Shown here in pieces: positions 1 to 34,613 of a stretch of DNA of 34,613 nt (position 1 is the first letter of the stretch; every line of letters begins with the position of its first letter). Made by a program: the position numbers and the translations under genes. The notes below the pieces were generated by a model. That model made no database searches, was not told where the DNA came from, and worked only from the letters and a program-made list of their open reading frames with translations. This stretch comes from a virus (taxonomy: Duplodnaviria > Caudoviricetes). The stretch lies in IMG/VR virus record IMGVR_UViG_3300020045_010131, positions 1 to 34,613 of that record, one strand, 5' to 3'.

Positions 1-1
1 C

Positions 2-178
2 ATTGCTTTTGTTTTTTTTATTACCACTAAATAATGTTGGGTCTTTTTCTGTACTTTGCTGCTCCATGTATTCTGTTATGATTTTAAAAAGAGCAGAATC
101 AGTTATCAATACTGACCTATTACCTAAGTTCTCAAACGTTATTTTATACTCCCCTTCTTTTAAAACTATCTCTTTCAT
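2..178 (-). CDS. Hypothetical protein, runs off the window edge (MKEIVLKEGEYKITFENLG...)
   Basis: ATG at 178 overlaps the TGA of the upstream gene (ATGA coupling); frame is open to the window edge. Not in the ORF track. Confidence 0.6.
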   Translation of the reverse strand, partial: MKEIVLKEGEYKITFENLGNRSVLITDSALFKIITEYMEQQSTEKDPTLFSGNKKNKSN

Positions 179-375
179 TGTTTAAGTTTTTTAATTGCAC
201 ATTCAGGACAATATAAATTAATAGAAGTTTTTCTCCATCCTGCTGCAAAAAATATTGCACAAGCAGAATCTTCATCTACCATATTTACTGTTTTGGTTTT
301 CTTACAAATACTACAAGTAATGTCGTGAGATGTTATTATTTCATCCCATAAGTCAGTTGCGTTATACTTTTTCAT
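175..375 (-). CDS. Small zinc-finger-like hypothetical protein
   Basis: CxxC (CSIC) and CPEC pairs; GWR motif; tightly packed operon. Confidence 0.75.
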   Translation of the reverse strand: MKKYNATDLWDEIITSHDITCSICKKTKTVNMVDEDSACAIFFAAGWRKTSINLYCPECAIKKLKQ

Positions 376-378
376 TAA

Positions 379-774
379 TCATTTGTTTAGTAAATGAGGG
401 TGCTGGTGTACGTTGCCTATGACTTCAATTGATTTTGTAGATGGGGCGGCAAAATCGTATCCAATAGTCAATTGCCCGTCATTGCCTTCTAATTCTTCAT
501 ATTTAACTTCATGGTTAAATTTACCGCCGTAACTTACAATATCTCCTTCATATATAGGAGTGCCGGATTTGTCGGGAAGCCCTGAAAATTCTACAACTGA
601 ATCAGGGTCAACTTCTACCCATTCGTGAGTTAATACGAGGCTGTTAGTTATATAGGTAGTAAGTTCGGAACTTGGTGGATTATTATAATCTCCTGCATCT
701 TTAGGAATCCTTACCAAATCTCCGTACACCCAATTACCATTAAGCGACATCCCTCTAAATCTTATCTCTCTCAT
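379..774 (-). CDS. YopX family phage protein
   Basis: MREIRFRG...WVYGDL, DKSGTPIYEGDIV and IEVIGNVHQHPHLL are typical YopX signature segments. Confidence 0.92.
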   Translation of the reverse strand: MREIRFRGMSLNGNWVYGDLVRIPKDAGDYNNPPSSELTTYITNSLVLTHEWVEVDPDSVVEFSGLPDKSGTPIYEGDIVSYGGKFNHEVKYEELEGNDGQLTIGYDFAAPSTKSIEVIGNVHQHPHLLNK

Positions 775-819
775 ACTGTATTTGTTTTTAGTGGGTTTGT
801 TGATATGGTAATATGCTAA

Positions 820-1158
820 TCATTTTTGTAATTGAATTAAATTAACCTCCATTGGAGATTCTTGCTTATGGGTTCTATAGAAATTATACACTTCGGAAAT
901 CTTTGAATTTGAATTGACTTTTATTGTGGGGTTGTAAACTGCCCAATCATCAGGAGATATTTGATAGCTTGACTTAAATGTTGCCACAAATTCAATTGGT
1001 TCTTTTTGCCTTTCCAGTAGGTCAGCTATCAAATTAATTGCCTGCAACCGTTCTTTGCCATCCTTATCTCGTTCAGAAGCATTGCTCCATAAATCAATAA
1101 ACAATTGAACCGAATTTATTAGCGGCGAATCCATATCAACTGAAAATGTTCTTACCAT
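820..1158 (-). CDS. Hypothetical protein
   Basis: 112-aa ORF co-oriented in the operon with an A-rich leader. Confidence 0.7.
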   Translation of the reverse strand: MVRTFSVDMDSPLINSVQLFIDLWSNASERDKDGKERLQAINLIADLLERQKEPIEFVATFKSSYQISPDDWAVYNPTIKVNSNSKISEVYNFYRTHKQESPMEVNLIQLQK

Positions 1159-1167
1159 ACTACTTAT

Positions 1168-1410
1168 TTATTTTAAAAGGTTATACAATGGTGGTTGTTT
1201 AAATAATGATTTTATTGTAAATACTTTTGTGTAGTCTTTTTTGAATAGACCTTTATAAGTATGAAAGGTATCTTTTTCTGGCAGCAGGTCGTCTGCACTT
1301 TGGTACTGTACCCCATACAACGCCCCATTAAATATTTCAAAACAAAAACCATCAACAAAATCTATTGAAGTATAAAGCCCATCGTTTTCAAATATTTGTT
1401 CAAATTTCAT
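1168..1410 (-). CDS. Hypothetical protein
   Basis: 80-aa ORF with an A-rich TIR and tight spacing. Confidence 0.7.
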   Translation of the reverse strand: MKFEQIFENDGLYTSIDFVDGFCFEIFNGALYGVQYQSADDLLPEKDTFHTYKGLFKKDYTKVFTIKSLFKQPPLYNLLK

Positions 1411-1428
1411 TGCTTTTATTTTTATTGT

Positions 1429-1674
1429 TTACACCCCTTGAAGATGGTTGTTTCTTTGTTCAAGTAGTTCTGTTTCGTCAATGGTGGAGATTGGCGCAAA
1501 TAATATTTTCCTAAACGATTGAGGTCTGCCGTTAAGAGTTTTTAAATACTCTGCTATTTCGTAGCAATCGCCCCATTTTGAACATTGAGATGCTGTAACA
1601 ATCTCTCCATAAACGGGAGTATTATTATATATATCGGGAGATTGAAACCTGTCATCAATGCACATTACTTTCAT
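1429..1674 (-). CDS. Hypothetical phage protein (MKVMCID-type N-terminus)
   Basis: 81-aa ORF in the operon. Confidence 0.7.
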   Translation of the reverse strand: MKVMCIDDRFQSPDIYNNTPVYGEIVTASQCSKWGDCYEIAEYLKTLNGRPQSFRKILFAPISTIDETELLEQRNNHLQGV

Positions 1675-1719
1675 AAAAATAAAATTTAAGATTAATTAAT
1701 AAAGCCCCCTTGTACCTTT

Positions 1720-1899
1720 TTAGGATTTGGTTTTTGGCTTGTAGTTTATATTTATTTCTAACCCTTCGGAATAACACTGTACCCAATGTTCTATATGTAC
1801 AGCAAGTTGCCCTCTTTCTTTTTTGGCTCTTTTCATAGCCTTTTGGTATGTAGAATCTTTTATCTTATACCCTTTGTTTACTCTTTTTTCTGCTTTCAT
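1720..1899 (-). CDS. Putative ribbon-helix-helix DNA-binding protein (59 aa)
   Basis: MKAEKRVNKGYKIKDSTYQKAMKRAKKERGQLAVHIEHWVQCY... fits a beta-strand plus two helices (Arc/MetJ-like). Lies directly behind a promoter. Below the ORF-track cutoff. Confidence 0.6.
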   Translation of the reverse strand: MKAEKRVNKGYKIKDSTYQKAMKRAKKERGQLAVHIEHWVQCYSEGLEININYKPKTKS

Positions 1900-1903
1900 A
1901 GCA

Positions 1904-1935
1904 CAACGTTACAACGTTATTGCGGAATAACCAAA
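1904..1935 (-). promoter_or_regulatory. Bacteroidota sigma-A-type promoter with a tandem ACAACGTT repeat
   Basis: Minus strand TTTG-N20-TAACGTTG, 4 nt before the ATG at 1899. Confidence 0.6.
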
Positions 1936-2040
1936 TAAATTTTAAACTTAACCGTGTGTAATCGTTTATAGAGAAGGGAAAACACCAATAAAAAAAAGAT
2001 AACAACCTATATCCAATTATGCAAGTAGAGGGTTATTGGA

Positions 2041-2070
2041 ATAAAAAAAGCCCCGATTAAAGGGCTTTGT
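2041..2070 (-). terminator. Rho-independent terminator
   Basis: AAAGCCC/GGGCTTT stem followed by a T-tract on the minus strand, downstream of 2101..2328. Confidence 0.75.
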
Positions 2071-2100
2071 AAGTATCTGCTACGTTATATCAGCAGCCCG

Positions 2101-2328
2101 TTAGTTTGCTTTCCTAAATTCCACATAATACTCACTACCTGCTTCAAAGAAGCCGATACATTCAGGATTAGTAATGTGCATTTCAATTTTACCGGAAGGT
2201 GTCCATTGACTAAACGACTTGTTTTCGTCGCTACCATTTACAACCGGAGAAAGATTTACGTTGTGATTGTTGTTACCGAAGTCAGTAACGGAGCCAACTT
2301 TGAATTTGGCAAGGATTGTTTTACTCAT
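2101..2328 (-). CDS. Conserved small phage protein, monocistronic
   Basis: AKFKV...ENKSFSQWTPSGKIEMHITNP...FEAGSEYYVEF is a recurrent phage hypothetical pattern; has its own promoter and terminator. Confidence 0.85.
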   Translation of the reverse strand: MSKTILAKFKVGSVTDFGNNNHNVNLSPVVNGSDENKSFSQWTPSGKIEMHITNPECIGFFEAGSEYYVEFRKAN

Positions 2329-2371
2329 TTTGTAATTGTTTAATTGCTTATACGGCGAGATTACCGTACAT

Positions 2372-2402
2372 CAAAAGTAAGCAAAAATAAAATCCCACGC
2401 AA
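2372..2402 (-). promoter_or_regulatory. Bacteroidota promoter
   Basis: TTG-N20-TACTTTTG, followed by a 5' hairpin TACGG/CCGTA. Confidence 0.7.
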
Positions 2403-3112
2403 CTCCGGCATACCATGCCTAAAGGACAACGGCCTCCTAAACCATCCCGAAACCAATGCAGGTTTTTACTTGCCATATTAATTTGCTTCAAAAAACAATC
2501 CTTTTACTTCCATACACCTATCCAGCCACAATCGTTTTTAAGCCTATATATCTGCCCATAAATAGACTTTAGCTGTGTATCTGTACGTTCCTGCACTCAA
2601 TACAGAGAACGGGCGGCTATGACCTTTAAAAGAAAGTGTAAATAAAATCGGGTGTGGGGTTAACCTTTTCAAACTTCAATCCAAATCATAACCAATTGAC
2701 AATAAAGCAATATAGAACAAGTACTATGTACGCAAGCTCTTTCAGGTGTGCCCCTACGTATTTAGATGGCGTACGTCAAAGGGGTTGTCGCTTACTGTTA
2801 CTGGGTCGGCTGCTAAAACATTCCCCCGTTTAGCTGGCTATGTAATTGTTTTCTATTGTGTTGGGTATTGGTTTGCGGTTTGATTAAACTGTTATTGTAA
2901 GGCTATTACAGGCTATTGGTTAGGCTTTTAGGTAAGGTCTGACTGATTGCTTTACTTGCGGGGTTAAGGGGTTAGGATTAACTGTTTGTTGGATATAGTG
3001 TATTAGATGTATTGGGTTAGTGTGGGTGAATGGCTGATAATCAATACTATTTTCCATTGGTACAGGTTTATTTACCGTTCATGGAGTTATGTTACCGCTT
3101 GTCACAATAGGG

Positions 3113-3143
3113 TTGTAAGGGGTTATGTGGGAATGTATCTTTG
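3113..3143 (+). promoter_or_regulatory. Bacteroidota promoter
   Basis: TTG-N20-TATCTTTG. Confidence 0.65.
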
Positions 3144-3195
3144 TGTAACAAACTGAAACAATTATCTACACATCAACTTTAAAAACTTAATTAAC

Positions 3196-3474
3196 ATGGT
3201 AGAATTATTTGTACCAATTCATTTAAAACTAAATAAACTTTATTCAAAAAACGAACATAAAATGCCTGAAAGGCAACCATTTACAATGACAAAAAATATT
3301 TTAATTGTTTCAAACGAAACATTCTACGATGAAGAAAGAGAGTTATTTTATACCTACGTTGGTAAATCTGCCCCAAAAAGAGAACTCCTAATAACCGCTT
3401 GGGGTAAAACTAAGGAGGAAAGTAAAGAATTAGCAGTTAGTATTAAGTATGTTTTGGAAAGTTTAGAGAAATAG
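3196..3474 (+). CDS. Hypothetical protein (true start may be a downstream ATG)
   Basis: ORF behind a promoter; ends in TAG. Confidence 0.6.
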   Translation: MVELFVPIHLKLNKLYSKNEHKMPERQPFTMTKNILIVSNETFYDEERELFYTYVGKSAPKRELLITAWGKTKEESKELAVSIKYVLESLEK

Positions 3475-3485
3475 GTACAATTTAA

Positions 3486-3517
3486 TTTGTTTTATAACAA
3501 TTACTATTGTATATTTG
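3486..3517 (+). promoter_or_regulatory. Bacteroidota promoter, near-leaderless
   Basis: TTTG-N20-TATATTTG, 4 nt before the ATG at 3522; palindromes TTGTT-N4-AACAA and ACAAT-N4-ATTGT overlap it. Confidence 0.75.
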
Positions 3518-3521
3518 ATGT

Positions 3522-3854
3522 ATGGATAAAAAACTGAATAGGGTTATAGGTTATGTAAAACCATCTGGTGTCACTCAAAAGCAGGTTGGTATAAAAGAAC
3601 CTCCAAAGGTTGCCGAAGAACCAAAAGGAGAAGTTGATTTGCTGGCAGCTATTGAAGCAGCAAAAGGTAAGGCTAAAAAAATAGTTAAATGGATAAACGA
3701 GCATGAAGAGTTTAAATGGGGTGTTATGTGTACCAAACTTAAAATTGATAGGGGTAACTTTCAGAGGACTTTAAACTCCAACGAACCTTCGATTAAAATT
3801 GAACTGGTTTTGCAAATTGAAAATTTTCTAACCGCCTACGGATATGCCGGATAA
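3522..3854 (+). CDS. Putative HTH (XRE-like) DNA-binding protein
   Basis: C-terminal FKWGVMCTKLKIDRGNFQRTLN resembles a helix-turn-helix. Confidence 0.6.
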   Translation: MDKKLNRVIGYVKPSGVTQKQVGIKEPPKVAEEPKGEVDLLAAIEAAKGKAKKIVKWINEHEEFKWGVMCTKLKIDRGNFQRTLNSNEPSIKIELVLQIENFLTAYGYAG

Positions 3855-4797
3855 TATTTTAGCATACACCCCAACTTTAGGATTGGTAGAAAGCCACGTA
3901 GGTATTTATAAGATATATGTTCTTAGGAATCCGATAACCGAAGAAATATTTTATGTCGGGCAAACTAAAATGCCTTTGGAGGTAAGGCTTAGTGGTCACA
4001 TATCAGAAACAGGTGCTAATCGGGAAAAAATTCATTATATACAAGCTATTTTAGAGACAGGTCAAAAACCAATTATAGAACCTATTGAAACAATTGCTAC
4101 AAAATGCTATATTGATACAATGGCAGTTAATGAAAGGGAGATTTATTGGATTAGGTATCATAAATCATTGGGATGTAATTTGTTAAATAAGGCGGCTACA
4201 GCACCAGACACTAAATGTAGGGAGTATCACGGGTATTTATCTGCTTTAAAGAAGGGGGAAACTTCGTGGCATTATTATTACTGCGGAAAAACAGCAGCAG
4301 GGTATAAAGTTTATGACGAGGCTAAATTAAAGGCGGACGGATTTAGGCTTAGGCGGGAGGATAAACCATCAGATATATCAGAGGCTCATAGGCAACGAGC
4401 AGAGCATCCATACAATCCTTTTAAGTATGAAAAGAGTAGGATAAAACTCGGTTTGCAGTCTAAGATACACGAAAACGATGTTTATATCCCGTCATGTGCG
4501 TACACACCACAGCCATTATGGTCAGAGGAATTTAGGAAAGGAATACCGCCTTATAAATCACAAAAAGTAGAGGCGTATCTTGAAATGCAAACTGATGACT
4601 GTGATTACGAGGATGACGATTTGGAGTTAGATATGTCAGATTATGAGCCACTTTACGATGATGAGCCAGACCACGAAGATGAGGATAAAACATTATTCTT
4701 CCTATCGGAATACGAACAACCAGAATTGTATTATGTAGCAAGAACATTAAAAGATAGGGCATTCGATGAAGTAGCAGATAGTATGTTTAATGATTAA
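3844..4797 (+). CDS. GIY-YIG nuclease domain protein with an acidic C-terminal tail
   Basis: KIYVL...FYVGQT...RLSGHI...EREIYWI...LLN GIY-YIG pattern; D/E-rich C-terminus. Confidence 0.8.
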   Translation: MPDNILAYTPTLGLVESHVGIYKIYVLRNPITEEIFYVGQTKMPLEVRLSGHISETGANREKIHYIQAILETGQKPIIEPIETIATKCYIDTMAVNEREIYWIRYHKSLGCNLLNKAATAPDTKCREYHGYLSALKKGETSWHYYYCGKTAAGYKVYDEAKLKADGFRLRREDKPSDISEAHRQRAEHPYNPFKYEKSRIKLGLQSKIHENDVYIPSCAYTPQPLWSEEFRKGIPPYKSQKVEAYLEMQTDDCDYEDDDLELDMSDYEPLYDDEPDHEDEDKTLFFLSEYEQPELYYVARTLKDRAFDEVADSMFND

Positions 4798-4870
4798 AAA
4801 TAAGTAAATGACAACGTACCAAAAATTAAAGCAAGAAGTATCTGACCTTAAAAAATAAATACCATATATA

Positions 4871-5107
4871 ATGGAAATCGGAAAAAGTATTGATGCAGCC
4901 TTTGAGGAGTTTATGAAAACAAGTGATTTTAAACAGATTGCTGCAAGAAAAGATAGCGAAGGTGGGAAATTCAGGATGCTAAAAACCAGATACAAAAGAA
5001 AAAAACTTGACTGGCTTGCCATGCTTAATGTTTTAGTGATGTACGGCTATGAGATTGAACTAAAAAGAACAAGTAGAGGGTGGGCGGAAGAAAGGGGTAA
5101 TATTTAA
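4871..5107 (+). CDS. Hypothetical protein (possible DNA-binding)
   Basis: 78-aa basic ORF. Confidence 0.65.
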   Translation: MEIGKSIDAAFEEFMKTSDFKQIAARKDSEGGKFRMLKTRYKRKKLDWLAMLNVLVMYGYEIELKRTSRGWAEERGNI

Positions 5108-5117
5108 ATTATGGGCA

Positions 5118-5160
5118 GGCGAGGTGGTGTAAGTGGTAGCACACAGGGTATTTTACCACA
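5118..5160 (+). pseudogene. tRNA 5'-half remnant
   Basis: GGCGAGG-TG-GTGT-AAGTGGTA-GCAC-A is an acceptor 5' strand plus a canonical D-arm; no T-arm or 3' acceptor follows. Confidence 0.55.
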
Positions 5161-5181
5161 AATGACTAAAATAAAACAACC

Positions 5182-5406
5182 ATGACATTACTTGAACAAC
5201 TTGAAAATAAGCATATAAATGCAATATTTGATAATATAACGGATGACCACGGGGAAACTTTGGGTTATACATCTGCATCCACTGCCTGCACCCAAATAAC
5301 CCTACAGGCTATAGTAGATGAGTTAAAATGGGCTTTAAATGATAATACATCTGTAAGGCAAATAGGAAATAAAATCAAAGAAATTGAACTATTAATTAAA
5401 AAATAA
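5182..5406 (+). CDS. Hypothetical protein
   Basis: 74-aa ORF with an A-rich TIR. Confidence 0.7.
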   Translation: MTLLEQLENKHINAIFDNITDDHGETLGYTSASTACTQITLQAIVDELKWALNDNTSVRQIGNKIKEIELLIKK

Positions 5407-5410
5407 AATT

Positions 5411-5722
5411 ATGGCAAAGAAATTAATCAGCCTTTCTAATGATTACATAATAGAAGGCAAATTTAAAGAAAACAGAACACCGATTGATGGTGGTAGTTCG
5501 TTACCTGATTACATCGACGATACAAAGATATTGTGCAATGGAAAGGTAGTAACTGAAACTGTTTACTTCCATAAACCTATCTACGGCATTGATGGGTACG
5601 GTACGGGTAATTATTTAAAAATTGAACTTACCGTAACCGACATTAAAGCTCTGTACAAAGAAATTGAAGAAATTGAAAGCAAAAAAGTTATAGGTGAAGT
5701 TTATGACGACTTACCTTTTTAA
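5411..5722 (+). CDS. Hypothetical protein with an SSB-like DDLPF C-terminus
   Basis: 103-aa ORF ending YDDLPF, followed by a terminator. Confidence 0.75.
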   Translation: MAKKLISLSNDYIIEGKFKENRTPIDGGSSLPDYIDDTKILCNGKVVTETVYFHKPIYGIDGYGTGNYLKIELTVTDIKALYKEIEEIESKKVIGEVYDDLPF

Positions 5723-5763
5723 CCCACACACACACCTAAAGCATTAAGTTGCTAACCCTCTAC

Positions 5764-5797
5764 AAGCCTTCTAAAGTAATACTTAGGGGGCTTTTTT
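5764..5797 (+). terminator. Rho-independent terminator
   Basis: AAGCCTTCTAA/TTAGGGGGCTT stem plus T-tract. Confidence 0.75.
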
Positions 5798-5815
5798 ACG
5801 TGTGGGGTGAGAATG

Positions 5816-5845
5816 AAAAAACTCCGGCATAGAAATACCAGAGTT
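5816..5845 (-). terminator. Rho-independent terminator
   Basis: Minus strand ACTCTGGTA/TGCCGGAGT stem plus T-tract. Confidence 0.7.
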
Positions 5846-5905
5846 ACATTTTTGAAATTTTAACCACTAAAAACTACCCTAAACTTAAAAAAATAAACCA
5901 TGAAG
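5816..5905 (-). ncRNA. Candidate ~90-nt U-rich small RNA
   Basis: Bounded by a promoter-like TTTG-N19-TAACTTGG (5911-5941) and the terminator at 5816-5845; no convincing ORF. Confidence 0.35.
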
Positions 5906-5936
5906 AGACACCAAGTTAGGGGATATTATTTGAAAT

Positions 5937-6695
5937 TCAAAATAGTTTCTGTTGGGCTGTTTGTTCTTTAAATCTTTTACAGGCAGCTTCGTAATACCCA
6001 TTTTTAATATCATTTTCACATACGATAGCTTTACGGTTTTCTAAATAAGCCGCTGCTGCCGTTGTGCCACTTCCTCCATACCCATCAAACACCAACTAAT
6101 TTTCATTGCTATATGTTTTTATTAAATACCTAAATAAGTCAACTGGTTTTTGAGTTGGATGGTCGCTTTCATTTTGTCTATCTCCATTACTAATATCAAT
6201 TACTGATTGTGGATGCCTTTCACCATTATCGTCATAAGCCTGCACTGTACCTTCAGTAGCAAATCTGCCATAATTAGTTCCGTTTCTGTCATGCTTTCTA
6301 TTAAATTTTTTTCTGTTCCCTGTTCCTTTTTGAGGGTTGTATGTTGGCAGTTTTTTATAAAAAACTAAAATGCTTTCATGGTTTCTCATTGGCATTCTGT
6401 TTGCATTTAAAAAACCACTACCAAGTCTTTTATACCAAATAAGGTCATATCTAAACATGCTTCTATTGCTATTTATTAAATCACTTGCAAATGGCTGTGT
6501 AGCAAAAAATATAAAGGCACAATTCTCTTTACCTACTCTTAACCATTCAGGCCACATCTTTTGAAAGTCTGGAGCAATATCCCAATCGTTTTGGGTTACC
6601 CCAAAAGGAGTATCCTGTAAAAATAAGTCAACTGCCCCATCCTTCATTCTAAGTAACTGCTCGTAACAATCAATATTCAATAACTCTACTGCCAT
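5937..6695 (-). pseudogene. N4/N6 DNA methyltransferase (beta class) interrupted by an in-frame TAG at 6096-6098
   Basis: Motif IV-like LFLQDTPF and HPTQKPVDL precede the TAG. The same frame continues LVFDGYGGSGTTAAAAYLENRKAIVCE...QQKLF (SAM-binding motif I) to TGA at 5937. Confidence 0.85.
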
Positions 6696-6704
6696 AATAT
6701 AAGT

Positions 6705-7061
6705 TTAAAATAAGGCTTGCTGCTTCCCTATGGATTTAAGTGTTTCTATTGTTTTGGTGGCTTTTATTATTACCTCTGTTTTGTTGGGCGGTAAAGGAAT
6801 ATCCAACCAATATTCCATCTCTTGTGTTTTTCCATCAGCATCTTTTCTCCATTGACGCTTACATTCTTTTCTGTTGGCAAAAATATCCCGAAGCCTTCTC
6901 CCATCAATATTATACTCCCTTTCAAGCTGCCTTGCAGTTAATTTATTGCCCTGATACATTAATCCTAAAACAAAGTTACAGTGCCGATTGAATTTCTCTC
7001 CATTGTCTTTTAAATGCTGTTGTGAACTTTCGTTATTTTCAGCTTCGTGTAATAGGCTCAT
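6705..7061 (-). CDS. Putative winged-HTH protein
   Basis: LTARQLEREYNIDGRRLRDI HTH-like segment; C-terminal QQALF. Confidence 0.7.
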   Translation of the reverse strand: MSLLHEAENNESSQQHLKDNGEKFNRHCNFVLGLMYQGNKLTARQLEREYNIDGRRLRDIFANRKECKRQWRKDADGKTQEMEYWLDIPLPPNKTEVIIKATKTIETLKSIGKQQALF

Positions 7062-7072
7062 TGTTATTTGAT

Positions 7073-7345
7073 TTAATTGTAAAGAATTACCGTTACTTCT
7101 CCTTCTCTAAAATCATCGCTGGTTATTATTCCGTCTACCAATGATTTTTGAGCAGCACTAAAATTTTTCCATTTTTCAGGCAGGTTATACTCCCCTTTTA
7201 CTACAGCTATTGGTTGAGGATAACACATACTGCCGTAGCTATACCCATTTTTATTAAGCCAATTCTCTGCTGCATAAAATGATTCAAATGTGCCTTCTTC
7301 TTTAAAGGTTTTAGTTTCTTTAGGTATTCTTGCTTTGGATGACAT
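7073..7345 (-). CDS. Conserved hypothetical phage protein
   Basis: GTFESFYAAENWL...GYSYGSM...KWKN...DG...DFREG. Confidence 0.8.
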   Translation of the reverse strand: MSSKARIPKETKTFKEEGTFESFYAAENWLNKNGYSYGSMCYPQPIAVVKGEYNLPEKWKNFSAAQKSLVDGIITSDDFREGEVTVILYN

Positions 7346-7446
7346 GGTGTTTACTTATTTAATAGTTTAAAAAATGTTTCTCCCCCTTCTACCTGTATTT
7401 ATTGTGAAGGTGGGGTGTTAAGGGCGGCACTTCAACCGCAAATAGG

Positions 7447-7905
7447 CTATCTGTTAATTTTGTTCATGGGTGGTTTTTTAGTGGTGTTGTACCAAGAGTT
7501 TTTAGGGGAATGCCTCCATTTTAATTGTTGCTTGTGAACTGGGCAATTGCTCCATATTATTTTTTCTTTAGTATCATCGTTCCAAAAATCAATAAAATCA
7601 ACTACTGCCCGCCACGTAATTTCAATATCAACATTTGTTAACCCGCTAAAAATATCCTCCCGTTTATCAAAATACATTTCGATGATTTTTTTACATACCG
7701 GCATAAGCCAATCCCATGAGGTGTGATATTTGGCTTTCCCTGCATCTATTTTTTCAGTCCAAGATTTTTTACCATTATATATATCCCATTCAGGATTTGG
7801 CTTATAAAATCCGTTGTACTTTTCCTCCCATATAAACCCCATAAACTCTGCTATAAGTTTATTCCCTTCAATAATTTCTGTTTCTTTGTTCATGGTGTTG
7901 CTCAT
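7447..7905 (-). CDS. Bacteroidota phage hypothetical protein (NKLIAEFMG...YHTSWDWLMPV type)
   Basis: Recurrent motif pair NKLIAEFMG and YHxSWDWLMPV. Confidence 0.8.
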   Translation of the reverse strand: MSNTMNKETEIIEGNKLIAEFMGFIWEEKYNGFYKPNPEWDIYNGKKSWTEKIDAGKAKYHTSWDWLMPVCKKIIEMYFDKREDIFSGLTNVDIEITWRAVVDFIDFWNDDTKEKIIWSNCPVHKQQLKWRHSPKNSWYNTTKKPPMNKINR

Positions 7906-7937
7906 TGTATTTTGTTTTTATATTGTTGTGGTGTGGG

Positions 7938-8243
7938 TTAATTTGGTTTGATTGATATAAATATTTCTTGAAGATTAGGAAGTGCTGATACCTTAAATCT
8001 TTTGCCACATATTTTCTGCAACTTATTAACCTCATCATTCATTAATATAGGGGAGCAGTAAACAGATAGCTTGTTTATGTTTTTATTATCAGGCTGGGTA
8101 ACTCCATTTCTATATATAAACGCATTATACCCTTTTTCTTTTAGGTGTAATAGTAGTTCATCATAATTAGTAGGGGGTATTTGAAGTATGGCACTTAACC
8201 ATTCAGAATTTGGCATCTTCCCTCCGTTTATTGCATGGCACAT
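7938..8243 (-). CDS. Hypothetical protein
   Basis: Co-oriented overlapping ORF. Confidence 0.65.
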   Translation of the reverse strand: MCHAINGGKMPNSEWLSAILQIPPTNYDELLLHLKEKGYNAFIYRNGVTQPDNKNINKLSVYCSPILMNDEVNKLQKICGKRFKVSALPNLQEIFISIKPN

Positions 8244-8413
8244 ATTGTTTTGTTTTTTAAAAGTTTTTCAATTTCAGCATCCGTTAAACCTAATAACCTG
8301 TCAAGTTTTGTTTCTGACACTGTGTACTTATAAATATTCATCCCTTTAATTACGTTTTGGAATACCAGTTCGTTGTTATCAGAAGCGAATTTTATAGTTA
8401 ATGGTACTATCAT
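8228..8413 (-). CDS. Hypothetical protein
   Basis: ATGA-coupled to the upstream gene. Confidence 0.65.
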   Translation of the reverse strand: MIVPLTIKFASDNNELVFQNVIKGMNIYKYTVSETKLDRLLGLTDAEIEKLLKNKTICAMQ

Positions 8414-8613
8414 GCTTGTTCGTATTTATTTTTATCAACCAAAGCCCTTTCATGTGTATCAATAACATTCTTTGCTGCTTGTATGGTGGCTAAACAAATG
8501 TAGGATAACTTTTTACCATCTTTAAATATGGCATAGTTCTTTGCATGGTAATAAGCGTTATTCTCCATTACAATATCGTAGCCTTTATATTCTTCTTTTC
8601 TACTCCTGTACAT
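8410..8613 (-). CDS. Hypothetical protein
   Basis: Tightly packed operon ORF. Confidence 0.7.
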   Translation of the reverse strand: MYRSRKEEYKGYDIVMENNAYYHAKNYAIFKDGKKLSYICLATIQAAKNVIDTHERALVDKNKYEQA

Positions 8614-8615
8614 CT

Positions 8616-8840
8616 TTATGGAAATTTACTGAATTTTTTATGGTCAAACATTTCCTCCTTAACTTGTGCAAACTCTTGTGGTGGCTCTGAGTGTCTGTAC
8701 AGCCCCATCAGGTTTCTGTTTTGATAAACTTTGTTTTTAGTAATACCTAACCTCAAGGCTAACTTTTGGTCACTCATACTTCTATAGTTAAGCCTTAAAA
8801 ACTCTTGCTCTGCTTCTGTTAATGTTACTTCTTTTGGCAT
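8616..8840 (-). CDS. Small HTH DNA-binding protein
   Basis: TEAEQEFLRLNY...SDQKLALRLGITKNKVYQNRNLMGL HTH pattern. Confidence 0.75.
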   Translation of the reverse strand: MPKEVTLTEAEQEFLRLNYRSMSDQKLALRLGITKNKVYQNRNLMGLYRHSEPPQEFAQVKEEMFDHKKFSKFP

Positions 8841-8844
8841 TGGG

Positions 8845-9471
8845 TTATTTTGAATATTTTCTAATTACAGTTTCTAAATCCGAATGGCTAATACGATTAA
8901 CCTTATACCTTTCATTTTCTATTTGAGATATGGTAAACTCATCTGTTTCTGATACAAGAAAAGACCTGTACTGTTGGTAAGCTAATCCTGTTGGGTTTTT
9001 ATCCATATCATTATTACACCATGTACAGCCAGCCCTGCAAGTAAATTCGGAATACCTCTGTGAATATATAGCCCTTGATACAAAATGAAGGTTCTGTATT
9101 ATCGTATTGCCTTGATTATCTTTATCTTTTAAGCCATAAACCTTACCACAGCACACGCATTTTACCTTCCCCATAACTGAATCTCTGTTCCTAACCCAAC
9201 GGCTAAACACTTCATCCGCTTTTACCATAAGCGATTTTAAGGCGATTTTAGGCTGGTTATTTTCTTTTTGAGCATTATGTACCTCTCGGCTATTTTTATT
9301 CAAAATTTGAGCCTTGTATGAGTTTGTAGCCTTATTTGTAGCATAACGTGGTAATGAAGCCAGTTTTTCGGGCAAACAAGATTTACCAGCGTAACCGGCA
9401 TAACCCATCTTTTTAGGCTTACCGCATCCGCACTTACAAGGTTTAGTTTTTATCGTGGAGTTAAAAGCCAT
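8845..9471 (-). CDS. NinG/Rap-like recombination endonuclease
   Basis: ADEVFSRWVRNRD...CVCCG...HFVSR...RY...CTWCN matches the NinG pattern; extra N-terminal CKCGCG. Confidence 0.8.
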   Translation of the reverse strand: MAFNSTIKTKPCKCGCGKPKKMGYAGYAGKSCLPEKLASLPRYATNKATNSYKAQILNKNSREVHNAQKENNQPKIALKSLMVKADEVFSRWVRNRDSVMGKVKCVCCGKVYGLKDKDNQGNTIIQNLHFVSRAIYSQRYSEFTCRAGCTWCNNDMDKNPTGLAYQQYRSFLVSETDEFTISQIENERYKVNRISHSDLETVIRKYSK

Positions 9472-10139
9472 TAGTTTATTTTTATTAAAAATTCATAAAG
9501 TTTTTTATTCCACCTTGCATCAGACAAGGCGTTATGTTCATTTTCTTGCTTTGGATATAATGGATGGTCTTTAGCCCATTGCTGTGCTTCGTTATAATCT
9601 TTTGGATACCATTTATCTCCTGCCGAATGAGTGCCTACCCCTACTGATAGAACCTTATCTGCCGCATCGTCAATATATTGCTTTAAATCTTTGCAATACA
9701 TTGGGAAGCCTTTTGGTAAATCAATCATCCTGCCAAATAGCGAGCAAAATAAAACCCAATCGTAATCTGCATAATAGCCATAAAATTCAAGTTCAGGTTC
9801 TGCCATATTGTGTAGAAATAATTCAGGGTTACAGAAATGTTTTATTTCTTCTGCAATCTGCTTGTTTGATTTACCATTTGGGATACACTTATGAAAATGT
9901 TCTGCATTAATATGATTACGCTTGTCACCGCTTATTTCTTGTGTGTACATTGGAATAATAACATTTTTCTGCACCCACTCATCAGCATCTTTATACCGAT
10001 ATTCATTACTGATAGCATAATACTCTCTGCCTTCTTCGGCAACAATACCAATAGAAATCAAATCAATAAAGTGTCTTTTTTTACCAAATAAAGGCTTTTT
10101 AAATCCTTCAATAAATTCTGTGTCAATAAAGTATTTCAT
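9471..10139 (-). CDS. DEDDh 3'-5' exoribonuclease (Rv2179c/RNase AS-like)
   Basis: YFIDTEF, LISIGIV, WVQKNV, YYADYDWV and HNALSDARW motifs. Confidence 0.88.
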   Translation of the reverse strand: MKYFIDTEFIEGFKKPLFGKKRHFIDLISIGIVAEEGREYYAISNEYRYKDADEWVQKNVIIPMYTQEISGDKRNHINAEHFHKCIPNGKSNKQIAEEIKHFCNPELFLHNMAEPELEFYGYYADYDWVLFCSLFGRMIDLPKGFPMYCKDLKQYIDDAADKVLSVGVGTHSAGDKWYPKDYNEAQQWAKDHPLYPKQENEHNALSDARWNKKLYEFLIKIN

Positions 10140-10201
10140 AATTTTTATTTTTTTATCCTATTAAAATATTAATCCAGTTAACTCCAAAAGAGAAGTAAGG
10201 G

Positions 10202-10489
10202 TTAACGTGCTAAATGCTCAAAACGGGTAATTTGTTTTTTCACTGCCTCTTTCATTGTATCTGTAAGTTTTAGGTTTAATAAAACCCATCTTAGGTATGA
10301 CATATCTTCTACGTCCTTTACAGGGTGTCCTTTGTATTTACCAAAAAAGAATGTAGGTTCTTTCCCCTGCGGAATATTCTTTATGAAAGTATCGCATTTC
10401 ATACAACGTGCTACATTGTTGTTAGCCTTCATTTCTGTGTAGTAATCAGTTCCAATGTCACCACACTTTGGGCAAAGTAAATCTTGCAT
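10202..10489 (-). CDS. Zn-ribbon plus FGKYKG-domain (DUF3820-like) protein
   Basis: CPKCG and CMKC pairs; FFGKYKG...YLRW. Confidence 0.75.
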   Translation of the reverse strand: MQDLLCPKCGDIGTDYYTEMKANNNVARCMKCDTFIKNIPQGKEPTFFFGKYKGHPVKDVEDMSYLRWVLLNLKLTDTMKEAVKKQITRFEHLAR

Positions 10490-10506
10490 AATCGTGTTTT
10501 TTATAG

Positions 10507-11079
10507 TTAATAATTAAATTCAAATCTTGCTTCTGTTGCTTTCCTTATAGCCCTTTCAATGACTTCATCTGTTGCGTAACTATCCTTATAATCTATAAAA
10601 TATAAAGGTTTATACGATTGCTTTGGGCTATGAAGTAATAAAACAGCTTTTGACTGTGTTATACTTTTGACAACATTATGCTTGGCCTTACAGCTACAAT
10701 ATATTCTTTTACCAGCTTCATCATATTCTTCAATTTTACCGCACTTGCTACAAGCATAGTATTGGGAAGGAACGTAAACGTTGGTAGGATTAGTATTAGG
10801 TAAACCAATTAGTTCAATAACATAACAATCAGAAAGTAATGCTAACTTCTTACATTTTAAACTCTCTTTATAATTTAAAGTTTTAGGTTTTATTTCGGCG
10901 TAAATCCTGAAATCAGGTAAATAAAAATCAGGCAAATACATTAACCCATTACCTAAATCAAAACCTTCTTTTTCGTATTCCCAAGTTACACCTAATTCAT
11001 CAAAATAAACTGCATATCTTGCTTCAAGCCTTGAGCGAAAAAGATGATTACCGTATCTTGTATCAATTGCTTTTATCAT
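10507..11079 (-). CDS. PD-(D/E)XK endonuclease
   Basis: FRSRLEARYA...WEYEKEGF...YLPDFYLP...EIKP. Confidence 0.85.
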   Translation of the reverse strand: MIKAIDTRYGNHLFRSRLEARYAVYFDELGVTWEYEKEGFDLGNGLMYLPDFYLPDFRIYAEIKPKTLNYKESLKCKKLALLSDCYVIELIGLPNTNPTNVYVPSQYYACSKCGKIEEYDEAGKRIYCSCKAKHNVVKSITQSKAVLLLHSPKQSYKPLYFIDYKDSYATDEVIERAIRKATEARFEFNY

Positions 11080-11081
11080 AA

Positions 11082-12953
11082 TTAAAATGGTAATTCTGTA
11101 GATTCTAAATTATCGTTTTCTTTGTACGGTTTCCAATTTTGTTGTGGCGGTACTATTGCCGGTGCTGTTTCAAAAGAAATATCTCTTTTATTAAGCTGCG
11201 CTCTCAATGGGTCAATTGTATTAAAAACAAATCTCCTAATATTGAAATTCATTTCAAATAAGAAAAATCCTTTTTTACCTACTGTTTTTTGTCTGCGTAT
11301 TTTTTTACTATGAAATTCGCAAGTAGGGTTAGGGGGGTCTGATTGAGCGAAAGGTCTATGGTAAACTAAAATATTATCCATTTTGTTATTCCACATAGCG
11401 CCATCGTTAACATCAAACACATCAGGGCATTCATAGTTACCATCACCTCCTTTTTTCATTAACTTAGGATGAGCTATTATCCAAAAATAAACATCATTCA
11501 TTTGAGCAAACCTACCGAATATGGATAGTACCCATTCAAGATATTTATCAGTCCTACCTGACTTACCATAATCATTTGTCATTTGGTTAAATGGGTCAAT
11601 ATCAACACCATCAATTTTCTCCTTAATTATCAACTCTAAAAATATTTCCATTACATACGTTGGCGTAGGTTCTACATCTTTGGGGTAAACATAAAAAATA
11701 TGCTTTGAAACCCAATCATAAACGTATTCATAAGTCTGTCTTGAAGGTCTATTAGGATTAGCAGGGGTGCAATCACAGCCTAAAAGTATTTCAACATAAT
11801 CATGGTAGTATTCTTCTGGTGGGTTATCTTCCGGCGAAAAGGATGCAAATTTTTCCCCGTACATAAGCACTCTCATACAATGATACCATTTTTTAAAAGA
11901 AGATTTACCGTAGTTACCTATACCAGTAAGCAATGTTATCTCGCCTCTTTTGGGTTTAAAATGATAATCAAGCTCTGGTATAGAAAGTCCATCAACCCTG
12001 TTGTATCCGTTATCGTACAAATCCATTGCTTTATCCTTAACATCAACTCCGTAAATAACATCCTTCGGTCTAATCCCTTCGTCAAAAATTGTTGGGTCAA
12101 GTTTTATTTCTTGTCTTGTAACCCTATCAACTAAAATTTCTTTTTCAAATGATGCACTACCATATCTGGCTGAATTAGCCTTATAAGCACTCCTAATTGT
12201 TCGTTCAGCCTCTTTACTTGAAAACTGTGAGTTAACTAAAAATTCAACCCCTATAAAGTGTACACATGACATTTCGTTTATACCGAACTTGCAGCAAGCA
12301 GATGCTAATTTAAAAATAAAATTATTGCGCTCTCCGGTAACAAACGCTTCGTTTTTATTTGAAAGCCAAACTACAAGTTTTTTAAAAATATCTTCTTCAT
12401 CAAGATTTACCTGTTGTTTTTCGTAAACTTTTTCCGTCTTTTTTATTTTACCAAATACCTTAGATTCTTTGTTGATGTATATTTCAGGGTCGTAGCTTTC
12501 ATAGCAAACTCTCGATTCATTTTTACCGCTATCGTCACAAGTAGGGAAAACTTCTTTTAAAGCAGCAAAATGTTCCCTATGCTTTCCCCCATCTGCTATT
12601 TTTATGAGTATTTTTAACCCATTACCAGAGGGGCTAACCCAGCAGGAATAAACAATATCTTTGCTTATTATTTCTGTTTGAGCATCCCTTAAATTCTCAA
12701 TATTGTCTAAATCCAAAACAATAAAACCGCTATGCTTAGTTAAACAATTATCCTTCCTTTCTTTTGTAAATGTTCCACTAAACAATACAGCCGGTAGGTT
12801 TGATTTCAAAGATTGCCTTTTTTCCTTATCAATAGTTGTTCGGATTTCTTCGCACAGGGCTTTACTGTTACCTTTGGCTATACGGTCTAATGCCTTATCA
12901 ACCTCTATGTAAAAAGGCTCTTTTGAGTAAATATTTTTAAAAACAGTAATCAT
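11082..12953 (-). CDS. Primase-helicase (BT4734/VirE-N-like primase domain, PriCT, SF4 helicase)
   Basis: KSNLPAVLFSGTF, HSGFIVLDLD, SPSGNGLK, GERNN, Walker A TGIGNYGKS, IDPFN, IAHPK. Confidence 0.88.
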   Translation of the reverse strand: MITVFKNIYSKEPFYIEVDKALDRIAKGNSKALCEEIRTTIDKEKRQSLKSNLPAVLFSGTFTKERKDNCLTKHSGFIVLDLDNIENLRDAQTEIISKDIVYSCWVSPSGNGLKILIKIADGGKHREHFAALKEVFPTCDDSGKNESRVCYESYDPEIYINKESKVFGKIKKTEKVYEKQQVNLDEEDIFKKLVVWLSNKNEAFVTGERNNFIFKLASACCKFGINEMSCVHFIGVEFLVNSQFSSKEAERTIRSAYKANSARYGSASFEKEILVDRVTRQEIKLDPTIFDEGIRPKDVIYGVDVKDKAMDLYDNGYNRVDGLSIPELDYHFKPKRGEITLLTGIGNYGKSSFKKWYHCMRVLMYGEKFASFSPEDNPPEEYYHDYVEILLGCDCTPANPNRPSRQTYEYVYDWVSKHIFYVYPKDVEPTPTYVMEIFLELIIKEKIDGVDIDPFNQMTNDYGKSGRTDKYLEWVLSIFGRFAQMNDVYFWIIAHPKLMKKGGDGNYECPDVFDVNDGAMWNNKMDNILVYHRPFAQSDPPNPTCEFHSKKIRRQKTVGKKGFFLFEMNFNIRRFVFNTIDPLRAQLNKRDISFETAPAIVPPQQNWKPYKENDNLESTELPF

Positions 12954-13717
12954 GCAGTTCTTTTTTTAGCAGCCTCTCTTTGTTGAAGTAAATTCTTTTG
13001 ATAATCGGACATTTCAAACTTAACGGGCGATGTACCTTTTTTCTTGTACCAATGATACCAATGTCTTTTTAATTCTTTCAAATCTTTAAAATCATCTTTT
13101 ATTTCAAGTTCTTTCAAAAACTCATTCATTTGAACAAGCAACAAAGCCTTAGTTAATCCAAATTCCGTACACTGTTTCATTTGCCATTGCTCCGATATTA
13201 AGAATTGCCTTTTTTCGCTTTCCCATGTTCCATTGTCCAAAATTTCAACAATCGGCTGTATTAATTCTATTTCTTCTTTACTTTCTAATTCTTCTTTTAT
13301 ATGTTCAATTGGCGTTCTATCATTGTTCAATTGCTGTTCAATTGCTGTTCTATTGCTGTTCAATTGCTGTTCACTGTTATCCTTTTTAGATTGATAAGTA
13401 TCATAATTACAAACAGTTACGATTGAAAAAGTGCTGTTCACATCTATTTTTATTTGACCTAAATCCTCAAATTTTTGCATTTGCCTATAAATCGTAGAAC
13501 CAGATATAGAAAGTTCTTCTTCAGCTTTAATCCTGCCAAATATAAATTGCCCCCTTTCAACTTTAATTGAACTTACTCCTAATCCAACCTTTAAAGGCAC
13601 AAAAGAAGCCTTGTAATTAGCCTTTAAAAGCATCCATACCCATATCTTTAATGAAACCGGATTAGCAAAAGCATAGCTATCTAAAATACCACGGTGAATC
13701 TTAATCCAGTCTGACAT
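12950..13717 (-). CDS. Phage replication initiator (lambda O / replisome-organizer-like)
   Basis: MSDWIKIHR...LLKAN...RGQF...TVCNYDTYQ N-terminus; internal repeats; adjacent to the helicase. Confidence 0.8.
   Translation of the reverse strand: MSDWIKIHRGILDSYAFANPVSLKIWVWMLLKANYKASFVPLKVGLGVSSIKVERGQFIFGRIKAEEELSISGSTIYRQMQKFEDLGQIKIDVNSTFSIVTVCNYDTYQSKKDNSEQQLNSNRTAIEQQLNNDRTPIEHIKEELESKEEIELIQPIVEILDNGTWESEKRQFLISEQWQMKQCTEFGLTKALLLVQMNEFLKELEIKDDFKDLKELKRHWYHWYKKKGTSPVKFEMSDYQKNLLQQREAAKKRTA
13302..13372. repeat. 11-bp tandem iterons (TGTTC[A/T]ATTGC, about 6.5 copies), putative replication origin
   Basis: Units start at 13302, 13313, 13324, 13335, 13346, 13357 and 13368, inside the initiator gene. 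Confidence 0.8.
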
Positions 13718-13736
13718 ATTGGTTTAAAAAGTCAAT

Positions 13737-13866
13737 GGCTTAACCCCGTTGCCGTTGCAAAACAAGTTATCTCCCTGTGAAGGTAGAAAACAAAGCAACA
13801 GGGTTAAGCCCGTTATAAAAAATTAAATGTATGTTGTAATTGAAATCATTGGATAACTTGTTTTGC
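13737..13866 (-). promoter_or_regulatory. Structured 5' leader with interleaved inverted repeats
   Basis: 13737-13746 pairs with 13801-13810; 13757-13771 pairs perfectly (15 bp) with 13852-13866. Confidence 0.7.
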
Positions 13867-13871
13867 TGGAG

Positions 13872-13902
13872 TAAAAGTAATACTTATTTCTATAAAACCA
13901 AA
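13872..13902 (-). promoter_or_regulatory. Promoter of the replication operon
   Basis: TTTG-N19-TACTTTTA. Confidence 0.6.
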
Positions 13903-13927
13903 TAATTCTAAAAGTATTTTTTAAAAA

Positions 13928-14182
13928 TCAGCATTGCTCTCCTTGTTGGGATAGGTTAGAAGTATCGGTTGGGTACATTTCATTTAACCTCTTTTTAAGC
14001 ATTCTTACGTGACGATCTTTTTTAGTTTCTTGTAGTGATTGCCAAAGAATAAAATAAAAGCAGGGGTAAAAGAATAATACCCACCAGTTAACTTTACCCA
14101 CGTAGCATGGTACAATTGAAACTAAGGTTATAATGATGTATGCTATGTTAGTTTCTTTACTAACCCAAATTTTCTTTGCCAT
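13928..14182 (-). CDS. Small membrane protein (2 TM)
   Basis: Two hydrophobic stretches followed by a basic tail. Confidence 0.7.
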   Translation of the reverse strand: MAKKIWVSKETNIAYIIITLVSIVPCYVGKVNWWVLFFYPCFYFILWQSLQETKKDRHVRMLKKRLNEMYPTDTSNLSQQGEQC

Positions 14183-14188
14183 GTTTAT

Positions 14189-14356
14189 TTATTGTTTTTT
14201 AGGTTTAATGTAAAAGATAGCTATGGTGTAACCGTTTAAATATTTTTTTGTCAATGATGTAAATTCTTTCAATACCTCAATAGGTTGAATTAATGATTGA
14301 TAAGTCTCTCCCCCATCTAACGTCCAAACCTCAATAAAGTGTGTTGCTCCTTCCAT
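14189..14356 (-). CDS. Hypothetical protein (55 aa, MEGATHFIEVWTLDGG...)
   Basis: Open frame with an A-rich TIR filling the gap between the ncRNA array and the next gene; below the ORF-track cutoff. Confidence 0.6.
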   Translation of the reverse strand: MEGATHFIEVWTLDGGETYQSLIQPIEVLKEFTSLTKKYLNGYTIAIFYIKPKKQ

Positions 14357-14374
14357 TAGTTATTTGTTTTTGTA

Positions 14375-14553
14375 TCTTTTTTATCTATGTGCTTGAAAAG
14401 TGATGGGATCGAACCAAAAGGCGACTTTCGTCTTTTCTACAACCATTATCTTTAAGATGAAGGGAATCGAACCCTTGACACTTCCACAGTGACCGCTGAG
14501 TCGAACAGCGTACCTACCAATTGTTAAATTTCAAGACACATAGATAAAAAAGA
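14375..14553 (-). ncRNA. Structured RNA A: 24-bp closing stem enclosing three T-loop (TTCGA) hairpins
   Basis: 14375-14398 pairs with 14529-14553 (one bulge). Inside are CGCTG-TTCGACT-CAGCG, AAGGG-TTCGATT-CCCTT, TGG-TTCGATC-CCA and a GAC-GAAA-GTC hairpin. Confidence 0.75.
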
Positions 14554-14567
14554 ACTGTTTTTTAAAA

Positions 14568-14748
14568 TTGATTGAAGTACTGTGTGGCTATTTTCCTATG
14601 ACTACTCTGCATCCGGCGTGGTATGGGGTACAACTTATTTCACCAAAAACCCACCTTCGACCACTCAATTGTTATCCTGTTGTTTTTCTCCTTAGCTTTC
14701 GAGTAAATAGCTGCATTTTTCATTGGACACACAGTACATTTCAATCAA
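14568..14748 (-). ncRNA. Structured RNA D: 19-bp closing stem plus inner GCTATTT/AAATAGC stem
   Basis: 14568-14586 pairs with 14728-14748 (2-nt bulge). Confidence 0.6.
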
Positions 14749-14782
14749 AGTATGCTTGAACAAAGTTTAAAAATATAAAATA

Positions 14783-14884
14783 CAGTAGTTGGATGTACTG
14801 GTTCACCTATGGATTTTCCAGTCGTTATTACCCACATCCCAATGACAAAGAGGATTAGGAAAAACCAATACACCCATACTACTG
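14783..14884 (-). ncRNA. Structured RNA E: long irregular hairpin
   Basis: Nested pairs CAGTAGT/ACTACTG, TGGGTGTA/TACATCCA, TGGTT/AACCA, CCTA/TAGG. Confidence 0.5.
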
Positions 14885-14900
14885 GTAAAATAAAACCATC

Positions 14901-14998
14901 TGGACGATATGGCGGAATCGAACCTGACCACCTCCTGCCCCGATAGGTCAATTAAACCTATCGGGCAAGTGTTACTACCTAATTAAACTAATATCGTC
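14901..14998 (-). ncRNA. tRNA-like RNA B with an extended anticodon arm
   Basis: Acceptor GACGATAT/ATATCGTC ending ...CCA; D-region TAGTTTAATTAGGTAGTAAC; T-loop GG-TTCGATT-CC; anticodon arm replaced by a ~15-bp hairpin. Confidence 0.7.
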
Positions 14999-15034
14999 AA
15001 TTTAAAACATTAAGTACAATACAAAGAACTAAAA

Positions 15035-15238
15035 TACTGGCTGTCCATTTCTAAGTGGAGTAAAAATCCATACGCTCTTACCTCTGAGCTACATCTTCAT
15101 CAGACGGCACTTTTCGATTGTTGCGACCTTATGGGTATCTTACCTTACAATAAACAAACGCACTCTTAGCAGTGCTGCACATCTTATACTCTTTTATTGA
15201 GCAAATTCCACTGTGCTGTTTATCTTCAGCAGCCAATA
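15035..15238 (-). ncRNA. Structured RNA C: multi-hairpin RNA containing a tRNA D-arm plus anticodon-arm module
   Basis: Closing stem TATTGGCTG/CAGCCAGTA; internal hairpins; GTAGCTCAGAGGTAAGAGCG followed by TGGA-TTTTTAC-TCCA. Confidence 0.6.
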
Positions 15239-15243
15239 ATTTA

Positions 15244-15287
15244 AAAGAACTAAAATAAATCTTTTTGCACTAACCTCTTACCTGTTA
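15244..15287 (-). promoter_or_regulatory. boxB-like hairpin plus boxA-like AGTTCTTT (further copies at 15023-15030 and 14549-14556)
   Basis: TATTTTAGTTCTTT is repeated exactly at 15244-15257 and 15023-15036; each AGTTCTTT copy lies at or just before the 5' end of a structured element. Confidence 0.55.
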
Positions 15288-15290
15288 AAG

Positions 15291-15623
15291 CTATTTAAAT
15301 AATTCAGGTTGAACAAATGATGATTTAGGGGGAACTAATTCTTTACCTTGATTACTTTGCTCTGCTACATACTCCCTCATTTTTGCTATTCCTTCTTTAT
15401 TATGCTCTGTTACATTAAGGCGATAGTTAGTCCACGTAACGCTCTGCCCGTATCTTGATTTACCTTCCATGTGAGTACGGCTTACTACCACGCCAAATCC
15501 TTTTTCTATCATCCTGCTAATTTCTCTTGGGCAGTTGGTAAGCCCTATAAGGTCAAAACAGTTCTTTATATTTAGAACCCTTCCATCAAGTAAGGCTTTG
15601 GCTAAAGCGGCTTTGGCTGTCAT
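15291..15623 (-). CDS. Winged-HTH protein
   Basis: LLDGRVLNIKNCFDLIGLTNCPREISR...TNYRL phage wHTH pattern; ends QPELFK. Confidence 0.75.
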   Translation of the reverse strand: MTAKAALAKALLDGRVLNIKNCFDLIGLTNCPREISRMIEKGFGVVVSRTHMEGKSRYGQSVTWTNYRLNVTEHNKEGIAKMREYVAEQSNQGKELVPPKSSFVQPELFK

Positions 15624-15644
15624 GGTGTTTTTGATTTCTTTTCA

Positions 15645-15676
15645 CAAGATTAGAACAAAGATTTGAATTATGCAAA
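15645..15676 (-). promoter_or_regulatory. Leftward promoter of the divergent control region
   Basis: TTTG-N20-TAATCTTG. Confidence 0.6.
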
Positions 15677-15742
15677 TTTATTTAGAGAAATTTAAAAAAA
15701 TAAAAAAGATAAGAATTATTAGGATTATTGAAAAAAAGGTTT

Positions 15743-15750
15743 TAGGTTTG
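15743..15750 (+). promoter_or_regulatory. Rightward promoter -7 element
   Basis: TAGGTTTG upstream of 15768. Confidence 0.55.
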
Positions 15751-15767
15751 TTGAAAATTATGAAACA

Positions 15768-15959
15768 ATGGAAAAAGAGGTATTATCAATTCCTGAACAA
15801 ATAAAGGTTGCGCTGGATGGCAGAACTCAAAGATGGTTATCTTTTGAGGTAAGGATACCAGAGCAGGATTTGTCCAAGAAAATAAATAACGGCTTGGCGT
15901 TTACTGATGCCGAAATAAAAGACATTGAAAATAGGCTAAAATTTAAAATACAAAAATGA
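15768..15959 (+). CDS. Cro/XRE-like HTH protein
   Basis: GRTQRWLSFEVRIPEQDLSKKINNGLAFTDAEIKDI; first gene of the divergent arm. Confidence 0.8.
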   Translation: MEKEVLSIPEQIKVALDGRTQRWLSFEVRIPEQDLSKKINNGLAFTDAEIKDIENRLKFKIQK

Positions 15960-16288
15960 AAATAATAAACCTTACAGAATTTAGAGCAATGCCAGATGGT
16001 ACTATATTCTGCAAGTACGAACCTTGCAACTTTGGTGAACTTGAAATAAAAGGAGAAACATGGGATAGCGACTTTATATCGGCACCATTAACAGGGTGTA
16101 TTGAAAGCGATAGTGGTAGTGATATGTTCGATAAGTTGTTGCAGTACGAAAAAACAAAAGAAAGTTTCCCTTTAAACGTAGAATATTATGGCAGAGACGG
16201 CTTGTATGAAAAAGACCAATTGTATGCTGTGTATGAAAATACGGACATTGAGCAATTAATTAGTAGGCTAAAACAATCGCTAACGTAA
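15956..16288 (+). CDS. Conserved hypothetical phage protein
   Basis: MKIINLTEFRAMPDGTIFCKYEPC...RDGLY...AVYE. Confidence 0.8.
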   Translation: MKIINLTEFRAMPDGTIFCKYEPCNFGELEIKGETWDSDFISAPLTGCIESDSGSDMFDKLLQYEKTKESFPLNVEYYGRDGLYEKDQLYAVYENTDIEQLISRLKQSLT

Positions 16289-16296
16289 ACGAATAA

Positions 16297-16455
16297 ATGC
16301 TCAACGAACAAGCCATAGAGTTATTAACCCGAATGAGAAACCTTCTGCTTACCTCTACCATAAGAAAGCCATACGGGTATAAAAACATTTGGGAGTGGAG
16401 AAAATCAATGCAAGAAAAAATTAAGTACATAAAACAAAAAGAAAAGATACAATGA
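16297..16455 (+). CDS. Hypothetical protein (52 aa)
   Basis: Open frame MLNEQAIELL...; its TGA overlaps the ATG of the GroES-like gene. Confidence 0.6.
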   Translation: MLNEQAIELLTRMRNLLLTSTIRKPYGYKNIWEWRKSMQEKIKYIKQKEKIQ

Positions 16456-16736
16456 TAAAACTAAAGCCACAAGGCGTAAAATTAATTATCCATCCTATTG
16501 AAAAGGAAAACTTTAAAACAGAAGGGGGGCTTGAAATAGTTCAGATGGACTTACAGGAAGGAGAGGTAATGGAAGTACCTGATGAACTAAAAGATATTTA
16601 TGCTGTAGGTGATATTGTTCTGTATCCAAAAGGAGCAGGATTAGGTGTAATGTACCAAAAGAAAAGTTGTGTATTTTTAAGTGGAGAAGGAAATAACAAA
16701 GGCGATATTATTGCACTTATAACTGATGAAAAATAA
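16452..16736 (+). CDS. GroES-like co-chaperonin
   Basis: LKPQG.KLII...KTEGGL...GEVMEV...VGDIVLY...DIIA matches the Cpn10 pattern. Confidence 0.85.
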   Translation: MIKLKPQGVKLIIHPIEKENFKTEGGLEIVQMDLQEGEVMEVPDELKDIYAVGDIVLYPKGAGLGVMYQKKSCVFLSGEGNNKGDIIALITDEK

Positions 16737-17449
16737 TGAATAATCCAGCAAAAATTTTAGTAAAGTACACTACAAGAGGAAGGGTTGACCGTTTTTTTGA
16801 TGGCATGGAAAGCATTTATAACAATTGTGCTGACTTAGATAATTTAAGAGTTTTAATAACTGCCGACTTAGATGATGTAACTATGAATTGCGAGGCGGTT
16901 AAAATAAGGCTTTTAAATTACAAAAATGCTAAAATAATCTATGGTACAAGTACGGGGAAAATAAATGCAATAAACCGTGATTTTGATAAGCTGCCAAATG
17001 GATTTGAAGATTGGGATATAATTGCCAATTTTAGCGATGACCAGCGGTTTACGATATTTGGTTGGGATGAATTAATACGGACGGATTTTAAGCTAAATTC
17101 GCCTGATTACACTCACTTCATGGCATACTTAGATGTTGACACAAAAGGGGCTTTGAGTACTCTTTATATTGCTGGACGCAAATTCTTTGATTTGTTTGGG
17201 TTTGTTTATGACAATGTGTTTTTAAGTCTGTTTGCAGATAACCTTGTTGAAGATTGCGCCAAACATTTAAACCTATTCCACTATACCGGATATACAATTT
17301 ATCAGCATCTTCTACCAAGCTATGGGCATTTACAGGGAGATGAAATGTGGCAAAAGCAACAGGAAGTTGGGTACAGCATAGATATGACTACATACCACGA
17401 TATAATTAATAAAGGGATTCCGGAATATTTAAAACAATTTGGATTATGA
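16736..17449 (+). CDS. Glycosyltransferase (GT-A / GT2-like)
   Basis: ILVKYTTRGR, KINAINRD, DIIANFSDD (DxD-like), FADN, YQH. Confidence 0.8.
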   Translation: MNNPAKILVKYTTRGRVDRFFDGMESIYNNCADLDNLRVLITADLDDVTMNCEAVKIRLLNYKNAKIIYGTSTGKINAINRDFDKLPNGFEDWDIIANFSDDQRFTIFGWDELIRTDFKLNSPDYTHFMAYLDVDTKGALSTLYIAGRKFFDLFGFVYDNVFLSLFADNLVEDCAKHLNLFHYTGYTIYQHLLPSYGHLQGDEMWQKQQEVGYSIDMTTYHDIINKGIPEYLKQFGL

Positions 17450-18303
17450 TAATTGATTTTTCCATGTACGCTTTTAAAAAAAGAGCTGCTTATGTAAAAA
17501 ATGTTTTATCCCAAAGTCAACCAGAGTTGGACTTTAAGGCACTTGAATACATGTCCCTTAAAAAGGGAGACTATAATTCAGCTATTTATGGGATATATAA
17601 TATTATTACGAAAAATTTATACGTAGGGTCTACAAATAATTTTCATAAAAGGTTTGTTGGGCATCAGAATTGTTTACGTACTGGCAAGACTTATAGGTCA
17701 ATACTAAGCGACCTTAACAAAACGGGATTCGATAGTTTCTTTTTTATAAAAATAATGGATGTAGAGCCTAAACAACTGATTGAGGCTGAAAATTATTGGA
17801 TAGAATCATTGGGGGCGACTTATAATAGCAATAAGGCGGTGGAATTAAAGATACCAATAGAGAGCAAAAGGAGAGCAAGGGTTGATGGGATAAAAACTAT
17901 GGCACATTATAGTTCCCCTGTAGTAAAGTATGATTTTTCTGGAGAAGTTTTGAGTGAATATACAAGCATAAGAGCGGCAGCAGTTGAGCATGGGGGTAAG
18001 CATTTAGCATATCTTATAACTAAAAACTGTAGAGGTAAAACAGATTCAGCTTTTGGGGCAGTGTGGAAGTATAAGAATGGAATGACATTACCTAAGCCAA
18101 AACATGTAAAGCAATTGGTTCAAAAGGCAATTGTTCAAATAGATGCAGAAACAGGGGAATTTATAAAAATGTGGGAATCCTCAATTCAGGCAGCAGAGTT
18201 TTACGGGCTTAAGCCGCAATCAATACGGTATGTATGCGAAAGTAAGAAAAAAGCTGCGGGATATTTATGGAGGTATGCAAACTTGAAAAACTTTAGATTA
18301 TGA
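17446..18303 (+). mobile_element. Free-standing GIY-YIG homing endonuclease with NUMOD1 repeats
   Basis: GIYNI...YVGST...RF..H; ENYWI; two SIRAAA / SSIQAAEF...GYLWRY repeats. Confidence 0.85.
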
Positions 18304-18989
18304 TACAACAGCCATTACTTAGTATATTGATACCTACTGTTGTAGGAAGAGAAGCGGAAGTCGAAAGGCTTTTGAATAAAGTAAAAGGCGGCTTAGCATG
18401 GAAAGAGGTTAAGATTATTGATGGTAAATATGAAAGACACATTGGGGAGTGTTTAAGTATGCCTATATGGTTTGAAATATATAAGGATGACAAGTCGGTA
18501 ACTATTGGAGAGAAAAGAGAAACAATGTATAAAGGGGCAAAAGGACTTTATTCTTGGCAAATTGATGATGACGATGATATAGCGGATAATGCAATACAGC
18601 TAATATTAGAGGCTATTAAAAGCAATCCTGAAATACCCTGTATAACTTTTCGTGAACGGTGCATGATGAATGGGGAATACAAAACATCCAATCATTCGAT
18701 TAAGTATGATTGTTGGAGGGACAATTGGGATGGCTATAGTTACACAAGAAACCCCTTTTTTAAGGATGTGATAAGGACAGATATAGCAAAGTCAGTTCCG
18801 ATACATAATGTAAGGTGGAATGAGGATGAATTATTCTCCAAAGATATTTACCCACTCCTTACCGATGAAATACACATAGACAAAGAACTATACTTTTACA
18901 TTTACGAACCTAAAGACACACACGAAGAACGTTACGGCATAATCCAACCAGCACAAAGAAAAGAAAACAGCGAACCTACTAATTATTGA
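18300..18989 (+). CDS. Glycosyltransferase family 2-like
   Basis: LLSILIPTV.GR, IGEKR, IDDDDDI, NED, YFY. Confidence 0.85.
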   Translation: MIQQPLLSILIPTVVGREAEVERLLNKVKGGLAWKEVKIIDGKYERHIGECLSMPIWFEIYKDDKSVTIGEKRETMYKGAKGLYSWQIDDDDDIADNAIQLILEAIKSNPEIPCITFRERCMMNGEYKTSNHSIKYDCWRDNWDGYSYTRNPFFKDVIRTDIAKSVPIHNVRWNEDELFSKDIYPLLTDEIHIDKELYFYIYEPKDTHEERYGIIQPAQRKENSEPTNY

Positions 18990-18991
18990 AA

Positions 18992-19672
18992 ATGGAAAAT
19001 ATTAATAAAGCGGTAATAATAAATGCGGGAATTTCGGGGTGGTACGGGTTGGGTAGCAAACGGTTAGCGAAGTCATTAAATTTTGTAGGATGGGCAGGCG
19101 AAACAATAATCTACGCTGACGAATACCCCCCAAATAGCCATAACCATAACGATATTCCTTACTACATGAAGATAGCTGCTTTTGAAGAAGCGATAAGGCA
19201 AGGATTTACTCATATCCTATGGTGCGACAGTTCTTTTTGGGCAGTTTCAAACCCTATGAAAATGTTTGACATTATAAACGAACAAGGATATTGGTTTTTT
19301 AGTACAGGGTATAATTTAGCACAATCAGTAAATGATACAGCCCTCCAATTTGTAGGTAAGACAAGAGATGAAGCAGAACAACAAACAGAATGGGCAAGTG
19401 GATGCGTAGGCGTTAATCTTGAAAATCCATACGGTAAAGCCCTTTATGAAAAATGGAAGTACTACATGGATGCAGGATTAAGCAAGGGAAGTCGGCTACA
19501 TGATAACCAAAGTTCAGACCCACGATTTTTGTTCCACCGCCAAGACCAAAGTTGCCTTAACTTAGCCATTTGGGAATTAGGATTAAAGAACGACAGAGTG
19601 GATGATATGGTGTCTTACAAAGGAACTGGTTACAATCCTGACAAAATAATTTGGTTTATTGAAAGTTTGTAG
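18992..19672 (+). CDS. Nucleotide-sugar transferase (GT-A fold)
   Basis: YYMKIAAF, ILWCDSS and HRQDQS motifs; ATG at 18992 preferred over TTG at 18986. Confidence 0.75.
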   Translation: MENINKAVIINAGISGWYGLGSKRLAKSLNFVGWAGETIIYADEYPPNSHNHNDIPYYMKIAAFEEAIRQGFTHILWCDSSFWAVSNPMKMFDIINEQGYWFFSTGYNLAQSVNDTALQFVGKTRDEAEQQTEWASGCVGVNLENPYGKALYEKWKYYMDAGLSKGSRLHDNQSSDPRFLFHRQDQSCLNLAIWELGLKNDRVDDMVSYKGTGYNPDKIIWFIESL

Positions 19673-19680
19673 TAACTTTA
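19650..19680 (+). promoter_or_regulatory. Promoter upstream of the HNH endonuclease
   Basis: TTTG-N19-TAACTTTA. Confidence 0.6.
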
Positions 19681-19684
19681 TATC

Positions 19685-19791
19685 GCAGTTCAGTTTATGA
19701 AAAAATTAAAAATCTTCCTGTCATTTACATTGCCACTTCGCACATTTGTGCAGACTGGACTGCCTTTGTATTTGGCAGGTTGTTTTTATTT
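19685..19791 (+). promoter_or_regulatory. Structured 5' leader with interleaved inverted repeats
   Basis: 19685-19696 pairs with 19752-19763; 19717-19723 pairs with 19773-19779, then a U-tract. Confidence 0.65.
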
Positions 19792-20628
19792 ATGGAAAAA
19801 GAAATATGGAAACCTGTCATAGAAAATGATGAATATGAAGTGAGTTCAATGTGTAGATTTAGGACATTGAAGCCGTGTAAAAAAGGAGGTAGCCCTAAAA
19901 TACTAAAGCAGCATATTTGTAAAACGGGGTATTATTGTGTAGGCTTATATCAAGGAAATGGGAAACAAAGAGTTCGAAAATCTAATAGGCTATTTGCACA
20001 AGTATTTATACAAAATCCATTGAAGTTGCCACAGGTTAATCATAAAGATGGTAATAAATTAAATAACTCATTAGATAATTTAGAGTGGGTTACTAACAAG
20101 CAGAATAGTGAACATGCGTGGAAAACAGGATTAATAAATAGGCAATTTGGAGAGAAAACAAGTAAAGCAGTATTGACAAATAAAGATGCTATTGATATAA
20201 TTAATTCTAATAAAACAGATAAAGAGCTTGCTAATATATACAATGTTCATTCGTCCACTATAAATAATATAAAATGTGGCAAAAATAGGTCGGATATTAC
20301 TAAGGTGCCGAGAAGGTTTAAGGAAAAAGTTAATGTAGGTGTTGTGCTTAAAATATTTAATTCAACCAATGATGATGCGACTACAGCTAAAGAATATGGA
20401 GTATGTAGGCAACATGTAAACGCAATAAAAAGTGGCCTTCGTTATTCAGAAATAACAGGCAAGGTATATCAAAGAAAACAAAAGGTAGCTACAAAGATAA
20501 CACGAAATATAGTTATGGGAATAAAGAGTATGAGGCATCTTAAACTGAAAGATTCGATGATAGGGTTTAACGTATCTGAAAGTGTTGTAGTAAAAATAAG
20601 AGCAGGAAAATTTGACCATTTAATTTAA
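19792..20628 (+). mobile_element. NUMOD4-HNH homing endonuclease with C-terminal HTH repeats
   Basis: EIWKPV...YEVSS; VNHKDGNKLNNSLDNLEWVTNKQNSEHA; ATG at 19792 preferred. Confidence 0.9.
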
Positions 20629-20632
20629 AAAT

Positions 20633-21430
20633 ATGATTTCTGTACTTTCAGCGACCGGCAATGAATTTTATTCATACCCACTACCGATAACGGTTTGGAG
20701 TTGGTATAAATTGGGGATTAAAAGCATTGTGTTTGTTCCCGAAAATAGTGGGGCTAAAATAGCATTGGCAAAAGAATATTGCAATGGGATGGCTGATTTT
20801 TATACTTTTAAATGCGAAGAAAGAAAAGAGGCTACTTTTGCACAAACAAGTCGATTATTTGGTGCTACAGTTGAAGGGTTAGATGATAATGAGGTGCTGA
20901 TTACGGGAGACGCTGATTTAGCTGTATTTGGTAGCGAATTTGAGCAGTTTAAAGATGGGAAGGTTCGGATAATTGGAGCTGACTTATTAAGTGAAGATAT
21001 GAACCAGTTCCCGATGTGCTTTATCGGCATGTCTGTTAGTAATTGGAAAGATATATTCGCCATTGGTAGTGATAATTTGCAATCCGCTTTGGATGATACA
21101 GTAGGCAATTTGGAATCAATATCGTTTCGTGGGGATTTTTGGGGGTACGATCAATGGTACGCTCACCAAGTGATAACAAGAAGCGGTGTGGATATTTTAA
21201 AAATACCACGGGCAAAACCGCCGGAAATGTTTGCCGTAAGGCGTTATGACCGTGATGACCAATTTATATTAGACAGGCTAAACCCCGATACCATTGACTT
21301 CCACATGCCCCGCCCCGGATATGAAGAAAAAAGTCACCATATAATAATGACCATATTAAAATACCACTACCCAAATGAAGATTTTACATGGGTTGACCAG
21401 TACAGAAATGAATACTTAAAACTATTATAA
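20633..21430 (+). CDS. Putative glycosyltransferase (GT-A-like)
   Basis: LITGDADL (DxD), PMCFI, WGYDQ, DFHMPRP. Confidence 0.65.
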   Translation: MISVLSATGNEFYSYPLPITVWSWYKLGIKSIVFVPENSGAKIALAKEYCNGMADFYTFKCEERKEATFAQTSRLFGATVEGLDDNEVLITGDADLAVFGSEFEQFKDGKVRIIGADLLSEDMNQFPMCFIGMSVSNWKDIFAIGSDNLQSALDDTVGNLESISFRGDFWGYDQWYAHQVITRSGVDILKIPRAKPPEMFAVRRYDRDDQFILDRLNPDTIDFHMPRPGYEEKSHHIIMTILKYHYPNEDFTWVDQYRNEYLKLL

Positions 21431-21982
21431 ATGAATACAGATATACAGTTGTCTTTTGGACAAAGGGTTGACCCTGAAAATGGATTGATTGAGTGCTGGT
21501 TTACTCATGGCTGTTTAGATTGGATAAAGCAACAAGATTGGAAGGATAAAAATATACTAATGTATGGTGGCGGTTTGGGAGATGCGTGGCTTGCCTCAAA
21601 GTGTAAAACTTTAACAGTTATTGAAAGAAGGGGTGAGTGGGTAAGATGCCATGCCGAAAACCTTACTCACGTAATAAGAACGTGTAATGATTGTAGCGGT
21701 ACACAGGATTATTATACTGAAATACCAAGCGACAAAAAGTTTGACATAATAATCAATGACGATGCTTACAGGTATGAGGTATGCGTGGTGGCTGAAAAGT
21801 ACTTTAAAGAAAATGGTGGTGGTATTTTAATAACGGATAATTGGCAACAATCGTATGTATTTATGTGTCCGGCAGCAGAGGAGTTGCTAAAATTATACGA
21901 AGCACATATCCACGAACAAGCAGACCATTTAGATAATGATGGGATTAACAAATGGAAAACTGCAATACACTTTATAAAATGA
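21431..21982 (+). CDS. Class I SAM-dependent methyltransferase-like protein
   Basis: ILMYGGGLG, TVIE, FDIIIND, GGILITDN. Confidence 0.75.
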   Translation: MNTDIQLSFGQRVDPENGLIECWFTHGCLDWIKQQDWKDKNILMYGGGLGDAWLASKCKTLTVIERRGEWVRCHAENLTHVIRTCNDCSGTQDYYTEIPSDKKFDIIINDDAYRYEVCVVAEKYFKENGGGILITDNWQQSYVFMCPAAEELLKLYEAHIHEQADHLDNDGINKWKTAIHFIK

Positions 21983-22494
21983 CAAAAACAGTAACACATA
22001 TTGATTGCCCACATGACTGGATAGGCACAGACGATTATTCAAGTCATTTGCCTTTGCTATACCTTGCATTAAATAAAACAGATGGGCATAGTGTGGTGGA
22101 ACTTGGTAGTGGGAAAGGTTCTACAATGATGCTTAAACAGAAATGTAAAGAGCAGAAAAGGAATTTTTCAAGTTATGAGAATGACATTTTTTATGCAAAA
22201 AAACACGATAATGTCATTACTAAAATAACTAACTATATGAACGTTTACTTGCATAATCCAAGCGTATTGTTTATTGATTCGGCTCCGGGTGAACAAAGGA
22301 AAGATTTAATAGAATTACATAAAGATAATGCAGATGTTATTGTTATTCATGATACAGAGGAAGGGGCGCAAAATATTTACGGCATACGTGAGGTTTTAAA
22401 CTCATTCAAGTACCGCCTTAATTACTACCCAGTAGGTAATCCCGGAACAACGGCTTTGAGTAATAAAATTGATGTAACTAAATGGGTAGACTGA
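21979..22494 (+). CDS. Class I SAM-dependent methyltransferase
   Basis: VVELGSGKGST, SYEND, LFIDS, VIHDTE; ATGA-coupled start at 21979. Confidence 0.8.
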   Translation: MTKTVTHIDCPHDWIGTDDYSSHLPLLYLALNKTDGHSVVELGSGKGSTMMLKQKCKEQKRNFSSYENDIFYAKKHDNVITKITNYMNVYLHNPSVLFIDSAPGEQRKDLIELHKDNADVIVIHDTEEGAQNIYGIREVLNSFKYRLNYYPVGNPGTTALSNKIDVTKWVD

Positions 22495-23024
22495 ATATAA
22501 TTTTTGATTCAAGAAGGCAAGAGAAGTATGAACCTTTGATGAATGAATTACGTGAACAAGGGATTGCGGATTATAAGATTTGGGATTGTGTGATGTTGCC
22601 AAGTGTAGTTGATTCCATAGCAGAAAGCCATAAGATGATAATAAGGGATGCGATGGAACAAGGGCTTGAAAAGTGTTTTATAGCGGAAGACGACTTGATG
22701 TTTACTTGTAAAGGGGCATGGGATTACTACCTAAAGAATATGCCAGATAAGTTTTCGCTGTATTTGGGCTGCACATACGTTTTACCGATAAGTAACAATA
22801 TTGTTTGTGGGTTTCATCTTTACTGTGTGTATAAGGATTTTTACCAGCAAGTGCTTGATGTTCCACGTGGACAGCATATTGATACTTATATGAATGAACT
22901 GAAAGGAGATTACAAGTACTGCTACCCATTTCCTGCATTGCAAAGAAGCGGATGGAGTGCCAACAATAAAATGGAATGCAACTATAACTCTTTATTAAAA
23001 GATGAAGATATTTATAAAGGATGA
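22482..23024 (+). CDS. Glycosyltransferase family 25-like
   Basis: SHKMII...IAEDD, LYLG, GFHLY, HID. Confidence 0.8.
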   Translation: MGRLNIIFDSRRQEKYEPLMNELREQGIADYKIWDCVMLPSVVDSIAESHKMIIRDAMEQGLEKCFIAEDDLMFTCKGAWDYYLKNMPDKFSLYLGCTYVLPISNNIVCGFHLYCVYKDFYQQVLDVPRGQHIDTYMNELKGDYKYCYPFPALQRSGWSANNKMECNYNSLLKDEDIYKG

Positions 23025-23353
23025 CACCTTATATTACTTATAGAGAAAAAGACGATAATGGGGATTTGCAGTACTATATATTGCAAAAGGCTTTCCCTCA
23101 CATGGTAGGCAGATTAGTTACTTTTCCAATAGAAGGAGCGTTGGCTAATGAAGCTATTGCAGGGTACAATCTTTGGATAACATGGAATGGTTGTTTGAGG
23201 GGTAATGTAATCCCTAATTATACGAATTTTGATAAAGAAATAGCCAATGTATTTTTCAATATGTCGGCATGGTTTTATGCCGAAAGGATTGTGATGGATA
23301 AAAGCAGATTTAAAAAATTTAAAATAAATACAGATGCTAACAGCCCCGCTTGA
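23021..23353 (+). CDS. Hypothetical protein
   Basis: ATGA-coupled ORF. Confidence 0.7.
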   Translation: MTPYITYREKDDNGDLQYYILQKAFPHMVGRLVTFPIEGALANEAIAGYNLWITWNGCLRGNVIPNYTNFDKEIANVFFNMSAWFYAERIVMDKSRFKKFKINTDANSPA

Positions 23354-23960
23354 TGATGTGATAGTTAAGGTTAAAACCAAGTACATCTCAAATATTACAA
23401 CTCTTTTAAAGCGTTCTGCCATACAGAACAATGCCAGCGTTGACCCTTTAGATTTCGTTAATATTACGGGAGAGATAGTTTCAATTCCAAAAGCAATAAC
23501 CAAAAGATTTGATTACGAAGGCTACAGTTTGGAGCATATCAAAGTAGGAGATATTGCAATCTTTTCTTACCATGTAATTGGAGAGCAATGGATAACAGAA
23601 GACCAAAAGATAGAGTTTAAAAACAGAATATGGTATGATGGGCAAGAGTATTTCAGATGCAATATCATGGACTTGTTTGGGGTTATAAGAGATGGCAAAG
23701 TAATTATGTTGAATGGGTATGTAATGGCAACGCCTTTCCCCGAAAGCAAGATTATAGTAGCCGCCTCAATGAAAAAAACAAAAGGTGTTGTAAAATCCGA
23801 AGTAATGAATATCGGCTACCCAAAATCAAATAAAAAGTGCATAGATGCAATGCAGGGAGATACCATACTTTTCAATCCAATGGTTGCCCAAAAGTACCAA
23901 ATAAACGATAAGCCATTTATAATCCTATCCCAGCACCATATCATGGCAAAAGAGGCTTAA
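23334..23960 (+). CDS. Tandem double GroES-like domain protein
   Basis: Two repeats: GEIVSIP...IKVGDIAIF...GQEYF and EVMNIG...QGDTILF...INDKPFIIL. Confidence 0.75.
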   Translation: MLTAPLDDVIVKVKTKYISNITTLLKRSAIQNNASVDPLDFVNITGEIVSIPKAITKRFDYEGYSLEHIKVGDIAIFSYHVIGEQWITEDQKIEFKNRIWYDGQEYFRCNIMDLFGVIRDGKVIMLNGYVMATPFPESKIIVAASMKKTKGVVKSEVMNIGYPKSNKKCIDAMQGDTILFNPMVAQKYQINDKPFIILSQHHIMAKEA

Positions 23961-23992
23961 AAAATATTTCCCATAATATTTCAGAAATAGTT

Positions 23993-24000
23993 TAAATTTG
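23993..24000 (+). promoter_or_regulatory. Possible promoter -7 element of the tail module
   Basis: TAAATTTG 16 nt upstream of the ATG at 24017; weak -33 element. Confidence 0.4.
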
Positions 24001-24016
24001 GCAAACTTTTCTGTAC

Positions 24017-24697
24017 ATGGACTTAAATCAGGCATTTGATTTCTTGAATTTTTGGATAAATAAGAATTTGGGAGCGTTCTATACGATTCCTGAATTAACC
24101 TCATTGGTAAATAATGCACAGATTTCCTACTACACTGATATAAAGCCTAAGTACGCTACATCAAACTTAATTAAAGAAATACTTGCCCCATTTAGAGAGG
24201 AGTATGAATTTAACCCAACCAATACCGTTTCAGGCATTATATCCGTTCCTTCAAACTCAAATTATCTTGACCTTTTAGATATTCAAATTCAATTTCAAAT
24301 TTCAAATCGAACTGTTTACGCTCCCATAGTGATGGTAAATGAGGATGAGAGAGCGCAAAGATTAAATTCTCAAATAGAGCCGGTTACAGCCACAAGCCCT
24401 GTGGGAGAGATTATCAAACCAAGATTTTTCAGGATATACCCATTAGGAGGATATACAGGTAAGGTTACTTATTTTAGAAAGCCAAATGATGTTGTTTTTG
24501 GATATTCTGTAATATCAGGCAGGGTTATAGTTTATAATGCCGCAACCTCAACGCAGTTAGAATGGAGAGCAAGTGAGGTTATTCCTATTTTATTAAAGGC
24601 GTTGGAGAGTGTAGGTATTAACCTTTCAGCAGCAGATATATCAAACTTTGCAGAACTAAAAACACAATCCAATTATCAAGGAGTAAATAAATTATAA
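24017..24697 (+). CDS. Virion ring/adaptor protein (crAss-like tail tubular type)
   Basis: ~230 aa; helical N-terminus (INKN...ELTSLVNNAQ), YFRKP, LEW...ILLKAL..GINL; context. Confidence 0.65.
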   Translation: MDLNQAFDFLNFWINKNLGAFYTIPELTSLVNNAQISYYTDIKPKYATSNLIKEILAPFREEYEFNPTNTVSGIISVPSNSNYLDLLDIQIQFQISNRTVYAPIVMVNEDERAQRLNSQIEPVTATSPVGEIIKPRFFRIYPLGGYTGKVTYFRKPNDVVFGYSVISGRVIVYNAATSTQLEWRASEVIPILLKALESVGINLSAADISNFAELKTQSNYQGVNKL

Positions 24698-24701
24698 AGC
24701 T

Positions 24702-25214
24702 ATGGCAACCATAAAAAAAGGCGGCATAAAAGAGGCTTTAGCAACAGCGATGCCTACAGAGGGGGGAGAAAATGAACCACAAGTGGATAGAAAAATAAGA
24801 ACTGATTGGAATAGTTTTTTGGATTACTTAGAAAAATCAGGGTTTAAAGGTAAACCTGATTTAGATAAAGGTGGCTATGGGTATAAATTATTTGATGAAT
24901 ATGTAAAGCAAACTCCCGGCACGTCTTTAGGTAGGGATAAATTACCTTTAATAAGAAAAGAACTTTTGAATTATAGAAATTGGGCATTAGAGCAAAATAA
25001 ATCTACAGCCCCCGGAACAATGAAATTAGCCGCAGGAGTGAATGAAAATAATTTTATGAGGCATGTTATTGAAAATGAAAAAACAGGAGACCCTAATTAC
25101 CCCGGTTCAAACTTGACAATGATTAAATTTCCTGATTCGTATTTAAAATTTGTGGATTTAAATAATAATACTTCTACAGTGAAAAATCAGGGATTTGCTG
25201 CAATAAAAAAATGA
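24702..25214 (+). CDS. Hypothetical protein
   Basis: 170-aa ORF in the structural module. Confidence 0.75.
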   Translation: MATIKKGGIKEALATAMPTEGGENEPQVDRKIRTDWNSFLDYLEKSGFKGKPDLDKGGYGYKLFDEYVKQTPGTSLGRDKLPLIRKELLNYRNWALEQNKSTAPGTMKLAAGVNENNFMRHVIENEKTGDPNYPGSNLTMIKFPDSYLKFVDLNNNTSTVKNQGFAAIKK

Positions 25215-25240
25215 TATGAATCAGTAAAACCAAGTAAATA

Positions 25241-25930
25241 ATGGCAGTAATTACTATAGGGCGTATGAGCGAGGAGATACTTAAAATGTTAAGTGGTGGC
25301 AATATTGCGGCTGCTTCTAATATCTCTTTGGCTGAAATGAAGATTAGTATTGGTCAGGTATGCAATCAGTTACTAAAGGTGGATTATTTTGGGGTGAATG
25401 AAAAAATGGGAGAATTGATACCTAATGGTTCTGTATTGGGGCTTTACGAAGATATACCAGTTATAAGTTATAACGGTAAAAGTAAAGCTACATTACCAAT
25501 AAAGCCATTGAAATTACGCCGAAATATGGGCATCTTTGCCATCTATCCCAAATATGAAACAAGAGATAATTACGAATTGGATAAAGAGTTTATTCCTTTA
25601 CAAATGGGGCAGGGTGGTTTATTGAAATCGCAGCCAATGATTAATGATTTAATGGGACAGGTAGGTTATGAAAACTTTGGAGATACAATAATTTTTACAA
25701 AGGACATAAAATCAATGTTCCCTGATGTAGTAGTGGCTATGAGATTAGCAATAATGGATATTAGTCAGTACGGAGATTTCGATGCTCTACCAATCATCCC
25801 CGAAATGGAATGGCAGATAAAGCAAGAAGTTATTAAATTATATTCAGGTATAGGTATCCATGATGCTTTGGTTGATAGCACCATTAAACAACAAGAGAAT
25901 ATTCCAATCACCCAACAAAAACAACCATAA
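25241..25930 (+). CDS. Virion ring/structural protein
   Basis: ~230 aa; ATLPIKP, PIIPEME..IKQEV; context. Confidence 0.6.
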   Translation: MAVITIGRMSEEILKMLSGGNIAAASNISLAEMKISIGQVCNQLLKVDYFGVNEKMGELIPNGSVLGLYEDIPVISYNGKSKATLPIKPLKLRRNMGIFAIYPKYETRDNYELDKEFIPLQMGQGGLLKSQPMINDLMGQVGYENFGDTIIFTKDIKSMFPDVVVAMRLAIMDISQYGDFDALPIIPEMEWQIKQEVIKLYSGIGIHDALVDSTIKQQENIPITQQKQP

Positions 25931-26733
25931 TGCAGGGTAAAACCTATTTTATATATAGATATGTAAGATTAGACACAAATGTGCCATTTTATATAGGTAT
26001 GGGTACTAAGCAAGAGGTTAACTCTCAGGGGTATCCATTGTATTCTTGGCAGTCTATATACGGTAGGGCTTATTCTAAAGATAGAAATTATGTATGTTCT
26101 GGCATTATGAATAAAGTAAAGTATGATATAGAGGTGATGTATGAAACAAGCGATTTATTTCATGCAGAAGAAAAGGAAAAAGAATTTATCAAAATGTACG
26201 GTATAGTATATGATGGCACAGGAACTTTAACTAATTTAACAAAGGGGGGAAGGAAGTTTGAGCCAACAACTAATTATTCAGCAAGGAGCGTTTCGGTTAG
26301 AAAGAAAAGGGGTAAATTAAACGGCATAAATAGTAAAGCTGTTTTTATGTATGATGCAGATGGAACGCTTGTAGATTCTTTGCCATCGGTTAATGGGTTT
26401 TATAAAAAGTACAAATTTGGGGATAAAGATGGACAAACTATAACCGACAGTATTAAAAATAAAAGGTCAAGCTATGGGTACTATTTTTCATTCTCAAAAT
26501 TTGATGTACTCGACTTAACTGAATACAAAAAAAGAAGTTTTGATAAATACCCCATAATAAAATACGTAAATGGAGTTATATCCTATATTTATATGTCATA
26601 CTCGGAAGCATCAAGGGATTTTGGAGTTAGTACAAGTACAATAAAAACCAAGATAAGAAATTCAGAGAAGATAGGTAATTCAATTTTAGTAAGAACAAAA
26701 ATTCATCAGCTACATAAATTTTCGTTTCAATGA
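25930..26733 (+). mobile_element. GIY-YIG homing endonuclease with NUMOD1-like C-terminus
   Basis: FIYRY...FYIGMG...RAY; EKEFIKMYG...LTNLTKGG; SYSEASRDFG. Confidence 0.85.
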
Positions 26734-27491
26734 ATTTAACAACAATTGATTCTATTTGCAGAAGATGGTTATTGGAGCGTGGACTTCCGATACACTATTA
26801 TTTTGAGGCATTGTTGCATAGTTCAGCATCGTTACGAGAATTATCAAAAGACACACTTAAAATAATAAATACGGCAAATTTGCCTGTTGGGTCGTATGGT
26901 CAAATAGATTTGCCAGATGATTTTGTTGATGATGTTGGGTTGTTTTTTGACATGGGAGGTACACTAAAGCCTTTACCACATAAATCTACCCTTAATCCAT
27001 TAAGGGTTCATAATGCAACAACGGGGCAGTTTGAGCCAAATACTACACCCGAAAGCAATAATAGCCAAGTAAGTGGAGTGAATTTTTTTGGTAGTTCAAG
27101 ATGGATGTTTTTTTGGAACGTCAACGAATACAATGAGCCAACGGGTAGGTATTTTGGAGCCAACGGGGGAACTACACAAGGGTATCAAGTATTTAAAGAA
27201 AGAAGGCAGATACAGTTGTCAGGTGGGTTTGAGGATGGCAATATGGTATTGCAGTATATCAGTAATGGGCAGTCGATTGATAATGCTACACAGGTAGATT
27301 GGATGGCTTTTAAAGCAATACAGTCGTATATAGATTGGCAAAGAAGTCCAAATGCAGCTATTAAAAATTCACAAGAGGCATCTACTTATTACAATGAAAA
27401 AAGATTATTGAGGAGCAACCTAAACGAAATGACAACAGCAGACATAAGAAACATAATTCATCAATCATTTACAGCAGCATATAAATCGTGA
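26730..27491 (+). CDS. Virion ring/tail tubular protein
   Basis: LPDDFVD, VLQYISNG, AIQSYI.W; context upstream of the muzzle protein. Confidence 0.65.
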   Translation: MNLTTIDSICRRWLLERGLPIHYYFEALLHSSASLRELSKDTLKIINTANLPVGSYGQIDLPDDFVDDVGLFFDMGGTLKPLPHKSTLNPLRVHNATTGQFEPNTTPESNNSQVSGVNFFGSSRWMFFWNVNEYNEPTGRYFGANGGTTQGYQVFKERRQIQLSGGFEDGNMVLQYISNGQSIDNATQVDWMAFKAIQSYIDWQRSPNAAIKNSQEASTYYNEKRLLRSNLNEMTTADIRNIIHQSFTAAYKS

Positions 27492-27772
27492 TAGTACAAG
27501 GCGAAACAAATGGCTCAATAAAAAGCGTGGCATTGGAGATTGCTGGAACACTTACATCCTTCGCTTTGTATAATAAAAGCGGTGGAGCAATCGTGTGTAG
27601 TGTAGGGTTAGTTATTTCAGATACAGATAGGTACTTGTTTAATTTTAATTTGGCAGCAGTTAATACAGCAGGGAGCAGCGCTTATCAGGAAACAAATATA
27701 CCTGTAACAGTAGGCACAAAGGTTTTACTTGTAGTTAGTGGGGAATGTGATTATTTTTTTAATATTCAGTAA
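27488..27772 (+). CDS. Small beta-rich putative structural protein
   Basis: GTGA-coupled 94-aa ORF. Confidence 0.65.
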   Translation: MIVQGETNGSIKSVALEIAGTLTSFALYNKSGGAIVCSVGLVISDTDRYLFNFNLAAVNTAGSSAYQETNIPVTVGTKVLLVVSGECDYFFNIQ

Positions 27773-28032
27773 TGGCGTTAACAGATATAACTTTAGATAA
27801 AGGGAAGGTAATAGTAATATTATCTGATAGCTATTCAGGAATGGTGGGTAGTGGTGTTTCATTGAATTTTGGTACAGTGCAAAGGGTAAATCAGTTATCA
27901 GATAAAACAACAGTTGGGCAATCCGTTTTGTTTGATATTGAAAAAGCAACCCCGTTTATGATTATTAGTGGGAAAACATTTTATTTAGTTGACGAAGCAG
28001 ATATTTCATCATCAGAAGTAATACCAGTATAA
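27772..28032 (+). CDS. Divergent GroES-fold small protein
   Basis: GTVQRV...TVGQSVLF...ISGKTFYLVDEADI parallels the GroES C-terminal half. Confidence 0.6.
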   Translation: MALTDITLDKGKVIVILSDSYSGMVGSGVSLNFGTVQRVNQLSDKTTVGQSVLFDIEKATPFMIISGKTFYLVDEADISSSEVIPV

Positions 28033-31000
28033 TGCCAAGTGAAAAAAAATACTTTGCGGATGAAAACTCAAACGGATTAAATGCCGATGATGACTTGTTT
28101 TTAATACCACTAAATGAGGTAATAAACATGCAGGATTGCCGTATAGGTAGTACTGATAAAGGTGTTACAGGTACAGTAGAAAGTGTTGGAGGGACATTGT
28201 TATTATCAACTCCTTCTCCATCAGTTTCGTTTATTGAAATTGGTAGCGAACCTGACGAAATAGGGGATAGGATTTTGTATTTTTACTACAACTTAAACAC
28301 AAGCGAACATAAGATTGAGGTTTACGATAAAACAGCAGGAGTAATTTATTTAGCCTTATTATCATCACAAGTTGATGGTGGCTTAAATTTTAATAAAAAC
28401 TACCCAATACATAGTTGCAGAATAGTAAATGGCATAGCCTATTGGACAGATAATTATAACTCTCCAAGAAAGCTAAATATTGATGCTGCTATAAAAATGA
28501 ATAATCCGTCTTATTCAACTAACGAAGCAGCATATACAAATCCTTTAGAGAAAGATGTTATTTCTATTATAAGGAAGCCACCATCAGTACCATTATTCGC
28601 TAACAAAACAACAGATGGAGCAATAACAGTTAATAATGTAGCTGATTTTGCAGGGCAATTTTCGTGGAGATATATCTTTAGAGATGGCGAAATTAGTGTG
28701 TTAAGTACTCCATCTAATTTTATAAATTACAATAGCATTACAGATACAGGTAATACCATTGCTGTGGTAGCGATTGATGCTACAGGTGCAATAGCAGAGC
28801 ATATCCCACAAGATGTACAGCAGGTGGATTTTTGTGTACGTTACGGAAATAGTGGCAATTTCTTTGTTATAAAATCGTGGAACAAAGATGTAGCTGTTCA
28901 GGCAGCAGAAATAGCAGCGCATAATGCAGGCATTGACCCATTGGATGCTACTTTTTTAAATGACAGGATTGGGATTACATTAGATTCTGCTTATTCAGTA
29001 AAGCCTTTTGATAGTGTACCTTTGTTGTCTGAATGTTTGGAAACAGCATTGAGTAGATTATTTTTAGGAAATAATCTTACAGCATACAATACCCCTGTTT
29101 TAAGTTCTTTGGCGGCTACTACATTAACAGACACTAACCATGCTCCATTCCAAAACCCAATATACAAGGCAGCAGGTATTTATAAAATAGGCATTGTTTT
29201 TAGAGATAGATATAAGAGAGTTATCGGAAATGTTGTAACCAATGATTCCCTTAAATTTCAAATACCTGACAGGGATTATAATGCAACAACCTATACGAAA
29301 GTAATTGTTTGGACAGTATCAAATGCAGCAGCAATAGATGAAATACCAGTTGAAGCAGAGTATTACGAAGTAGTGATAACAAAGAATTTGCAGACAAGAT
29401 TTTTTATAGACGGTAAAGCCGCTTTGATGAAGTACGCTATGAAGGATGCAACTACAGGCATAATAACTTATTCAGATACTTATTCAAGTGGGGCGTACGG
29501 TTTAGCAGTTGATGTTAGTTATCTGTTTACAGAAGGTATAGGATACCAATATCAATCAGGTGATATTATGAAGCTATACAATAGTGCAGGGGGTACGATT
29601 TATTCCTTACCACTCATTGACCAAGATGGTAGTTATGTAATTTCAAAATTAGAAAACTTAGGTAGCTTTGCAACACAGCCAAATATAGTATTTAATATTT
29701 ACACTCCATATAAAGAAGTAGGTAGTGACCCATTTTATACATACGGAGAAGTGTTTGCAATCAATAATCCCGGAACAATATCAAGAGAGTATTCTACTTT
29801 AGGAAGTCAAATTGGAGGAGATGTGTATTTGTTTTTACGGTTTTCTCCAACGGGTACTTATACAGCAGAGAATATGTCACCAAGTCCAAAACATTGGAAC
29901 GAATGGTTAGGGTATTGGGGTGAAATAAATTTCAATTTTGTATCAAAGCAAGTTAGAAAGTACACAGCAGTAGTATGGAGCAATGTGATGATACAAGGAA
30001 CTGATACTAATGGGTTAAGCAGCTTTGATGCGTTAGATGAAAAAATATTGCCTATGGATATGGGCATATTGTACAAATTGCAGCAGACATCAAAGGTACA
30101 GGAACAAGGAAATATTATGTTGGCTATAGGCGACCAATCAACAGCTTCACTTTATTTAGGGGAAGTTCAAGTGGTGGGTGCTTCCCAAAACGCATTTTTG
30201 GCATCATCTCCAAGTGTTATAGGCACAGTTAATATTTTAAAAGGAGGCTTTGGCACATCAATGCCAACATCTGTAGCAGAATATAGAGGAACAGTTTTTT
30301 GGTTTGATATAAATAATGGGAGGTGGATTCAGTATGCAAGCAATGGGTTATTCCCGATTTCAAATTATAAAACCACAAGGTTTTGGAAGCAGTGGGCTAT
30401 TAAGTTTTTGAGCATGACAAGTTCAGAAATAGAAGCATTCGGCAACAGGCCATTTGTGTTTGCTGTGGTTGACCCCGGACATGATGAGTTATTAATATCA
30501 ATTCCTAAACTTGCTAACGACCCACCAAAAGGGTACATACCGCAATATCCAACACACTTTACTCCATTTATTACAGAGCCTTTAGTATTCCCTTTTGATA
30601 TATTGGATTTTAGAGGTAAAACAGTAGTGTATGATTTGAAGTACAGCAGATGGAGGGGTAGTTTTTCTTTTATACCCGAAGGGTTTAGTGTACTACAAAA
30701 TCAACTGTACACATTTAAGTTAGGGCAGCTTTATTTGCATAACCAATCAGGAGTAGAATGTAAGTACTATGGAGTACAATACAATCCTAAAGTGATGTGT
30801 ATTTCTAATATGATGCCACAAGTGCCTAAGTCGTACAATAATATAAGTGTGAGTTCAAATATAGTTCCAATATTCACATTGTTTTATAACCTGTACCCTT
30901 ATCAGCAATCAAGTGATTTAATAAATTATGATACAATAGCTGATTACAGAGATATAGAAGGAATATGGTATGCTAATATTAAAAGGAATAATCTTGTGCC

Positions 31001-31172
31001 AACAGAAACAGGTTACACAGCAACAGGTTTATTGACAGCAGAAAAAATGAGAAATGTAGCTATGATGGTTATGTTGGAATTTTCAGTAAATAGTGTACCT
31101 TTAGAATTAAAATTTGTAGATTTCGGATTTTCAATATCACATGGTCATATACCTAAAAACTCAATGCAATGA
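28032..31172 (+). CDS. Tail muzzle/stabilization protein (crAss-like; P22 gp10 analog)
   Basis: 1046 aa, beta-rich; GLNADD, LNFNKNYPI, YWTDNYNSPRKLNI, RLFLGN, YKIGIVFRD, EGIWYA, MR. Confidence 0.8.
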   Translation: MPSEKKYFADENSNGLNADDDLFLIPLNEVINMQDCRIGSTDKGVTGTVESVGGTLLLSTPSPSVSFIEIGSEPDEIGDRILYFYYNLNTSEHKIEVYDKTAGVIYLALLSSQVDGGLNFNKNYPIHSCRIVNGIAYWTDNYNSPRKLNIDAAIKMNNPSYSTNEAAYTNPLEKDVISIIRKPPSVPLFANKTTDGAITVNNVADFAGQFSWRYIFRDGEISVLSTPSNFINYNSITDTGNTIAVVAIDATGAIAEHIPQDVQQVDFCVRYGNSGNFFVIKSWNKDVAVQAAEIAAHNAGIDPLDATFLNDRIGITLDSAYSVKPFDSVPLLSECLETALSRLFLGNNLTAYNTPVLSSLAATTLTDTNHAPFQNPIYKAAGIYKIGIVFRDRYKRVIGNVVTNDSLKFQIPDRDYNATTYTKVIVWTVSNAAAIDEIPVEAEYYEVVITKNLQTRFFIDGKAALMKYAMKDATTGIITYSDTYSSGAYGLAVDVSYLFTEGIGYQYQSGDIMKLYNSAGGTIYSLPLIDQDGSYVISKLENLGSFATQPNIVFNIYTPYKEVGSDPFYTYGEVFAINNPGTISREYSTLGSQIGGDVYLFLRFSPTGTYTAENMSPSPKHWNEWLGYWGEINFNFVSKQVRKYTAVVWSNVMIQGTDTNGLSSFDALDEKILPMDMGILYKLQQTSKVQEQGNIMLAIGDQSTASLYLGEVQVVGASQNAFLASSPSVIGTVNILKGGFGTSMPTSVAEYRGTVFWFDINNGRWIQYASNGLFPISNYKTTRFWKQWAIKFLSMTSSEIEAFGNRPFVFAVVDPGHDELLISIPKLANDPPKGYIPQYPTHFTPFITEPLVFPFDILDFRGKTVVYDLKYSRWRGSFSFIPEGFSVLQNQLYTFKLGQLYLHNQSGVECKYYGVQYNPKVMCISNMMPQVPKSYNNISVSSNIVPIFTLFYNLYPYQQSSDLINYDTIADYRDIEGIWYANIKRNNLVPTETGYTATGLLTAEKMRNVAMMVMLEFSVNSVPLELKFVDFGFSISHGHIPKNSMQ

Positions 31173-31801
31173 TAGGTTCATTAATAGGGCTGGGAGCCGG
31201 AATAGTAGGAGGCATCGGTAAGATGATTGGCAGAAAAAAAGCTAATCGTCAACTTGATGAACTATTGGCTAAAGACCCAAAATATACTGCAAACCCCGAA
31301 GTGGCTAACCGATTAGGTTTAGCAAAAACTTTACTTAATGCACGTATGCCCGGTGCTGCTGCTGCCGAAAGAAATATTTACGGCTCACAAGCCAATACGG
31401 TTGCTAACGTTACCCGTAACGCTACTGATGCTAACCAAGCCCTTGCTGTTGCAGCAGGTGTAGGAGGACAAACCAATCAGGCTTTCCAAGATTTAGGACA
31501 ACAAGAAGCACAAGATTATCAAAGGAGATACGGTAATTTAGTTGGCGCACAAGATGAAATGGTTCAAGAAGGGGATAAGGTTTTTGGCGACCAAGTGAGA
31601 AGGTACGGTAATGAAGTTCAGGTAAGGGGAGCGCAAAATCAAAACAAGCAAGACAACTGGCAGGATATTTCTAACCTCGGTTTTGGCATGGCAGATTTCT
31701 CAATGAATGGAGGATTTAATAATATGTTTTCAAGAAAAAGGCAGCCACAACAGCAGCAGCCAAGAGAGTTAACAGGAGGTTACAAAGGCATTATAAGATA
31801 A
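31169..31801 (+). CDS. Ejection/pilot-like internal virion protein
   Basis: Gly-rich hydrophobic N-terminus; A/Q/N-rich helical body; follows the muzzle gene. Confidence 0.65.
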   Translation: MIGSLIGLGAGIVGGIGKMIGRKKANRQLDELLAKDPKYTANPEVANRLGLAKTLLNARMPGAAAAERNIYGSQANTVANVTRNATDANQALAVAAGVGGQTNQAFQDLGQQEAQDYQRRYGNLVGAQDEMVQEGDKVFGDQVRRYGNEVQVRGAQNQNKQDNWQDISNLGFGMADFSMNGGFNNMFSRKRQPQQQQPRELTGGYKGIIR

Positions 31802-31816
31802 TTAAACATTAATAAC

Positions 31817-33334
31817 ATGGCATTGGACTTGTCTGGATTTACCTCGGAGCAGCAAACCTTTGGAGGGTTATATAAGTTAGGAGATAACTTAGAACGTGAC
31901 CGTATGCGTAAAGAGCAGACGCAACAAAAGGATAGTGCCAATAATTTAATGAAATCTAAGTTTTTGGAAAACTATTTAGACCCTAAAGAATTTTTAACAG
32001 GCACAATTAATGACCCTTATGTAACTGACAGGCTAAATAGTATTTTACAAAAAGGCTCAGCATTAGCGAATGAAAAAGGAGTTGATACTAACATGATGCA
32101 AATGGCATTATCTTCTGATGTAAATAAGCTGATGAAGGAAACCCAAAACATAAAAGAAATTGAAAGGCAAAGAAAAGAAAGTTTTGATTTCTTAAAAGGG
32201 AAAAAGGGAATTGACCCACAAAGGTATAATGAGTACTTTAAAAAATCAGCATACTATAATGCTGATGGCACTTTAAAAGATTTATCAGATATAGACCCAA
32301 CGAAAAATTATGCTGATGAAACATTACGTTCAGGGGATATTTATACACCAGAAAGCATAGATGAATTTGTAAAAGGAGCAGGCAAAAACACCTACAGCAC
32401 AAGATTAAAAGTTCAAAATGGCAGAGGAGGGTTTGAAGATAAAAGCGTTTCTGTAACCGCTCCTGCATTTATGATACCTGATAAAGATGCAGCAGGTAAT
32501 CATGTTGGGTTTGTACCAGAATATGAAGTAGCCACTTCTGATGGGCAACCTGTTTTACATGATTTCTTAGGTGATAAAGGGGAGAAAGTAAAAGCCCCTG
32601 TAAGAATGGTAACAAAAGATGTGTACGCATCATTACCAGTAGAATCAAAAGCCTATCTTCGTCAAGAAGCAATAAAGTATGCTAAACAACATGGGATAGA
32701 ACCAAGTTCACCAGAGGTTGATAATTTCCAAAGAGCATTGGCTTATGACGAAATTAAACGTTCTGAAAAACAAACATCTAATTTCGTGCAAAAGGAAATA
32801 CAAAGAGATAATACTATAAAGATATTTGCACCAAGACAGCCAAGACAAGCAAGTGATAGTCAATTAGCAACAGAAGAATCTATTAATAATCTGCATAAAA
32901 CTTTAAATGATACACAGCCTGATAGTAAAGGGGATTTAGATGTTTCGCAATTACTTAATGGCATTAAACTTTTGAACAAGTATAATGACCAAATAGTATT
33001 AAAAAGTGGTAGCTATAATCCTAAGACAAAAGAGTTTACTATACAGACAGATAAAGGAGAGGAAACGATGCCTTACCATAGATTAGCTACATTGGCAGCA
33101 ACTGCAAACCCCGGAACTGATATGAAGTGGCTAAAAGGATTTAAGACTTATGAACGTGCGGCAGATGCAAATAACAAACCACCAGAAAAGAAAAAAGCAA
33201 CACCATTACAGAAGGTAGCGGATATTTTTAAAAATATTTATTCGCCCAATAGTAAACCGATTGCGCTTCTTGTGTTTGCTCATAAGGATTACTACCAAAT
33301 ACAGCGTTCCCACTTTCAGATATTTTATTATTGA
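31817..33334 (+). CDS. Putative internal virion (ejection) protein; last ~27 aa probably non-native
   Basis: 505-aa ORF whose tail reads antisense into the convergent ORF. Confidence 0.7.
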   Translation: MALDLSGFTSEQQTFGGLYKLGDNLERDRMRKEQTQQKDSANNLMKSKFLENYLDPKEFLTGTINDPYVTDRLNSILQKGSALANEKGVDTNMMQMALSSDVNKLMKETQNIKEIERQRKESFDFLKGKKGIDPQRYNEYFKKSAYYNADGTLKDLSDIDPTKNYADETLRSGDIYTPESIDEFVKGAGKNTYSTRLKVQNGRGGFEDKSVSVTAPAFMIPDKDAAGNHVGFVPEYEVATSDGQPVLHDFLGDKGEKVKAPVRMVTKDVYASLPVESKAYLRQEAIKYAKQHGIEPSSPEVDNFQRALAYDEIKRSEKQTSNFVQKEIQRDNTIKIFAPRQPRQASDSQLATEESINNLHKTLNDTQPDSKGDLDVSQLLNGIKLLNKYNDQIVLKSGSYNPKTKEFTIQTDKGEETMPYHRLATLAATANPGTDMKWLKGFKTYERAADANNKPPEKKKATPLQKVADIFKNIYSPNSKPIALLVFAHKDYYQIQRSHFQIFYY

Positions 33335-34613
33335 TGTAATCAATCCTGTCGGTATCTTCTCCTAATACCGTACCTAATATTCTGTGAGTACCTGATAATA
33401 AACCAGCACCAGCATTCCATATCCCTTTACCAATATTACCTTGAAGGCTTTCGCTTGGCAAATCCCCTGTTTCAATAAATCGTATATCCTTTTGTGTAAG
33501 TCCTGTTTTTTCTGCAATAATTTTTAATGCTTCTTTATCCCCTCCGCTTGCCATCATTAACAATGGTTCTGCGTCCTTTCCCAACTCTTGCACCAATCTT
33601 TGCGCTACCCTTTTTTGTTTTAATTCAGGAAATTTATTGATTGAGTTTTTATTAGCTTCATTTATTGCAAACGCATTTTCAAAGTACGCATCAGGTCTTT
33701 CATTTAATGGGATGTCTGCATATTCTTCTTCAAGATTAGCGGCACGTATGTTAAGCCCTATCTGTTCTTCATTTAATTTATCTTCATCAGTAATTGGTAT
33801 GCCTTTTTTCTGCAACCTTTCAGATTGTAGCAACTGTTCATCCCCAACTAACTTGCCGTACTCATGTGCTAACTCTTTATTATTAGCATCAGGCTTTATT
33901 TTTTTTGCATACAATTTAGCAAAGTAATCTACTGACCTTGTTAGTTTTGATTTTTTATCTTGTAAAACAGCAAGTTCATCGTAAATATCTTTTTCAGTCT
34001 GCGGAGTTTCAGCTTTTGCTTTACCTTGTAAATCTATTGGTTTAGCAATTGCCATATCCCCTCTTTCGGGATTATTTAAAACTTTATCTTGTTGTGCGTT
34101 TTGTAGTTTTGCTTTTAACTCACTCTCTTTTGTTTTAAAATCTTCAAGCCTCATTTGGTAATAAGACTTTAGTTTGTGTGCGCTTTTTTGTACATCAGTA
34201 AAAGTTCCTTCTCCTAAATCAGCTTGCTCTATTCCGTTAGCGTCTGCCAAAGCGTTTGCATTTTTACTTACCAATAATGCCCTATCAATACTTTCTTTAC
34301 CATCCCCTTCCATATCAAATTTAAGATATTCTACGGGATTGAATTTATCAGCACTTGGCTTTTCTGCTAATGCAGCTTGCTTTGCAGCTTCTTTTTTCTT
34401 TGGTAATTCTGTTTGTACAAATTTAATATTGTCTGCTACTTTTGCAGTGGCTACTTGTTTAGCTTGCTTGTCTGCACCTGAAAGCATATTGTCAGAACTT
34501 GGAGCGTATTGTTTTTGCAAATCTCTTGCAGAGGGAAAAGAAACCACTTCTGCTTTTTTTTTTACAACTCCTGTCTTAATTTCAAAATCTTCATAAGATG
34601 GCAAACTCGATTG
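33228..34613 (-). CDS. Fragment of a large helical virion protein in inverted orientation
   Basis: Frame is open to the window end (QSSLPSYEDF...), so the TTG at 34604 is probably not the start. Ends abruptly inside the convergent gene. Confidence 0.7.
   Translation of the reverse strand, partial: QSSLPSYEDFEIKTGVVKKKAEVVSFPSARDLQKQYAPSSDNMLSGADKQAKQVATAKVADNIKFVQTELPKKKEAAKQAALAEKPSADKFNPVEYLKFDMEGDGKESIDRALLVSKNANALADANGIEQADLGEGTFTDVQKSAHKLKSYYQMRLEDFKTKESELKAKLQNAQQDKVLNNPERGDMAIAKPIDLQGKAKAETPQTEKDIYDELAVLQDKKSKLTRSVDYFAKLYAKKIKPDANNKELAHEYGKLVGDEQLLQSERLQKKGIPITDEDKLNEEQIGLNIRAANLEEEYADIPLNERPDAYFENAFAINEANKNSINKFPELKQKRVAQRLVQELGKDAEPLLMMASGGDKEALKIIAEKTGLTQKDIRFIETGDLPSESLQGNIGKGIWNAGAGLLSGTHRILGTVLGEDTDRIDYINNKISESGNAVFGSNPYEQTQEAQSVYYWANKYF

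Follow-up and report, generated by a model that had tools for sequence, protein, structure and literature searches.

On the minus strand of a virus record from IMG/VR (IMGVR_UViG_3300020045_010131), analysed here as one window over its whole length of 34,613 nt, positions 14998→14901 specify a tRNA-shaped RNA, termed module B, whose anticodon arm is predicted to be replaced by one long closed hairpin. Our preferred but tentative reading is that module B is a non-decoding mimic of the top half of a tRNA and acts as a decoy; the lead of this reading over a decayed tRNA and over a punctuation signal is small. Established at the level of sequence are the anatomy of the predicted RNA, its acceptor end of the His type and the lack of an anticodon at the distance needed for decoding, along with its place in a variable slot among four other predicted folds.

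The source is likely a tailed phage with a host from the Bacteroidota, judged by its protein matches. The 1046-aa virion protein matched 74 records, all of them Flavobacterium or Cellulophaga phages, at ~27% identity, and the primase/helicase matched 129 records by tblastn, mostly phages of Flavobacterium/Cellulophaga hosts.

Anatomy of module B

Every sequence quoted in an earlier, sequence-only reading of 14901..14998 is present; that reading left the strand unstated, and the feature lies on the minus strand. Module B scores 31.7 bits against the Rfam tRNA family RF00005 (cut-off 29), with E values of 0.006 for the whole window and 0.00019 for the region, and ARAGORN calls no tRNA. The minus-strand fold is predicted at -37.8 kcal/mol (z -4.34), a stability reached by 0 of 200 shuffles, and in a constrained cloverleaf 31 of 31 pairs are standard (28 Watson-Crick and 3 G·U), distributed as 8 pairs in the acceptor stem, 3 in the D stem, 15 in the anticodon arm and 5 in the T stem. 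Core bases are kept (U8, A14, A15/U48, G18, G19, G53, U54, U55, C56, A58, U60 and C61), the variable loop comprises 4 nt, and the sole pair-breaking substitution in the helices is the common 13-22 mismatch.

The acceptor stem (5' strand 14991..14998 including G-1 at 14998; 3' strand 14903..14910) had been described as an 8-bp helix, and indeed all 8 pairs are Watson-Crick, with pairing probabilities of 0.73-1.0. The 3' strand ends in C73 (14903), a discriminator of the His type, and is followed by C-A. The 3' CCA claimed before is not a free one, since it begins with C73, which pairs with G-1; positions 74-76 read C-A-G. The D arm (14971..14988) has a 3-pair stem, A14 and A15, and the GG noted before in the form of G18 and G19; it is 1 base longer than its counterpart in normal tRNAs, and its loop lacking the extra U is found in normal tRNA-Lys and tRNA-Trp (L137, L139, L142). 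The T arm (14911..14929) carries, as first read, a UUCGAUU loop on an imperfect stem, which in the Rfam alignment consists of 5 pairs with a 2-nt CA bulge.

The extended anticodon arm occupies 14934..14969 and was correctly recognised as an almost perfectly paired hairpin of about 15 bp: it is made of 14 pairs plus a closing U·G and contains one bulged G, with pairing probabilities of 0.5-1.0 and a z value of -5.76 for the fold of the arm by itself. Perfect hairpins of at least 9 bp with a loop of at most 10 nt occur only twice in the 34.6-kb window, and the arm of module B is one of them. The tip loop (14949-14955, UUAAUUG) is partly canonical: U32 and U33 are kept, and the label non-canonical applies to U37, which is not a purine. 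An origin of the insert by self-duplication of the D arm (an 8-nt repeat) was considered and set aside as weak, as 160 and 643 of 20,000 shuffles reach the score in what was a post hoc test.

A contig from a public run (X2) spans 14871-15021 and thus the whole of module B with 3 other letters in 151, so that an assembly artefact is unlikely. The only one of these differences that is listed falls at 14953 inside the tip loop, and this single variant is too little to be taken as a sign of selection. It changes the tip-loop triplet AAU to UAU, both of which are Ile anticodons, probably by coincidence.

Decoding and splicing

The 5-bp anticodon stem with a 7-nt loop bearing U33 and a purine at 37, placed at the normal distance, is absent from module B. 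Decoding is predicted to be impossible from tRNA geometry, because position 37 is a U and the tip loop lies ~10 pairs too far from the elbow. It had been proposed before that the RNA is unlikely to decode and retains the acceptor and elbow face; the intact core bases agree with this, as do single deletions of 18-20 nt, of which 0 of 56 gave a product with a 5-pair stem and a U33 loop and 3 of 56 placed U33 on a 4-pair stem.

Such deletions also bear on the proposal that module B is an intron-containing tRNA of the Lak-phage type, in which loss of a 19-nt insert would give back a tRNA able to decode, with GAU as one possible anticodon. Introns in tRNAs are reported for Lak phages (PMC6784885), among the fetched sequences L016 (1494-1598, plus strand) is a phage tRNA-Ile(GAU) that carries 31 inserted nt at 37/38, and the insert region of module B would, with its initial 7 nt, put GAU at 34-36 and A at 37. 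However, 19-nt excisions on the native stem leave 8 possible loops, none of which has U33, a base present in 554 of 561 comparison tRNAs; the excision products are thus non-canonical, and Lak-type introns are an unlikely model for module B. In addition, the bulge-helix-bulge motif as commonly defined is absent, since the arm contains a single 1-nt bulge only, C73 conflicts with an Ile identity (A73 in 100 of 101 Ile tRNAs), and no excision yields GUG. We therefore consider splicing to a decoding tRNA very improbable.

Two further classes of tRNA-like RNA were rejected. The tRNA-like domain of tmRNA has G3·U70, A73, no D stem and a tag reading frame. Module B has G3-C70, C73 and a D stem, and no tmRNA match was obtained on it. 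Allo-tRNAs and selC* tRNA-Cys combine an 8/4 or 9/3 fold and a long variable arm with a normal anticodon loop (PMC7609411); module B has a 4-nt variable loop and no anticodon loop. For Y RNA (YrlA), no Rfam match was found up to E 10 and no TROVE family among the 53 of 85 ORFs scanned, in a record that may be a fragment.

An acceptor end of the tRNA-His type

The eighth acceptor pair of module B is a G-1:C73 pair added to the normal 7 bp, as Rfam puts position 1 at 14997. For comparison with this end, ARAGORN called 642 distinct tRNA genes in the fetched loci; 568 of them allowed numbering (8 His and 560 others), in a set biased by the patterns used for fetching (101 Ile). C73 is present in 8 of 8 His tRNAs and in 2 of the 560 others, and the complete G-1:C73 pair in 5 of 8 His tRNAs and in none of the 560 others. 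Module B thus shares with bacterial tRNA-His (RF00005) the encoded G-1 paired to C73 and the cloverleaf core. It differs from it in the 15-pair arm, in the bulged T-stem and in the lack of a GUG anticodon, which is absent from the arm and from every excision product. Its body also shows no preference for His over other isotypes, the best His score being 32 and the highest of all 39, for a Thr, so C73 could be a product of chance.

HisRS charges mini- and microhelices that bear G-1:C73 (PMC9976931, PMC4357726), and because this pair suffices on such helices, module B may be charged as well. For selection of His in vivo the anticodon contributes too, as described in PMC9976931. A genome-encoded G-1 is retained through processing by RNase P (PMC10100707).

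Genomic setting and the RNA block

Module B sits in 1.1 kb that contain no convincing gene and are flanked by a 110-aa ORF (15291..15623) upstream, which is kept in relatives and served as an anchor, and by the genes of a DnaD-like replication protein (12950-13717) and a primase/helicase (11082-12953) downstream, all on the minus strand. Both of these genes were assigned by PHROGs, by Pfam and by tblastn to Flavobacterium and Cellulophaga phages; the 110-aa protein has no family match in Pfam or PHROG. An ORF of 68 aa (14745-14951) overlapping module B has no Pfam or PHROG family and was taken as a chance ORF. ARAGORN calls no normal tRNA gene in the window, and relaxed settings produced only noise.

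TAnnTTTG is a promoter motif of Bacteroidota. It is not enriched in the window (43 found, 55.9 expected), and a sigma-70 promoter scan showed no excess; one TAnnTTTG copy on the minus strand at 15673-15680 is no more than a lead. Just upstream of the replication gene, 13737-13866 contains two strong inverted repeats (16 and 15 bp), one with a terminator-like U tract on the minus strand; the repeats are 82% conserved in the closest relative. The window also holds two GroES-like (Cpn10) genes (16452-16736 and 23334-23960) and glycosyltransferase-like genes (16736-17449 and 18300-18989).

Four further folds are predicted on the minus strand of the gene-free stretch, with boundaries picked after inspection: module A (15035..15238), a stem-closed multibranch RNA (z -3.20); module C (14783..14884), a long hairpin directly downstream of module B (z -3.61); module D (14568..14748), a multibranch RNA with a long closing stem (z -2.67, with 1 of 200 shuffles as stable); and module E (14372..14555), closed by a perfect 17-bp stem with 17 of 17 pairs (z -4.88). 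None of the four has an Rfam family. A contig of run X1 covers most of module C and differs from it in 1 letter. At 15029-15098 (minus strand), module A shows a tRNA D arm and an anticodon arm of the UUU type and no T arm, and it scores 16.7 bits (E 2.5) against the Rfam tRNA family, below the cut-off; a hammerhead in module A was ruled out by inspection and Rfam. Module E contains three T-loop motifs (GUUCGA) at 14506, 14472 and 14414, as well as AAUUGGUAG, which resembles a D-loop, and a small hairpin whose loop reads UGUGGAA; an exact-match pattern for the triple T-loop gave 0 matches in viral contigs. All four occurrences of GTTCGA.YC in the window fall within 510 nt on the minus strand, in modules B and E, and shuffled windows contain 1.1 on average over their whole length.

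The sequence-only reading had proposed, next to a decoy, a processing signal of the mascRNA type. In eukaryotes, mascRNA and menRNA as well as the tRNA punctuation of mitochondria place a tRNA shape that RNase P and RNase Z can cut within a longer transcript; these shapes are shorter than a tRNA and have reduced arms, whereas the arm of module B is enlarged. By analogy, cutting by host RNase P and 3' processing at both ends of module B would release modules A and C and mature the mRNA of the replication genes, and module B itself would be a by-product. The position of module B between two folded modules, at gaps of 36 nt to module A and 16 nt to module C, fits this proposal. Against it, modules C and D as well as D and E are parted by AU-rich linkers without a tRNA shape, a 15-pair arm is needless for a cutting mark, and the weak T-stem described below would make a poor signal for RNase P. 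The slot also lacks a tRNA-shaped element in the closest relative and in Maribacter phage Panino. Taken together, we judge a processing signal to be unlikely and place it behind decay in our ranking.

Relatives and homologue searches

The anchor protein is 97% identical in the closest relative (L001) and 61-74% identical in five other contigs. In the closest relative, the same slot contains an ORF of 196 aa and a different stem-closed RNA (4955-5090, z -3.75), which has one exact and one T-loop-like motif and is unrelated to module B; merely a 27-nt piece of the block is shared (window 14742-14768). Normal tRNAs at this place in relatives were the finding against which the sequence-only reading had asked to be held; the closest relative has a different cassette there and no normal tRNA. 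In the five more distant relatives with the anchor gene, no tRNA-like RNA was found near the anchor, and the Rfam tRNA model, run on six whole relative records, returned nothing in five and two weak matches below the cut-off in one. As its contents differ among relatives, the slot is variable and the block accessory.

Exact-match patterns, which do not prove absence, retrieved no diverged homologue of module B from viral, metagenome, genome or phage collections. In viral contigs, a pattern combining D-loop and T-loop and an acceptor pattern gave 0 matches each, and a T-arm pattern gave 1 match, a chance one within a coding region. The 8 pattern matches in metagenome contigs were 3 normal tRNAs and 5 sequences without an acceptor stem; among genome contigs, 0 of 224 candidates had the anchor protein, and the RNA pattern gave 0 matches. 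A blastn search of 50,697 phage records yielded no match to module B except one of 34 nt with E 0.09. Since no diverged homologue was found, covariation does not testify to selection on module B, and the hairpin may be a recent insertion.

With a broad pattern, 106 of the 120 matches listed were tRNAs with a UAU anticodon loop and a long variable arm; L017-L135 form a large phage tRNA family of this kind, frequently bearing an AGAU loop. A single-hairpin filter, applied to 415 distinct tRNA-shaped elements from 146 sequences, kept 18, and inspection by eye divided them into 4 class I bodies with a long arm (module B, L041, L075 and L016) and 14 normal tRNAs with long variable arms. Long or sealed anticodon arms were seen in the unrelated phage tRNA shapes L041 (match 1501-1571, minus strand), L075 (from 2392, plus strand) and L094 (from ~1494, plus strand).

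The T-stem, the missing CCA and the case for decay

Two features of module B depart from a sound tRNA. Its T-stem has 2 contiguous pairs followed by the 2-nt bulge, whereas 545 of the 568 comparison tRNAs have 5 of 5 pairs; the canonical register has a pairing probability of 0.01, and the nearest-neighbour model, which ignores tertiary contacts, favours by 4 kcal/mol a slipped register whose loop has 12 nt. A poor T-stem implies a weaker elbow, a part on which both RNase P and the CCA enzyme depend. Moreover, module B does not encode CCA, in contrast to 520 of the 568 comparison tRNAs.

The bulged T-stem and the missing CCA keep alive the explanation that module B is a functionless relic, i.e. 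a captured tRNA gene whose anticodon loop received a fold-back insertion and whose D and T arms were disrupted by small insertions. Such an event would agree with the top 9 pairs of the arm, whose perfect inverted repeat is the kind of product expected from template switching, with the further incomplete tRNA piece in module A, with the absence of the module B RNA from the closest relative and with the failure of the searches to find a diverged homologue. A gene in decay is, however, not expected to retain an acceptor stem with 8 of 8 Watson-Crick pairs and its core bases, and the modules around it are closed by long stems that pair almost perfectly (17 of 17 pairs in module E). Module B departs from a tRNA by changes in length and not by pair-breaking substitutions, which appears unlike neutral decay. 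We therefore regard decay as rather unlikely, while ranking it first among the competing explanations.

A putative decoy

The decoy reading is ranked above decay because the helices contain no pair-breaking substitutions apart from the common 13-22 mismatch, and above punctuation because no tRNA shape separates the other modules from one another and further parts of a tRNA are seen in three RNAs predicted for this slot. The RNA block would be transcribed leftward together with the 110-aa gene. Host RNase P would then cut before G-1 as it does in tRNA-His, and after 3' trimming the host CCA enzyme would complete the CCA end, upon which host HisRS may charge the RNA. Lacking a readable anticodon, module B would have no function on the ribosome and would instead offer its acceptor end and elbow as a surplus substrate to host proteins, most plausibly to defence toxins that modify tRNA ends. 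Some defence toxins are known to inspect the acceptor stem and to modify CCA at the 3' end (10.1101/2024.07.05.602228). The tRNA parts in the neighbouring modules and the phage RNAs of like design described below also count for a decoy; against it count the poor T-stem, the missing CCA, the body without a preference for His, the five anchor-bearing relatives in which no such RNA was found near the anchor and the searches that returned no diverged homologue. If the decoy reading is true, the locus would represent a protein-free counter-defence against tRNA-targeting immunity.

A wider version of the decoy reading, to which we give little credence, extends it to the whole 1.1-kb block, which would be an RNA-only anti-defence cassette that soaks up tRNA-targeting toxins or sensors of the host and whose modules are swapped by Bacteroidota phages upstream of their replication genes. 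Within such a cassette, and as a speculation of the same low standing, each module would display another face of a tRNA: module B a histidylatable acceptor and elbow, module A an anticodon arm of the UUU type and module E three T-loops.

Similar RNAs in other phages

In the literature searched, with older work on T4 and T5 stable RNAs outside its scope, we found no description of a phage tRNA-like RNA with an extended anticodon hairpin. The closest counterparts in design are RNA1 and RNA2 of phage T5, annotated in record AY543070 as 'tRNA-like stable RNA with unknown functions'. A comparison of the folds shows that, like module B, they keep the D arm, T arm and acceptor of a tRNA body and carry a long closed arm where the anticodon arm should be. 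Their neighbours RNAI, RNAIII, RNAIV and RNA2H, of 100-170 nt, have long closing stems in the manner of modules A, C, D and E, and RNAIII, RNAIV and RNA2H fold as stem-closed multibranch RNAs. The arms of the T5 RNAs are branched and longer, whereas that of module B is a simple hairpin. RNA1 and RNA2 further have extra variable arms and perfect T-stems and lie in a large tRNA cluster, in contrast to the class I body and His-type end of module B and to a window without a normal tRNA. No sequence match connects the two. Module B is therefore a case of the T5 RNA1/RNA2 design and no member of that group by sequence or location. In T5, RNA1 abuts RNAI and RNAIII abuts tRNA-His with zero gap, an arrangement that speaks for a processing signal.

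T4 RNAC and RNAD (species 1 and species 2) are stable phage RNAs for which the sources give no role (PMC3014915, PMC9697503). The T4 rnaC sequence ends in a T arm and has long hairpins; it differs from module B in having no clear D arm, in its length of 139 nt and in the lack of a sequence match. To this unexplained T4/T5 stable-RNA design the present locus adds a variant with a His-type end and a simple hairpin.

tRNA-shaped RNAs without a normal anticodon arm were present in all three of the annotated distant relatives checked. The Flavobacterium elemo phages carry in a slot upstream of replication-protein and primase genes either of two unrelated sequences: an anticodon-less RNA capped by GCAA in 4 of 68 records (L180, 1996-2071), or a tRNA-Met(CAU), found in 3 of 3 inspected among the other 64 records (L181-L183, 1532-1605). 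The RNA of elemoA_7-9A (MT497017, 10495-10570), annotated as 'tRNA-Ala' and read as anticodon-less by the present analysis, resembles module B in its class I body, its sealed anticodon arm and its position on the same strand upstream of replication and primase genes. It differs in its unrelated sequence, 8-bp arm, GCAA tetraloop and G73, and is a single RNA rather than part of a cluster; the two slots are analogous by gene order alone, as the replication proteins have no tblastn match to each other. That tRNA-Met and the anticodon-less RNA are interchangeable in one slot is what a processing signal would lead one to expect if only the shape matters. In Maribacter phage Panino, no tRNA-shaped element was found in the slot. 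The elemo phages, cultured on one host, constitute a ready test system, in which a comparison of the slot alleles would directly reveal the role that a tRNA shape without decoding plays in a phage.

The recurrence of the same design in unrelated phages (L041, L075, T5, elemoA and MW202828) argues against decay. In MW202828 (L179), two unannotated tRNA-shaped RNAs stand in tandem at 523-630 and 637-697, one with a long anticodon arm and one without an anticodon arm. Phage phi38:1 has at 20678-20817 on the minus strand (L184, 4679-4818) a tRNA-shaped RNA of 140 nt with an arm bearing a 9-nt loop and a variable arm of great length; 7 Cellulophaga phage records share it at 95-100% identity. Immediately downstream of it comes gp030, linked in the record to PF01139, the RtcB RNA ligase family.
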